DNA from: Planctomycetota bacterium
Lineage (GTDB): Bacteria; Planctomycetota; UBA1135; UBA2386
Assembly: GCA_947501605.1 (NCBI GenBank)
Contig: CANMWZ010000003.1
Location: 228,298 to 292,297, forward strand
Direction: 5' to 3'
Length of the DNA stretch: 64,000 nucleotides
The notes under the pieces: model-generated
What the model was told of the DNA's origin: nothing
The model's database searches: none
Seen by the model: only the letters and a program-made list of their open reading frames with translations
Translations under genes and position numbers: made by a program
In this document: piece after piece, positions 1-64,000 of the stretch
Layout: every line of letters starts with the position of its first letter
Numbering within the stretch: the stretch's first letter is position 1

Positions 1-35
1 CCAGCGACGACGACGTCGACATCGGAAGCGGGCAT
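1..35 (-). CDS. 5' end of a gene running off the window (MPASDVDVVVA...), possibly 50S protein uL4
   Basis: ATG at 35 with GGAG 9 nt upstream; lies downstream of rplC where rplD is expected. Too short to identify. Confidence 0.35.
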   Translation of the reverse strand, partial: MPASDVDVVVA

Positions 36-183
36 GTTTGAAAGCTCCGGGAGAGACGGCCGCAACTTGGGCAGCGGCCGTGGGCTCAACTCCAAGAACC
101 AGTCGGGCCCGTCTTTGGGCCCCAGAGTCTTGGGGCCCTAAGGCTTGGAGCCCAGCCGGCGCCCTTTCAGGCCGGCGCCGCTC

Positions 184-345
184 TCAGGCCTTCGCCTGAG
201 CGGCTGTCTCGTCGGGCTCAGTCACCCGAAGGACCACGCGGCTACCGATCGGAACTGCACGGTTCGCCAAATAGCCCTTGCCGAGCTTCTTCTTCTTGAA
301 CCGACCGCGGGTAGGACCGCCGTTCTTGCGCCTGGAACGTGCCAT
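184..345 (-). CDS. Small basic protein, 53 aa, not in the ORF track: MARSRRKNGGPTRGRFKKKKLGKGYLANRAVPIGSRVVLRVTEPDETAAQAKA
   Basis: Hand translation, ATG 345 to TGA 184; starts 41 nt after the rplC stop on the same strand; K/R-rich. Confidence 0.65.
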   Translation of the reverse strand: MARSRRKNGGPTRGRFKKKKLGKGYLANRAVPIGSRVVLRVTEPDETAAQAKA

Positions 346-386
346 GGTGTGTGCCTAGTTGTTATCGAAGGGTTGCTGCGCCGCGA

Positions 387-1118
387 TCAGCGCTTGATCT
401 TGACCTTGATGCTCTTGGAGAGCATCAGGTAGCCGTTGTTGTGCCCAGGAACGGCGCCACGCAGGTAGACGAGGTTGCGGTCGGCGTCGACCTTGATGAC
501 CTCGAGATTCTGAACGGTCACGCGCTCCACGCCGTAGTGGCCGGCCATTTTCTTGCCCTTAGGCACACCCTTGCTGATCGAGTGCATGCGGCCGAGGCCG
601 CCGGCCGTGCGATGGTTCAGCGAGTTACCGTGGGAAGTCGGCTGGCGATGGAAGTTCCAGCGCTTGATGGTGCCGGCCCAACCACGACCTTTGGTGGTTC
701 CAACCACGTCGACGTTGGTCACGCCCTCGAACAAGCTGGCGCTGACGTCGTCACCAGGTTTGACCGTTGGGGCCTCGCCGAGGCGGAACTCGCGCACGAA
801 GTGCTTGCTACCTTCCAGGCCGGCCTTCTTTGCTTGGCCCAGGGCGGCCTTGCTCGAGGTTCGGGCTGGGCGGTCATCAAAGCCCAACTGGACCGCGTAG
901 TAGCCGTCGGCAGCGCGCGTGCGCTCCTGACGACCGCTCTTCTTGCCGCGGTTGCCGGTGCTTGTGCGGTGGCCTTCAGGGTGCTCGCCAGCGGCGACCA
1001 CTTTGATCTGGAGGACCTTGCAGGGACCGGCCTGCACCACCGTGACGGGGATACAGGTACCGTCTTCGCGGAAAATCTGGGTCATGCCCAGCTTCTTGCC
1101 AAGGATGCCGAGGGTCAT
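387..1118 (-). CDS. rplC: 50S ribosomal protein uL3 with a basic insertion
   Basis: GKKLGMTQIF, PVTVVQAGPC, DGYYAVQLGF, KGKKMAGHYG and RGAVPG motifs. Confidence 0.98.
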   Translation of the reverse strand: MTLGILGKKLGMTQIFREDGTCIPVTVVQAGPCKVLQIKVVAAGEHPEGHRTSTGNRGKKSGRQERTRAADGYYAVQLGFDDRPARTSSKAALGQAKKAGLEGSKHFVREFRLGEAPTVKPGDDVSASLFEGVTNVDVVGTTKGRGWAGTIKRWNFHRQPTSHGNSLNHRTAGGLGRMHSISKGVPKGKKMAGHYGVERVTVQNLEVIKVDADRNLVYLRGAVPGHNNGYLMLSKSIKVKIKR

Positions 1119-1163
1119 CGATCGTGCTCGCGTGCGCGCAGTCTAGGAACGAAAGGGCGGAGC

Positions 1164-1192
1164 TTTATACGGACTGCAGGGGCCGGGCGCAA
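1164..1192 (-). promoter_or_regulatory. Sigma70-type promoter of rplC
   Basis: TTGCGC-17 nt-TATAAA on the minus strand, then GCTCCGCCCT. Confidence 0.65.
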
Positions 1193-1292
1193 CGGTCGTC
1201 CTCCAGGGATCCGGGCATCCGCCCAGAATCTAGTGAGCAAGGAATGCGGTGCGGATGGCCGGAAGGGTGGTTTCGAGGCCACCGGCGACGAC

Positions 1293-2237
1293 TCAGACCA
1301 AGTCGGCGTACTTGTGCTTTCGACTCACAAAGGAGCTGAAACCGACCACCATGAACACCGCCGCCCACGTGCTGGACACGGCAATGTGGGTCCAGAAGTC
1401 GCCAAACTGGAGGTGCTGAGCACCCTCCACCATTGCATCGGTGGCGCCGAGGACCATGCGCTGCGCCTGAATCAACGAGAACGCAGGGTTGCACGCGAAC
1501 AGCATGTCGGCGGTCTGCTGGCCAAGCTTCTGGACCACCATTTCCGGCACCCAGAACACAGGACTCAGGAACATCCAGACCATCGTCACGATGCCCCAGA
1601 TCTGCCGGATGTCGCGGACGAAGACGTAGAGATTCGCGAGGAACAACCCGATGCCAAGGATCATTGCGAACTGGATCACGAGGGTGACCGGCAGCATCAG
1701 GAGAAGCCAACCTGGCTTCATGCTCACCACCTCGACGCCACACAGAACACAGACGAGCCACGCCACCATCAGCACGGCGGCGCCGACGAGGTAGGTGGCG
1801 ATCGCCACCAGGGTCGTCGGGATCGGCAGCACCTCCGACGGGAAGGCGACCTTCTTGACCAGATTGCCATTCGCGACCACGGTGCCGCAGTGGGCCGAGG
1901 TCGCTTCGTTCAGCGTGCTGAAAGAGAGGACGCCACTGAACAAGTAGAAGGCGAAGTTCGGATCCGGCGGCTGTCCCGCGCGGTGGTTGCCGAACAGCAT
2001 GCCGAACACCAAGTAGTAGATGACGAACATCAACAGCGGCTGCAGCACGACCCAGGACGAGCCGAGGGCCGAGCCGCGGAACCGAGCAAGGAACTCGCGG
2101 CGCGCAAAGTTCGCGACCAGGTTTCGGTTCTCCCAAATGACTGACGGATAGCGGAACACCGGCAGGATGTGCCGAAGGGTGCCCCGCGGCGCCGTCTCGG
2201 CGTTGTAGGTTCGAATCAATCCGTCAGTGTCGGCCAT
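1293..2237 (-). CDS. wzm: ABC-2 polysaccharide export permease (Wzm/TagG-like)
   Basis: REFLARFRGSALGSSW, NLVKKVAFP, RDIRQ, SPVFW and NP motifs; start set at MADTDG. Confidence 0.88.
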   Translation of the reverse strand: MADTDGLIRTYNAETAPRGTLRHILPVFRYPSVIWENRNLVANFARREFLARFRGSALGSSWVVLQPLLMFVIYYLVFGMLFGNHRAGQPPDPNFAFYLFSGVLSFSTLNEATSAHCGTVVANGNLVKKVAFPSEVLPIPTTLVAIATYLVGAAVLMVAWLVCVLCGVEVVSMKPGWLLLMLPVTLVIQFAMILGIGLFLANLYVFVRDIRQIWGIVTMVWMFLSPVFWVPEMVVQKLGQQTADMLFACNPAFSLIQAQRMVLGATDAMVEGAQHLQFGDFWTHIAVSSTWAAVFMVVGFSSFVSRKHKYADLV

Positions 2238-2314
2238 GGTCGGGAAGGGTATCGGCGCGCCGTCATGACGCCATGAAGAGGAAGGCAGTTGCGCGCGACC
2301 AGGAACCGACGGGA

Positions 2315-3319
2315 CTACTTGGACAAGACCTGCTGCACCACCGCGACCACGCGGTCGTGACAGGTTCCAGTAGTCGCGACGACACCGCGATTGCCCTGCA
2401 AGGTCGTCCCACGCGCGAAATCCAGAGGACGCCCATCGACGTCGGTCACGGTGCCACCGGCTTCTGCGAGCAGCAGTGCGCCAGCCGCGTGATCCCAGAC
2501 CTTCTCGCGATAGTCGGCGCGCGTTGGCAGTCGCAGATAGACATCGGCATCGCCGCGGGCAACGGCGGCGTACTTGGCCTGCGAATCGAGTCGCAGAGGA
2601 GGCTCGACCAGTCCGAGTCGTTGCACGATGGCCGAAGCCATGGCCTGATCGGTGTGACCAGACTCCACGGATTCGCATACACGCAACAAGGACTGGCCAC
2701 GCCAAACCGCCACGCGCACAGGACGCCGCGGCGACGGCGGCGAGCCCGCGAAGGAAACCTCGAAGGCGCCACTGCCGCGCATCGCGCCGAACAGAAGTCC
2801 GGGTATCGCCTGGGGCGCCAGGTCATAGGCTGGGCAAGCCAGCACCGCAGCGGTCACTTCGCCACCCTCGATCAACGCCAGTGCAATCGCGAACTGGCCA
2901 CCGCGCAAGAAGCCCTTCGTCCCGTCGATCGGATCCACGACCCAGTAGCGCTCGGTATCGCCGCGGGCCTGGCCGCGGTCGAGCCAGGCAAGCACTTCTT
3001 CGTGACCGACCCGGCGCGCGAGCGAGGAGCTGACGATCTCGGTCACGCGTGCCCGCAGCGCACTTGCTGCATCCCCGCGCAAGCCGACGGCATCCTCTTC
3101 GCCGACCAGGGAGTCGTTGGGGAACGCCGCTTCCAACGTCGCCGCAACCACCGCCTGAGCCGCGAAGTCGGCGACCGTCACCGGGCTGTTGTCCTGCTTG
3201 GTGATGGTGCCCGCACCGCGAGCGCCGAGGTCTGCCCGAACGGTCATGGCGGCAATGGCGGCGCGGCGGACAGCCTCGAGAGCCGTGTCGAGTTCGAGCT
3301 TCCGGTCGAGTGCCTGCAT
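2315..3319 (-). CDS. 3'(2'),5'-bisphosphate nucleotidase (PAP phosphatase), HAL2/Met22-like
   Basis: SPVTVADF, GEED, DPIDGTKGFLRGGQFA, DSQAKY and YREKVWDHAAG motifs. Confidence 0.92.
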   Translation of the reverse strand: MQALDRKLELDTALEAVRRAAIAAMTVRADLGARGAGTITKQDNSPVTVADFAAQAVVAATLEAAFPNDSLVGEEDAVGLRGDAASALRARVTEIVSSSLARRVGHEEVLAWLDRGQARGDTERYWVVDPIDGTKGFLRGGQFAIALALIEGGEVTAAVLACPAYDLAPQAIPGLLFGAMRGSGAFEVSFAGSPPSPRRPVRVAVWRGQSLLRVCESVESGHTDQAMASAIVQRLGLVEPPLRLDSQAKYAAVARGDADVYLRLPTRADYREKVWDHAAGALLLAEAGGTVTDVDGRPLDFARGTTLQGNRGVVATTGTCHDRVVAVVQQVLSK

Positions 3320-3616
3320 TGGAATCCTCATCGGCGCGGCCTTCGCCGCCACCATCGCTGACCATCGACGCGGCCGGCAGCTGCTGTTGATGAAATGTCG
3401 GAGAATCCGACAGACACGATGCGCCCCCGCTGGATCGGCACTGCGATCTGCGGGGCGCAGAAGCTCGGACTCAGCATCGAGCGCGTTGCCGGCCGATGAG
3501 GAGACTCGTACTGTGGCACGCATCGCCGTGCGGCGAGACCCTCCACCACCACTTCCGGCCCCTTGGGCTCTCTTCCCACTGGGCCTCCTCGGCCGTCCGC
3601 GAGGCCCCACAAGTTC

Positions 3617-4858
3617 ATGCAACCGTCGATTGAAGTCGCAGGAGTCTCCAAGGTCTACCGGCTCTATGGGAACCCATGGGGCCCACTGTTCGAGAAAATG
3701 CCTTGGAGCAAGAAGCCCTGGCACCGCGAAGTGGCAGCGCTCACCGACATCAACTTCACGGTCGAACCGAGCCAGTGCGTTGGCTTGATCGGTAGCAACG
3801 GCGCCGGCAAGTCGACTCTGCTGAAGATCCTCTCGGGCACGACGTTTCCGACCAGCGGTCGCTTGGCGGTGCGCGGGCGCGTTGCCAGCCTTCTCGAACT
3901 CGGCGCCGGCTTCCATCAGAGCTTCTCAGGCCGCGAGAACATCCTGATGAATGCGGCGATGATGGGGTTCTCGCGCAAACAGGCGCAGCGGAAGGTCGAC
4001 GAGATCATCGAGTTCAGTGAGCTCGGCGACTTCATCAACGCGCCGATCCGCACGTATTCCTCCGGAATGGCAGCGCGCCTGGGCTTCAGCGTCGCCATCG
4101 CCGTCGACCCCGACGTGCTGATCATTGACGAGATCCTCGCCGTTGGTGACATGAACTTCCGGCGCAAGTGCGTCGACAAGATCTGGAACTTCAAGCGCGC
4201 GGGCAAGACGTTGTTCTTCTGTTCGCACTCGCTCTACGACGTTCGTCAGCTGTGCGACCAGGCCATCTGGATGAAGGATGGCAAGATGAAGATGATGGGC
4301 GACTCGATCCTCGTGACCAACGAGTACTCGACCTACGAAAACAACGTCGCCGAGACCAACGAGAAGGCGGCATTCGCCTCGTTGCCGGCCGCGCCCAAGT
4401 ACGACGAGAACGACCACCCGCGCATCCTCGGCGCCGTGCTGCTCGATTCGAAGACGGGCAAGAAGCGCAACAAGTTTCAACCAGGAGAAGCCGCTTCGCT
4501 GCGCGTGCACGTGCGCAACAGCAAGAACCCCGTACCGCTCGCGCTGGCCGTCGGCGCCATCCGCGGCGACAGCACCATGGTGTGGGCACAGTCAACGCAA
4601 CTCGACGGCATCACCTTCGACTTCCAAGAAGGCTACGTCACGCTGCATCTCGACAAGTTGCGTTTGCTCTCCGGCGAGTTCACCTTGCCCATCTGGCTAC
4701 TCGATGCGAACGGCATTCACCGCTTCCACGAGCGACCGGCCGAGGAGAACCTCATCGTGCAGAATCGAACCAAGGACCTCGGTCTGTACCTCGAAGAGCA
4801 CCACTGGGACGTGGAGCCGTCGCGCGCACCTGCAGTGAAGGCGTCACCGGCATCCTGA
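3617..4858 (+). CDS. wzt: Polysaccharide ABC exporter ATPase with C-terminal Wzt_C-like domain
   Basis: GSNGAGKST, LLELGAGF, YSSGMAARLGF and DEILAVGD, plus a ~160-aa beta-rich C-terminal extension. Confidence 0.92.
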   Translation: MQPSIEVAGVSKVYRLYGNPWGPLFEKMPWSKKPWHREVAALTDINFTVEPSQCVGLIGSNGAGKSTLLKILSGTTFPTSGRLAVRGRVASLLELGAGFHQSFSGRENILMNAAMMGFSRKQAQRKVDEIIEFSELGDFINAPIRTYSSGMAARLGFSVAIAVDPDVLIIDEILAVGDMNFRRKCVDKIWNFKRAGKTLFFCSHSLYDVRQLCDQAIWMKDGKMKMMGDSILVTNEYSTYENNVAETNEKAAFASLPAAPKYDENDHPRILGAVLLDSKTGKKRNKFQPGEAASLRVHVRNSKNPVPLALAVGAIRGDSTMVWAQSTQLDGITFDFQEGYVTLHLDKLRLLSGEFTLPIWLLDANGIHRFHERPAEENLIVQNRTKDLGLYLEEHHWDVEPSRAPAVKASPAS

Positions 4859-4868
4859 GGCGCGCGCC

Positions 4869-5873
4869 ATGAAGCCTCGGCTCTATCTGCACATCGGGCA
4901 CTCCAAGGTGGCGAGCACGACCATTCAAGCGCTCTTGGACGCCAACATCGCCGCCATTCGGGCGAAGGCCGGACTCGTTGCGGATCTGGAGTTCCGCTTT
5001 CCGGCTAATGGCCCGATCAAGGCAAACCCAGTTGGCGCACTGCAGGACATGTGCGACGGCGGTAACGAGGGCAAGGCGTTACTCCATCAGCGACTGACCG
5101 AACTCCATCGCGTGCTCACCGCTCCGAGGCGCCGGTTCGACCACGCAATCGTCTCGGCCGAGAACCTGTGCAATCCGCCGTTCCACGAACTGTTCGAGCC
5201 CGCCAAAGAGCTGTTCGACGTGCATCTGGTCTATTACATCCGCCGCCAGGACGAATGGCTGCTGTCCGCCTGGAAACAATGGGGAGTCAAGCAGGGCCAG
5301 AGCGTTGACGCGTTCTGCCTCGAGGGCACGACCACCCGCTATCCGGCCTTCACGGTTGCAATCCAGCGCTGGGAACCGCTGGCAACGAACATCCACGTGC
5401 GACCACTGCATGCGTCCGCCCTCGTCGACGGCAGTGTCACCCACGATTTCGCCAAGGCCATCGGCCTCGACGGCAAGACTCTCGAGCACCCAGGGATCAG
5501 CAACCCGTCGTTCGACGCAGCCGTGCTCGAAGTGCTGCGCCACAACTCATACCTGTTCCAGCACCGCGACGATGATCGAGTGTTCGACTTCCTCGGCGAG
5601 TTCTTGTCGAAAGAACACAAGCCGATGCGAGCGGTCCTCGAAGGCAAGACTCGCAAGACCTTGTGCAACTACTTCGAGGCCGAGAACCGGGCGCTGCAGC
5701 AGAGGTTCTTCCCGGAGACCGACTTCGACGTGATCTACGGTGTGGACAGCGCCGCCGCTGAGCCACCTCCGCCCACGGACAAGGACATGCTGCTGCGGTT
5801 CCTCGGCCTCCAACTACGCGGCATCATGGACCTCCAAGCGCGCATCGGCCAATTGGAGCAGCGCCAAAAATGA
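4869..5873 (+). CDS. Sulfotransferase-like protein
   Basis: N-terminal LHIGHSKVASTTIQ resembles the 5'-PSB loop; SAENL and YIRRQDEWLLSAW resemble the 3'-PB region; adjacent to PAPS genes. Confidence 0.65.
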   Translation: MKPRLYLHIGHSKVASTTIQALLDANIAAIRAKAGLVADLEFRFPANGPIKANPVGALQDMCDGGNEGKALLHQRLTELHRVLTAPRRRFDHAIVSAENLCNPPFHELFEPAKELFDVHLVYYIRRQDEWLLSAWKQWGVKQGQSVDAFCLEGTTTRYPAFTVAIQRWEPLATNIHVRPLHASALVDGSVTHDFAKAIGLDGKTLEHPGISNPSFDAAVLEVLRHNSYLFQHRDDDRVFDFLGEFLSKEHKPMRAVLEGKTRKTLCNYFEAENRALQQRFFPETDFDVIYGVDSAAAEPPPPTDKDMLLRFLGLQLRGIMDLQARIGQLEQRQK

Positions 5874-5978
5874 CGCGCAACGAGCGGGCGGCACGAGCGC
5901 ATTCGTGCGCAAACCCGTTCCGGTCTCAGGTTCCAACCCACGCCCTACCGATCTCGTCGATGCGCCCCGGAACCGATC

Positions 5979-6617
5979 ATGAGCAAACCGAGCCGCAGTA
6001 CGAACATCTCGCGATCCACCGGACGCGTTAGCCGCATCGATCGCGAACGCCTGCTTGGTCAGCAAGGCTGTGTAGCGTGGCTCACGGGACTGTCGGGCTC
6101 CGGCAAATCGACCTTGGCCCATCACCTCGAAAGCCTGCTGCTCGACCAAGGACACTTGGTCTACGTGTTCGACGGCGACAACCTGCGCCACGGACTCTGC
6201 GGCGATCTCGGATTCAGCGCAGAAGACCGCACCGAGAACATCCGGCGCGCAGGTGAGGTTGCAGCGCTACTGGCGGATACCGGCGCAATCGTGCTGTGCT
6301 CGTTCATCTCGCCGTATCGAGCCGATCGCGAACGAGTTCGCAAGACTGTTGGCGACGGCCGCTTCCTGGAAGTGCATGTCGATGCCTCCGTCGCCGTTTG
6401 CGAACAACGCGATCCGAAGGGCCTCTACAAGAAGGCCCGGCAGGGCCTCATCCCCGAATTCACCGGGATCGACGCGCCGTACGAGGCACCCATCGATCCA
6501 GAAGTCCGCGTCGATACCGGCACGCTCGGAATCGCCGAGGCCGCGCAGCAGATCCATCACAGACTTAGCGTTCGCGGTTTTCTGTCACCGCCGACCACAC
6601 CGGAGACCGCCCCGTGA
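5979..6617 (+). CDS. cysC: Adenylyl-sulfate kinase
   Basis: [31 protein letters not shown] and FTGIDAPYE. Confidence 0.97.
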
Positions 6618-7525
6618 CCAAGACCTACACGCTGACCCATCTCCAGCAACTCGAGAACGAGAGCATTCAGATCATCCGAGAGGTCGCCGCCGAGTTTCAA
6701 AACCCGGTGATGCTCTACTCCATCGGCAAGGACAGCGGCGTGATGCTCCGCCTAGCAGAGAAGGCGTTCTATCCCGCCCCACTCCCGTTCTCGTTGCTGC
6801 ACGTCAACACGACCTACAAGTTCCGCGAGATGATTGCCTTCCGCAATCAACTCATGAAGGACATCGGCGCGACGTTGATCGAGAAGATCAACCTCGAAGG
6901 GGTGAAGCAGAACATCAACCCCTTCGACCATGGCACGCAGCGCTACACGCACATCATGAAGACCGAGACGTTGAAGCAAGCGCTGACCGAGGGCGGCTAC
7001 GACGCAGCCTTCGGTGGCGCTCGCCGCGACGAAGAGAAGAGCCGAGCCAAGGAGCGTGTGTTCAGCTTCCGCGACTCGCGGCATCAGTGGGACCCAAAGA
7101 ACCAACGCCCAGAGCTCTGGGATCTCTACAACGGCCGCGTGAAGCAAGGTGAGTCGATCCGGGTGTTTCCGCTGTCGAACTGGACCGAACTCGACATCTG
7201 GCTCTACATCCACCTCGAGAAGATCCCAATGGTGCCGCTCTACTTCGCCAAGGAGCGGCCCGTGGTTCGGCGCAACGGCACTTGGATCATGGTCGATGAC
7301 GAGCGATTGCCGCTGCAGAAGGGCGAGACACCGGAGATGCGCATGGTCCGCTTCCGGACACTGGGGTGTTACCCGCTGACCGGTGCCGTGGAGTCCAGCG
7401 CGACCACCGTACCTGAGGTCATCGAAGAAATGCTGCGCAACAAGAACTCGGAACGCCAGGGACGCATGATCGACTTCGACGAAGCTGGCTCGATGGAACA
7501 GAAGAAGCGCGAGGGCTACTTCTAA
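6614..7525 (+). CDS. cysD: Sulfate adenylyltransferase subunit 2
   Basis: [21 protein letters not shown] and C-terminal KKREGYF. Confidence 0.98.
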
Positions 7526-9468
7526 TGATCTGCACCGAACTCGACCGACTCGGAATCGAGTCGTACCTGCAGAACTATCGCGACAAGTCGCTGCTGCGGT
7601 TCCTCACTTGCGGGTCCGTCGACGACGGCAAGTCGACGTTGATCGGCCGCCTCCTGCACGACGCCGACCAAGTCTTCGACGACCACCTCTCGGCGGTCCG
7701 GAAGGACACCGGCAAGTACGGCACCACGGGCGAGGCCATCGACTTCGCGCTGCTGGTCGACGGCTTGCAGGCAGAACGTGAGCAGGGCATCACGATTGAT
7801 GTCGCCTACCGCTACTTCAGCACGGACCGACGCAAGTTCATCATCGCGGATACGCCGGGGCACGTGCAGTACACGCGCAACATGGCTACTGGAGCCTCGC
7901 ACTGCGACTTGGCGATCATCCTGATCGATGCGCGGAAGGGCGTCCTGGAACAGACTCGCCGACACTCGTTCATCGCCACGCTCCTGGGCATCCAGCACCT
8001 CGTCGTCGCGATCAACAAGATGGACCTCGTTGACTACAGCCGCGAGGTCTTCGACCGCATCAAGGGCGACTTCGGCGCGTTCGCGGCGAAGCTGCAGGTG
8101 CGCGACATCCACTTCATTCCGATGTCGGGCATGCGCGGCGAGAACGTCGTGCACCGGAGCGAGAACATGCCCTGGTTCCAGGGCTCGCCTTTGCTCGCGC
8201 ACTTGGAAAACGTGCACATCGCCAGCGACCGCAATTTGGTCGACTTGCGTTTGCCAGTGCAACTTGTGCTACGTCCAAACCTCGATTACCGCGGCTTCTG
8301 CGGCACGATCGCCTCGGGCATCTTGCGCCAGGGCGACCCGATCGTGTCCCTGCCTTCAGGACGCCAGAGCCGGGTCAAGTCGATCGACACGTTTGGCGGC
8401 TCGCTGACAGAAGCGGTCGCCGGCATGGCGGTGTCGATCACGCTCGAGGACGAAATCGACGCCAGCCGCGGCGACATGTTCGCGAGCCCGAACAACGCCC
8501 CGAACGTCGATCACAACGTCGAAGCAATGATCGTCTGGATGGCTGAAGAGCCAATGCTGCCGGGCAGCCGCTACGTGCTCAAGCAGACCACCAACACCAG
8601 CGCTGTGACGGCGACGGACATCCGCTATCGGATGAACGTGAGCACACTCAGCCGAGAGGATGCAAAAGCCCTGACGCTGAACGAGATCGGCCGCGTGCGC
8701 TTGGAGAGCATGCGACCTCTGCAGTGGGACCCGTACGCGAAGAACCGCAGGACGGGTTCCTTCATCCTCGTCGACCGCTTGACGAACGCTACCGTCGCGG
8801 CTGGCATGATCCTGGATCGCACCACGGCCGAAAGGGCGGGCGATCGCCGGACTCGCTCAGGCGACGCTGGTCTCAATCTGCAGACGCACAAGAGCTCGGT
8901 TACGCCAGAGCAGCGGACCCAACGCCTCCAGCAGAAGCCGTTGGCGATCTGGTTCACTGGCCTGCCGCGCAGCGGCAAGACCCCGACTGCGTTCGCGCTG
9001 GAGCAGGAGCTCTATCGCCGCGGCTACGCGGCGCACGTGCTGCTGGGAACCAACCTGCGCACCACACTGAGCCGCGACCTCGGCTTCTCGGGCGAAGACC
9101 GTTGGGAGCACCAGCGCCGCGCCGCCGAGGTAGCCCGAGTCAGTTGCGACGCCGGCCTGATCGCAATCGGCGCGCTGATCGCGCCACTCGCGGCCGACCG
9201 CTCGCAGGCGCGTACGATCATCGGCGCCGAGCGGTTTGTGGAAGTGTTCTGCAACGCGTCGTTGGAGATCTGCGAGCAGCGCGATCAGACCGGCCTCTAC
9301 GCCGCTGCCCGCCAAGGTCAGTTGCGCAACGTGACCGGCATCGACGCTCCGTACGAGCCGCCGCAGAACCCGGACTTCGTCTTGCCGACGGGCACCAAGT
9401 CACCGGAGGACTGCGCCAAGATGTTGTGCGACTTCCTCGAGCAACGAGGCTTGCTGAAGAAGATGTGA
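7525..9468 (+). CDS. cysNC: CysN GTPase fused to an APS-kinase-like domain (CysNC/NodQ type)
   Basis: GSVDDGKST, DTPGH and NKMD; the C-terminal kinase-like domain has altered motifs. Confidence 0.95.
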   Translation: MICTELDRLGIESYLQNYRDKSLLRFLTCGSVDDGKSTLIGRLLHDADQVFDDHLSAVRKDTGKYGTTGEAIDFALLVDGLQAEREQGITIDVAYRYFSTDRRKFIIADTPGHVQYTRNMATGASHCDLAIILIDARKGVLEQTRRHSFIATLLGIQHLVVAINKMDLVDYSREVFDRIKGDFGAFAAKLQVRDIHFIPMSGMRGENVVHRSENMPWFQGSPLLAHLENVHIASDRNLVDLRLPVQLVLRPNLDYRGFCGTIASGILRQGDPIVSLPSGRQSRVKSIDTFGGSLTEAVAGMAVSITLEDEIDASRGDMFASPNNAPNVDHNVEAMIVWMAEEPMLPGSRYVLKQTTNTSAVTATDIRYRMNVSTLSREDAKALTLNEIGRVRLESMRPLQWDPYAKNRRTGSFILVDRLTNATVAAGMILDRTTAERAGDRRTRSGDAGLNLQTHKSSVTPEQRTQRLQQKPLAIWFTGLPRSGKTPTAFALEQELYRRGYAAHVLLGTNLRTTLSRDLGFSGEDRWEHQRRAAEVARVSCDAGLIAIGALIAPLAADRSQARTIIGAERFVEVFCNASLEICEQRDQTGLYAAARQGQLRNVTGIDAPYEPPQNPDFVLPTGTKSPEDCAKMLCDFLEQRGLLKKM

Positions 9469-9558
9469 CCGACAGGCGCTGGGCGGTCCGACCGCCCGGC
9501 TCCAGATGGTTCTGCCGACGTGTCGATGAGGGCGAAGGCGCGTGCGCCATTCTCGCTG

Positions 9559-11328
9559 ATGACCTGGCAAGCCTACATCACGCTCGCAGTCACCATGCTG
9601 ACGCTGGTGAGCCTGGCCCGCGACTGGGTGTCCCCGGCGCACACGATCCTCGGTGGCGGTTTTGCGCTGCTGTTGACCGGCGTCATCTCACCAGAAGAGA
9701 CCTTTGCCGGCTTTGGCAACCCGGCCCCGATGACCGTCGCCGCACTCTACGTGCTGGCCCGCGCGACGGAGAAGACCGGCGTGATCCAGCCACTGCTGGA
9801 GCGCCTGCTTGGCGATGGCCGCGGCGGTCGTTGGGCGATGACGCGGCTTCTGGTGCCTTCGGCTGCGGTCTCGGCGTTCCTCAACAACACGCCGATCGTC
9901 GCAATGTTGATCCCTCAGGTACTGCGATGGGCAGATCGCGTACGCGTCTCGGCCTCGCTCTACCTGATGCCACTGTCGTTTGCCGTCGTGCTGGGCGGCG
10001 TGATCACGACCATGGGCACCTCCACCAATCTCGTCGTGTCCGGCATGCTCAGCAAGAGTACCGGGACACCGCTGTCGTTGTTCGAGATCACACCGATCGG
10101 ATTGCCGGTCGCGCTGGTCGGCTTGTTGACGCTGATCCTGACCGCGCCCTTCTTGCTGCCGTCGCGACTCTCGCCGCGCCAAGGTGCTGAGGCGGGTCGC
10201 CGCGAGTTTGCGGTCTGCATGCGCGTCCTCGCCAATGGCCCGCTGTGCAACAAGTCGGTCGAACAGGCCGGCCTGCGGGGTCTCGAGGGTGTTTACCTCG
10301 TGAGCATCGACCGCGACGGCGAGCAGATCGCGCCGGTGGATCCAGAGACCGTGCTGCGCGGCGGCGACCGCCTCAACTTTGCCGGCAGCGCCAGTCACGT
10401 CATCGATCTGCATGGTCGTCGCGGCCTGGAGTCCGCCGAGAGCGACCACGTCGCGCACTTCGATTCCGCCAGACATCGCTACTTGCAGGCAGTCGTTGGC
10501 GCCAATTCGCCGTTGGTCGGCCGCACGCTGAAGGATGTGGCGTTCCGGGACCACTACCAAGCCGCAGTGGTCGCCATCCACCGGGCCGGCCAAGCTGTTG
10601 ACCAGAAGCTCGGCGAAGTGCGACTGCGGCTCGGCGACACCCTGATCCTGCTCACGGATCCTGGCTTCCGGGTGCGCTGGCGCGATCGCCCCGACTTCTT
10701 GATGGTCACGTCGCTCGAGGGTTCGGCGCCAGCGGTCAGCCGCAAGGCATGGATCGTCGCTGTGGTCATGATCGGCGTCTGCGTCGTCGCCGGAATGGGC
10801 CTGATGCCGATGCTCCAAGCCTCGCTGGTCGGAGTGCTGATCATCATCGGCTTCGGCGTACTCAGCGCCGCCGAGGCACGGGCTGCGATCGACATGGACA
10901 CGATCGTCGTGATCGCTGGCTCGTTCGCGCTCGGCACCGCCATCGAGACGTCGGGACTGGCTCAGCACCTAGCGGAGTGGATGACCACCATGACCGGCCA
11001 AGGCAACGTGCGCATGACGTTGCTTACTCTGGTCCTCGCGACGGTAGTCATCACCGAGATGATCACGAACAACGCCGCCGCGGCGCTGCTCTTCCCGATC
11101 GCCTTCGCGAGTGCGCAGCAGCTTCATGTCGACCCACGACCGTTTGCCATCGCGATCGCCATCGCGGCGTCGAACTCGTTCCTTACCCCGATCGGCTACC
11201 AGACCAACGTGATGGTCTACGGCCCCGGTGGCTACCGCTTCGGCGACTACCTACGCGCGGGCTTCCCGCTGACCGTCACGACCGTGACTGCGATCGTTGT
11301 CCTGATCCCTTGGTACTACGGGATCTGA
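9559..11328 (+). CDS. SLC13/DASS anion permease with TrkA-C domains (likely sulfate uptake)
   Basis: SAFLNNTPIV, GTSTNL, TEMITNNAAA and TPIGYQTN; central soluble TrkA-C-like repeats. Confidence 0.88.
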   Translation: MTWQAYITLAVTMLTLVSLARDWVSPAHTILGGGFALLLTGVISPEETFAGFGNPAPMTVAALYVLARATEKTGVIQPLLERLLGDGRGGRWAMTRLLVPSAAVSAFLNNTPIVAMLIPQVLRWADRVRVSASLYLMPLSFAVVLGGVITTMGTSTNLVVSGMLSKSTGTPLSLFEITPIGLPVALVGLLTLILTAPFLLPSRLSPRQGAEAGRREFAVCMRVLANGPLCNKSVEQAGLRGLEGVYLVSIDRDGEQIAPVDPETVLRGGDRLNFAGSASHVIDLHGRRGLESAESDHVAHFDSARHRYLQAVVGANSPLVGRTLKDVAFRDHYQAAVVAIHRAGQAVDQKLGEVRLRLGDTLILLTDPGFRVRWRDRPDFLMVTSLEGSAPAVSRKAWIVAVVMIGVCVVAGMGLMPMLQASLVGVLIIIGFGVLSAAEARAAIDMDTIVVIAGSFALGTAIETSGLAQHLAEWMTTMTGQGNVRMTLLTLVLATVVITEMITNNAAAALLFPIAFASAQQLHVDPRPFAIAIAIAASNSFLTPIGYQTNVMVYGPGGYRFGDYLRAGFPLTVTTVTAIVVLIPWYYGI

Positions 11329-11335
11329 CGCGCGG

Positions 11336-12931
11336 TCACCGAACCCCGCAACGGAGCGCCATCAGGACCAACGCCGCGAACAGGCACCACGGCGCCAGGT
11401 TGCGCGAAGCAACAGGAAACGCCGGAACGGTGCGGGCAGGAGTGTCGTCGAAACGCCGCAGATCAGACTCCGCGAGTGGCGAAGCCGCCTGCTCCAACGC
11501 AATCCCGTGCGAACCTGGTTGGCTGCGTTCGTAGGTTCGAAGCAGCAGCTGAGGGAATGCCGGCAACAGCGCGAGGTTGCTGTCCTGCAGGCGAAACGCG
11601 AAATGCAGCGCGCTGCCGCTGGGACCTCGCCGAAGGACTGCGAGCGGTGCCCTGGTGCCGTCAGGGAACTGTGCGCTCATCAGCGTTTCCCCCTGCGGCA
11701 GCGCATCGCGCAGCGCGTGCAGAACTTCGAGCTCGGAGAAGTCGAGCCCGCCGAATAACGGATCGCGTCGGTTCCAGTCGATCCCCACTGGCGCGGGCCA
11801 GGGCGTCGAATCCTCGCGCGCGCGGCCAAAGCTCAGCATCGGCCCAGGCTCTGCCGGCAGGCCACCCTTGCCGCCTTCGACGATCAAGAACCCGACCGAT
11901 TCACCAGGGCGAGCTTCGATCCATTGCCCGCCAGTGACGACCGCTAGGGCCGCCCCGGACTTCTTGGCCAATCCCTGATCGTCTTCGTCCGCTTGCACCG
12001 CGATCCGGGTCTGCGGTAGCGGTGGCAGCTGAAAGCGATAGCCATTATCGGTTGCAAGTGCGTCACCAGCGAGTTCGAGCGTGATGGTGAGTCGGCCACC
12101 CGCGGCGGCACGCACCAGCGGGATCTCCAGCTCCACGAACTGACCAGGCGGCAGCGTGATCGGCTGCTGCACCGACGACTGGATGGCCCCTTCGATGGTG
12201 AGTTGGCCCTGCATGGGCTGCGGCGCGAACGCGATGGCGCGAGCCCGCACGAGCAAGTCCCCGAGTGGCCAACGGTCTTCGATGGTCACCGACTCGAGCG
12301 CGGCGTTATCCCGTACGGCGCCGAACTGGGTCCAGGCACCTGCCATCGGCGCGGAGGCCATCGGCATCTGCGAATCGGACAAGGTCCAGACCTGCGTGTC
12401 GGGCCGCGCTCCGGCCGCGGCAAGCTCGCGCAGTGGTGCCGGCAACAAGCCACTCGGCGTCCCGACATCGGAAAGTGCACGCGCTGCGGCGCCTGACCGA
12501 CGCGCAATCGCACCGTCGCGGGCGATGGCTACGTCCACGGCCACATGCAACGGCAGCGCATCACACAGTTCGCGGACCGCAGCGACTTCGCGCTCGAACG
12601 GCGACGCTTCGCCATCGGCCCCTCGAGCGGCGGTGCTCGCACTCGCGTCGAGGAGCACAAACAACCGCGACGGCCCGATACCCGCCGGCCAGACCGGGTC
12701 GGCGGCAGCAAGCACGGCACAGACCGCCGCCATACTGAGCAGCAGCCAGCGCAGCGCGCGAAACCGGGGCGGCTGACGCCGAAGTGCTTCCTGCGCGAGC
12801 CGCCATTGGGAAGCGTGCGCGGTCCACAAGACACGACGCGGCCGCGGGGGTTGGGCCAACCAGAACAACACGGGCAGCAACGCCAGCAGCCACCACAGTT
12901 GGTGCGCTGCCGTTAGCGTCGGAAGCTCCAT
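11336..12931 (-). CDS. BatA-domain/vWA membrane protein
   Basis: N-terminal double hydrophobic helix, DASAS MIDAS-like motif, C-terminal ESDL plus TM helix; follows DUF58. Confidence 0.7.
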   Translation of the reverse strand: MELPTLTAAHQLWWLLALLPVLFWLAQPPRPRRVLWTAHASQWRLAQEALRRQPPRFRALRWLLLSMAAVCAVLAAADPVWPAGIGPSRLFVLLDASASTAARGADGEASPFEREVAAVRELCDALPLHVAVDVAIARDGAIARRSGAAARALSDVGTPSGLLPAPLRELAAAGARPDTQVWTLSDSQMPMASAPMAGAWTQFGAVRDNAALESVTIEDRWPLGDLLVRARAIAFAPQPMQGQLTIEGAIQSSVQQPITLPPGQFVELEIPLVRAAAGGRLTITLELAGDALATDNGYRFQLPPLPQTRIAVQADEDDQGLAKKSGAALAVVTGGQWIEARPGESVGFLIVEGGKGGLPAEPGPMLSFGRAREDSTPWPAPVGIDWNRRDPLFGGLDFSELEVLHALRDALPQGETLMSAQFPDGTRAPLAVLRRGPSGSALHFAFRLQDSNLALLPAFPQLLLRTYERSQPGSHGIALEQAASPLAESDLRRFDDTPARTVPAFPVASRNLAPWCLFAALVLMALRCGVR

Positions 12932-13791
12932 CCGGCCTCCATCCATCGCCCTGCATCGAACGTCTCGGTCGGCAGCGTCAATCGTTGAAGCGGGAAGCCG
13001 CAGGCGGCAAACACTCGCTGCTGCTGTCGCTGCAACACCTGCAACTCATGTGTCATGGCACGAGCCAAAGCCACATCGACTCGCAATGGAACTTCGCGCC
13101 CGGTCTCCGGATCGCACACCAATCGCCAACCATCGGCCTCGACGCGGAAGTCGTCCGGGATCGTCGGCAACCAGCCGGTGACGCGACAGCCGGCACGACG
13201 CAGGCGCAGCAGCGTCCGTTCCGTAGCGGTCGGGTCCACGAAGTCGCTGATCCAGTGCACACGGCTCGGCGCCCGTCGCCGCTGGAGATCTGCGGCAACC
13301 GCCTGGGGGTCCTGCGGCAGAAACGTCAGCGCAGCAAGGTGATCGAGCATCCCGGCCAGAGCTGCCCTGCCCTGAAATGTCGCACCGCGCGTCGTCTGCA
13401 CCGCAACGGCATCGAGATGCACGAGCGACAATCCGCCCAACACGGCCGCAAGTCGCTGCGCAGTCGCCCACCTCGGTGGCGTACCGACGCCCATGCTCGG
13501 CGAGCAGTCGAGCAGGACAGTCGCGGCACGAGCCTCCTCTTCCGCCAGCAGCTTCAGGAACAACGTGCCGGTGCGCGCATACGCATTCCAATCGATGCGC
13601 CGAAGATCGTCGCCCTTCACGTAGCTGCGATGGCCAACGAACGTGCCACTCTGCTGCAGGGTCTGGTGACGACTGCGAAGGGTCTGCATGCGCGCACCCT
13701 GCACGCGGCCGGAATGGCGGAGGACCTGTTCGAGCATTGCGCGAAACGGCGCCGGAAACGGCTCGCGCGAGGACGGCAGCGATCGCTTCAC
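12913..13791 (-). CDS. DUF58 protein (MoxR-associated)
   Basis: HRSYVKGDDLRRIDWNAYAR, LLDCSPSM and ISDF. Confidence 0.9.
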   Translation of the reverse strand: MKRSLPSSREPFPAPFRAMLEQVLRHSGRVQGARMQTLRSRHQTLQQSGTFVGHRSYVKGDDLRRIDWNAYARTGTLFLKLLAEEEARAATVLLDCSPSMGVGTPPRWATAQRLAAVLGGLSLVHLDAVAVQTTRGATFQGRAALAGMLDHLAALTFLPQDPQAVAADLQRRRAPSRVHWISDFVDPTATERTLLRLRRAGCRVTGWLPTIPDDFRVEADGWRLVCDPETGREVPLRVDVALARAMTHELQVLQRQQQRVFAACGFPLQRLTLPTETFDAGRWMEAGWSFRR

Positions 13792-14813
13792 TTGCCGTCC
13801 TCTTGCAACAACTTCCAGAACGCGCGCACGATGGTGCGTTCGCGCGCGGGCACACGGCGACTCTGCAGTGCGCGTTCCTGAGCCCGTTGGAACTCCTCGC
13901 GATCGGGTGGCGGCATCAGGCTGCCGCCCGCGTCTTTGCCGCCCCGGGTGGCGGGTGGCGGATTGGATCCGGCTTCCTCGCCACCGCCAGTCAGGGCGCG
14001 TTCCGCCATCGCCCGGCGCGTCGGGCCGTCGCGGGTGAACTCCGGCACCAAGATTTCTGCATGCGCCGGCAGATCGAGAAAGGGCGCCGGTGACTCGGCC
14101 TCCGGCTCGGGCCCCTGTTGCGGAAGCGGCGGCGACTGTTCTGGTTGGTCCCCCGCGAGGGGCTCGTCGCTGACGGGCGGCGTGGGCGAGTTGCCCTCAG
14201 GTGACGAACCCGCACCGCCACGGCCCTCCTCTGATTCGCCGCTGCCATCGGGATGCACCGGCGGCGGCGCGCCTCCCAGCCCGTAGATGGGCAAATCGAA
14301 GTCTGGACGCAACCACCAGAGCAGCAACAGCACGACGGCGATCGGAACCGAATAACGGACGCGTCCGAAATGTGGCGCCAACCACTTCACCTCCGTGTGC
14401 GGCGGCAGAGCAGCGACGACGGTAGCGAGATCCGAGCGCAGCCATTGGGCCATGGGACTCGCGGCCGCGCCGCGCGCTTCCACCTCGTCCCAAGCCAGCA
14501 AGAGGTCGCCGATCGGTTGGCCCTTGGCCCGCAATTCGAGCAATGCCCGACGGAGTGCTCGGCGTTCGCGAACCGTGACGGTCGACAGCAGCACCACGAC
14601 GATCAATCCGGCGATACCGCCGACCCAGAGGGCCGCAGTGGGCGCGCCGAGTGCAAGCAGCAGCACGGCGCACAGCAGCGGCACTCCAGTGCTGGTGAAC
14701 GCAACCTGCAGGTGCGACCGCAAGCGAGCCCCTTCGACTCGATGGAGGAATGCGCGTACGGCGGCAGCCTCATGGTGCGGTTCTCCGTCGTCGGCGGCTG
14801 CGCTGGCGGTCAC
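13788..14813 (-). CDS. Hypothetical membrane protein with Pro/Glu-rich tail
   Basis: Three hydrophobic segments; C-terminal VPARERTIVRAFW; 4-nt overlap with DUF58. Start uncertain. Confidence 0.7.
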   Translation of the reverse strand: MTASAAADDGEPHHEAAAVRAFLHRVEGARLRSHLQVAFTSTGVPLLCAVLLLALGAPTAALWVGGIAGLIVVVLLSTVTVRERRALRRALLELRAKGQPIGDLLLAWDEVEARGAAASPMAQWLRSDLATVVAALPPHTEVKWLAPHFGRVRYSVPIAVVLLLLWWLRPDFDLPIYGLGGAPPPVHPDGSGESEEGRGGAGSSPEGNSPTPPVSDEPLAGDQPEQSPPLPQQGPEPEAESPAPFLDLPAHAEILVPEFTRDGPTRRAMAERALTGGGEEAGSNPPPATRGGKDAGGSLMPPPDREEFQRAQERALQSRRVPARERTIVRAFWKLLQEDGK

Positions 14814-15076
14814 ACACCCATCATGCAAGCGGCGCCTCGCGATGCCAACGACCCGAGGGGGAGCGGATCGTCGTCATCGGCTTGGCGCAGCCGCTACGAC
14901 CGAGAACTCGCTGTCCCCGAGGTCCCGTTCCTGGAGCGGCAGTTGGAGGAGCAGTTCGCCGCAGTGCATGGCGGCCTGCTGCGAGGTTGGGCTCGAACTC
15001 GCATCGGCAAGCAGTTGGTCCCCCACGACGATGGCCTTTCGCCGATCAGCGGCTCGTCGCCGCGCAGCACCCCGAC

Positions 15077-15244
15077 CTAGCCACCTGTGGAACAACGGCG
15101 CCGTCGCCGAGGGCCCGGGAGCTGGATTCCGCTCAAGGAGCGCGAGCGGAGTCGATTCTGCAGCTGCGATGCAGTTCGTGCGACGCAGAGATCGGACCAG
15201 CTACCGCGCAAGCAGGCAGGATGCGTGCTGCAGCAGGCGGCTAG
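15077..15244. mobile_element. MITE copy 1 (non-autonomous, IS5/IS1182-like ends)
   Basis: CTAG at both ends; imperfect TIRs CCACCTGTGGAACAACG ... CGTGCTGCAGCAGGCGG; interior homologous to 56679-56847. Confidence 0.75.
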
Positions 15245-15339
15245 GCCCCGCGTCGCCCACCCTTACGACGCGAGTTCCCAGAGGCTTTCGCCCCCCGCGC
15301 GCCACAACGCAAAGGGGAAACCGATGGCGCCTTGAGCCC

Positions 15340-16647
15340 TCAGCCGCCTTGACCGCCGCCGCCAGTGCCAGGCGTGACCGGCTGAACGGGCTGGGTCTGT
15401 CCGGACTCGGGTGGCGTCGGCGTGGGCTCGGGTTGCCCGCCGGTCGCAGGCGTGCCGGCCTCCGGTTTCGTTCCGGGCTCCACGGGCGACTTTGGCGCAT
15501 CGGTCGCCGCCTGCGGTGTTGGAGCGTCCTCTTTTGGAGTGTCCTTCTGCGTCTCCACCGGCTGGGCGGCAGGATCGAAGTACTCCCCGATGTCGCGTTC
15601 GAAACCCGCGATCCAGGGCGAGGCGACCGTGATCACAAAGCTCGATTCACTGCAGCGAACATGCTGCGTGTTCTTGCCGTCGACGGGACCGCCAACATCG
15701 ACAGACACCATCACGTCCTTGCCATCCTTCTCGTAGGTCACCGCGACGCGCACAGATGGTGCTTCGAGGCCCACGCCCGCCAAGTTGGTAGCCGCGAGCG
15801 GACGCACGAAGTCGTCGGCCTGAAGATAGCCAAAACGCTGCGCTAGGCCTTCCACCTCGATCTGCCGCACCGCACCCTTGCCGGAGGGGGGCGCTTCGAC
15901 CTGCCAACTCGCCTGGCCTTTTGGCCGCACAAACACAGCCTTGCCGGTCTGGTTCTGCACTTCGAGGCGGCGGACCATGTCGGCCGGCACCTTGAACATC
16001 GTGCGCTCGATCCACTGACTCGTATCGATCGTGCGATTCCAGAACGGCACTTCATAGAACACGACATCGCGGGCATCTGAGCGACGAACGAACACCCCGC
16101 GCACCGCTTCGGCCCCCTGCGTGGTCGTGGTCGTGTCCTTGCCCACGAGAAGTTCGGCGATTACCTGACTCTGTGCATTGGTGGTACGGAGGACGAACGC
16201 GTGCGCTTGGTCGAGTCCATACTCGGCGAGCTGTGCGTCGGTGGCTTCTGATTGCACCAGTGTCTCCTTGTCGGCCGGGATCTCGGCCAGGTGCTTCCAC
16301 ACCTGCAACTCGAGCATCTGGGCGTTGACCGGCACTCCGCTCTGCTCACCCATGCCCTGCCCCAACACAAACCCCAGCTCGGTGCGCTGAAAGTTGATCT
16401 GGTCGTACTGAATCGCGGGCTTCTGGTTCGGGTCGCTCCCGGGCGCTGGCTGCACGTCGGGCTGCGGGTCTTTGGGCTTCCCGAGGGCGAGCGTCGCAAC
16501 GTTGTCGGTAGTGAAGCCAGCAAACAACCGCGGCACGTCCGCCACGTCGACGAAGTTCTCGAGGTCACGGCGCAGCGTCATCCACGTCGGCACAGCCAAG
16601 ACGACCGTGGTGATCGCGAGCACCAGATTGGCTTTGGTCAGATTCAT
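15340..16647 (-). CDS. DUF4340-like exported protein
   Basis: N-terminal anchor, two repeats with LAEYGL/LAGVGL motifs; last gene of the Gld-like ABC operon. Confidence 0.75.
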   Translation of the reverse strand: MNLTKANLVLAITTVVLAVPTWMTLRRDLENFVDVADVPRLFAGFTTDNVATLALGKPKDPQPDVQPAPGSDPNQKPAIQYDQINFQRTELGFVLGQGMGEQSGVPVNAQMLELQVWKHLAEIPADKETLVQSEATDAQLAEYGLDQAHAFVLRTTNAQSQVIAELLVGKDTTTTTQGAEAVRGVFVRRSDARDVVFYEVPFWNRTIDTSQWIERTMFKVPADMVRRLEVQNQTGKAVFVRPKGQASWQVEAPPSGKGAVRQIEVEGLAQRFGYLQADDFVRPLAATNLAGVGLEAPSVRVAVTYEKDGKDVMVSVDVGGPVDGKNTQHVRCSESSFVITVASPWIAGFERDIGEYFDPAAQPVETQKDTPKEDAPTPQAATDAPKSPVEPGTKPEAGTPATGGQPEPTPTPPESGQTQPVQPVTPGTGGGGQGG

Positions 16648-16657
16648 GGCGAGCTCC

Positions 16658-18781
16658 TCAGTTCTCTACCGACGATAGGAAGCGCCGCTTCTGCGATCGC
16701 CTCACGAACAGGACAGCAAACCCCAGAATCAGCACCAAGAGGCAAGGGCTGACGACGTTCATGGTGACGAGGAACGACTGCGTCGTGCGGAGCTTCTTCT
16801 CCGCGGCGAGGCGGTCCTGTGAGCCATCGCCGAGATCGTCGACCAGAGTGATGCGACGGTCTGCCGGCAACCGCGATTGCAGCGCCACCAAGTCACTGTC
16901 CTGACTCAGCCAATCGAGCAACATGGGGAAGAAGGCGGCCCCGAACAGCGAGTGGGGACCACCGAGTTGGCGATAGGCGCCGCGGGCAAAGTCATCGCGC
17001 AGAAAGTCGCTGTCGGCAAATGCGACGATGCGCCCCGGGGCAGAGGCGACCGCAATCGGAGTTGGCTCGGCGACCACGGAGGTCTTGGCCTCGCCCGCAG
17101 TTTTCTCCGGCGGCTTCGGCGGCCCGACGTCCGGCTCTTGCGCCACCGCGCCGCCCGCATCCGGCTGCGCCTCTGCCTCAGCCTTCTTGCGATCTTGCTC
17201 TTCCTTCTGCTCAGACACCTTCTGGGGTCGATCCTTGCCGCGGAAGAACGAAGGAAACGTGCCGCGCAGATCGAGCATCAATGGCACCTGGCGCCGTGGC
17301 TCGCTCTGAATTCGTTGCTGCAACTTCTGCACAAAGGCCTGATTGGCGGCGAGCTGCGATTGCAGATCGCGACCCAGGAGCGCGTTCAACGACTGCGGTG
17401 GCTCTTCGACGATGGTCAGAGGACTCGACCACAGCAGCGTACGACCGATGACGCCGTCGGGCAGTGTCGGCTCCGCGCCGTTGCTGCGCAGATGCAACAC
17501 GCATGGCCAGTAGAAGCCGGGGGTTCGCTTGAACTGTTTGAACGCCTTGAACACGAACTCGTCGGTATCGATGCCAGGTCGCAACGTTCGCTTGAAGTAA
17601 GCCGCCTGCTCCTCGTCCAGGCGACCGCTCGCACTGGCCAAGCGATCGGAGATCTGGGCCCAGTCGACATCGAGCGCATGGAAGAAGTAGGGATACGGCA
17701 CCTGCCGGACGAGCCCCATCTGCACAGGCACGCCGAGGTACTCGAAACCGCCGGTGAGCGGGTTCTGGGCTTGGCTCGCCTGTGGCTGGAGGTCCGCAAC
17801 GATCTGATTGGTCTGCTCAAGGCCGTAGTGCAGCAACTGGTCTTGCCACTTCCACTGACTGTCTTTGGCGTCGAAACCCATCGGCACCTTGAGGCACTGC
17901 CGGTTTGGATTGAGGCCGTAGTCGGCGACGTCGGCGAACAGGACAACCGTCCCGCCTCGCATCAGAAACTGGTCGATGACGTACTTCTGTCGATCACTGA
18001 CGTCGGTCGGTCGGAACAGCAACAGCGTTTCGATCTCAGCAGGAATCAGTGCGCCTTCGGCGTCCTTGAGATTCTGGAACTCGTAGCGCTTGCTGACATC
18101 CGGCAACGTACGGACGTACTCCCAGCCAGTCCCCTGTGCCTCCTGACCGCCTGGAGCGGACGGCCACTCCATGAAACCGAGCTTGCGACGCGTCTCGGTG
18201 ACGACCTCCTTGATGGCCGGCGTCACGATGGCCTCGGCCAGAAAGGAGACCGTGGGCGCAACCTGCTCGATGACCTTCTGTCGGCCACCGCCGTAGACGA
18301 GGCGCAAGCCCTGCCAGTGGCGGGAAACGCCGACGGCGGTCGTCGACGAGTTTTGTGCGTCGATCGGCTTGACGCCGATGCGCGTGCACTTGTCGAGGAC
18401 CGCTTTGTCGTCGTTCGGGTTGAACCGCTGCACGACGACTTTGCCGTTGCCCAGTTGCACCAGTTCGTCGAGGAAGTTCTCGAGCACCGCGCGCGTGTCG
18501 CGCAGCTGCGCCGGAAGATCTGCGTTCGGGCTGAGATAGGCCTCGATCACGAGACGCTTCTGCAGGCCACCGACCAGGGTGCGCGTCGAGTCCGTCAGCG
18601 AGTAGAGCTGGTCACTGGTCGCGTCGACGCGGGCGCGGTGGCGCGTGGCTAGGTAGACCAACTGACCGAGCACGCAGACCAGGAGGACGACGTGTAGAGT
18701 GAGCCCCAGCGCGGTGCCGCGGCAGTGGCGTCGAGCGCCCGCGAGCAGCGGGAGCGAGTCGTTCATGGCACCCATGGGCAT
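16658..18781 (-). CDS. GldG-like ABC auxiliary component
   Basis: DATSDQLYSLTDST, IDQFLMRGG and ADSDF; C-terminal TM helix; ATG overlaps the upstream TGA. Confidence 0.85.
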   Translation of the reverse strand: MPMGAMNDSLPLLAGARRHCRGTALGLTLHVVLLVCVLGQLVYLATRHRARVDATSDQLYSLTDSTRTLVGGLQKRLVIEAYLSPNADLPAQLRDTRAVLENFLDELVQLGNGKVVVQRFNPNDDKAVLDKCTRIGVKPIDAQNSSTTAVGVSRHWQGLRLVYGGGRQKVIEQVAPTVSFLAEAIVTPAIKEVVTETRRKLGFMEWPSAPGGQEAQGTGWEYVRTLPDVSKRYEFQNLKDAEGALIPAEIETLLLFRPTDVSDRQKYVIDQFLMRGGTVVLFADVADYGLNPNRQCLKVPMGFDAKDSQWKWQDQLLHYGLEQTNQIVADLQPQASQAQNPLTGGFEYLGVPVQMGLVRQVPYPYFFHALDVDWAQISDRLASASGRLDEEQAAYFKRTLRPGIDTDEFVFKAFKQFKRTPGFYWPCVLHLRSNGAEPTLPDGVIGRTLLWSSPLTIVEEPPQSLNALLGRDLQSQLAANQAFVQKLQQRIQSEPRRQVPLMLDLRGTFPSFFRGKDRPQKVSEQKEEQDRKKAEAEAQPDAGGAVAQEPDVGPPKPPEKTAGEAKTSVVAEPTPIAVASAPGRIVAFADSDFLRDDFARGAYRQLGGPHSLFGAAFFPMLLDWLSQDSDLVALQSRLPADRRITLVDDLGDGSQDRLAAEKKLRTTQSFLVTMNVVSPCLLVLILGFAVLFVRRSQKRRFLSSVEN

Positions 18782-19515
18782 CACCCTTTGAGTCGCCGGT
18801 TGTTGAGCACCAGCGCGTTGGCGTGCAGGAAGAACCCGCAGAAGCACAGGTAGTAAACGATGTCGCGCGTGTCGAAGACGCCGCGCGCGATGGACTCGAA
18901 GTACTTGTAGGGACTGATGCCGCCGAGGAGATCCACGGCCCACGTCGGCAGGAAGCCTGCGATCCACTCTGCCACGACGGGGAAGCCGAATGCATAGAGC
19001 AGCAAGAGCGAGACCAGCGACAGCAACAACGCGACGATCTGGTCGCGTGTCAGGCTCGACCAAAACATACCTACCGCGAGGTAGGCACCGGCGAGCAGCA
19101 GCGACGCGACATAGGCACCGAGGACCGGGGCCCAGTCGAGACTCCCATAGGTGGCAAGCGTGACTGGCAACCCGATCGTGAACAGCAGGAGCACGGCGAG
19201 GAATGCCAGTGCGGCGAAGAACTTGCCCGAGATCAGGTGGCCAATGCGCACCGGAAACGTCATGAGCAACTCGATCGTGCCGCTGCGACGCTCTTCGGCC
19301 CACAGGCGCATCGTCAGCCCCGGCAGGAAGAACAGAAACACCACGGGTAGGAGACCGAAGAACGCCTGCATCGAGGCCTGCTGGCCGTCGACGATCTGGC
19401 GCTGCGTGGCCAAGTAGAGGAGCACGCCGAGAAACAACACGCCGAACACATAGGCGATCGGCGACAAGAAGTAGCTCTTCAGCTCGCGGCGGAAGATGAC
19501 GGAAATCTCACGCAC
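18781..19515 (-). CDS. GldF-like ABC-2 permease
   Basis: RELKSYFLSPIAY and TMRLWAEERRSGTIELLMT. Confidence 0.9.
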   Translation of the reverse strand: MREISVIFRRELKSYFLSPIAYVFGVLFLGVLLYLATQRQIVDGQQASMQAFFGLLPVVFLFFLPGLTMRLWAEERRSGTIELLMTFPVRIGHLISGKFFAALAFLAVLLLFTIGLPVTLATYGSLDWAPVLGAYVASLLLAGAYLAVGMFWSSLTRDQIVALLLSLVSLLLLYAFGFPVVAEWIAGFLPTWAVDLLGGISPYKYFESIARGVFDTRDIVYYLCFCGFFLHANALVLNNRRLKG

Positions 19516-20494
19516 GGGCCACCTCCCCGGTGCCGGCCGCGGCAGCGTCGTTGTTAGCGGCGGTCGGTGGCATCGTCAGTTTGCGGAACACATCCTCGAG
19601 GCTCGGCCGTTCGCGCAGCAGTTCGAGCAACGACCAGTTGTTCTTCACCACCAACCGCGCGATCGACTCCTCGAGCGGCGCTGTGCCCGTGCCGACTTCG
19701 ACCCTGAGGCGCAATGAATCGTCCGCGAGGGTCTCGATCACGACCTTGCGGCCCGGCAACAACTCGTGGAACTGCCGCTGCAAGGCCTCGAGCGGCGCGC
19801 GCACGTGCACTGTGATGACCGAGGCCGGCATGCTGGCGACAAGGTTGTCACGCGTATCGTCGGCCACGATCTCGCCCTGGTGAATCACGATCACTCGCGA
19901 GGCGGACTTCTCCACCTCTTGCAAGTAGTGCGTGCTCAGGATGACCGTGTGTTCTTGGCCGAGCCGCTCGATCAAGTGGCGCACTTCGATGATCTGGTTC
20001 GGGTCGAGGCCCGAGGTCGGTTCGTCGAGGATCAGCACCTCGGGCTCGTGAACAATGGCCTGGGCGAGACCGACGCGCTGGCGATAGCCCTTGCTCAACT
20101 CAACGATGTTCTTGCCGGTGACGCGACGCAAGCCGCAGAGCTCGACCGCGCGGTCGATGGCTACGCCCCGCTTCAGGATCGGCACACCACGGATCTCGGC
20201 GCAGAAGCGCAGATAGTCATCTACGCGCATCTCGCCATAGAGCGGTGTGCTCTCCGGCAGATAGCCGATACGCGAACGCACCTTCAGGGAATGCTCCACC
20301 ACGTCGAACCCGTCTACGGTTGCGCGTCCGGAGGTAGGCAAGAGGAAGCACGTCAGGATCTTCATCGTCGTCGACTTGCCGGCACCGTTGGGGCCCAGAA
20401 AGCCGATGACTTCGCCGCGCTGCACGCGGAACGAAATGCCCTTGAGGGCATGTGCCATACCGTAATCCTTGCGGAGACGTTCAACCTCGATCAT
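19508..20494 (-). CDS. GldA-like ABC ATPase
   Basis: GPNGAGKST, LSKGYRQRVGLA and LDEPTSGLDP. Confidence 0.92.
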   Translation of the reverse strand: MIEVERLRKDYGMAHALKGISFRVQRGEVIGFLGPNGAGKSTTMKILTCFLLPTSGRATVDGFDVVEHSLKVRSRIGYLPESTPLYGEMRVDDYLRFCAEIRGVPILKRGVAIDRAVELCGLRRVTGKNIVELSKGYRQRVGLAQAIVHEPEVLILDEPTSGLDPNQIIEVRHLIERLGQEHTVILSTHYLQEVEKSASRVIVIHQGEIVADDTRDNLVASMPASVITVHVRAPLEALQRQFHELLPGRKVVIETLADDSLRLRVEVGTGTAPLEESIARLVVKNNWSLLELLRERPSLEDVFRKLTMPPTAANNDAAAAGTGEVARA

Positions 20495-20604
20495 GGCTGT
20501 AGTGGATTCGTTCGCAGAAGTACCAGGGATGGAGAGGAGGACGAAAAGGCGCCCTGAACGCACACCCCCACTGTGCGAAACCGGGGGCGGCTACGCCGAC
20601 GCTT

Positions 20605-22011
20605 TCAGTCGTCGAGGCGGAACGAGTCGAGGAAGGCCTGGTTGCTATCGGTCTTCATCAATCGGTCGATCAAGAGCGGCATCGAGTCGAGTGCATTCAT
20701 GCGCGCAAGCACGCGCCGCAAGGTGTAGACCCGTGATGTCGTGTCTTTGCCGAGCAGCAGTTCTTCTTTGCGCGTTCCGGACAACTCGATGTCGATGGCA
20801 GGGAAGATGCGTCGCTCGGCGAGCTGACGGTTCAGGACGAGCTCCATGTTACCGGTGCCCTTGAACTCTTCGAAGATCACCTGGTCCATGCGCGACCCGG
20901 TGTCGACCAGAGTGGTCGCCAGGATCGTCAAGGATCCGCCTTCTTCGCAGTTGCGCGCCGCGCCGAAGAACTTCTTCGGCATCTCCAGCACCTTGCTGCC
21001 AATACCACCCGACATCGTGGCGCCGCCGCGGCCGCCAAGGAACGAGTTGTAGGCGCGGGTGAGACGCGTAATCGAATCGAGCAGGATGACCACATCGCGG
21101 CCAGCCTCGACCTGACGCTGAGCCCTCTTCAAGCACATCTCGGCAACTTCGATGTGGTGCTTGGGCCCTTCGTCGAGAGTCGACACCAACACTTCGCGGT
21201 TCTCGCCCTCGACGCTGCGCTTCCAACTGGTGGCCTCTTCAGGCCGCTCGTCGATGAGCAGCACCATCATGGCCACCTCGGGGTAGCGAGCGGCTATTGC
21301 GTGGCAAACCTTCTGCATCAGCACCGTCTTGCCCGAGCGCGGCGGTGCGACAACCAGCCCGCGTTGTCCTTTGCCTACCGGACAAAGCAGGTCGATGATG
21401 CGCAGGCTGATGTCCTCGTCGCCGGGTGCCAACACGAACTGTGGCTGTGGGTCGATGACGGTCAGATCCTTGAAGTTGGGCCGATCGCGTGCGTCCTCAG
21501 GGTCCATGCCGTCGATGCCTTCGACGTTGACCAGGGTCATTCGCTGCGGACCGCGCGTCGGGATGCCTGCTTGGCCATCCACTTCGGTCCCCTCCTGCAA
21601 TCGGTACTGACGAATCAGGGACAGCGGCACAAACGTGTCGCCGCCCGGAATCGAATCCGCGAGGTAGTGGTTGCGACGCTGGCGCAGCCAACCGTTGCCT
21701 TCCTTGGTGTACTCCAGCACGCCCACGACCTCTTCGGTTGGCCCCTGTGCCTCAGGCACAAAGTCCATCGGAGCACCGCCGCCGCCGCCGCCGCCGCCGC
21801 GGCTGCTGCTGCCGCCACCGCCGCCACCACCGCCACCACCACCGCCACCACCGCCACCACCGCCGCCGCCCTCACCGCCGCCGGCACCGCCGCCGGCACC
21901 GCCGCGACGGCGCCGCCGCCGCCTTCCGCCGCGCCAACGGCGACGATCGGGGCCACCACCTTGATCCGGAGCGGAACCGCCGCCACCTTCGAAGTCGTTC
22001 TCGATGCTCAT
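20605..22011 (-). CDS. rho: Transcription termination factor Rho with Gly/Arg low-complexity N-terminus
   Basis: [41 protein letters not shown] and SGTRKEELL; start set at MSIEND. Confidence 0.96.
21776..21920. repeat. GGY trinucleotide tract encoding poly-Gly in rho
   Basis: Runs of 20 and 8 Gly codons plus an adjacent Arg run. Confidence 0.9.
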
Positions 22012-22637
22012 GGAGTGCATCCTGGGTGGGTGCCATGTCGGCACGCACCGTTGCTGGGCGGCAATCTGCCACCCGGCAAGCTGCGCACGATGCGAGGCCC
22101 GGCCTGCTGGCCAACCTCGCCCCGACAGCCAAACGGTCCGGATTTGCCGGCCTCTTGGCTTCAGAGGTCCCGGGGATCCGGGAGCCATCGCTCTACCTTT
22201 CCCCCGGAATCTCGGCTCATCGAGCCTCGACTGCAGGAGGAAATCTAACTGCGAGTCCTTCAGGAACACCCCGAAGGAGCGTCCAACAGGACCATCCCAG
22301 ATCCTGCTGGCCTCGCCTCCCGGACTCGGAGATCCCGCCATGCGGGACAACTTCTCGAGCCTCGAGACGGCCTAGGCGACGGACGCCTCAGGCCTGGGCG
22401 AGATTCGCGGGCGACAAACGCCGCGCGATGGGCAGGGACGGTAGCGAAGACCCTGGGACTACGCAAGCGCTTGGGGCAGATTCCTGTACACCGTTGGAGG
22501 ACGACGTTGCGCTGCCTGCCGGAATAGGCTACGAGCGCTCGCAGATCGTTGCAGCGCACTCAACCTGCTGTGCTCCGAAACCCGATTTGGGGAGTAGCAC
22601 CCGCCCCGCGGACGCGACCCCAGCAACTCCACGACCG

Positions 22638-23276
22638 ATGCAGAACCCTAGCGATCCCGATCTCCGCTTCCGACTCGAAGACGATGAGGAAGGCCCTCCC
22701 GGCCAGCAACCCCAGGAGAAAAGCCAACCCGGCTATCTCGAACGGTTGATGCTCGACTCGCGGACGCTGCTGCTCAGCGGGCCCGTGAACGACAAAATGC
22801 TCAAGGACGCGACCGTGCGTTGCTTGGCCATGGAAGCGCGTGACCCCAAGCGGGTCATCAACGTGCTCATCAACTCGCCTGGCGGCTCGGCCGACGCCGG
22901 ATTTGCCATCTACGACCTCCTGCGCTTCATCCGGCCGCCCGTCCAGACTGTGGTGAACGGCCTGTGCGCCTCAGCCGGCATCCTCATCCAACTAGCCGCC
23001 GAGAAGAAGCGGCGGTTCACGCTGCCGGAGTCGCGCTTCATGATCCACCAACCGTCGACGATGGGCCGCGGCACCGCCAGCGACCTCGACATCACGGCGC
23101 GGGAGATCCTGAAGATGCGCGACCGCTACAACAAGATCATCGCCGAGACGACCAACCGGAAGCCCGAGGTGGTGCTCGAGGACGCACGCCGCGACTTCTG
23201 GCTCGACGCCGGTGCGGCGCTTGAATACGGCCTCGTCAGCAAGATCATCCAAAAGCGCGACGAATTGCCGGAGTGA
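22638..23276 (+). CDS. clpP: ATP-dependent Clp protease proteolytic subunit
   Basis: INSPGG, CASAG (Ser), MIHQP (His), RRDFW (Asp) and EYGLV. Confidence 0.93.
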   Translation: MQNPSDPDLRFRLEDDEEGPPGQQPQEKSQPGYLERLMLDSRTLLLSGPVNDKMLKDATVRCLAMEARDPKRVINVLINSPGGSADAGFAIYDLLRFIRPPVQTVVNGLCASAGILIQLAAEKKRRFTLPESRFMIHQPSTMGRGTASDLDITAREILKMRDRYNKIIAETTNRKPEVVLEDARRDFWLDAGAALEYGLVSKIIQKRDELPE

Positions 23277-23348
23277 TGGCTGAGGGCGGCGATTGCCGCT
23301 GCCCCCCCTTCCGAACCGGGTCGGCGCGCTCCACGTTGGCGCTTCTGC

Positions 23349-24899
23349 ATGCACCGACTTCGGCTCTTTTGTCACTGCGGGCTGTACGTCGCCGCGGCGC
23401 TGTCGGCACAGGAACGTCCGCCCGCAGTATCGGGCTTGGTTACCGATGATAGCGGGGCGGCCCTGCCGTCCGCGGCAGTGCAGTTCGTACCCGACGCGGC
23501 ACCCGACCTGCCGTCGCTGCGCGAACTACTCCCCCTCCGCAGCGCGCTCACCACGACAACCGACGCACGCGGTGTGTTCCGGGTCTTGAGCAGTGGTCCC
23601 GGCCTGCTCTTCGTGACAACTCCTGCGGGACTCGGCGGAGTGGTCCCGCGCGCGTGGCCCCAGCGTGCTGTGCGCATGCGTATGCGACCCATGGCCGAAG
23701 TGCGCCTTGCAGACGTCGAGGACATCGAGCTGTGGCCGGCACGGATCGAGGATGGCAACGACGGGGAGCGGCGCCGACTGCCAGCGATGCGCGGGACCGC
23801 GATTCGGCTCCCAGAGGGTCGCTACGAGATCTGGTGCAAGACGACGCGCGGATTCCTCTGGCAGAGTCTGTCGTTGCGTTCTGGCGAGCACTTCACGCTG
23901 ACAATGCCCACCACTGCCGTCGAAGTGCGGACCGAGAAGGGGTCGGGACTGCAGCCCTTGGGCTTTGCTGACGTCAGGCTGCTGGCCACAGAACAAAGCA
24001 CGGCGCGACTTCTCGGTGCCGCCAGCACAGCATCCCTGCTGGAGACCAATGCACTCGGTGGCCTCGAGGGAGTGCGGCACGGAGCAGCACTGGATCGCAC
24101 GATCCCGACCTATGTCATGGCCGCCCTCGACGTTCACGAGGCACCCCAAGACGCCCATGCCTACGTGGTGGAGGGCACGGCAGCGGGCACGTTCAGGCCC
24201 ATTGCAAGTGCGCAACTGCAGGGTGGCAAGGCTCAGTTGCCGCTGCCGGCGGAAGGCGGCAACAACTGGGTCCTCGTCCTAGCAAAGGGGCGGGCAGCAC
24301 GGGCGCTTCCGTGCGCCAACGTCACCGCGACGCCGTCGCTCGCGTTCGGTCCGGACAAGACCCTCGCATGCACAGTGCGGCATCCTGACGGGCAGCCGGC
24401 CGCCGCCGTCGCAATCACGTTCGAACCGCTGGAAGCAGGCCCGATCACCGCACTCGTCTACACCGACGAACTAGGCAATGCCCCACTCGGCCCGATCGCC
24501 GGGGCTGGAGTCCTCCGCATCGATCACGGCGGCTACCTGCCGACCTCGATCGCCATCGGCGAAAGCGACGCCGCCCCGGTTTCGATTCGCCTTGATGCAG
24601 GCCACACCCTCCGCGGCACGGCGACTCTTGCCGATGGCACTCCGCTCGGCGGGGTCGCGGTCAGCCTGCGTGCGCCCGACGGCACAATGCGCAGCAGGGT
24701 GCGCGCGACCTCGACGCACGCCGACGGGACCTTCGCATTTGCGGGACTCGACGACGCGACCCGGCTCGTGGTGTTTGCAACGGCCACGCGCGCAGGCAGG
24801 ACCTTCAGCGCTCGCGCGGACAGCTTCGGCGGCAAGGACCTGGTGCTGGTGCTCCGCGACGAAGACCCTGAACTGCAGCCGCCTCTGCGTCGCCCCTGA
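23349..24899 (+). CDS. Secreted carboxypeptidase-regulatory-like domain protein
   Basis: Signal peptide; repeated motifs such as GLVTDDSG, TDARGVF and THADGTFAFAGL. Confidence 0.7.
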   Translation: MHRLRLFCHCGLYVAAALSAQERPPAVSGLVTDDSGAALPSAAVQFVPDAAPDLPSLRELLPLRSALTTTTDARGVFRVLSSGPGLLFVTTPAGLGGVVPRAWPQRAVRMRMRPMAEVRLADVEDIELWPARIEDGNDGERRRLPAMRGTAIRLPEGRYEIWCKTTRGFLWQSLSLRSGEHFTLTMPTTAVEVRTEKGSGLQPLGFADVRLLATEQSTARLLGAASTASLLETNALGGLEGVRHGAALDRTIPTYVMAALDVHEAPQDAHAYVVEGTAAGTFRPIASAQLQGGKAQLPLPAEGGNNWVLVLAKGRAARALPCANVTATPSLAFGPDKTLACTVRHPDGQPAAAVAITFEPLEAGPITALVYTDELGNAPLGPIAGAGVLRIDHGGYLPTSIAIGESDAAPVSIRLDAGHTLRGTATLADGTPLGGVAVSLRAPDGTMRSRVRATSTHADGTFAFAGLDDATRLVVFATATRAGRTFSARADSFGGKDLVLVLRDEDPELQPPLRRP

Positions 24900-24948
24900 A
24901 GGACTCGTGCCGGAAGAACTCGGGCGCACGCAGCCGAGCCGCACCGAC

Positions 24949-25725
24949 TCAATAGAGCAGCGTTGCCAAACGGCGACGGTAGTCATCGACCAGTTCCTCG
25001 TCCTCACCAAACAGCTGGAAGCAAAGCAGCATGCCCTTGCGGGCGAGCCCGCCCGCGAACGCCTTGTCCACTGCGACAGACTCGAGAATCTGCTCCATCG
25101 CAGACTCGATCTCGCCCGCCACCAACAGCTCGCGAGCCCGCAGCAGAATCGCCCCAGGCCCTGGAGCAGTAGCGGGGAGAGCGGTCTCCAGGAATGCGAG
25201 CGCATCCCCCAGTCGCCCGACGCGCTCGAACAGCACATCGTCGTCAGGAAACGTATCGAGCTCGCGACGTGCGCTCGCCGCATCGCCGCGCCGGGCAAAC
25301 TCCAGCGCACGCCCGAATCGCGCCACCGGACTCTGCGGATCGACGGCAACCGCCGCCACCGTCGGCTCGGCTACAGCCGCCTTGATCGGGATCGCGTTGC
25401 GCTGAAGGAACCGACGGACCTCGGTGTCGCGCAGGGCGCCGGTGAACGCGTCCACTGGCTTGCCGCCATCCATCAGCACACAAAACGGGATCCCCTGCAC
25501 CTGGAACGCCTGGGCGAGGTCCGGCTGCGCCTCGGTATCTACTTTTCCCAACACGAACCCACCACCGTACTCCTCGGCCAACGCCTCCAACAGGGGACCG
25601 AGTTCTTTGCACGGACCACACCACTCAGCCCAGAAGTCCAGCAGCACGGGCGTCGTGCGCGAACGATCGAGGACGTCCGCTTGGAAGTTGGCGGCCGTGA
25701 CGTCGAAAACGAAGCGTTCGATCAT
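24949..25725 (-). CDS. cnoX: Thioredoxin-TPR chaperedoxin (CnoX/YbbN)
   Basis: DFWAEWCGPC and C-terminal YRRRLATLLY. Confidence 0.9.
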   Translation of the reverse strand: MIERFVFDVTAANFQADVLDRSRTTPVLLDFWAEWCGPCKELGPLLEALAEEYGGGFVLGKVDTEAQPDLAQAFQVQGIPFCVLMDGGKPVDAFTGALRDTEVRRFLQRNAIPIKAAVAEPTVAAVAVDPQSPVARFGRALEFARRGDAASARRELDTFPDDDVLFERVGRLGDALAFLETALPATAPGPGAILLRARELLVAGEIESAMEQILESVAVDKAFAGGLARKGMLLCFQLFGEDEELVDDYRRRLATLLY

Positions 25726-25780
25726 GCTGCCTTCTTAGGCGGCCGTCTCGACGCGGTCAAACGCGAGGATCGGCGCGAGC

Positions 25781-26590
25781 TCAGACCACGGTCGAACTGC
25801 CGATCTGCCGCAGCGTGGAGTCGAGCAACTGCAGCACGGCATAGCCGATGCCGCATTGCAGCGCGAACAACAGCGTCGCGAGCACGGAGCCACCGACGGA
25901 CAGCGGATAGCAGAGTCGGTTCAAGATGACCACGAGCACGGCACTACCGCCCATCGCTACCGTCATTGCTGCCGAATCGAGCGGGACGAACGCCGTCTCA
26001 ACAGTCGCTCCTACCAACAGGCACGCGGCAAAGCCAAGCGAGGGCCCGAACCCGACGGGATCCGGCGAAGACAATCGCGCCGAAAAATGCGATGCCAGCG
26101 ACACCAGCGCGAACAACATCGCCGCGAGACTGACCCACTGGTAGCCCTCGGACGGAAACAACCAAGGATAGTCTTGCTGTAGCGCCTCCCGGCGCGCCTG
26201 CCATGCACTGGTAAAGCCACGGCCGTTGGCTGCACTGCTGGCGCGTGGATGCTTGGCCACTGGCCTTGCCACCGCGACGACCTCGCCATCCGGTTGGGCA
26301 ACGGCGCGCGCTTCCGCCTCGCCGGCACTCCCCGTTGCCGGCATCTCGCTTTCGATCGACTCCCCGTCAGCGACAGGCTTGGGGTTTTGGAAGCGGCATG
26401 AGCGCCACTGGTTTGAGTTGTAGACCCGACGCTCGCCGCCGACTTCTACGACCAACCGCGTTTTGTAGATCTCCAACACCGGACCGTTGATCACGGTGCC
26501 ATCTTCCAATTCGAGAGTCACGGTGCGCTGCTGTGCCGATGCCGTCGCACAACAAACCAAGCTGGTCAGGAGCAGGACGAGCGTGCGCAT
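25781..26590 (-). CDS. Hypothetical protein: signal peptide, small beta domain, ~4 C-terminal TM helices
   Basis: MRTLVLLL...ASAQ signal peptide; hydrophobic C-terminus; co-oriented with neighbours. Confidence 0.65.
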   Translation of the reverse strand: MRTLVLLLTSLVCCATASAQQRTVTLELEDGTVINGPVLEIYKTRLVVEVGGERRVYNSNQWRSCRFQNPKPVADGESIESEMPATGSAGEAEARAVAQPDGEVVAVARPVAKHPRASSAANGRGFTSAWQARREALQQDYPWLFPSEGYQWVSLAAMLFALVSLASHFSARLSSPDPVGFGPSLGFAACLLVGATVETAFVPLDSAAMTVAMGGSAVLVVILNRLCYPLSVGGSVLATLLFALQCGIGYAVLQLLDSTLRQIGSSTVV

Positions 26591-26724
26591 GGGCTTGCAA
26601 TCGGCCGAGCGCTGCCTCGCCTTGAACCGAGGCGTCCACCGGCGGGACCAATCCCAAGCCGACAACGTCACTCGCTTGGCGATCGAACGCCAAACGACCG
26701 TGTCAGCAAGCGTTCGTCACCAAC

Positions 26725-27657
26725 TCAGCGAACCAGTTTCCAAGACAGCCACACCGGCCGCCGGGCGTCATCCGCTTCGGCATTGGCGTCAAGCCACTGG
26801 ATCTGGGCGTCCCGCAGCAGGAGGTGACGATCGCGCTGGCCGCCAGCCGCAGTCGCCTGCACGGCAACATGGTGCACCGTAGCCGCAAGCTGCCGGACCT
26901 CGAACACGTTGGGTGCCGACAGCAGCGCTGCGTCGGCAAGACTCATCGCCCGCTCCAGCTCCTGCGCCGAGAGAAAGAGGGCCGCTTGCAGCAGCTGCAA
27001 CTCGAGCGGAGCGTCATCCCACTCGTTCGCCAGGGTCGTGACAATCTCGAGCGACGGCATCGGCGATCCCTCCTGCTGCAGCGACTCCAGCAGGGCGACA
27101 GTACGAGCTTCAAGACTGCCACTCGCATCGACTTCCAGGCCCTGCCTCGCACTGGCCTTCGATTGCCCCGCACCAAGACGCGACGCGGCTTGCCAGCACA
27201 GAAACCAGTCCTCGGCAGCGCGGCTCTTCGCTGCCGCCTGCTCGCCGTACGACAGGGCTTGTTGCAGTATCTGTCGCTGCGCGCTCGCGTCGACCGCCGC
27301 GGTCGCCTGGTGTCGGAACCACGCCACTGCCGCCGTGCGCAGCGTGAGTTCGCCACCATCTTCGACGAGCTTCTCGATGTAGGCGATTGCTCGCTCGTAG
27401 CGCTTCCGCGCGAGTTCCAGCCGAGCCAGCGCGAGCAACGCTTCGTGATCTTCCTCACCGAGTTCGAGCAGACCCGCGACCAGGCGGGAGACATCCGCTT
27501 CCTGCCCGCGCGGCGCAGCGAGAGCAAGCGTGACGTCCTCCAACAGCTTCTCGCGAACGGCGGCGGCCTGCTGGGCTTCACTCCAACTCCGATAGACAAA
27601 CAAACCGACGACGGCAACAGCGAGAGCGACGACGAGCGACAGCGAACGGTTGCGCAT
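26725..27657 (-). CDS. Membrane-anchored TPR-like protein
   Basis: N-terminal TM helix and Ala/Leu-rich helical repeats. Confidence 0.65.
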   Translation of the reverse strand: MRNRSLSLVVALAVAVVGLFVYRSWSEAQQAAAVREKLLEDVTLALAAPRGQEADVSRLVAGLLELGEEDHEALLALARLELARKRYERAIAYIEKLVEDGGELTLRTAAVAWFRHQATAAVDASAQRQILQQALSYGEQAAAKSRAAEDWFLCWQAASRLGAGQSKASARQGLEVDASGSLEARTVALLESLQQEGSPMPSLEIVTTLANEWDDAPLELQLLQAALFLSAQELERAMSLADAALLSAPNVFEVRQLAATVHHVAVQATAAGGQRDRHLLLRDAQIQWLDANAEADDARRPVWLSWKLVR

Positions 27658-27689
27658 GGTCCTGTGAATCCGGTCTCGACTCGGACGGC

Positions 27690-29057
27690 TCAGACGAGCT
27701 TGACAGCGATCATGGTGTAATCGTCGCCGAAGACACCGCCAGTATGACGTCGCAGAGCCTGTTCGACGCCGGCCAGCACACCCTCTGCCGACTCGTCGCG
27801 CAGCGAGCGAATCACCTCATGAAGGCGGGCCTCGCCAAAGGTCGCGCGCGTGGGCGACATCGCCTCGTCGACTCCGTCGGTGTGGAAGAACAGCAAATCG
27901 CCCTTCTGCAGCGACACCTCCGGGCTGACCGCGTACTGCTGGCCGCCGACGACCCCGAGCACCATGCCGGTCTTCTCCAAAGGCGTCACGGCGTTCCCGC
28001 GGCAGTGGATGAGGCATGGATGTCCGCCATTGACGAACCGTACTGTTCCTGCGCGCGGGTCAATCCGCGCAACCAGGAGGGACATGAAGTTGCCGGTCTC
28101 GACGGCAGCGACGAGACGTTGGTTGAGTCGCGTCACGACCTCGCTGAGGTCGTCGACGAGTTCCAGGTAGCTGCGCAATGCGGCCTGCGCGGCGTGGCCG
28201 AGCAACGCCGCGCCAATGCCGTGCCCCGTGACGTCGCCGATCATCACTGCCATGCCACCGCCTGCTACTGGCACGAAATCGTAGCTGTCGCCACTTGCCT
28301 TCGACGCGGCGCCGTAGCGCAGCGCGAAGTCGAGGCCATCGCAGTCTTGCGGCACGTGCGGCATCAAGTGCTGCTGAATGCGCTGCGCGATCTCGACGTC
28401 CTTCTGCAGTCGCACTTTCTCGAGCGAGTCGGCATGCAATCGCGCATTCTCCAGGCTCACGGCCAACTGGGCCGAGATCGCCGAGAACAAGGCCAAGTCG
28501 CGATCCGAGAACTCTCGACGCGCGGCGCGAGAATCGACATAGATGACGCCGACGATGCGCTGGCCCGCGATCAGCGGAGCGCACATGACGGCGCGCAGCT
28601 TGAGGTCATACACGGACTGACCCAGTTCGAGTGCTTCTCGGTCCGAGTTGACCACGGAACGCACCGCCTCGCGATCGTCGAGACAACGGCGGACCAGCGT
28701 CCGGCTCCATTGCTGCTCGCCCGGCATCGCCTTGCCATCGCGATCCTGGGCGATTCGGATCTCGAGTTTCGCCTCCGTGTCGCCGAGCAGCAGGATCGCG
28801 CGCTCCGCCTGAGTGACCTCGAGCGAGCGATCGACGACGAGCTTCAGCACCGTGTCGAGGTCGATGTTCGCGCTCACCGCGGCGATCGTGTCCAGCAGGA
28901 TGCGCAGCGATCGCTGATCGGCTCGGGCCTCACCGGTCAAGAACGTCGAACTGTCCCCGAGCCGATGGTCGCCCCCACCCCCCTTGTCGGAGCGGGCACG
29001 ACCCTCGGGAGGAGTCTGTTCGGACCGCTGCCAAATCCTGTTCCAGAACCGCTTCAT
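27690..29057 (-). CDS. GAF-domain PP2C (SpoIIE/RsbU-type) phosphatase
   Basis: GAF region (VMCAPL, GVIYVDS, FSDRD); GDSYD, GDVTGHG, HTDG and DDYT metal-binding motifs. Confidence 0.92.
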   Translation of the reverse strand: MKRFWNRIWQRSEQTPPEGRARSDKGGGGDHRLGDSSTFLTGEARADQRSLRILLDTIAAVSANIDLDTVLKLVVDRSLEVTQAERAILLLGDTEAKLEIRIAQDRDGKAMPGEQQWSRTLVRRCLDDREAVRSVVNSDREALELGQSVYDLKLRAVMCAPLIAGQRIVGVIYVDSRAARREFSDRDLALFSAISAQLAVSLENARLHADSLEKVRLQKDVEIAQRIQQHLMPHVPQDCDGLDFALRYGAASKASGDSYDFVPVAGGGMAVMIGDVTGHGIGAALLGHAAQAALRSYLELVDDLSEVVTRLNQRLVAAVETGNFMSLLVARIDPRAGTVRFVNGGHPCLIHCRGNAVTPLEKTGMVLGVVGGQQYAVSPEVSLQKGDLLFFHTDGVDEAMSPTRATFGEARLHEVIRSLRDESAEGVLAGVEQALRRHTGGVFGDDYTMIAVKLV

Positions 29058-29165
29058 GCGAGTCGCAGACTCTACAAGATTGCGCCGCGCGTCCCGCTAG
29101 GCCAAAATCCGGTCGCCCTGCGGAGCCCCGGCTCGAGCCGACCCCATGCCCGCCGGTCGCATCCC

Positions 29166-29924
29166 ATGAAGATCGACAAGTCCACGTTCGATGACCACGC
29201 CGTCCTCACCCTCAAGGGAGAATTCGACACCTTCTACTGCCCCAGCCTGCAGCAGGAAGTCGAAGCTCTCGTGGATCGAGGTATCAATCACCTGATCCTC
29301 GACCTGCGAATGGTCAAGTTCATCAACTCGACCGCGCTGGGTGCGATCATCAAGGCGCACAAGCGATGCCGCGCGGAGGCCGGCGAGCTAGTCGTCTCGC
29401 AGCCTTCCAGCTTTGTCCGCGACGTGATCAAGAAGGTCGGGATCGACAAGCTGATCACCATCTGCGACACCGAGCAGGAAGCACAGAAGGCGATCATCAA
29501 GCACATGAACCAGCGGGAACTGGCCGGCAACGCACCGGTCGACCACGAGAAGGTTCTGCTCTCCTTCCCAGACGAAACCCGCAACAAGATGCTCGGCCAA
29601 AAGCGCGCGACGCTGGTCGGCACCATGGCGAACGTCGACGGCAGCAAGGCCCAGTTTCTGTGGAACGGCACCAAGACGGGGCTGTCCGTGGATCAGGCCA
29701 AGACGCTGTTCTTCAAGGATGGCGAGGTCCACCTGAAGTTTCAGGTCAAGATGATCAAGAAGAGCTTCTTCGAACTGCGCGGCAAAGTGACGCAGACAGA
29801 GGCGGCTGAGGACGGCGGCATTCGCGTCACCGTGCACTTCGCCGGCATCGATGCCAGCGATCGCGACGCACTGTCGCAGTTCGCCGAGGACATGGCGTTC
29901 TTGAAGCGCCAACTTCCCGGCTGA
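29166..29924 (+). CDS. STAS anti-anti-sigma domain fused to a PilZ-like C-terminal domain
   Basis: LKGEFD and LDLRMVKFINSTALG; C-terminal FELRGKV...VTVHFAGIDASDRDALSQF. Confidence 0.8.
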   Translation: MKIDKSTFDDHAVLTLKGEFDTFYCPSLQQEVEALVDRGINHLILDLRMVKFINSTALGAIIKAHKRCRAEAGELVVSQPSSFVRDVIKKVGIDKLITICDTEQEAQKAIIKHMNQRELAGNAPVDHEKVLLSFPDETRNKMLGQKRATLVGTMANVDGSKAQFLWNGTKTGLSVDQAKTLFFKDGEVHLKFQVKMIKKSFFELRGKVTQTEAAEDGGIRVTVHFAGIDASDRDALSQFAEDMAFLKRQLPG

Positions 29925-30434
29925 GCAGATCTCGGACGCAGGAGCCGGCTCGCCGCGACCGACTTGTCCGTCGATGCGGTAGCGCCATCGGGGCCGCGAC
30001 CTTCATCGCGACCCTGCGGCCGGTCGCAACACCTAGCTCCTGGGCGCGCGCGATTGCCCGGCACCGCGGGCAAGTCGGGGCCACGGGCACCTCGCGCGGT
30101 CGCGTGCAAGCATGGCAACCGCCGCCGAGCGCGAGCCGTGGCCACCCTGTCCCCTTGGGTGTCGACGCAGAGCCCGATGGAAGCAGCCCACACGACTGCC
30201 GGCGCGATGCTCGGCTGCGACACGCATGGGGCGCAGCATCAAAACGGCCTGCCCGTCCGCAGGAACCCTGCCGGACGCGCTCACGACCAAGGCCCCTTTT
30301 CGCAAGGGAACCGCAGTCGAAGCGGCAAATCTGGCGGCATCCCAGCCGAGTGCAAGTTGACTACCGCCAGGCGCCGCGCCACCTACGAGTCAGCACCGCC
30401 GCCAGAGCGGGGCGCTGCGTCAGCGTCACAGCGA

Positions 30435-30569
30435 TCAGCCGACGCGGAACTTGCCAGCGCGGCGGATCTTGCGCTTGATGACCTTGCGGCCACCAGCGGT
30501 CTTCGAGCGGGTGCGGAACCCGACCATCTTCAGACGCTTCGTCTTCGAGCGACGGACCTTGAGCTTCAT
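30435..30569 (-). CDS. rpmH: 50S ribosomal protein bL34, 44 aa, not in the ORF track
   Basis: Hand translation MKLKVRRSKTKRLKMVGFRTRSKTAGGRKVIKRKIRRAGKFRVG; GFRxRxxTxGGRKVI signature. Confidence 0.92.
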   Translation of the reverse strand: MKLKVRRSKTKRLKMVGFRTRSKTAGGRKVIKRKIRRAGKFRVG

Positions 30570-30625
30570 GAGTAAATCTCCGGCGGTCGCTCACCAATGG
30601 GTGTGCGATGCATCGAGGGCGGGGG

Positions 30626-30654
30626 AAGGTAGCGACCTGACGCCTCGGTTGCAA
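30626..30654 (-). promoter_or_regulatory. Sigma70-type promoter of rpmH
   Basis: TTGCAA-17 nt-TACCTT, then CCCCCGCCCT-like GC-rich stretch. Confidence 0.6.
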
Positions 30655-30710
30655 CCACGGCTCCGATCCGGAATTTGGAGCCTGGCCTCCCGACCGGCAT
30701 GCTGCTTCCC

Positions 30711-32045
30711 ATGAAACTGCTCCGCCGACTCTCGCAGCGGTGCCGCGCCGCCTGTGCCGCTCCGATTCTGGTCACCGCCGCCATGGCGCAAGCCCATCCC
30801 GGCAAGGCCGGTGAGGACGTCGCGGCGTGGGTCGCGTCTCGCCTCCAAGAGTTCGAGTCGTTCTACCAGGACCTGCACGAACATCCGGAGCTCTCCTTTC
30901 AGGAACGACGCACGGCCGAGTGCTTCGCGGCCGGCCTGCGCCAGCAGGGCCTGGAGGTTACGACCGAAGTCGGCGGCACTGGTGTGGTCGCAGTGCTGGC
31001 GAACGGCCCGGGGCCTGTAGTCATGCTTCGCGCCGACTTGGACGCGCTCCCCATCGCCGAGATGACCGGCCTGCCGTATGCATCCACCGTCCGTGCCGAG
31101 GCCCAGAATGGCGCGGCGATCGGCGTCATGCACGCGTGTGGTCACGATCTGCACATGACGAGCGCACTCGCAACCGCCAGCTGGTTCGCGAGCAATCGGA
31201 ACGATTGGCGAGGGACCCTCGTGTGTATCGGGCAGCCCGCCGAGGAGCGGGCCAGCGGCGCCAAGGCAATGCTGCACGATGGACTGTTCGAACGGTTCCC
31301 GAGGCCCAACGTTGCCTTCGCACTGCATTGCGAGCCACTGCTGCCCACTGGCACCGTCGGCTTCCGCGCCGGGCCACTCATGGCCGCGGTCGATAGCGTC
31401 GACGTCACGATCTTCGGTCGCGGCGGCCACGGCGCGGCGCCGCACCGCACCATCGACCCGATCCTGATTGCGTCCCAGTATGTCCTCGCACTGCAGACGA
31501 TTATCAGCCGCGAAATCGACCCGGTGCAACCAGCGGTGATCACCGTCGGCTCCTTTCATGCCGGCAGCAAGCACAACATCATCCCCGACCGCTGCGACCT
31601 CCAACTGACGGTGCGCAGCTACGACGAGGGCGTCCGCGCGCAAATGCGCACCGCGATTGTGCGCAAGGCACGAGCGCTCAGCGAAGCGGCGGGCGCACCG
31701 GAGCCACGTGTCGAGTTCTCCGAACCGACCGGGGCGCTTCGCAACGACGCGGAACTGACAGCAACGACGGCCACGGCCTTGCGCGAGGCCCTCGGAGAAG
31801 CACAGGTAGTCGAAGTGCAACCGCAGATGGTCGCCGAGGACTTCGGTCAGTTCGGCGACGCCGGCGTGCCCATCTGCATGTTGCGGCTCGGGACGACAAC
31901 CGAGGAGCGCCTCGCGTCATGGCAGGACAAAGGCGGCCCCCCGGGGCTGCACACGGCGGGCTACTACCCGGACCTACGAGCCTCGTTGACCACCGGGGTC
32001 GTCGCCAGCGTGGCAGCCTTGAAGGCAGCCCTCGCTCGCCCTTGA
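30711..32045 (+). CDS. M20D family amidohydrolase
   Basis: HPELSFQE, RADLDALP, MHACGHD, QPAEE and AEDF. Confidence 0.92.
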   Translation: MKLLRRLSQRCRAACAAPILVTAAMAQAHPGKAGEDVAAWVASRLQEFESFYQDLHEHPELSFQERRTAECFAAGLRQQGLEVTTEVGGTGVVAVLANGPGPVVMLRADLDALPIAEMTGLPYASTVRAEAQNGAAIGVMHACGHDLHMTSALATASWFASNRNDWRGTLVCIGQPAEERASGAKAMLHDGLFERFPRPNVAFALHCEPLLPTGTVGFRAGPLMAAVDSVDVTIFGRGGHGAAPHRTIDPILIASQYVLALQTIISREIDPVQPAVITVGSFHAGSKHNIIPDRCDLQLTVRSYDEGVRAQMRTAIVRKARALSEAAGAPEPRVEFSEPTGALRNDAELTATTATALREALGEAQVVEVQPQMVAEDFGQFGDAGVPICMLRLGTTTEERLASWQDKGGPPGLHTAGYYPDLRASLTTGVVASVAALKAALARP

Positions 32046-32089
32046 CCCACGGGACGACGAATCGCCAGGGTCCAAGGGCGGTGCACTTC

Positions 32090-32530
32090 TCAGCAATCGG
32101 AGCCCGCCCCGATTCCTTCGAACAGCGCCATCCGCATCCGCGCCACCGGATCGATGGGCACAGGCCGCAAGTCGGCTCCGACCCAGACCAAGACTGCGCT
32201 CGATCGAACCAGCGCGGTGCCGTTGCCGCGAACTTCGAAGACCATGTCGAAACTGCTTCGACCGAGTCTGCAGACGCGGGCCGCCGTGGCCATGTCCATC
32301 CGCAGGCGACCGGGTAGAAGGAAGGTCGTGCGCGCATCCGCCAGCACGAAGGGCAGGCGGTCCTGCGGCAGCACACCCAGTTGTTCGAAGTAGAGGAAAC
32401 GCGCTTGCTCCATCAGACTCAGGTAGACCGCGTTGTTCACGACACCCTCGGAGTCGACATCGACCCAGCGCAGCGGCGTCGGCGCGAGAAAACGAAAGGG
32501 AACCCCTGCATCAAGTACTGGCGATGGCAT
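32090..32530 (-). CDS. Acyl-CoA thioesterase (YbgC/4HBT family)
   Basis: RWVDVDSEGVVNNAVYLSLMEQAR. Confidence 0.88.
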   Translation of the reverse strand: MPSPVLDAGVPFRFLAPTPLRWVDVDSEGVVNNAVYLSLMEQARFLYFEQLGVLPQDRLPFVLADARTTFLLPGRLRMDMATAARVCRLGRSSFDMVFEVRGNGTALVRSSAVLVWVGADLRPVPIDPVARMRMALFEGIGAGSDC

Positions 32531-32604
32531 TGGTGCTGAAGAAACTGGAGCGAACAGAGCGGCCCGTTCGTAGACGGCCGCAGCTTTTGAAGCGAGGCTG
32601 AATC

Positions 32605-34092
32605 ATGTCCGGATCCACCACTGCTGTCGCTGCGTTGTCGATCGCCTTCGCCCTACTCGCGAGGTCGGGCCAGGCCCAGGAGCCAGACAAGGTCCTGAAG
32701 GAACGGCAGCCTAGCCTCCAAGTCGTCGAACCCGACGAGCACGACCGGGACCTGCGCATGACACCGGTCGTTCGCGCCGTACAGAAGGCGGCCGACTCGG
32801 TAGTCAGCATCTACATCCACCACCAAAGGGGCATCGGCGGTACTGGGCTTGCGTCGAACCGCAGTGTGACCGAAGGCCAGGGCTCGGGAGTGATCCTCGA
32901 CGAGAACGGCTTCGTCATCACCAACTGGCACGTGATTGCCGCTGCACTGGGCAACGACGCGATGTCGGTGGAGATCAAACTCAAGGACGGTCGCGCCAAG
33001 TCAGCGCGCATCCTGAGTCACTCGCCAGAACACGACCTCGCTCTGCTGCAACTACAACTGGAGGACGGCGAACGAGTGCAGCCGGTGTCGATCGGCCGCT
33101 CCAAAGATCTGATGGTCGGCGAGACCGTGGTGGCAATCGGGAATCCACAAGGCCACGCCAACACCGTGACCAGCGGGGTGCTTTCTGCGATTGGTCGCTC
33201 GATCCGCGTGCAGGCTCCAGACCGCACGATGCGCGAGTACTCCGGATTGCTCCAGACCGACGCGGCGATCAACCAGGGCAATAGCGGCGGCGCGCTCCTC
33301 GACATCACCGGGCGCCTGATCGGCATCAACAACGCCATGGCGATGGGTGCCGAGAACATCGGCTTCGCAATCCCCGTCGACACGATGCGCGAGGTATTCG
33401 AAACACAGTTGCTGAGCAGCGACAGCCTGACGAACGCAGGAGACGCACCGTGGCTCGGCATGGACGTGGCGGAGAACGGCGGCGCCATCGTGGTCAACAA
33501 GGTCGTTCGGGGTGGGCCAGCAGCCACCGCGGGCATTCGCATCGGCGATGTCATCGAGATCGCATCCGGTGAGAACGTTCGTACGCGTCTCGACTTCACG
33601 CGCCGCCTGCTGCGCGCCGACCAAGACAAGCCGTTTGCGCTGCGGTTGCGCCGCGAGCGCGAGACCCTCGACCTCTCGCCGCAACCATGGTCTCGAGCCG
33701 AGGGTGGAGTTCTCGCGATGACTGGCCTCGTGCTCGAAGAAGTGAGGCCAACTCAGGATCGCCAACTGGTCGAAACCGTCACGCGCACCTTTTGGCGCGG
33801 CAAGCGCGCGTTCCGCGTGCCGCTGTTCGCTGCGGCACTGCGCGTGGTCGAAGTGCAGGAAGGCAGCCCAGCGGCCGCACTGCGCGTCGCACCGGGCGAC
33901 GTGCTGATGGCTGCAGAGCTGCCATCCCGCTTCGGCGGCTCCGGGGAAGAACCTCTGGAGTCGAGACGGACGCTTGCGAGTTGGTTGCAACAACTCCAAG
34001 GCCGCACCATCCGGCTCGTCGTGCTGCGGGGCAACGAAGACCTTGCGGGCACCCTCGATGTGCGAGCGGTCGAAAGCGACGGGACTCGCTGA
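32605..34092 (+). CDS. HtrA/DegP-like serine protease with PDZ domains
   Basis: GSGVI, TNWHV, HDLALL and QTDAAINQGNSGG. Confidence 0.93.
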   Translation: MSGSTTAVAALSIAFALLARSGQAQEPDKVLKERQPSLQVVEPDEHDRDLRMTPVVRAVQKAADSVVSIYIHHQRGIGGTGLASNRSVTEGQGSGVILDENGFVITNWHVIAAALGNDAMSVEIKLKDGRAKSARILSHSPEHDLALLQLQLEDGERVQPVSIGRSKDLMVGETVVAIGNPQGHANTVTSGVLSAIGRSIRVQAPDRTMREYSGLLQTDAAINQGNSGGALLDITGRLIGINNAMAMGAENIGFAIPVDTMREVFETQLLSSDSLTNAGDAPWLGMDVAENGGAIVVNKVVRGGPAATAGIRIGDVIEIASGENVRTRLDFTRRLLRADQDKPFALRLRRERETLDLSPQPWSRAEGGVLAMTGLVLEEVRPTQDRQLVETVTRTFWRGKRAFRVPLFAAALRVVEVQEGSPAAALRVAPGDVLMAAELPSRFGGSGEEPLESRRTLASWLQQLQGRTIRLVVLRGNEDLAGTLDVRAVESDGTR

Positions 34093-34219
34093 CACCTGCG
34101 ATCTGCCTGTTGATTCCGCGCCGGACCTTGGTCGAGAGCGGTTGCGGACCTGGCCGCCGCCGCCTGGCGCCCCGCAGAATCGCAACCGCTCGTGGTGCTC
34201 CTTGCTGGCGCTCGCGGTT

Positions 34220-35692
34220 TCAACGGTAGACCCACGCGCAACGCGCGATCATCGTGAAGCTGGTCGCGAGGTCCGGGTCGTCGAGAGCTGGCGTCTCGGA
34301 TAGACCGCGCTGCACATGGCTTCGCTGTAGCAGCTGACGGAGGTCCGCGACTGGCAGAGCCTCCAGCATGAAAAACGCCTTCGGATCCCGCTCCGCGCGA
34401 TGCTCGGCAAAGGTGCCGCCGCGGACGATTCGCCAGTGGGTCGGCAATCCGCCGCGACCCTGCCCGATGCGCTCGAGCAACGCCGCGGTGACATCATCGA
34501 CGGCGCGCCGAAGCTCCGGATCGGGTCGCCGCGCCAGATGCGCGCGCAGTGCGGGCAGCACCACCCCAGCGCTGAGCCAGCCGCGCTCGAAATAGCCATC
34601 CCCTTCGGTGAATGACCCCTCCCCGAAACAGAACGTGTGCAACTCGGGCCGGTAGCGTGCGGCAATGGCCAGCGCCATCTCGGTGGCAGCAAGCGCCACC
34701 ACAGGGTCGGGGCGCAACTGCAGGTACGACTCCAGTTCGAGCAGCGGCCAGGCGTAGTCACGCGCCCGTTCGCCGCTGCCTTGCGCCATCGGCGGCGCTG
34801 ACGCCAGCCCGCGTGCAATCTGAGCGGCCACAGTCAGCATGCGTTCGTCCGCACACAGCGCCCCCATCCATAGCAGTCCCTGTAGCCAAGCGTGCCCCGG
34901 GGCGGGGGCATTGATGCGGTGATCCGGACCGTGCTGGAACGGCAGCCCAGTGCGTGAGTCGATGTCGCGATCGCAGAGGTGCAAAGCCGATCGACGAGCC
35001 GCCAGCAGCAACGTTTCATCGCCGAGCGCCAGCGCGAGCCGCAAGAGTGCCAAGGTCGTGTCGAACTCGAGGTTGGTGACCACTCCACCACTGCGAGCGT
35101 AGTCCCCTGCCCCGCGCCGCCCCGGCAGCTCGACCAGGGCTGCAGCGGCCCGACGTAGATGCGCTCGCACTTCCTGCCCGAGTCGCCCCGCTGGCGGCAA
35201 CAAGCCCATGCGCTCGAACTGGACGCGCGGCAACGTCAGCAACGACAGGCAGCGGCGCGGCAGTCCCTCACTCTCTTCCGTCAGCATTTCTCCTGCGGTG
35301 TACTTCTCGCCGCGCCATTCGACGTCCGACGCAAACGTCAGCACTCGCTGGGTGTCGACCGTCCCGTCTGCGAAGTGCCACTCGCTGGTGCGCTCGTGCA
35401 CCGCCGTCGTCGCCTCGTCGCGAGCCATCGCGAGGTCCTTGTGCTGTAGCGCCGACAACGGGGCCGGTCCGCCAAGTTGCATGCGGACACGCCGGCCTGT
35501 ACCCGAGACCGCGACTTCGACCCAGCACTGGTCCTTTGGTGCGCACAACGGCAGCGGTCGCCACGACAACTGCCCTGGCCCCATCAACGTGAGGCCGGAG
35601 TCCAAGACGCGCTGCGGCACCGTCGCACCAAAGCGCGCAGGGCCAGGGTCGACTGCGAACGCGAGCACGATCTGGAGGAGCACCAAAGGCAT
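34220..35692 (-). CDS. Hypothetical protein, possibly YetA/PcRGLX-like alpha-barrel glycan enzyme
   Basis: GAGDY...TNLEFD...HLCDRDID pattern; helical C-terminal half. Family call tentative. Confidence 0.5.
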   Translation of the reverse strand: MPLVLLQIVLAFAVDPGPARFGATVPQRVLDSGLTLMGPGQLSWRPLPLCAPKDQCWVEVAVSGTGRRVRMQLGGPAPLSALQHKDLAMARDEATTAVHERTSEWHFADGTVDTQRVLTFASDVEWRGEKYTAGEMLTEESEGLPRRCLSLLTLPRVQFERMGLLPPAGRLGQEVRAHLRRAAAALVELPGRRGAGDYARSGGVVTNLEFDTTLALLRLALALGDETLLLAARRSALHLCDRDIDSRTGLPFQHGPDHRINAPAPGHAWLQGLLWMGALCADERMLTVAAQIARGLASAPPMAQGSGERARDYAWPLLELESYLQLRPDPVVALAATEMALAIAARYRPELHTFCFGEGSFTEGDGYFERGWLSAGVVLPALRAHLARRPDPELRRAVDDVTAALLERIGQGRGGLPTHWRIVRGGTFAEHRAERDPKAFFMLEALPVADLRQLLQRSHVQRGLSETPALDDPDLATSFTMIARCAWVYR

Positions 35693-35774
35693 GCCCTGCT
35701 CATGCCCGCGCGCCTCCTTTGGTAACGCACCAGCTCGCATCCCCTCGCGACCGAAGCCGCGTTGCTTGCGACCG

Positions 35775-36251
35775 TCAGTCGCGCCAACCCGAGGCGTGAT
35801 ACCCACCACCCGCGACAAGCCACTGCCGGAAGCTGTCGTGGTACGGCGCGGTCAAGAGGGCGGGGAGTTCCTCGCGTTGCATCCAGCGCACAGCCAGAAC
35901 TTCGGCCGAGGCGACAGGGTCGCCAACCGTCTCGCAGGCGAAGAAGAACGAGCGCCAGACGTAGCGTCGACATCGCTGCGACTCGCGTTCGCCTTCCTGC
36001 ACGAACAGAAAGGTCGTCGGTGCACGTAGGACCAGCGCCGTTTCCTCCAGCAGTTCGCGCGCGAGCGCTTCGTGCAAGAGTTCGCCGGGCTCGACTTGGC
36101 CCCCAGGAAGGTCCCACGAAAGCACGCTGCGACCGCCGATCATGCGTTCGTTCTGAACCATCAGAATCCGGTGATCGCGCTCGATCACCGCAAACGTGCC
36201 GAGAAAGTCGTTCTCTCTAAGGTGCGCGGCGCGGATGTCGTCATCGACCAT
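35775..36251 (-). CDS. Nudix hydrolase
   Basis: GGQVEPGELLHEALARELLEETAL Nudix box. Confidence 0.9.
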   Translation of the reverse strand: MVDDDIRAAHLRENDFLGTFAVIERDHRILMVQNERMIGGRSVLSWDLPGGQVEPGELLHEALARELLEETALVLRAPTTFLFVQEGERESQRCRRYVWRSFFFACETVGDPVASAEVLAVRWMQREELPALLTAPYHDSFRQWLVAGGGYHASGWRD

Positions 36252-36260
36252 GGCGCGACG

Positions 36261-37397
36261 CTACGCGCGACCGCGGTAGATCGCGAGCAACTCAGCGGCG
36301 ACGACGTCCGGATGGAACGACGAGAGGTGCGCGCGCGCGTCCTGTACCAGCGCCGCGGCGGCAGCGCGATCCGCACGCAGCGCCATGAGCGCCCGCGCCA
36401 GACCTGGCGGCCCGTCGCTCTCCGGCACCAAGACTCCACGGCCCCATTGTCCAAGGACATCGCGTACGCCAGGAACGTCGTAGCCCACGACCGGCACGCC
36501 GGCCGCGAAGGCCTCGATCGCCACCAATGGGCACCCTTCGCGCCGACTCGACAACACCAACGCGTCGTAGGCCGGAAGCAGCGAACGTGCGCGTTCCGTG
36601 CTGCCGCAGAAGCTCACTCGGGAGCTGACGGTCTTCGACAAGCGCCCCAGCAGCGGCCCGCCGCCATGCACGTGCCCGATGCAATCAGGAAGGAGCCCTA
36701 CTGCCGTGACGAAGTGGTCCACCCGCTTGACGGGCACGAGTCGACCATAGATGGCAACGGCGAACGCATCGCCGGCGAGCCCAAGAAGGCGGCGCGCCTC
36801 CTCGCGGCTGTGGAAACAAGGCAGAGGCACGGCCGGTCGCACCACCGCGAAACGACTGCGCGGCGCGACACCCAGATCGACGAGTTCGTCGCGACAACTC
36901 GGGCTGACGGCCACCAGCGCGTCGGTCCGCCGAGCCAACCGAGCCTCGAGCCGCAGCAGGCCCCAGGACAACAACGGCCCGAAGTAGTCGCGGAGCACGA
37001 TGCCGTGAAACGTGTGCACGACCCGCGGCACCCCTTCCTGAAAGGCTGCGTTGCGGCCGAGCCAGCCGGCGGCGCTGGTGTGGGTGTGGACGACATCGGG
37101 GGCATACGCGCGCATCGCCCGCCGCAAGGCCGAGCTGGCGGTCAGTTTGCCGAGCGCTGCGAGGCCATTGCCGAGACCGGGGAGTTCGACGAAACCAACG
37201 GAATGGCGGTCAATGTGGAGCGGTGCCACGCGCGGCAACCCGTGCGCGACGAGGTCGATTCCCTGCTCTCCTCGTGAACAACGACCAACCACCAGCAGCG
37301 TCCCGATGCCCAGTTGTGCGTGTGCATGCCACAAGGCAATGGCCTGCAGCGTCGGTCCGCCGACGTTCGGCCGGGTCAAGACACGCATTACGCGCAT
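36261..37397 (-). CDS. GT4 glycosyltransferase
   Basis: PDVVHTH, HTFHG, GRLVPVK and EGCPLVAIEA. Confidence 0.92.
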   Translation of the reverse strand: MRVMRVLTRPNVGGPTLQAIALWHAHAQLGIGTLLVVGRCSRGEQGIDLVAHGLPRVAPLHIDRHSVGFVELPGLGNGLAALGKLTASSALRRAMRAYAPDVVHTHTSAAGWLGRNAAFQEGVPRVVHTFHGIVLRDYFGPLLSWGLLRLEARLARRTDALVAVSPSCRDELVDLGVAPRSRFAVVRPAVPLPCFHSREEARRLLGLAGDAFAVAIYGRLVPVKRVDHFVTAVGLLPDCIGHVHGGGPLLGRLSKTVSSRVSFCGSTERARSLLPAYDALVLSSRREGCPLVAIEAFAAGVPVVGYDVPGVRDVLGQWGRGVLVPESDGPPGLARALMALRADRAAAAALVQDARAHLSSFHPDVVAAELLAIYRGRA

Positions 37398-39136
37398 TGG
37401 CCCTCCCGTTCGCGCAGCCAACACTCGAACGCGACGACCAGGTACAGCGAATGCCCCAGGTTTTGCTTTTCGCTGCGGTGGAGGTCGATCGCACGATCGA
37501 GGCCGCCCTTACGCAGGTGAGATCGCTGCCTAGTGCGCGGTTCGCGCAGGAGGTCGAGCCACGGCAAGTCAGTACGGAACCAGCGGTCGAGCGGGAGCGA
37601 AAACCCCCGTTTGCGCTGCGCGAACACCACGGCGGGGAGCGCCGAGACAAAGGCATCGCGGAGTGGCTTCTTGCGGTCGCGCTCCCTGGGTGACAATGCC
37701 TGTGCCGCGCGCTGCACTTCGCCATCCAAGAATGGGCAACGGGCTTCGACACTCGCAGCCATGGTCGCGACATCGATCTTGGGCAGCAGGTCGTGGCGCA
37801 AGTAGAAGTCACGATCGATCGCGCTGGCTGCCTGCAATCGCGTGCTCGACGAGAAGAGTGACCACTGGGCCGACAGCACCGAGGGCTCATCGCCGCGGGC
37901 GAGAACCGCGTGGCGGAAGGCTGGCGGCGTCACTTCGAGCAGAGTGTCGTACGGTCGTCGCGAACACAGCGCGCGAAGCAAGCGGGCTCCGTAGCTGGTG
38001 TTCCACGATGGCCGCGCGACGGCCGGCAAGCCAAGGCCAAGTGGCCAGCGCAAGGTCCGGTGTCGGGCATAGCCGAGCAGCGCCTCGTCCGCGCCTTCGC
38101 CGGACAGCAGGATGCGGACCCCGTCCGCCGCCGCCGCTCGCGCGAGCGCGTGAACCGCGAGCACCGACGGATCGCCCAGCGGCAACCCCCAGTGACGAGT
38201 CAGGTGTGGCAGTGCGTCGAGCACTTCGCGCCCACCGTCGACAGGCCTCAGTTCGTGACCACAGTGCTGGGCTACCAGGCGTGCGACATCCCGCTCGCTC
38301 ACGTCATTGCCGTGCGCCAAGAACTGGTAGGCCGGAACCGCGCGCCGCTGTTGGTGCAGGATCGCGGCAAGACAACTGCTGTCGATGCCGCCGGACAGTG
38401 ACAGGGCCACTGGCTGTTCGGCATCGGCACATCGCGCCGTAGCGCGAGCGAGGGCGCTGGCGAAGGACCCGCCCGGGACAGCCGCCGATGAGGTCGGCTG
38501 CACCATCTCGGGGAGCGCCTCGCCGTCAACGTGTCGGCGCTCGTCGCCGTGCGCAACAGCCCCAGTGTTGCCGTAGTGAAAGAACCGCGTGACTGCGGCC
38601 GCTGGCAACTCCGGCTCAACACCCAGCTCGCGCAGGGCCGGCCAGGTCGACGCGAAGGCGACCACTTCGCCGTGCTCGCGAACCACGAACAACGGCTTCT
38701 CGCCCATTGCATCGCGCGACAACCACAGCTGATTCGAGACGCCGTCGACCACCGCCAGCGCATGGTGGCCCGCGAGTTCTGCGATCCGCTCGGGTTGTCC
38801 CCGCGCTACCAGCAGAAGCGGTAGCCACGCATCATTTGGCAGTCGGTCGCGGCGCCGCATTCTCGGTAGCAGCTCGCCCCAGAGTTCGCGGGCGTTGGTG
38901 ATCGCACCGTTCAACACGGCGAGGTAGCGCCCGCCACGGAGCGCCACGGGTTGGGTGCTGAGGCGATCGGTGATCGCAAGGCGCGCACAGCCGAGAACGA
39001 AGTCGCCGCAGATCGCCGAGCCGCCGCCGTCGCTGCCACGCCAGCGCAGGCGTGACAGAGCGCGCTCTGCGCGCGTGGAGATGTCCCCCGCACCAAGCGC
39101 GAGCCACGAACGCCGAGCGCCGAAGATGCCGCACAC
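37388..39136 (-). CDS. Asparagine synthase-like glutamine amidotransferase
   Basis: N-terminal MCGIFG, RLAITD, NG, SGGIDSS, SGEGADE and EARCPFLD. Confidence 0.9.
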   Translation of the reverse strand: MCGIFGARRSWLALGAGDISTRAERALSRLRWRGSDGGGSAICGDFVLGCARLAITDRLSTQPVALRGGRYLAVLNGAITNARELWGELLPRMRRRDRLPNDAWLPLLLVARGQPERIAELAGHHALAVVDGVSNQLWLSRDAMGEKPLFVVREHGEVVAFASTWPALRELGVEPELPAAAVTRFFHYGNTGAVAHGDERRHVDGEALPEMVQPTSSAAVPGGSFASALARATARCADAEQPVALSLSGGIDSSCLAAILHQQRRAVPAYQFLAHGNDVSERDVARLVAQHCGHELRPVDGGREVLDALPHLTRHWGLPLGDPSVLAVHALARAAAADGVRILLSGEGADEALLGYARHRTLRWPLGLGLPAVARPSWNTSYGARLLRALCSRRPYDTLLEVTPPAFRHAVLARGDEPSVLSAQWSLFSSSTRLQAASAIDRDFYLRHDLLPKIDVATMAASVEARCPFLDGEVQRAAQALSPRERDRKKPLRDAFVSALPAVVFAQRKRGFSLPLDRWFRTDLPWLDLLREPRTRQRSHLRKGGLDRAIDLHRSEKQNLGHSLYLVVAFECWLREREGQCA

Positions 39137-39196
39137 AGGCAGCGGTTATGCCGGTTCCGAGGGCGCCACGAAAGAACTCGCGCGCCTTCCTACTCG

Positions 39197-39667
39197 TCAG
39201 AAGAACATCGTCGCCAACAGCAGCAGGTGCCAGCACAGCAGCAGCGAGTAGCCGACCAGTACGACCCAGAGCCCGATGCGCGCAGCGCGGAAGTTCTTGG
39301 TGATCGTCAGGAAGGCGGCGCAAACGCCGATGCCGATGGTCTTGAACAGGATGAACGCCTGCGGTCCGTAGGCCAACACTTGGTCGACCAGAGGATTCAG
39401 CTCCTGCCCCCCGTGCGCCAAGAACAGCAGCGTGAAGTAGGCGTCGGCAAGGTTGAGCAGAACGACAGCGAGCACGGCAAACAGCAGACCGGCGCCGTAG
39501 CGATCGACGAAGATCTCCTGGTCGTCTTCGAGCCTTCGCACATGCTGTCGTCGGCCTCCGGCGAAGGTGTAGCGGGAGAACATGGGCGTCGAGCGTGCGC
39601 GCCGATCGGTCGCTCGTCGCTCGTGCTCGGCTGCTTGAACGGAACAGGGTGCTTGGATCGCCAGCAT
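39197..39667 (-). CDS. DUF5658-like small membrane protein
   Basis: ERR..DRR, VDRY, LNLADAYFT and ELNP. Confidence 0.75.
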   Translation of the reverse strand: MLAIQAPCSVQAAEHERRATDRRARSTPMFSRYTFAGGRRQHVRRLEDDQEIFVDRYGAGLLFAVLAVVLLNLADAYFTLLFLAHGGQELNPLVDQVLAYGPQAFILFKTIGIGVCAAFLTITKNFRAARIGLWVVLVGYSLLLCWHLLLLATMFF

Positions 39668-39838
39668 AGGTAGGAGGGGGGAGTCCGAAAGCAGGATAGC
39701 TCCCCGACCGAAACCGCAGACACCGCAACGCTCCGTTGCCGGCACACCGACCATGGCACGGGCACTTTCCGCTCTACTTTTCTCCGAGCGCAGGTCGCCG
39801 ACGTTGCGGCGCATGGCGAGGTCCGACATCCTGGTGTC

Positions 39839-40993
39839 GTGCCGCTCCCATCGGTCCAACTGCAAGTTCGCGTTCGCGGCCGCCATCCGTGGTTCTTCCG
39901 CAAGATGGTCCGCAAGCCCGAGAAGCCCATTCCGGCGGGAAGCGTCGTGCACGTCCGCGACAAGGACCAGCGGCTGATCGGCAGCGGTTTCTACAATCCG
40001 CGCACCGACCTCGCGCTTCGGCTGTTCAGCGGGCTGGCGATTGAAGACCCAAAGGCTCATTTCCTCGCAGCCTTTGCGGAAGCCCTCGAGTTGCGCGAAC
40101 AGGTCCTGCACTTGCCCGAGGTCACCAATGCCTACCGGATCGTCCATAGTGAAGGCGATGGCTTCCCAGGCCTGATCCTCGACCGCCTCGGCGACGCGTT
40201 CGTAGCCCAGGTCAACGTCTTGGGCACCTTCCTCCAGATGGAGCACATTGGTGAGTTTCTGCGTGAGCGGCACCCGCGCTGCCGTCTCGTGATGTTGCAG
40301 GACGAGGAAATGGCTGCTCGCGAGGGCATGGAGCGCATCGGTGCACCACAGCCGATCGCCGTCGAGGTCAAGGAACACGGCCTGCGCTACGCCGTGCAAG
40401 CCGGCGGTGGCCACAAGACCGGCTTCTTCGCCGATCAGCGCGACAACCGAAAGTTGGTCCGAGAACTCGCCCGCGGCCGTTCGGTGCTCGACCTCTGCTG
40501 CAACTCCGGCGGCTTTGCCATGAACGCTGTGGCCGGTGGCGCCAAGTCCGTCCACGCGGCCGACCTCGACGAGGAGATGGTCGAGCAGACGACCGACAAC
40601 GCCGCCCGCAACGGACTCAAGATGAGGGTCGAGCATGCCGACGCGTTTGACCTTCTCCGCGACCTGCGCCCGGGAGCGCACGACTTGATCGTGCTCGACC
40701 CGCCCAAATGGGTGAAGTCGCGCGACGAGATGGAGCAGGGGCTCGGCCGCTACCGCGACCTCAACCGACTCGCCTTGGAGAAAGTCCGCCGCGGCGGGCT
40801 CGTCCTGACTTGCTCTTGCTCTGGCAGCGTCGACGAACACGTGTTCTTGCGCATGCTCGATGAAGCGGGTGTCCAGGCAGGCCGCGGCACGCGCGTGCTT
40901 GCTCTGCGCGGCGCCGGCCCAGACCACCCCATCGCGCTCGACTGCCAGCAGACGCGCTACCTCAAAGTCGCGCTCTTGCAGGTGCGCGAATGA
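39839..40993 (+). CDS. rlmI: RlmI-like SAM-dependent rRNA methyltransferase
   Basis: HPW PUA start, SEGDGFPGL, HKTGFFADQRDNR, LDPP, TCSCS and YLK. Confidence 0.88.
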   Translation: MPLPSVQLQVRVRGRHPWFFRKMVRKPEKPIPAGSVVHVRDKDQRLIGSGFYNPRTDLALRLFSGLAIEDPKAHFLAAFAEALELREQVLHLPEVTNAYRIVHSEGDGFPGLILDRLGDAFVAQVNVLGTFLQMEHIGEFLRERHPRCRLVMLQDEEMAAREGMERIGAPQPIAVEVKEHGLRYAVQAGGGHKTGFFADQRDNRKLVRELARGRSVLDLCCNSGGFAMNAVAGGAKSVHAADLDEEMVEQTTDNAARNGLKMRVEHADAFDLLRDLRPGAHDLIVLDPPKWVKSRDEMEQGLGRYRDLNRLALEKVRRGGLVLTCSCSGSVDEHVFLRMLDEAGVQAGRGTRVLALRGAGPDHPIALDCQQTRYLKVALLQVRE

Positions 40994-41565
40994 GCGAGCG
41001 CGACGATCGGCTGGCTGCGCGCCTCCAGCCATCGTCGGTGCCGTGGCAGAAGACCACACTGCGTCGCGCGGCCGTGCTGGCCGCAATCGTCGAGCACGAC
41101 GAGGAGGACGCGGTCCTGTTCTTGGTGCGGGCGGCACAGCTGCGGCACCACGCTGGCCAAATCAGCTTTCCCGGCGGCGCCGAGGACGACGATGTCGACC
41201 CGGCTTGGTGTGCTCTGCGCGAAACCGAGGAGGAGATCGGCGTGCACCGAGATCGCATCGTGCTGCTGGGCAGCCTGCCAGCGCGGACGAGTTCGTCGAA
41301 CTTCCGCGTGCACTGCCTCGTCGGCCGCATCGTGGCGGGCACCGAGATGCGTCTCGATCGACGAGAAGTGGCACGTTCCATGACCGTGCCCCTTCGCGAA
41401 CTGCTGCAACCCGAGCGTTGGTGCGAGCGCCGTCCACCAGAGGCCGAGGGCAGCCAGCTCCCAGCCAGCCCGCACTACGAACACGGCAGCGACGTGATCT
41501 GGGGCCTCACCGGTCGCTTCACTGCGGATCTGCTCGAAGCGATCCGCATCGCGAACTTCGACTAG
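40990..41565 (+). CDS. CoA pyrophosphatase (NudL-like Nudix)
   Basis: HAGQISFPGG, ALRETEEEIG and IWGLT. Confidence 0.9.
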   Translation: MSERDDRLAARLQPSSVPWQKTTLRRAAVLAAIVEHDEEDAVLFLVRAAQLRHHAGQISFPGGAEDDDVDPAWCALRETEEEIGVHRDRIVLLGSLPARTSSSNFRVHCLVGRIVAGTEMRLDRREVARSMTVPLRELLQPERWCERRPPEAEGSQLPASPHYEHGSDVIWGLTGRFTADLLEAIRIANFD

Positions 41566-43967
41566 CCGCGCAGTTGCGCGTGGATCTCGCCCGACTGCTC
41601 ACGCACCTTCTCAAGGAAACGCTGCTCATCCTTGTCGTCGAGCGTTCGATCTTCGGCACCCAGCGTGACGGTGAAGTTGAGGCTCTTGTGCAAAGCCGGC
41701 ACACCCTCACCCCGGTAGACCTCGAACAAGCGCACGTCGCGAACGAGCTTGCGACCAACGCGGCGCAAGAAGTCCGCGACGTCGATGACGCGTACAGCCT
41801 CTGGCACTTGCAGGGCGACGTCGATGGGCAGGAGTGGAAACTGAGGCAACTGTGCAAACGCTGGTTCGTGGCGACCACTGCCGAGCAGGGCTCGCACATC
41901 GATAGTGGCGATCGCGGTAGTAACCGGAACGCCGAGGCCGCGCGCCGCGGCAGGGTGCAAGTGGGCGACAAAGCCCACCGGCGAGCCATCGCGGTCCAGC
42001 GCCACGGCAGCGTTGGGATGCACCCAAGGTTGGTTGCTGCCGTGCCAACTGCGGGTGAGGTCGACTGGGTAGGCGACTCGCTGCAGCAACGTCGCGACTG
42101 CCTCGCGCAATTCGGCAAAGGGGTGTTCGCCGCTGCGCCTGGTCCACACCAGCGCCATCTCGCGAACTTCGCGTGGCAGGCCGTCGCTGTCGCGAACCTC
42201 CGGCTGATAGCCCTTGCCGTGCTCAAAGAGCAGGACCTCAGACTCGCGGCGCAGGTTCTGGACCAAGTTGGAGAGCAGACTCGGCAACACGTGGCGGCGG
42301 ATGCGCGTGATCTCGGGGGCCACAGGATTGGTGACGCGCACGTAGGCGTGATCCTGCGCGGATACCTGCTGCAGCACTTGGTCGGGGACGAACGTGTAGT
42401 CGTAGACTTCGTTGGCGCCGAGCTCGGTCGCCGCCACCTCACCGAGGCGACGCGCCAAGAAGTGCTCGGGCTCGCGCACTGGCGGCACGACCACGCTCTG
42501 TAGCGGCTGCTCCTCGATGTTGTCGTAGCGGAACATGCGCCCGACCTCTTCGACGAGGTCGTCCTCGATGGCAATGTCCTTCGTGGCGCGAAAGCTCGGC
42601 GCCGTGACGATCCAGCCAGCGGCGGACTCATCGACCGAAAACTGCAGCGAGCGCAGGATGCCGGTGATCTGCGCCTTCGGCAGTGACACGCCGAGCTTTT
42701 GGTCCAGCCGATCCTGGCGTAGCACGATCGGCTTCGGCTCGTAGCGGAACCCAGCCGGATCGACCAAGGGACCAGCCACACTGACCGAGGGGCAGTAGTG
42801 CTGCAGTAGCCGGACGAAGTGATGCACCGCGACTTCCGCGTTGGCCGGATCCTGCGCCTTCTCGAAGCGAGCGCTCGCGTCGGTGCGCAAGCCCAGTCGC
42901 ATGCTCGTTCGCCGGATCGTCGCGGCGTGGAAGTTCGCGGACTCGAGAAACAGCGAGGTCGTCTGGTTGCCGACCATGGTGCCAGCTCCACCCATGATGC
43001 CCGCGAGCGCTTCTGGCTCGTCGTCGGCACAGATCAGCAGGTCGGTCGGTTCGAGCACGCGCTTCTGTTCGTCGAGCGTCGTGATGTGTTCACCCTTCTT
43101 GGCAAACCGCACGTGCACCGAACGGCCCTTCAGGTGCGAGGCATCAAATGCGTGCATCGGCTGACCGAGATCGAGCATCACGAAGTTCGTGAGATCGACC
43201 GGCAGGTTGATCGAACGCTGCCCCACCGCAGCGAGCAGCATGCGCAACTCGAACGGTGACGGCCCCGCGACCACGCCATCGAGACGGAGGCCACAGTAGC
43301 GCGGGCAGGCCCGGCGATCCTCGATGCGAACCTCGACGCGTTCCCCGTGTGCAGGCCAGGACAGCGGCTCGCACAGCGGCTTCAGCGGACGGCCGTAGAT
43401 CGCCGCGAGTTCACGAGCCACCCCGTAATGGCCCCACAAGTCCGGACGATGATTGATCGACTTGTTGTCGAGCTCCAGCACCATGTCCTGCGCCGGCATC
43501 ACGTCAACGAAGCGCGCACCGACTTGCACGTTTGCCGGCAACACGAGGATGCCGTTGTGATCCTGCGAGAGCCCGAGTTCCTGCTCGCTGCAGATCATCC
43601 CGTGCGATTCGACGCCGCGGATCTTGGCCGGCTTGATCTTGAGCGGCCCCTTACCGCCCGCGTCGGGCAAGGAGTTACCCGGCTCAATGACCACAACTTT
43701 CTGGCCGCGCTCGACGTTGGGCGCGCCGCACACGATCTGCTCGACGCGCCCTGGGGCCAGCGCAACACGGCAGATGCTCAGCTTGTCGGCATCGGGGTGA
43801 CGCTCCTTGTGCAACACCTCCCCCACGACCAGCGACTCGAGGCCGTGACCGAACGGGTGGATGCCGTCGATCTCCGCCGTACTCATCGTGAGGTCGGCGA
43901 GGATGCGCTGCGGCTCGAGGTCGGAGAGGTCGACGTGGCGCGACAACCAGCGGAGGGAGAGCTTCAT
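41562..43967 (-). CDS. pheT: Phenylalanyl-tRNA synthetase beta subunit
   Basis: HPDADKL, IVCGAPN, GQPMHAFD, DLVEEVGR and C-terminal FDX-ACB domain. Confidence 0.97.
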   Translation of the reverse strand: MKLSLRWLSRHVDLSDLEPQRILADLTMSTAEIDGIHPFGHGLESLVVGEVLHKERHPDADKLSICRVALAPGRVEQIVCGAPNVERGQKVVVIEPGNSLPDAGGKGPLKIKPAKIRGVESHGMICSEQELGLSQDHNGILVLPANVQVGARFVDVMPAQDMVLELDNKSINHRPDLWGHYGVARELAAIYGRPLKPLCEPLSWPAHGERVEVRIEDRRACPRYCGLRLDGVVAGPSPFELRMLLAAVGQRSINLPVDLTNFVMLDLGQPMHAFDASHLKGRSVHVRFAKKGEHITTLDEQKRVLEPTDLLICADDEPEALAGIMGGAGTMVGNQTTSLFLESANFHAATIRRTSMRLGLRTDASARFEKAQDPANAEVAVHHFVRLLQHYCPSVSVAGPLVDPAGFRYEPKPIVLRQDRLDQKLGVSLPKAQITGILRSLQFSVDESAAGWIVTAPSFRATKDIAIEDDLVEEVGRMFRYDNIEEQPLQSVVVPPVREPEHFLARRLGEVAATELGANEVYDYTFVPDQVLQQVSAQDHAYVRVTNPVAPEITRIRRHVLPSLLSNLVQNLRRESEVLLFEHGKGYQPEVRDSDGLPREVREMALVWTRRSGEHPFAELREAVATLLQRVAYPVDLTRSWHGSNQPWVHPNAAVALDRDGSPVGFVAHLHPAAARGLGVPVTTAIATIDVRALLGSGRHEPAFAQLPQFPLLPIDVALQVPEAVRVIDVADFLRRVGRKLVRDVRLFEVYRGEGVPALHKSLNFTVTLGAEDRTLDDKDEQRFLEKVREQSGEIHAQLRG

Positions 43968-43981
43968 GGCGAGCCGGGCCC

Positions 43982-45019
43982 CTACTTTGAAACCGTCGGG
44001 AACTGGCGCAGGAACCGAAGGTCCCCACCCATGAACAAGCGGATGTCGTCGATGCCGTAGCGCAGCATCACGACGCGCTGGAGGCCCATGCCGAACGCGA
44101 AGCCGGTGTACTGCTCTGGGTCAATGCCACCCTGACGCAGCACATTGGGATGGACCATCCCGCACGGAAGGATCTCGATCCAGCCGGACTGCTTGCAGAC
44201 CGAGCAGCCCTTCCCACCGCAAAACGGGCAATTGACGTCGAGTTCGAAGCCAGGCTCCACGAATGGGAAGAACCCAGGCCGCAGCCGCACCTTGAGGTCT
44301 TGGCGCCCGAGCACGACGCGCAGACACGTCTTCATCGTGTGGATCAGATTCGCGACGCTGACCTTGCGATCCACCACCAGACCTTCCATCTGGTAGAACG
44401 TGTGCTCGTGGCTCTTGTCGACGGTCTCGGCGCGGAAGCACCGACCGGGGACAATGACCTTCAACGGCGGCTGGAAGTCCTTTGCGAAACGCCGCAGCGT
44501 GCGCACTTGGACCGGCGACGTATGCGTTCGCAGCAGATTGCCGTCGTCGAGCCAGAAGGTGTCCTGACTCTCGCGCGCCGGGTGGTCGCCCGGGATGTTG
44601 AGGGCGTCAAAGTTGTAGTGCTCGGTCTCCACCTCGGGACCGTCCTGCCACGAGAAGCCCATCGACGTGAACAGGTCGACCAGCTCCTGCTGCACGATGG
44701 TGATCGGGTGGAGCGAGCCGATGCGACGTCGCGGACCAGGCTGGCTCGGGTCAAAGCCGGTGGCCGCAAGCTCGCGCTCCATCGACTGCGCCGAAACCGT
44801 GGCGCGGCGCGCGGCGAGCGCAGCCTCGACGTCCTGCTTCAGCTCGTTGAGAGCCTTGCCGGCTGCTGGCCGCTCGCTCTTGTCAAGTTGGCTGACCGAG
44901 CGCAGGAGCTCCTGCAACTCGCCCTTCTTGCCGAGAAGACGCGACTCAACCTGCGCAAGCGCAGTCTCGTCCGCGACAGTAGCGATGGCCGCAAGCCACT
45001 CACGACGACGGTCCTGCAT
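43982..45019 (-). CDS. pheS: Phenylalanyl-tRNA synthetase alpha subunit
   Basis: HPARESQDTF, LRTHTSPVQ, FPFVEP and GFAFGMG. Confidence 0.98.
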   Translation of the reverse strand: MQDRRREWLAAIATVADETALAQVESRLLGKKGELQELLRSVSQLDKSERPAAGKALNELKQDVEAALAARRATVSAQSMERELAATGFDPSQPGPRRRIGSLHPITIVQQELVDLFTSMGFSWQDGPEVETEHYNFDALNIPGDHPARESQDTFWLDDGNLLRTHTSPVQVRTLRRFAKDFQPPLKVIVPGRCFRAETVDKSHEHTFYQMEGLVVDRKVSVANLIHTMKTCLRVVLGRQDLKVRLRPGFFPFVEPGFELDVNCPFCGGKGCSVCKQSGWIEILPCGMVHPNVLRQGGIDPEQYTGFAFGMGLQRVVMLRYGIDDIRLFMGGDLRFLRQFPTVSK

Positions 45020-45156
45020 CGGCTCTCGACGGGGTTAGCAATCAAGAGTCCGGTCCGCCGCAGAAGGGCGGCGGTGTCCGCACGCAATCTTCGCGCTGCG
45101 GCCCGGACCGGGCTCGAGCCGGGCGGGCTCAAGAATGCATCGGACTACAAGCGGAC

Positions 45157-45516
45157 TCAGCTAGCGAGAGCTTGCTGGGCCTGCTGGCAGATCTGCTCGA
45201 ACATCTTGGGGTCGTGGATGGCGAGCTCGCTGAGTTCCTTGCGGTTCAGCTTGATGCCGGCCTTCTGCACACCGTGGATGAACTGCGAGTAGCGCAGCCC
45301 GAGCGGGCGCACGGCAGCCGTTAGGCGCGTGATCCACAAGGCCCGATACTGGCGCTTCTTTTGTTGGCGGCCGATGAACGCGTAAACCGCTGCGCGGATT
45401 ACGGTTTCCTGGGCTACCCGGAACAGGTTGCGACGGCCTTGGTGATAGCCCTTCGCGCGCTTCAGGATCTTGTTGTGGCGCTGCCGATGAGCAGGACCAT
45501 TCGTAGTGCGAACCAT
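45157..45516 (-). CDS. rplT: 50S ribosomal protein bL20
   Basis: KILKRAKGY, RALWITRL and LNRKELSELA. Confidence 0.97.
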   Translation of the reverse strand: MVRTTNGPAHRQRHNKILKRAKGYHQGRRNLFRVAQETVIRAAVYAFIGRQQKKRQYRALWITRLTAAVRPLGLRYSQFIHGVQKAGIKLNRKELSELAIHDPKMFEQICQQAQQALAS

Positions 45517-45519
45517 GGG

Positions 45520-45723
45520 TTACCTCCTCTTGCCGCCGAGGCACTCGCGCATGTTGACTTCGAACTTGCCAACGCACAGGGCGTCCTTGCGCAACTGGCG
45601 CTTCCGCTTCGTCGTGCGGCGCACCATGATGTGCGAAGTGAACGCGTGACTGCGTTTGACCTTGCCGCTCTTGGTCAGCTTCATGCGCTTGACCACGGCC
45701 TTCTTCGTCTTCTGCTTGGGCAT
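45520..45723 (-). CDS. rpmI: 50S ribosomal protein bL35
   Basis: [21 protein letters not shown]...KRKRQLR. Confidence 0.96.
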
Positions 45724-45749
45724 CGGATTACGGACGTAAAGGGCCAAGG

Positions 45750-45778
45750 ACGGTAGCGACCGCGGCACGGAACGGCAA
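45750..45778 (-). promoter_or_regulatory. Sigma70-type promoter of rpmI-rplT
   Basis: TTGCCG-17 nt-TACCGT, then CCTTGGCCCT. Confidence 0.55.
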
Positions 45779-45837
45779 GCGTAGCGGAGGAAAACTCCGA
45801 CGAACGTTGGAATGCTGGGGCAGAGCCCGTCCCCGCG

Positions 45838-46701
45838 ATGGCAAAAGCCTCGCTAGCACCGGCCCTCGCCGGCACCATGCTCGCCCCCATGGAACTCCTC
45901 GCCGCGGCGCTGCAGGGCGCCTGCTTCCTCGTCGCCGCAGCCGCGCTCTGCTACGCCCCCCTCTGGCGCCTCGCTGCGTTGCTGCTGCTAGGCACAGCAA
46001 TCTTCTGCGCCTACCTCGGGGTCACTGGCCCCGAGGAGCGTGAACTGGTCACCCAGCACACGTTCGTCGGCTACGAGGGCATTGAGTTGGAGCCCAGCGC
46101 CGTCCATCACGCGACCGGCACGGAGCGCGCCCCCGGCTGGCAGTGGCCACTGCCGTTTCTGGGCTTTGCCGTGCTCTGGACCGTGTTGCTAGCGGCGCGC
46201 CGCAACCGCGATCCCGATGGCGATGAAGAGAATCCGTGGCTGCTCCCGCTGCTGCTAGGCTGGACCGCGACGGCCTGCTGGATCGGCATGCAGAAGCTGG
46301 CGGCACCCTCCGAACTCGTGCACCCGTTCGCCCTCGAGCGGTTCCTCTGGCCAGCAGGCCTCGCCTTGTCGCTTCGAATCGCGGCGGTGACCAAGAAGCT
46401 CCTGCCCCTACTCCTGCTTCTAGCCCTAGGCGCAACCCTGCTGCGACTGCCGGCGGCGGTCTTCAGCAAGTACGCGAGCGACCAGCACCTCGGCACCAGC
46501 CTCGACATCAGCTCGATCACCCAACTCGTGCACCCGATTCAACGAGTGCAATTGGAAGTGACGAGCGGCTCCTCGGAGCAGCAGTTCTGGCTGATCTGGG
46601 CCGAGCACGTGCTCGCCTACCCGGCGTTTCACTGCATGAGCTACTTCGGTTTCGCGTTCGCGATCTGGTTGCTGCACCGGCAATCGGGACCATCGGCCTA
46701 A
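45838..46701 (+). CDS. Hypothetical multi-pass membrane protein
   Basis: About 7 hydrophobic segments; fills the gap between rpmI and kgd. Start uncertain. Confidence 0.7.
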
Positions 46702-46723
46702 GGCCGCAAGCGACCGACGCCGC

Positions 46724-49700
46724 TCAGCCCAGCGCGCGCACGACCAAGTCCGCCTGCTCCTGCTTGTGGCGCTGCAGCGATCCCGTCGCCGGGCTCGCCG
46801 CCGCTGGTCGCGTCGCCCACGACGCCCAGTCGAACCGGTCGCGCACGAAGGTCCAAGCCCCCATGTTCTGCGGCTCTTCCTGACAGAACACCCAACTCGC
46901 AGCGCCATACTTGCTGCGCAGCTCCGCGAGCGGCGTCTCCGGGAACGGATACAGCAACTCGAGCCGCACGATCGCGACGTCGTCGCGGTCGCCGCGCGCG
47001 TCGACGAGGTCGTAGTACACCTTGCCGCTGCAGGCAACCACGCGCTTCACCCTCTTGGGATCGCGCCCGGAGGCGGCGAACGCGGCGTCGTCTTTCACCG
47101 GTTGGAAGCCAACCTGCGACAACTCGGCGACCGGCGAACCTGCTTCCTTCTGACGCAGCAGACTCTTCGGCGTCATGACGATCAGTGGCTTGCGGTCGGC
47201 ATCGACTGCCTGACGGCGCAGTAGATGGTAGTAGCTACCGGCTGTCGACGGGTTCGCCACGCGCATGTTCTGCTCGGCGCAGAGTTGCAGGAAGCGCTCG
47301 AGGCGGGCCGAACTGTGCTCCGGTCCCTGACCGTCGTAGCCATGCGGCAGCAGCAACACGAGGCCTGATTGCTGCGACCACTTCGCTTCGCCGGCCGCGA
47401 GGAACTGGTCGATCTGGATCTGTGCGCCGTTGCAGAAGTCGCCGAACTGCGCCTCCCACAGGCACAGGCTTTCGGGGCGCGCCACGCTATAGCCGTACTC
47501 GAAACCGAGCGCAGCCTCTTCGCTGAGCAGCGAATCGACCACGACAAACGGAGCCTCTGCCCCCTCCAGGTGGTCGAGCGGCACGTAGCGCCGATTCGAC
47601 GTGAAGTCGAACAGCGACGCGTGACGCTGGCTGAACGTCCCCCGGCCACTGTCCTGGCCGGCCAGGCGAATCGGCGTGCCTGTGGTTACCAGAGTGGCAA
47701 ACGCAAGCGTCTCGGCGGTGGCGAAGTCCACCGGCTGATGGCCTGCCATCATCTCGCTGCGGCGCGCGAGCACTTGCTTGACCTTTGGGTGCCCGTGGAA
47801 GTCCTCGGGCCACGTGAGCAGCTCCGCCATCAAGGCAGCAAGTCGATCTTGCGGCACAAGGGGAACCGAGCACAGCCATTCGCGCGGCTCCGATGGCGGC
47901 TGCAAACGCACCTCGGGCGGGACGGCCAATCGGACGGTGTCGAGCGACCCCTTCAGCTCATGCTGAACGCGCTCATCGTAGTTCTTGATGTCGTCCTTCT
48001 GCAGCACACCGGCGCGGACCAGGAAGTCCTGGTACTGCTCCCGGACCGTCGGGTGTTGCTCGATGGCCTTGTAGAGCAGCGGCTGGGTATAGCTCGGCTC
48101 GTCGCCTTCGTTGTGGCCGTGGCGGCGGTAGCAGACGATGTCGAGCACGACGTCCCGCTGGAACTGCATGCGGTAGTCGAGCGCCAAGCGAATCATGCGA
48201 ATGGCGGCGAGCGGATCATCCCCGTTGACGTGGAAGACCGGGGCCTGCACGCCCTTGGCAACGTCGGTGCAGAATGGCGTGCTGCGCGAATCCTCGGGCG
48301 ACGTCGTGTAACCGATCTGGTTGTTGACGACGACGTGAACCGTGCCACCCGTGCGGTAGCCGTGCAGCTGCGACATCTGCAGCGTTTCGTGAACGATGCC
48401 CTGGCCGGCGAAGGCAGCATCGCCATGCACGAGCACCGGCAAGACCTGGCGACGGTCCTGGTCCTTTGGCAACTGCTCCATGCGCGCACGCGCCACACCT
48501 TCGACCACAGGGTCCACGGCCTCGAGGTGGCTTGGATTGCAGGCAAGCTCGAGTTCGAGGTCGGCCCCGTTCTGTGCCCGGTGCACCGCGGTCGCACCGA
48601 GGTGGTACTTCACATCGCCTGAACCCTGGGTCATGTCCGGGTCGAGGTAGCCCTCGAACTCGGTGAAGATCTTGGTCAGTGGCTTCTGCAACACGTGCGC
48701 GAGCACATTGAGGCGCCCGCGGTGGGCCATGCCGAGGACGACCCGACGGATGCCCGAGTCGGCGCCGTGCTCGAGCAGCGCGTCGAGCACCGGGATCAGC
48801 GTTTCACCGCCCTCGAGGGAGAAGCGCTTGTGGCCGACGAAACGAGTGTGGAGGAAGCGCTCGAAAGCCTCGGCCGAGACCAGCTTGTCGAGGGCGCGCA
48901 GCATCACTGCCTTGGGCAGCTCTTCGGCATTGCGGTTGCCCTCCATGCGATGACGGAGCCAACGGCGCTGCTCCATGTCGGCGATGTGCATGTACTCGAC
49001 GCCGATGTGGCGGCAGTACGTGAGGTGCAAGGTCTCCTGGATCTCGCGCAACGTCGCGAACGGCTTCTTGGTCACACCGTCGCTGTAGAAGGTGCGCTCC
49101 TTGTCCCAGATCGTGAGCCCGTAGGTCGACATGTCGAGCTCGGGCCAGTCTTTTGGCGCGTAGCTCAGCGGATCGAGATCCGCGAGCACGTGGCCGCGAA
49201 CGCGGTAGCTGCGGATGTAGGTCATCAGCCCCGCGGCGCGTTCGAGGTTCTCCGACTCGCGCAGCGTCGAACCGAGCGGTGGCCTGCGGTCGTGCACCAT
49301 GTGCACCGGGCGATACGGCACCTTCAGCGAACGGAAAATGCCCTCGTAGAAACCCTCTTCGCCGAGCAACAGGCGATACATCCAATCGAGGAACTGGCCC
49401 GACTCCGCTCCCTGGATGACGCGGTGGTCGTAGGTGCTAGTCAGCGTCATCACGTTGCTGACGCCGAGCTCCGTCAGCACCTCGACCGAGGCGCCTTGCA
49501 GGGCGCCAGGAACCGTGATCGCGCCGGTCGCGAGGATGAACGCCTGGCCTGACATCAATCGCGGCAACGAACTCTGCGTGCCGATGGTGCCAGGGTTCGT
49601 CAGCGTCCAGGTCGTGTCGGCAAAGTCCTCGGGTGTAAGTTTGCCGGCGCGGGCACGGTCGATCAGCGCGCTGTAGGCAGTGAGGAAGGCCTTGAAGTCC

Positions 49701-50287
49701 ATCGCCCCGGCATTCTTGACGTTCGGCACCACGAGGCTGCGGCGGCCGTCCTTTCCGGGCAGATCGATCGCGACGCCGAAGTTGACGTGCTCGGTACGCT
49801 TGCGGAACGGCTTGCCGTCCACGAGCACAAAGGCCCCCGCCATCGCCTTCACGCGGGCGATGGCTTGCAGGGCGGCGAAGGCGATCAGATGCGTGAAGCT
49901 GACCTTCGGCAGGATGAGACCCTGCTGATGCCGATTGAGAATGTGGCGGTTCTCTTCGAGCACCTTCACCGGCACCTCGCGGCTAGACGTCGCGGTGGGG
50001 ACCGAAAGGCTGTCCTCCATGTTGGCGACGATGCGCGCAGCGACGCCGGTCAGAGCTTGCAAGCCAGCGGGCACATCGCTCGTCGAGGCATTCGCCGCGG
50101 CCGCGACCGGTGGAGCCACCGCAACCGCCGCGCGCGCCACCGCGCGCTGGTCCTCAGGCAACGTCGTGTCGAACCACCGTCGCCACTCCTCGGGCACCGC
50201 CTCGGGTGCTTCGAGATAGTCGCTGTAGACCTTCTCCGCGTAGGCGGCGTTGAGACCGAACACTTCCTCGAAATCAGGGCGACTCAT
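46724..50287 (-). CDS. kgd: Kgd/OdhA-type multifunctional 2-oxoglutarate dehydrogenase (E2-like domain fused to E1)
   Basis: TNPGTIG and TYDHRVIQGAESG (E2); KRFSLEG, GMAHRGRLN, HGDAAF and WEAQFGDF (E1). Confidence 0.93.
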   Translation of the reverse strand: MSRPDFEEVFGLNAAYAEKVYSDYLEAPEAVPEEWRRWFDTTLPEDQRAVARAAVAVAPPVAAAANASTSDVPAGLQALTGVAARIVANMEDSLSVPTATSSREVPVKVLEENRHILNRHQQGLILPKVSFTHLIAFAALQAIARVKAMAGAFVLVDGKPFRKRTEHVNFGVAIDLPGKDGRRSLVVPNVKNAGAMDFKAFLTAYSALIDRARAGKLTPEDFADTTWTLTNPGTIGTQSSLPRLMSGQAFILATGAITVPGALQGASVEVLTELGVSNVMTLTSTYDHRVIQGAESGQFLDWMYRLLLGEEGFYEGIFRSLKVPYRPVHMVHDRRPPLGSTLRESENLERAAGLMTYIRSYRVRGHVLADLDPLSYAPKDWPELDMSTYGLTIWDKERTFYSDGVTKKPFATLREIQETLHLTYCRHIGVEYMHIADMEQRRWLRHRMEGNRNAEELPKAVMLRALDKLVSAEAFERFLHTRFVGHKRFSLEGGETLIPVLDALLEHGADSGIRRVVLGMAHRGRLNVLAHVLQKPLTKIFTEFEGYLDPDMTQGSGDVKYHLGATAVHRAQNGADLELELACNPSHLEAVDPVVEGVARARMEQLPKDQDRRQVLPVLVHGDAAFAGQGIVHETLQMSQLHGYRTGGTVHVVVNNQIGYTTSPEDSRSTPFCTDVAKGVQAPVFHVNGDDPLAAIRMIRLALDYRMQFQRDVVLDIVCYRRHGHNEGDEPSYTQPLLYKAIEQHPTVREQYQDFLVRAGVLQKDDIKNYDERVQHELKGSLDTVRLAVPPEVRLQPPSEPREWLCSVPLVPQDRLAALMAELLTWPEDFHGHPKVKQVLARRSEMMAGHQPVDFATAETLAFATLVTTGTPIRLAGQDSGRGTFSQRHASLFDFTSNRRYVPLDHLEGAEAPFVVVDSLLSEEAALGFEYGYSVARPESLCLWEAQFGDFCNGAQIQIDQFLAAGEAKWSQQSGLVLLLPHGYDGQGPEHSSARLERFLQLCAEQNMRVANPSTAGSYYHLLRRQAVDADRKPLIVMTPKSLLRQKEAGSPVAELSQVGFQPVKDDAAFAASGRDPKRVKRVVACSGKVYYDLVDARGDRDDVAIVRLELLYPFPETPLAELRSKYGAASWVFCQEEPQNMGAWTFVRDRFDWASWATRPAAASPATGSLQRHKQEQADLVVRALG

Positions 50288-50431
50288 AGGCATGGCACAT
50301 AGACGCACGACGGCGGCGAGGCCGTCGGGTCGCTGGCTAGAGACAATCGGACGAACGTCGATCAGACTGCAGTCGGGCTTCAAGATCGGACTGACCCGGA
50401 AAAGGCCAGCCGATCCCTCAGCACGGGCGGC

Positions 50432-50977
<546 letters not shown>

Positions 50978-51057
50978 GAAGCCTCGTCATTGCGTGGAAT
51001 CGTCTCCTGTGGGTTTCTGCGGGTCGCCGGCGGTTCTGCCGCTCGGCGAGGGCGCAG

Positions 51058-51086
51058 AGGTTAGGAAGGACCGCGCGGGGCCGCAA
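51058..51086 (-). promoter_or_regulatory. Sigma70-type promoter of infC
   Basis: TTGCGG-17 nt-TAACCT, then CTGCGCCCT. Confidence 0.6.
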
Positions 51087-51153
51087 CGGGCAGCAGCGCG
51101 AACGGGCGCACGACTTGTAGGCACCCCGTGGAGCGCGGCGCTACAACCGGGGC

Positions 51154-51660
51154 ATGACGCACCCGTTCCTGATGCTGTGTGCGCTGTGCCTTTGCGCCTG
51201 CACGAGCCCATCCGCGCCTCCGGCCGCAGTCGTCTACGCATTGCGGTTGAAGCCCGGGCAGGACCTGAACCGGGAGATCCAGCAGTTTGTCGCGGCGAAC
51301 GGAATTGAGGCCGCCTGGGTCGCGACCTGCGTCGGCAGCCTGACCGAATACTCCCTGCGTTTCGCCGACCAGCAACAGGGCAGCAGCGGTGTCGGGCGGT
51401 TCGAGATCCTGGCGCTGGCAGGCACGGTGTCGAAGCACGGCTCCCACCTGCACCTCGCACTCGGCGACCCCGACGGCCGCGCATTTGGCGGCCACCTGCT
51501 GGACGGTTGCCGGGTCTACACAACCGCCGAAATCCTCCTGCAAGCAGCCCCGGATCTCGTCTTCCTGCGTGAGAACGATGGCAGTACGCCGTGGCAGGAA
51601 CTGCAGATCCGCCGCCGGACGGGTCAGGTGCCCCCCTACTTGCCGGGCAGCGCGCAGTAG
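51154..51660 (+). CDS. PPC/DUF296 domain protein with lipoprotein-like signal
   Basis: RLKPGQDL, CVGSL, FEILALAGT, HLH, GGHL and TTAE. Confidence 0.88.
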   Translation: MTHPFLMLCALCLCACTSPSAPPAAVVYALRLKPGQDLNREIQQFVAANGIEAAWVATCVGSLTEYSLRFADQQQGSSGVGRFEILALAGTVSKHGSHLHLALGDPDGRAFGGHLLDGCRVYTTAEILLQAAPDLVFLRENDGSTPWQELQIRRRTGQVPPYLPGSAQ

Positions 51661-53672
51661 CTATCGAGCCAGGCAAAGAACTCGCGCTGCCAGACGACGC
51701 CGTTCTGCGGCTGCAGCACCCAGTGCCCTTCGCTGGGGAACATCAGCAGTCGACTCGGCACGCCCTGCATCTGGGCCGCCGTGAAGGCCTGCAGCCCCTG
51801 ATCGTAGGGAACGCGGAAGTCCTGCTCCCCGTGAATCACGAGCAGCGGGGTCTTCCAGTTCTTCACGTAGCGGTGCGGAGAAAATCGCTCGAACTCGGCG
51901 GTGCCGGACTGCCGGCTCCACGCTGGTTCGCCGAGGTCCCAGTTGGTGAACCACTGCTCCTCGGTCGAGAGCAGCATCGAATCGAGGTTGAACACTCCGC
52001 AATGGGAGATCATGCAGGCAAAGCGATCGCCGGCGTTGCCCATCAGCCAGTAGACCGAGAAGCCACCGAAGCTCGCGCCGACGGCAGCTGAGTGCGCCTT
52101 GTCGACGTACGGCCGTGCCTGCATCGCATCGGTGACGGCCAGCAGGTCGCGCATCGCCTGGCCGCCCCAGTCGCGCGAGATCTGATCGTTCCAGGCCTGG
52201 CCGAAGCCCGGCAATCCGCGGCGATTGACCCCAGCCACGATGTAGCCCTTCGCGGCCATCAAGTGGAAGTTCCAGCGATACGAAAAGGCCTGCCCCACCA
52301 TCGACTGCGGCCCGCCCTGGCAGAACAGCAGGAACGGGTACTGCTTCGCCTTGTCGAAGTCGGGCGGCTTGACGATCCAGGCATGGATCTTCTTGCCATC
52401 GGTCGCCTCGAACCACTCGCCGTCGACGGTTGGCATCGCCAGCTGCGAAAGCACCTCGCGATTTTCGTCAGCGACGACCGTGATCGCGCCCGAAGCAACG
52501 TCGATCTCGACCAAGGCCGCCGGCAGCTCCATCGTCGTCCGCAGGGCGTAGACCTTCTTGCTGTCATGACGAACTTGGATCGACGACAACGCGTGGCGAC
52601 CCGTCGTCACTGCGGTCGGCTGCTTCTGGTCGAGGCTCGCGGTGTAGAGTTGGGTCGTGCCTTCGGTCTCGACGGTGAAGAACAAGCGGCTGCAGTCGCT
52701 GCTGAACGTCACCTCGTGCACCGAGGCGTCGAAGTCCGTTAGCAACTCGCTGTTCTTGCCCGTGCGCACGTCGTGCAGCATGAGGCGCACGCGGTCGGCC
52801 TCGAACCCGGCTCGGGCCATGCTGCAAAATGCGATCTTGCTGCCGTCCACCGACCAGACCGGGTCCTGGTCGAAGCCGGGCATCCCTTCGGTGATGCACA
52901 CGTGCGGGCCGATGCCATTCCACGCCACCACGTAGATGCCACTGTCGGTACTGCGCTCGGGATCGCTGACCTTCTTGGCGGTGTAACAGAGTGCGTTGCC
53001 ATCCGGACTCCAGCAGATCTGCTCGCCGCCACCAAACGGAACGAGTGGCGTGTCGATGGCGGCTCCGCGCAGGAGGTCGATCGGCTTCTGGTCTTCGAGA
53101 CTCGCGCAGAACAGGTGGCTGTAGCTGCCGTCGCGCCAGTGGTCCCAATGACGAACCATGAGTTCGTCGTAGACGCGGGCAGAGGCATGCGGCAGATCCG
53201 GGTGGCGATCCTTCAGTGTCGGCTCTACCTGCACGGCGCGCGTGAACGACACTCGACCACCGTCCCGCGACAGTGCCAAGTTGTCGATCGAGCCGCCAAG
53301 ATCGATCACCGCACTGGCGCGGCCATCGAGACTCTGCACGTGCAGACCATCCGTGGCCACAAAGGCGTACTTGGTGCCGTCGGCAAACCAACGCGGTTGA
53401 CTGCCTTTGCCGACCACTCTTGCCGCAGCACCGCTGCCCAGCGACAGCAGCATGACGTCACTCTGCCCGCGGTTCTGGGCCAGGTCGATGCGCCGCACGG
53501 TGTAGAGCAGGAGGGCGCCATCCGGACTCAACTGCGGTTCGCCAAGACGCGCGAACTCGACGAGCCGTTCGGGCGTGAGCCGCTGCAGACCACCAGTCGC
53601 TGGGACCGGACTTTGGCCGACAACGGCAACGGCAGAGAGCAACGCACTAAGCGTATGGCGCAGCCTGTTCAT
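51636..53672 (-). CDS. S9 family peptidase (DPP5/acylaminoacyl-like)
   Basis: GGPQ, GASFGG (Ser), GEQDFRVP (Asp) and EGHW (His); signal peptide. Confidence 0.94.
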   Translation of the reverse strand: MNRLRHTLSALLSAVAVVGQSPVPATGGLQRLTPERLVEFARLGEPQLSPDGALLLYTVRRIDLAQNRGQSDVMLLSLGSGAAARVVGKGSQPRWFADGTKYAFVATDGLHVQSLDGRASAVIDLGGSIDNLALSRDGGRVSFTRAVQVEPTLKDRHPDLPHASARVYDELMVRHWDHWRDGSYSHLFCASLEDQKPIDLLRGAAIDTPLVPFGGGEQICWSPDGNALCYTAKKVSDPERSTDSGIYVVAWNGIGPHVCITEGMPGFDQDPVWSVDGSKIAFCSMARAGFEADRVRLMLHDVRTGKNSELLTDFDASVHEVTFSSDCSRLFFTVETEGTTQLYTASLDQKQPTAVTTGRHALSSIQVRHDSKKVYALRTTMELPAALVEIDVASGAITVVADENREVLSQLAMPTVDGEWFEATDGKKIHAWIVKPPDFDKAKQYPFLLFCQGGPQSMVGQAFSYRWNFHLMAAKGYIVAGVNRRGLPGFGQAWNDQISRDWGGQAMRDLLAVTDAMQARPYVDKAHSAAVGASFGGFSVYWLMGNAGDRFACMISHCGVFNLDSMLLSTEEQWFTNWDLGEPAWSRQSGTAEFERFSPHRYVKNWKTPLLVIHGEQDFRVPYDQGLQAFTAAQMQGVPSRLLMFPSEGHWVLQPQNGVVWQREFFAWLDSYCALPGK

Positions 53673-53841
53673 GCCGCGATCTTGCGCGGCCCGCCGTGTG
53701 TTACCAAGGATGGCATGCTTGCTCGGCACCACACGCCGGGAAGGAAGTCTCTGTGGTCCCGTCCAAACCGCGTGCCCGCAGAGGTACTTACGCTAGACTG
53801 CGAAACCTGACTAGCGCGGCACTGACCGCCCCCTTCTTCCG

Positions 53842-54285
53842 ATGAACGACTTCTTCCCCTGCGCCATTCGGCGCGCTCCGCTCGATCGCACCGCCCGCTT
53901 GGACCTTCAGGCTGGCTTCACCCTCGTCGAGATCATGGTCGTGATCGTGATCCTCGGCCTGCTGGCGACCCTAGTGGTCCCCAATGTGATGGGCATGAGC
54001 GATGAAGCCAAGGTCACCAAGACCCAGACCGACGTCAAAGCCATCTACGACGCGGCGCAGTTGTACAAGATGAAGAACAGCAAGATCCCGACCTTGGAAG
54101 AGCTGCAGACACCCGACGACAAGGGCCAGAGCTATCTAGACGATAGCTACGAGACCAAGGACCCGTGGGGTCAGGACTACGTGATCCGCGAGACCGATCG
54201 CGGCAAGTTCGAGGTGCTGAGCATGGGCCCCGATGGTTCCGAAGGTACTGAGGACGACGTTTCCAACCGCCGCAAGGACAAGTGA
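53842..54285 (+). CDS. gspG: Type II secretion major pseudopilin GspG
   Basis: GFTLVEIMVVIVILG, KDPWG and SMGPDGSEGTEDD. Confidence 0.88.
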   Translation: MNDFFPCAIRRAPLDRTARLDLQAGFTLVEIMVVIVILGLLATLVVPNVMGMSDEAKVTKTQTDVKAIYDAAQLYKMKNSKIPTLEELQTPDDKGQSYLDDSYETKDPWGQDYVIRETDRGKFEVLSMGPDGSEGTEDDVSNRRKDK

Positions 54286-54887
54286 CCCAAAGAGCCGAGA
54301 GCGCGCCTGCAGACGAACGCACCGGCCAGGACCGCGACGCGTCCGGCTTCACCATCATCGAGGTGATGGTGACGCTGATGATCATCGGTCTGATCACGGG
54401 CATGATTCTGCCGAACTTGGGTGCCTTCGTACCCAAGGCGCGCCTCGACGCCGCTGCCAAGGTGCTGTCGGCGAACATCGACCACATGCGCAGCGAAGCT
54501 CGCATCCAAGGCAAGCGCTGCGCCCTCGAACTCGACCTTGACCGCGGCATGTGGCGGCGCGTGCTCCCGCCCGAAGATCGCTTGACGACGGACCAGGACG
54601 TCGACAGCCTCGAGCCGCTGTACGAGGACTGGACCGACCTTGCCGAGGACGTGCAGATCGTCAGCGTCGGCAACGTCAACGAGGGGCTGGGCAAAGCCGG
54701 CACCTTCTCGCTGGTGTTCGACCACAACGGCAACACGGCCGATCAGTCGGTCGTGATCCGATTGAAGAGCGACCCGACCATGGTCTGGACGATCAACATC
54801 CGCGGGCTCACGGGCCAATGCGAAGTCATCCCCAACTTCGAAGGCAAGGAGCAGATGCCCGACGAAGTGAGCGAGGGCGGTTTCTGA
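54282..54887 (+). CDS. Minor pseudopilin (GspH-like)
   Basis: GFTIIEVMV prepilin motif; translationally coupled to gspG. Confidence 0.8.
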   Translation: MTQRAESAPADERTGQDRDASGFTIIEVMVTLMIIGLITGMILPNLGAFVPKARLDAAAKVLSANIDHMRSEARIQGKRCALELDLDRGMWRRVLPPEDRLTTDQDVDSLEPLYEDWTDLAEDVQIVSVGNVNEGLGKAGTFSLVFDHNGNTADQSVVIRLKSDPTMVWTINIRGLTGQCEVIPNFEGKEQMPDEVSEGGF

Positions 54888-55624
54888 TGCACTCCGCCCG
54901 CGCCGCACGTCAAGACGGGTTCACGCTTCTCGAAGCGGTTGTGGCCCTCGCGATTGTCGCAATGGTCGTCATCAGCTACCTGGGCATTCGCACTGCCGCT
55001 GTCGGAGATGGCCTCGAGGCCCGAAACTGGCGCCTCGCGCGCGAGATCGCCGAGGAGCGCTTGTCCGAGGTCCTGGCCGGTGCCTTGGAGACCCCGCCGC
55101 AGTCCGGCATCGAGCAGCGGCTCGACGAGAAGTACCCCGATTTCAGCTACCAGATCGTCATCGGCGAGTCTGCGATCGGCGAGCTCGAGGCGCGCATTGC
55201 GACCGATGCAGCGGAGGATGATCCGCAGCAACGAGACCGCAACGAATGGCAGCAAAACCGCGACACCTACCGCAAGGCATCCTCGCGCGGCATGTCCGCG
55301 CTCGAGTACCAGGATCAGCAGGCGGCCGAAGAGTACGAACGCCGCGTCGACAACAAGGCGCCGAGCGAAACCGAGTTCGAACAGGTGGCCGTGGTCGTGT
55401 TCTTCCCCAAGTTGAACGCGCACTTCGAGGGCCAGCAGGAGTCATTCGTCATCAAGTCCAAGATCTCGACGCTCGCGCTGTCCGGGCTCACCCCCGAACA
55501 AGCCCGTCAGATCGCCGAATCGCAGACTGGCGGCGACGCCAGTAGCAGTGCTTCTGGGGGCGGATTGCCGAGCGGCGGCAGTGGCAGCGGCGGCGCCCCG
55601 AGCGGCAGCCAAGGAGGCAAGTGA
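54887..55624 (+). CDS. Minor pseudopilin (GspI-like), enlarged
   Basis: GFTLLEAVVAL; ATG overlaps the upstream TGA. Confidence 0.78.
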   Translation: MHSARAARQDGFTLLEAVVALAIVAMVVISYLGIRTAAVGDGLEARNWRLAREIAEERLSEVLAGALETPPQSGIEQRLDEKYPDFSYQIVIGESAIGELEARIATDAAEDDPQQRDRNEWQQNRDTYRKASSRGMSALEYQDQQAAEEYERRVDNKAPSETEFEQVAVVVFFPKLNAHFEGQQESFVIKSKISTLALSGLTPEQARQIAESQTGGDASSSASGGGLPSGGSGSGGAPSGSQGGK

Positions 55625-56682
55625 TGCATCGTCTTGACCAATCCGAGCGCCGCAACGCGGGCTTCACCCTGATCGAAGTGCTACTCGCCGTCGGCATCAC
55701 ATCGATGGTCATGCTGACTGTCGGCGTGACCTTCCGCGTCACGCTCGAAGCCCGCGACATCGTCGATGAGCTCTCGGAGTCCACCGCCGCGGGCCCGCGC
55801 ATCCTCTCGCTGATCGAACGTGACCTCCGCGGCCTGTGGACGTTCAACATCAAGAACAACCGCGTGCTCGTCGGCCGCAGCCGCGATGTCGGCAGCTTCG
55901 AAGCCGATCGGCTCGACTTGCTGACCACCACGGACTCGATTGGCTACGTGCTCGACGATCGCAACGTGCCGCATCAGACGACGGTGTGCGAGGTCGGCTA
56001 CTGGCTGAAACAGAACTCGCGCTACCGCGACTTGATCGAGCTCTGGCGCCGCGAGGACCCGTTGATCGACAACGACCTTGTCACGGATGGCCGCTTCCAA
56101 CTCGTCCACGATCGGCTGCGGAGCTTCAAGATCACCTACTTCCGCGAACTCGGATTCACCTCCGAGGAACTGCACGAATGGGACAGCGGCCTAGAAGACA
56201 CTCTGCCCCGACGCATCAAGGTGGAGTTCACTCTCGAGCGCAAGCGCAGTAGCCGCAACGTCGTGAATGACGCGGAGATCGAAGACTTCGAAGGCGCCGA
56301 GAAGACCTACGTGCGCCACTTTGTGCTCGACCCGGCCTTGATGGACTCGCTTCAGCCCAACATCGCCTTGATCCCGGTGCGACCGCCCAAACCAGAAGAC
56401 GCTGCCGGGGGTGGTGGCGGTGGCGGTGGCGGTGGCGGACTGGCGAACCTGCCGAGCGTCGGCGGTGGCCCGAACACCGCGACCGGTGACGGGGACATCA
56501 GGGGTGGCGGCCGCCCCAACGGCGATCAGAGTTTCGCCGGACGGGGCGGTGCCCGACCTGGCGGATCTCCGGCTGGAGGCCTGCCGCCTGGCTTCAACCT
56601 CGGCGACCTGCTGCGCGGCGGAACGCGCGGCGGCGGTGGCTTGTTCGGCGGCGGTGGTAGCAACGGCGGTGGCGGCCGTTAG
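55621..56682 (+). CDS. Minor pseudopilin (GspJ-like) with Gly-rich tail
   Basis: GFTLIEVLLA, IERDL, EVGY, RRE and EWDS...LP. Confidence 0.8.
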   Translation: MMHRLDQSERRNAGFTLIEVLLAVGITSMVMLTVGVTFRVTLEARDIVDELSESTAAGPRILSLIERDLRGLWTFNIKNNRVLVGRSRDVGSFEADRLDLLTTTDSIGYVLDDRNVPHQTTVCEVGYWLKQNSRYRDLIELWRREDPLIDNDLVTDGRFQLVHDRLRSFKITYFRELGFTSEELHEWDSGLEDTLPRRIKVEFTLERKRSSRNVVNDAEIEDFEGAEKTYVRHFVLDPALMDSLQPNIALIPVRPPKPEDAAGGGGGGGGGGGLANLPSVGGGPNTATGDGDIRGGGRPNGDQSFAGRGGARPGGSPAGGLPPGFNLGDLLRGGTRGGGGLFGGGGSNGGGGR

Positions 56683-56847
56683 GCAGCCTGTTGCAGAACG
56701 GCTCCGGCACCGAGGGTTCGAGATCTGGTTCGAGATCCAGGGGCGCGAACGGAGTCGAATCGGCAGCTTCGACGCAATTCGTGCGACGCAGAGATCGGAT
56801 CAGCTACCGAGCAAGCCGGCAGGATGCGTTCGGCAACAGGCCGTTAG
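56679..56847. mobile_element. MITE copy 2, followed by an extra orphan right end (56848-56869)
   Basis: TTAG at both ends; TIRs GCCTGTTGCAGAACG / CGTTCGGCAACAGGC; interior shared with 15077-15244. Confidence 0.78.
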
Positions 56848-56993
56848 GCAGTCTTCAACAGGCTGTTAGGCAGGGGGCCGGTCCGCTCACCCTTGCGAGC
56901 TGAGGGCCCACTCGGTCCTACCGCCGCGGAAGGGACTGGGGATCAGGATTCCGCCGCCGTCGGACGCCACAGAGTACGAAGTTGTTGGACATG

Positions 56994-57032
56994 GTCGCTC
57001 AAAGCCGTCGCTGAAAGCCGTCGCTCAAAGCG
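56994..57032. repeat. 3 x 13-bp tandem repeat GTCGCT(C/G)AAAGC(C/G)
   Basis: Read directly from the sequence. Confidence 0.8.
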
Positions 57033-57202
57033 CCAGCGTCCGTGGCGCCCCCCCCGTCCACGGATGGCTTCGTCGCGATCTCGCCGTGGAACTGGCAGAT
57101 CCCGCCACGAAGCCGCTCCTTGACCACGACGTTCGTGGCTCGGCCTCGACTCAGACCCCTTGGGAACGACCTCTAGTCCCACTCCGTCAGCGCCCGTCCG
57201 TT

Positions 57203-58489
57203 TCAGAACACCTTCTTGCCGATCACCGCGCGGCCACCCATGTAGGGTCGCAGCGCCGCTGGCACGTTCACGGTACCGTCGGGATTCTGGTGGTTCTCGA
57301 GCAGCGGAATCAGCACGCGCGGGCTGGCGATCACCGTGTTGTTCAGCGTGTGGCAGAACCGCACCTTGCCCAGGGCGTCGCGATAGCGCAGCCCAAGCCG
57401 CCGCGCCTGGTAGTCATAGAACCGCGATGCCGAGTGCGTCTCGCCATACGCGTTTCGCGACGGCATCCATGTCTCGATGTCGTACTTGAAGGCCTGCGGC
57501 ACACCGAGATCCCCGCCGCAAACCGCGACGATGCGATAGGGCAGTTCGAAGGCTTGCAGACACGACTCAGCATTCTGAACGATGGCTGCGTGGTGTTCGA
57601 GCGAACGCGCCTTGTCGGCAATGTCCAAGACGACCTGCTCGACCTTCTGGAACTGATGTACCCGATAGAGCCCGCGAGTGTCCTTGCCATACGTGCCCGC
57701 CTCGCGACGGAAACACATCGACCGCGCGACGTACTTCTTGGGTAGGTCCGCCTCACTCAGGATCTCGCCGGCATGCAACGACGTGACCGGGACTTCACTC
57801 GTGCCGATCAGGTTGAGCCCGTCCTTCTCGCAGCGGTAGGTCTGTTCTTCGCCCCCTGGGAAGAACCCGGTGCCGAACATCGCCGGGTCGCGAACCATGA
57901 CCGGCGGATCGACTGGCACGAAGCCGCGCTCCACCATCAGGTCGATCGAGAAGCGCAGCACCGCGTCCTGGAGCAACGCAAGATCGGAGAACAACACGTA
58001 GTTGCGCGACCCCGACAACTCCGCCGCACGCGTGAAGTCGAGCCAGCCCTGCGCCTCACCGATCTCGTAGTGCGCCTTCGCGGCGAAGGGAAACTGACGC
58101 ACCATGCCGTGCTTCTTGACCTCGACGTTCTCCGTGTCGTCCTTGCCGTCCGGCACCTCGCTGTCGGGGATGTTGGGGACCAGCGCCAGCGCCTGCTCGA
58201 TCTCGGCCTTGAGCTGCTTCTCGCGTTCTTCGAAATGCTTCAGCTCCTCCTTCTTGGCCTTCTGGCCGCCGAGAAAGGCCTCTCGGTCCGCCGGCGCCAT
58301 CTTGCCAATCTCCTTGCTGCCCGCCTTTTGGTCGGCGCGCATGCCATCGAGCTTGGGAGTCAGCACTCGCAACTCTGCATCGAGTTGGAGGGCGCGATCA
58401 ACCGCGTTGGCGCGGTCGGGCATGCGCTTCTTGCGCGCAGCCTGGCGCGCAGCCTCGGGATCGTCGCGGAGAACCTTGATGTCGAGCAC
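57203..58489 (-). CDS. serS: Seryl-tRNA synthetase
   Basis: MLDIK, GTSEVP, FRREAG, RVHQF, KYDIE and HTLN. Confidence 0.98.
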   Translation of the reverse strand: MLDIKVLRDDPEAARQAARKKRMPDRANAVDRALQLDAELRVLTPKLDGMRADQKAGSKEIGKMAPADREAFLGGQKAKKEELKHFEEREKQLKAEIEQALALVPNIPDSEVPDGKDDTENVEVKKHGMVRQFPFAAKAHYEIGEAQGWLDFTRAAELSGSRNYVLFSDLALLQDAVLRFSIDLMVERGFVPVDPPVMVRDPAMFGTGFFPGGEEQTYRCEKDGLNLIGTSEVPVTSLHAGEILSEADLPKKYVARSMCFRREAGTYGKDTRGLYRVHQFQKVEQVVLDIADKARSLEHHAAIVQNAESCLQAFELPYRIVAVCGGDLGVPQAFKYDIETWMPSRNAYGETHSASRFYDYQARRLGLRYRDALGKVRFCHTLNNTVIASPRVLIPLLENHQNPDGTVNVPAALRPYMGGRAVIGKKVF

Positions 58490-58581
58490 GGAACGCCTCG
58501 TTGCCTCAGTCGGGGATCGGAACGCGCGGCAGTGTAGCGAGGCATCGACTTCGCTTCGATGGTTCCTACGAGGACTGCGCA

Positions 58582-59448
58582 GTGCTATGTCAGGATCCCA
58601 TCAGCTACCAGGACCGCATCGCCGAGTGCAACAATGCTGACTTGCGCGATTTCGTGCGCTGGTCGGCCGGCGGCACCGCGGCTGGATTCGTGCGGCACGA
58701 CCGGCTGCATCGGTTGCGAGCGTCCGGCGCACCGTTCGTCGAGAGCGACCAGGGGTTCGCGCTGTGCGGCAACGACGTGCGCGGCAGATCGCAACAGCTT
58801 CACGAGTGGCTGCTAGGGCTCGTGCGCGAGGGAGAGTTCGAGATGAGCGGCGAGATCTACCCCGTGGTCCAGCGACTCGGCGAGGCCCCACAGCTCCTGG
58901 TCGACCGCGGGGCGGTTCCTTGGCTCGGCGTGCGGCCATTTGGTGTCCACCTGTGCGGCTTTGTCCGGCGCGGAACAAGGGTATCGGTCTGGGTCGCGGT
59001 CCGCGCAAAGGGGAAGACCTTTGCCGGCCGTTGGGACAACACCGTCGCCGGCGGCCAGCCGGTGGGCTTGTCGCTGCGCGAGAACCTGATCAAGGAATGC
59101 GGCGAGGAGGCGTCGATGCCCGCCTCGTTGGTGCAGCAGGCCGTGGCGACCAGCACGTTGACGTATGTCCGTGCCGACGCGACCGGCCTCAAGCCCGACA
59201 CCCTCGTTTGCTACGACCTCGAACTGCCGCATGACTTCGTGCCGACGCCGCGCGATGGCGAGGTTGAGCGCTTCCTACTGGTCGACAGCACCGAACTGGC
59301 GGCGGTCGTGCGCGAGGAACCCCGCTGCAAGCCGAACTGCAGCCTCGTCTGGATCGACTTCCTGCTGCGTCACGGCCTCCTCGATGGACCGTTGTCGCGG
59401 ACCGAACGGGAGTCGCTGGCGAGGGCGCTGCGCGCGCCGCTGCCGTGA
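58582..59448 (+). CDS. DUF4743-type Nudix hydrolase
   Basis: FGVHL, WDNTVAGG, KECGEEA, YDLEL, DGEVE and KPN. GTG start uncertain. Confidence 0.82.
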   Translation: MLCQDPISYQDRIAECNNADLRDFVRWSAGGTAAGFVRHDRLHRLRASGAPFVESDQGFALCGNDVRGRSQQLHEWLLGLVREGEFEMSGEIYPVVQRLGEAPQLLVDRGAVPWLGVRPFGVHLCGFVRRGTRVSVWVAVRAKGKTFAGRWDNTVAGGQPVGLSLRENLIKECGEEASMPASLVQQAVATSTLTYVRADATGLKPDTLVCYDLELPHDFVPTPRDGEVERFLLVDSTELAAVVREEPRCKPNCSLVWIDFLLRHGLLDGPLSRTERESLARALRAPLP

Positions 59449-59535
59449 TTGCGTTGCGTCCAGCTCGGGCGCCGCGGCGAAGCCGGAGGACCTTGAGCAC
59501 CCCGAGGCCTTCGCCCTAACCTTGCGCAGATCGCC

Positions 59536-60141
59536 GTGACCCTGCAACTGCCCCGATCCCCAGTCCCCATTTTCCCGCTCCGGGGCATGTTCCTCTACCC
59601 GGCGCAGATGCTGCCGCTCCACATCTTCGAGCCGCGCTATCGGCAGCTGATCGAAGACTGCCTCGACGGCCCTGGAAGGATCGTGCTCGGCACGATCATC
59701 GACGACGAACATCCACCGCATGTGCTGCCGGTCGCCGGCCTCGGTGAGATCGTGCGCCATGAGCGGCTGCCGGACGGTCGCTTCCACATCTGGCTACTCG
59801 GCCTAGTGCGCGTCAGGATCGCCGAAGTCACCAGCGACCGCCTCTACCGCAAAGTGGCGTGCCAGTCGTTCGACGAGACACAGGCGGCGCCGGACGTCGG
59901 CAAGCTCCTGAGAACGCAGTTGCGCAACGCGGCGCAGAGCCGCCTCGAACAGAAGCTGGAAGTACCGCCCGCCGCCGGCACTGGCGTGCTCACCGACCTG
60001 CTCCTGCAACTCCTGCAGCTGCCGCAGGACTTGGCGCAGGAGATCTTTATCGAACAGTCGATCCCGGAGCGGGCGCGCATGGCCCTGGCCGCCCATCAAC
60101 GTTTTCCACATTCTCCACCGCCGTCCGCAGAGACGATCTGA
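59536..60141 (+). CDS. Lon N-terminal (substrate-binding) domain protein
   Basis: PIFPL, LPLHIFEPRY and LPDGRF. Confidence 0.88.
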   Translation: MTLQLPRSPVPIFPLRGMFLYPAQMLPLHIFEPRYRQLIEDCLDGPGRIVLGTIIDDEHPPHVLPVAGLGEIVRHERLPDGRFHIWLLGLVRVRIAEVTSDRLYRKVACQSFDETQAAPDVGKLLRTQLRNAAQSRLEQKLEVPPAAGTGVLTDLLLQLLQLPQDLAQEIFIEQSIPERARMALAAHQRFPHSPPPSAETI

Positions 60142-60249
60142 GGCCGCGCGCGGGAGGGTGCTTGTTCGGCCGGTTTCGCTTCCTAGCATCGGGAGCCCTA
60201 GGGAGGCCCGATGCAGAAGATCCGCAGCACCACGCGCACGCCTGAGCCG

Positions 60250-60915
60250 ATGCGCATCTACCTTGTCGGTGCCCACGCGACCGGCAAGACCACTGTCGCG
60301 CGCTGGGTGCGCGATCGCTACGGCATCCCAATGATCGCCGAGGTCGCGCGCGGGGTGTTGGCCGAGATGGAGGCCCAGCTCGACTCGCTGCGCACGGACA
60401 TCTCGTTGGTCAACCGCTACCAGGCCGAAGTGTTCGCGCGCCAGATCGCGGCGGAGCACAAAGTAGAGGGGCCGTTCGTCAGTGATCGAGCGTTCTGCAA
60501 CCTGGCCTACGCGGCCCACCACTCCACCATCCTTGGCGAAGTCTTCCGCGACCGCCGCCTCGCTGACTACATGTCCTGGGTGCGCCAGGGAATCGTGTTC
60601 TTCCTGCGCCCGCACCGCGATCTCGTCCGAGCCGACGGCGTGCGTGCGGGGCTCGAGTGGGAGGAGGTCGTACGCATCGACGGCATGGTCAAGCTGTTAC
60701 TCGAACTGTTCGACGTGCCCTACATCCCGGTCGAGTCCCTGTCGATGCAGGAACGAGTCCGCTTGGTCGAACGGGTACTCGACCTTGCTGGCATGACGGA
60801 CTCCGCGAACACCAGCCCACACAGCCCGCTGAAGAACGGCGCCATCGCGGAACTTCCAAAAGACCCACCGCGATCCCGGAGTGCCAACTACACCGAAGCC
60901 AGCGATTCGCCGTAG
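60250..60915 (+). CDS. AAA_28 (NadR/Ttd14-like) P-loop kinase/ATPase
   Basis: GAHATGKTT, EVAR, SDR and DGVR. Confidence 0.8.
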   Translation: MRIYLVGAHATGKTTVARWVRDRYGIPMIAEVARGVLAEMEAQLDSLRTDISLVNRYQAEVFARQIAAEHKVEGPFVSDRAFCNLAYAAHHSTILGEVFRDRRLADYMSWVRQGIVFFLRPHRDLVRADGVRAGLEWEEVVRIDGMVKLLLELFDVPYIPVESLSMQERVRLVERVLDLAGMTDSANTSPHSPLKNGAIAELPKDPPRSRSANYTEASDSP

Positions 60916-60993
60916 CCCGCCCGATGCTCGTAGCGTGCGCTCGGCAAAGACTGGCCCGAGGGTCGAGCCCGCAGGCCCGTAGGCAGCGGCCAA

Positions 60994-61028
60994 TAGGCAG
61001 TGGGAAGTGGGAAGTGGGAAGTGGGCAG
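60994..61028. repeat. Heptamer tandem repeat T(G/A)GG(A/C)AG x5
   Basis: TAGGCAG TGGGAAG TGGGAAG TGGGAAG TGGGCAG between convergent genes. Confidence 0.75.
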
Positions 61029-61155
61029 CGTGCCGGCAAGGCTCTTCCGCACAGCCTTCTGCTGCCAACCAAGCGCGGCCGAGAAACGCATGCACGGGCA
61101 CGCAAGAGCCGCGTGACCGATCCCGCCTTCTCGCCGGGATCGGATGCACCGCGGT

Positions 61156-62856
61156 TCAGCGACCGACAGTGTCGCCCGGCTGATAGGCCTTCTGTTCCTT
61201 CCTGCCGATGGAGGGCGCCTTCTGGTGCTCCAGTTCGTCGGCCAACGCACCGGCGGAGTACACCTTGCGCAGCGCCTCGATGATGATCGCCGGGTGGACC
61301 GATACCGTGCGCGACACGTCGTCGTCGAACACGAAGTTGTTCCCAAGCATCTCGATGTTGCCGTCGAAGATCAGCCCTACGACGCGGCGATCCTTGTCGA
61401 TCATCGGCGAGCCCGAGTTGCCGCCGATGATGTCGCAGGTGGCGACGAAGTTGTATGGCGTCTTCAGATCGAACTTCGGCAATGCATCAAGCCAGGCCTG
61501 CGGCAGCTCGAACGGGTGCTGCCCGCTGAATTCCGTGTGGCGCGCGAACAAGCCGTAGAGACTCGTGTAGTACGGAGCGATGGTGCCGTTCATGGGGAAG
61601 CCCTTGACGACGCCGTCGCTGATGCGCAGCGACATGGTCGCATCCGGGGGGATCGACGTTCCGTAAACCGCGAAGCAGGCCTCGCCGATCCGCTTCTGCT
61701 CGGCACTCTCGAGCTGCGCCAGCTCTTGCATCTTCTTCGGATCCGACATTGCCGCGGTCTTCTGGACCTGCAACGCCGCGACCTTGTCCCAGGCATCACC
61801 GCAGCGCTTCTGCAGGGCTTGGTCCTTGGCTACCGCAGCACGAAGGTCCGCCTCTGCCTGCTGCTTGATCGCCATGATGCGTGGGTTCTTCAGGCCATCG
61901 AGGTAGCCCTGCACGGCCTTCCTTGTGTTCTCGTTGCGCAGAATCGTCGCACGCAGCTTGCGCTCCTCCTCCGGGCTCTCCTTGGCCTTTTGATTCAAGG
62001 AATCGAGCTCGGCATGAATCTGCTTCAACCGCGCGGGAAACGACTGGTCGCGCAAGAACTCACACTGCGCAACGGTCTTGAGGCGCCCGGTCGTGCCGGG
62101 ATTGCCGGTCACGAAGACGAGGTCCCCCTCCTTCGCACCCTCGGTCCGCCACGCGAAGTAGTTCGCCAAGCTGTCAACCGGCTTGCCGTTGCTGTAGGCG
62201 CGAACAAACGTGAAGTCGAGGCCCCAGCGCGGATAGCAAAAGTTGTCCGGATCGCCGCCGAAGTGCGCGATCTGCCCGTGCGGTGCGCAGACCAGTCGCA
62301 GGTCGTCATAGACCTGGAAGCTGTACAGCTGGTACATGCCGCCTTGGTACAGCGCCACCACTTGGTGCATGTGTGCTGGGTCCTGCTCTTCGGCCTGCTT
62401 TTGCACGGCCTCGGCACCCAGTTCGTTCACCTGCTTCGTGACTTCTTGCTGTCGCACCATCTGCGACATGAGAAAGCCAGGAAGCTTGACCTCGGCCTCA
62501 TACGACCCGGAATAGAAGCCATCCCTCAGCCAGTCGCTGGCGCCTTGCACTGCAACGATCGCATCGCGGGCGCAATGGTGATTCGTCATGATCAACCCAT
62601 GCGGGCTGACGAACGAAGCGGAACAGAAGAAGCTGGTCTTGCCGGCATCGTCCTTCCGGCCAAAGCGCAGCGAAGACAGCCGCGCGTGATCGAGCCATTG
62701 TTGGTCCGGCTTCCAGTCGTAAGCCTGCTGGAACCAACCGAGCGGCGCGTTCTCGAACGTCCACATGCGCCCGAGCTCCTTGTGCTCTTGCGCAGGAAGG
62801 GCGAATGAGATCAGGGCGGAGGAGAGGAGTGCGAGCGGACGCAGTTTTGTATGCAT
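61156..62856 (-). CDS. S46 family dipeptidyl peptidase (short form)
   Basis: MWTF, CSASFVS, TNHHC, FGGDPDNF, GNPG, DIIGGNSGSP and FDGN. Confidence 0.92.
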   Translation of the reverse strand: MHTKLRPLALLSSALISFALPAQEHKELGRMWTFENAPLGWFQQAYDWKPDQQWLDHARLSSLRFGRKDDAGKTSFFCSASFVSPHGLIMTNHHCARDAIVAVQGASDWLRDGFYSGSYEAEVKLPGFLMSQMVRQQEVTKQVNELGAEAVQKQAEEQDPAHMHQVVALYQGGMYQLYSFQVYDDLRLVCAPHGQIAHFGGDPDNFCYPRWGLDFTFVRAYSNGKPVDSLANYFAWRTEGAKEGDLVFVTGNPGTTGRLKTVAQCEFLRDQSFPARLKQIHAELDSLNQKAKESPEEERKLRATILRNENTRKAVQGYLDGLKNPRIMAIKQQAEADLRAAVAKDQALQKRCGDAWDKVAALQVQKTAAMSDPKKMQELAQLESAEQKRIGEACFAVYGTSIPPDATMSLRISDGVVKGFPMNGTIAPYYTSLYGLFARHTEFSGQHPFELPQAWLDALPKFDLKTPYNFVATCDIIGGNSGSPMIDKDRRVVGLIFDGNIEMLGNNFVFDDDVSRTVSVHPAIIIEALRKVYSAGALADELEHQKAPSIGRKEQKAYQPGDTVGR

Positions 62857-62947
62857 GACTCGGGGTTCGATCGGAGCGAAGAGCCGAGTCTACGAACGGT
62901 CCCGCAGCCCTGCGAACGCTGCGGGAGCAATCTGCTGACGACAAGGC

Positions 62948-63514
62948 TCAGGCATCGCCGCCAGCGGCGCGCCCGCGGCCACGGCCACGGGGATGCTGCT
63001 CACGCTGACGGTCGTCGGCCGGCAGCTCCTGACCGCGCCCATTGCGCGGGCTGCGCCCAGTCGTCCCCTGGCCAGAACCAGCCTGCGCTCGCAAGCCGCG
63101 GTTGTGGCGCCGCTCCATGGGACCCGCTGCGTCCTCACGGTCGATCGGCCGCCTACCGCGCTGACCTTCTGGACCACCAGTAGCATTGCGCCGCGAGTCC
63201 AGCGCTCGCATCGGCGGCCGACGCATGCCCCCGCGCCCCTCACCCGCACGCCGCCCATCCGGCCGCTGCGCCCGCCTCTCCTGCAGCCGCTGCCGCATCT
63301 CTTGCAGCCGCTCGCGGACCCTCTCGCCCCGCCCCTGCATCCGCTGCTGGACGCGCTGGCGCATGTCGTTGCTTCTCGGTCCATCCGTCTCCGCCTGCGA
63401 GTTGCGGCGTTCGATCAGCGGGCCACTGCCGGACGCGGCGCGGCGTTCGCCTCGCTGGGCCGCAACGGTCATCGAGAGGCAGGCAATCATCACACACAGC
63501 AGCAGTCGTCGCAT
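62948..63514 (-). CDS. Secreted Arg/Gly/Gln-rich low-complexity protein
   Basis: MRRLLLCVMIACLSMTVAAQ signal peptide; coiled-coil-like middle region. Confidence 0.6.
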   Translation of the reverse strand: MRRLLLCVMIACLSMTVAAQRGERRAASGSGPLIERRNSQAETDGPRSNDMRQRVQQRMQGRGERVRERLQEMRQRLQERRAQRPDGRRAGEGRGGMRRPPMRALDSRRNATGGPEGQRGRRPIDREDAAGPMERRHNRGLRAQAGSGQGTTGRSPRNGRGQELPADDRQREQHPRGRGRGRAAGGDA

Positions 63515-63692
63515 TGGCTTCACCTGGGTTTCTGGTTGCCACTGCAACGCATCCCGGCCCCGGGTTCCCACTGCAGATCGCGCGCACCGACGCCTTCCGA
63601 ACCACAACCTCGAAGCCAACGAGGGCACACGCGCCGCGGACCGCACCCTACCCTCCGGCCGCAACAACCGGAGGGGCTCATGCAAGTGGATG

Positions 63693-64000
63693 TCAGGCCC
63701 AGAGTACGAGGCCGCGCAAGGCCACCTCTTGGCCCGGAGCTCGCGCGCGAACGCGCATACCATGCGAGTAGCGGCCGGTTCGCTCGACGCGGTGTGTGCC
63801 GCCAAAGCCGTGCACTGTGCCGCGGAGAACCCCCGTCGACTTCATCGGCACGATGAGCAGCACTTGCGTGCCCACCGCACTCTGCTGCTCGATCACCATC
63901 TCCACCACAACGTCACTTGCTTGCAGCGAGCCGAGTTCGATTTCCAACATGGCGTCGAGGTGCTGCCCGACCTTGAAGTCCTGCAGCTCGACCGTGTTGG
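63693..64000 (-). CDS. 3' end of a probable alpha-glucan phosphorylase (partial)
   Basis: Frame open to the window edge; VG...LGSLQASDVVVE...TGRYSHGMRV...LVLWA resembles the GlgP C-terminal domain. Confidence 0.6.
   Translation of the reverse strand, partial: NTVELQDFKVGQHLDAMLEIELGSLQASDVVVEMVIEQQSAVGTQVLLIVPMKSTGVLRGTVHGFGGTHRVERTGRYSHGMRVRARAPGQEVALRGLVLWA

Follow-up and report, generated by a model that had tools for sequence, protein, structure and literature searches.

A conserved small basic protein encoded behind a relocated rplC in Planctomycetota, a candidate for a new ribosomal protein

Introduction

In the usual order of the S10 operon, rplC and rplD adjoin. In a planctomycete contig (CANMWZ010000003.1), a short open reading frame for a basic protein lies directly behind rplC, and the first-pass annotation took it for a lineage-specific ribosomal protein encoded between these two genes. 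The locus raises the question of whether this frame is a gene at all and, if so, whether its product belongs to the ribosome. We analysed a stretch of 64,000 nt around it, hereafter called the window, together with related genomes. Small lineage-specific ribosomal proteins have so far been accidental finds in cryo-EM maps. The protein described here is a candidate found from its sequence first, and it has cultured carriers. It belongs to a real, new and undescribed family of small proteins and is a reasonable candidate for a novel ribosomal protein.

Results

A real gene with a conserved N-terminal core

The proposed 53-aa frame, 41 nt after rplC, was intact, and its ATG and stop codon were verified (Table 1). 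The protein has a pI of 11.8. Its first half is rich in Lys, Arg and Gly, as had been claimed, with 11 K/R and five G within residues 1-25. The opposite (plus) strand is also open over the same interval, and conservation tracks the minus frame. An intact frame with ATG and stop was present at 30 of the 30 best family-level loci. We compared the gene with 14 relatives, picked out of 29 for their closeness, and found dN/dS values of 0.01-0.43 (median 0.10) for codons 1-25 and of 0.09-0.61 when 39 codons were used. The values were below 1 in 14 of 14 pairs, which all share one partner and are thus not independent. Position 3 of the codons was the most variable (majority base 0.67 vs 0.85 and 0.85 at the other positions). 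The small ORF is a real gene under purifying selection. It had been called unannotated, which was right for the ORF track of the first pass but not for public gene calls: a public collection of gene calls contains the protein on 28 contigs, and its relatives are named 'hypothetical protein [Planctomycetota]'.

Table 1. Features at the small-gene end of the window (all on the minus strand)
Feature	Position	Strand	Remarks
HI0933-like flavoprotein gene, start	1..35	-	408 aa, runs off the window; PF03486, E 1.5e-75
GC-rich hairpins behind the small gene	60..183	-	no U run; folding compared with shuffles
Basic-protein gene (53 aa)	184..345	-	ATG at 345, TGA 186-184
Family core, residues 1-24	345..274	-	rest of the protein is a variable tail
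rplC (uL3, 243 aa)	387..1118	-	TIGR03625, E 7e-69; the genome's sole copy; lies outside the S10 operon
uL3 loop before the DGY motif, with 27-aa basic insertion	909..1007	-	33 residues here
Promoter-like site before rplC	1164..1192	-	TTGCGC (1192-1187), 17 nt, TATAAA (1169-1164); by eye

The synonymous codons of the gene resembled those of ribosomal genes, and 0.8% of 5000 length-matched segments scored as high. When gene 5′ ends were used as the control, 5.4% of 1037 matched the score, which is marginal. In 17 of 22 loci, the small gene scored above the neighbouring HI0933 gene. The codon-use evidence for ribosomal-type expression is mixed. Some very short Lys-rich ORFs of 26-34 aa in genome G000 also had ribosomal-type codon scores (C7:34828-34905, C32:15869-15783 and C55:14015-13914).

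Conservation was concentrated in the core, with the pattern M-A-[KRH]-[SA]-R-x-K-x2-[GA]-x2-R-G-x2-[KR]-x-[RK]-K-[LM]-x-[KM]-G. In a balanced set of 31 members, M1 was found in 31, A2 in 30, R5 in 27, K7 in 27, R13 in 28, G14 in 29, L/M/I21 in 31 and G24 in 27. Residues 1-24 were free of gaps in every member seen except one, and the Met-Ala anchor was kept across four classes. The profile of f44, a family of a second class (families are given by working labels), matched the f1-type profile over residues 1-25 with a probability of 95% (E 2e-8). The members were 31 to about 120 aa long, mostly 35-65, and the sequence after the core was lineage-specific. Longer hydrophobic tails were of the RPVLRI type in part of f1 and of the RVH type in f7. 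Some members had long Lys/Ala tails of the histone-H1 type, and uL3 from those genomes also bears Lys/Ala-type tails. A search of 1.84 billion representative proteins revealed 66 proteins, all with the same pattern. In five database proteins (P0109, P0111, P0143, P0169 and P0175), part of the small protein was fused to unrelated sequence, identified in two of them as PF00118 and PF03952; these are most likely chimeric short contigs.

The second half of the protein had been described as beta-like. This was not borne out: AlphaFold2, run with 114 sequences, predicted an extended chain (pLDDT 70, pTM 0.33) with one short helix at residues 2-7 and no strand, and the second half is conserved only within part of one family.

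Distribution in Planctomycetota

Profile searches found the gene in 59 of 60 genomes of f1 and in all six of f7, two families of the window's order. In f10, a narrow profile found it in 55 of 112 genomes. A wider profile recovered it from all 18 genomes, and the widest from all 17, with one doubtful case among these. A second class carried it in f44 (21/24) and f95 (2/2), with one partial match among 15 genomes of f59, and two further classes had one carrier genome each (1/4 and 1/11). The family is present as a single copy per genome, is near-universal in five Planctomycetota families and was seen in four classes. An f10-type query retrieved it from three cultured strains, Saltatorellus ferox Poly30, Engelhardtia mirabilis Pla133 and Rohdeia mirabilis Pla163.

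The gene was not found in the remaining seven families of the window's order (0/42), although for a core of 24 residues not found does not mean absent. A second scan of these families gave partial matches alone (E at least 0.014, 5 of 35 genomes). In most of the phylum it was not found by profile search, and the shortness of the core limits the meaning of this absence as well. Outside the named families, matches weaker than E 0.002 proved, in the inspected genomes, mostly partial or in another frame and were dropped; three were full f44 members. Uninspected weak matches were left out of the carrier counts.

Relocation and probable replacement of rplC

The premise that the small gene interrupts the pair rplC-rplD did not hold, nor did the expectation that the next gene is rplD. 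That gene encodes the HI0933-like flavoprotein. rplC lies outside the S10 operon, and rpsJ and rplD sit on another contig, C1. In 4 of 4 f1/f7 genomes checked, these two genes were direct neighbours with no rplC between them, and an S10 operon gene between rplC and rplD was rejected on these grounds. The remaining eight families of the order had rplC between rpsJ and rplD in 23 of 23 genomes. Outside the order, rplC had neither rpsJ nor rplD in the fetched flanks of 6 of 27 genomes (L162, L163, L169, L170, L176 and L204). Thus, the exit of rplC from the S10 operon happened more than once in the phylum.

The uL3 protein of f1 and f7 is also unusual. All 41 parsed copies had a basic insertion before the DGY motif. 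Other Planctomycetota uL3 had 6-7 residues before DGY in 39 of 50 cases, the remaining 11 being unparsed. The insertion was modelled as a beta-hairpin (uL3 residues 52-67, pLDDT about 74-81). In f2 and f13, uL3 gave split TIGR03625 matches (L195, L196, L199 and L200), which points to other, independent insertions.

In quick trees of uL3, f1 and f7 grouped with one genome of another class (f59), with support of 96 and 93, and keeping the window's order together was rejected (p-AU 0.025). In the uL4 control, f1 and f7 stayed in their own order (support 92) and the grouping with f59 was rejected (p-AU 0.003). The AU tests used LG+G4, a simpler model, on alignments of 34 and 28 rows, and a first tree had already been viewed when the groups were named, so the transfer of uL3 is probable, not proven. 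The rplC of f1 and f7 is probably a horizontally acquired replacement, judging from these trees. If so, a core peptidyl-transferase-proximal protein and common phylogenomic marker would have been replaced in two whole families, and trees based on rplC would be misled.

The locus

The position of the gene next to rplC was conserved in two families: it lay directly behind rplC in 44 of 44 f1 and f7 loci, with a gap of 1-141 nt (41 of 43 loci parsed). In f10 and the other classes, 132 locus fetches (flanks of 1.5-3 kb, some genomes fetched twice) revealed no uL3, uS10, uL4 or uL23 gene nearby. As the gene is stand-alone outside f1 and f7, its linkage with rplC is one secondary event. The stand-alone f44 genes had strong purine-rich Shine-Dalgarno-like sites before the ATG. 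Of the 44 f1 and f7 loci, 39 also retained the HI0933 gene. This neighbour is not ribosomal and was kept almost equally, so synteny alone separates little and the operon argument is weakened. The genes past it are, as read by eye, presumably mnmE, nrdR and smc.

Both boxes of the promoter-like site and the 17-nt spacer were seen by eye in 8 of 11 loci compared, the window's own included; the consensus scanner made no call. Behind the small gene, the hairpins folded with z of -2.8 over 60-200 (2/200 shuffles) and -1.6 over 130-200. A terminator search behind the small gene found none, and the hairpins are possibly an attenuator or an RNA-stabilising end. An Rfam scan at the window gave no match near the gathering score. 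Near window position 134 (L001:1448), 15 nt were inserted into the hairpin spacer in run X2, and loose ends in X1 and X3 match this insertion, a strain variant.

The first-pass annotation also held that the small gene is co-transcribed with rplC. In 2 of 4 runs, a single RNA-library contig covered rplC and the small ORF (window 129-1132 and -99 to 1095), and in all four runs contig ends fell between 1095 and 1168. The promoter-like site and the shared contigs agree with co-transcription, but these assembled contigs carry neither strand nor level, possibly include DNA and indicate presence only.

Known families and the ribosomal protein inventory

Neither the protein nor 39, 40 and 16 aligned members had a match in Pfam or NCBIfam, except for three single-member Pfam matches (E 0.012-1.6). 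Among PDB chains there was no significant match (the best of the f44 profile had E 0.29), and a phage collection gave no match to the small protein. In the ESM Atlas, the window protein had no usable match, and a relative matched unnamed clusters only (at most 0.82). We found no description of the family in the family libraries or in the literature searched, a scope outside which most subscription journals fall. That literature and the top 50 uL3 fold matches contained no planctomycete ribosome structure.

The view that the protein is none of bTHX, bS22 and bL37 was upheld. No member matched PF17070, and a genome scan for bTHX was silent at the small gene in five carriers. Membership in bS22/mS38 was rejected in the same way, with no PF08213 match for any member and no long basic helix in the model. 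Family-wide profiles revealed no bL37 similarity at E up to 10 among Pfam, NCBIfam and PDB chain sequences, a comparison that used no named bL37 model. We also rejected bL27 (no PF01016 homology and no C-terminal barrel), the PVC small basic protein TIGR04137 (no family member matches the model) and the eL39 label of the JGI relative P0028, which is among the 39 members without a Pfam match at E up to 10.

Replacement of another ribosomal protein was considered too. bL27, bL32 and bS21 are all present in the genome, and the small protein is not a stand-in for them. bL35, bL31 and bS20 were identified by visual inspection alone (a bL35-like ORF lies at 45523-45723 of the window, minus strand), and uL2 looks complete. 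A split piece of a ribosomal protein was sought among 26 proteins of the genome; the best z was 2.2 and none was convincing. Replacement of bL34, an idea prompted by the available part of one study (10.1101/2021.01.31.429008), was rejected because bL34 is present. A divergent bL34 ORF occurred in four of five carriers, and the fifth had an over-cut-off match at a contig end. In the window, a divergent stand-alone bL34 of 44 aa lies at 30435-30569 (minus strand; 24.5 bits vs a cut-off of 25), with similar ORFs in relatives. The reported bL34 losses in Planctomycetes may partly be missed calls. A specific tie to the loss of uL30 was dropped, as this loss is phylum-wide (none of 401 Planctomycetota genomes had uL30 over the cut-off) and does not track the small gene. 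In the spc operon of G000 (C1, L049:6820-7853), uS5 runs straight into uL15. The carriers had no PF08213 match (0/5), no Thx over cut-off (0/5) and no uL30, so such ribosomal pockets may be free.

Discussion

We consider it somewhat probable (about 0.55) that the small protein is a lineage-specific ribosomal protein of the bL37/bS22/bTHX kind and a member of none of these families; it would bind the ribosome. It has the features of this kind, being short (53 aa), of pI 11.8, extended in the model without a fold of its own, single-copy, kept throughout the carrier lineages and under purifying selection. A position-fixed, gapless basic and Gly-containing N-terminal core that is foldless alone and is followed by a free tail has the build of a peptide that threads into a fixed RNA pocket. 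The single copy, near-universal retention, good ribosome-binding sites and, on mixed evidence, ribosomal-type codons fit a stoichiometric part. Against this reading, the range is patchy for a ribosomal protein, and bL37 and bS22 are helical whereas the small protein is not predicted to be so.

If the protein is ribosomal, its core, after removal of Met, would thread as an extended chain into an rRNA pocket. The fixed Arg and Lys residues would bind phosphates, Gly 10, 14 and 24 would permit tight turns and Leu/Met21 would pack, while the variable tail would hang out into the solvent. The 50S is slightly favoured as the subunit. The likely role is local stabilisation of rRNA, and the protein is probably non-essential, as bL37 and bS22 are. 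The gene would originally have been stand-alone. In the ancestor of f1 and f7, a foreign rplC would have replaced the copy in the S10 operon and landed upstream of the small gene, the transcription of which it would now drive.

The same anatomy and the patchy range would fit equally well a transient ribosome factor that would contact rRNA only in a particular state, such as assembly, hibernation or stationary phase, in the manner of L10K or of Sra/S22, the latter a stationary-phase factor. We regard this as possible yet unlikely. One f44 member matched DUF2462, which we take to be the L10K family, with E 0.012, but the match occurred in only 1 of 16 f44 members and lay below the cut-off, and the f44 profile found no L10K chain in the PDB. 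In addition, transcription behind rplC would suit growth-phase synthesis better than hibernation. L10K is described, in the available text of the source, as a human late pre-60S factor near the PTC (10.1101/2023.03.14.532478). Also doubtful is a non-ribosomal nucleic-acid binder, such as a nucleoid-condensing or RNA-chaperone peptide, with a fortuitous adjacency to rplC in two families. The gene is stand-alone in most lineages, the retention of HI0933 weakens the operon argument and the Lys/Ala tails of some members recall histone H1. However, these tails are unconserved and occur on uL3 of the same genomes, and a DNA condenser should not need a gapless, position-specific N-terminal core of 24 residues.

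The co-occurrence of the uL3 insertion, the operon link and the longer hydrophobic tails in f1 and f7 could mean that the protein serves the unusual uL3 as a dedicated partner and that its tail pairs with the 27-aa hairpin insertion. This seems improbable to us: f10, f44, f47, f69 and f95 have the core but lack the insertion, and the tail motif is missing from many insertion-bearing f1 members. The N-terminal tail of bL27 reaches the peptidyl transferase centre, and by eye the Met-Ala start and the K-x-GG-x-TR-GR-like run recall it. A truncated paralog or mimic of that tail, reaching the same centre, is nevertheless very improbable, with a profile-profile probability of 0.2% or less, a mean score against bL27 N-termini that falls inside the range of shuffled sequences (20% of them score as high), a z of 0.09 against the genome's own bL27 and an intact bL27 present. 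Hardly any weight is left for a peptide with a cis effect on the downstream gene (a leader or arrest peptide) or for an untranslated frame. Hairpins do follow the ORF, but the downstream genes vary between lineages, conservation is N-terminal with a variable distance to the stop, and dN/dS reveals selection at the protein level.

A more specific form of the ribosomal reading is that the family occupies a 50S pocket, such as the uL30/bL37 site emptied by the phylum-wide loss of uL30, and that in two families it was captured into an operon with a horizontally acquired, hairpin-bearing uL3. We hold this as unlikely. If it were true, a core ribosomal protein would have been swapped between classes and then remodelled with a new partner.

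The general reading, a ribosomal protein of the bL37/bS22/bTHX kind, can be set against the known small proteins. In the available part of one report, bL37 (24 aa, pI 12.0) and bS22 (33 aa, pI 12.75) were both found only by cryo-EM, and deletion of bL37 or bS22 in M. smegmatis caused no growth defect (PMC10081302). A mild phenotype is therefore expected for the small protein. The actinobacterial bL37 (MSMEG_1916) resembles it in being tiny, of pI about 12, stand-alone, missed by annotation and lineage-restricted, as far as the same report goes (PMC10081302). However, bL37 and bS22 are helical according to the accessible part of another source, and bL37 lies beside uL30 (10.1101/2023.04.16.537070), whereas the small protein is Gly/Pro-rich and predicted extended, and its carriers are without uL30. 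bL37 is a helical peptide in the H39-H42/H89/5S pocket; the free model of the small protein is helical only at residues 2-7. The bS22/mS38/eL41 group (PF08213) is similarly short and very basic, was found by cryo-EM and is scattered over phyla in that source, but bS22 is a bent helix with 61% K/R in Borrelia (10.1101/2023.04.16.537070). bTHX/Thx (PF17070, about 27 aa) is likewise basic, Gly-containing and of patchy range, and the part of the literature available reports it in one planctomycete (PMC3353972). The PVC small basic protein (TIGR04137) is also small, basic and from the same phylum, but it is encoded by another gene, which scored over cut-off at a different place in all five carriers. 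The likeness to the N-terminal tail of bL27 (PF01016) is a superficial basic and Gly motif after Met-Ala; the small protein has no beta-barrel domain, and the genome encodes its own bL27.
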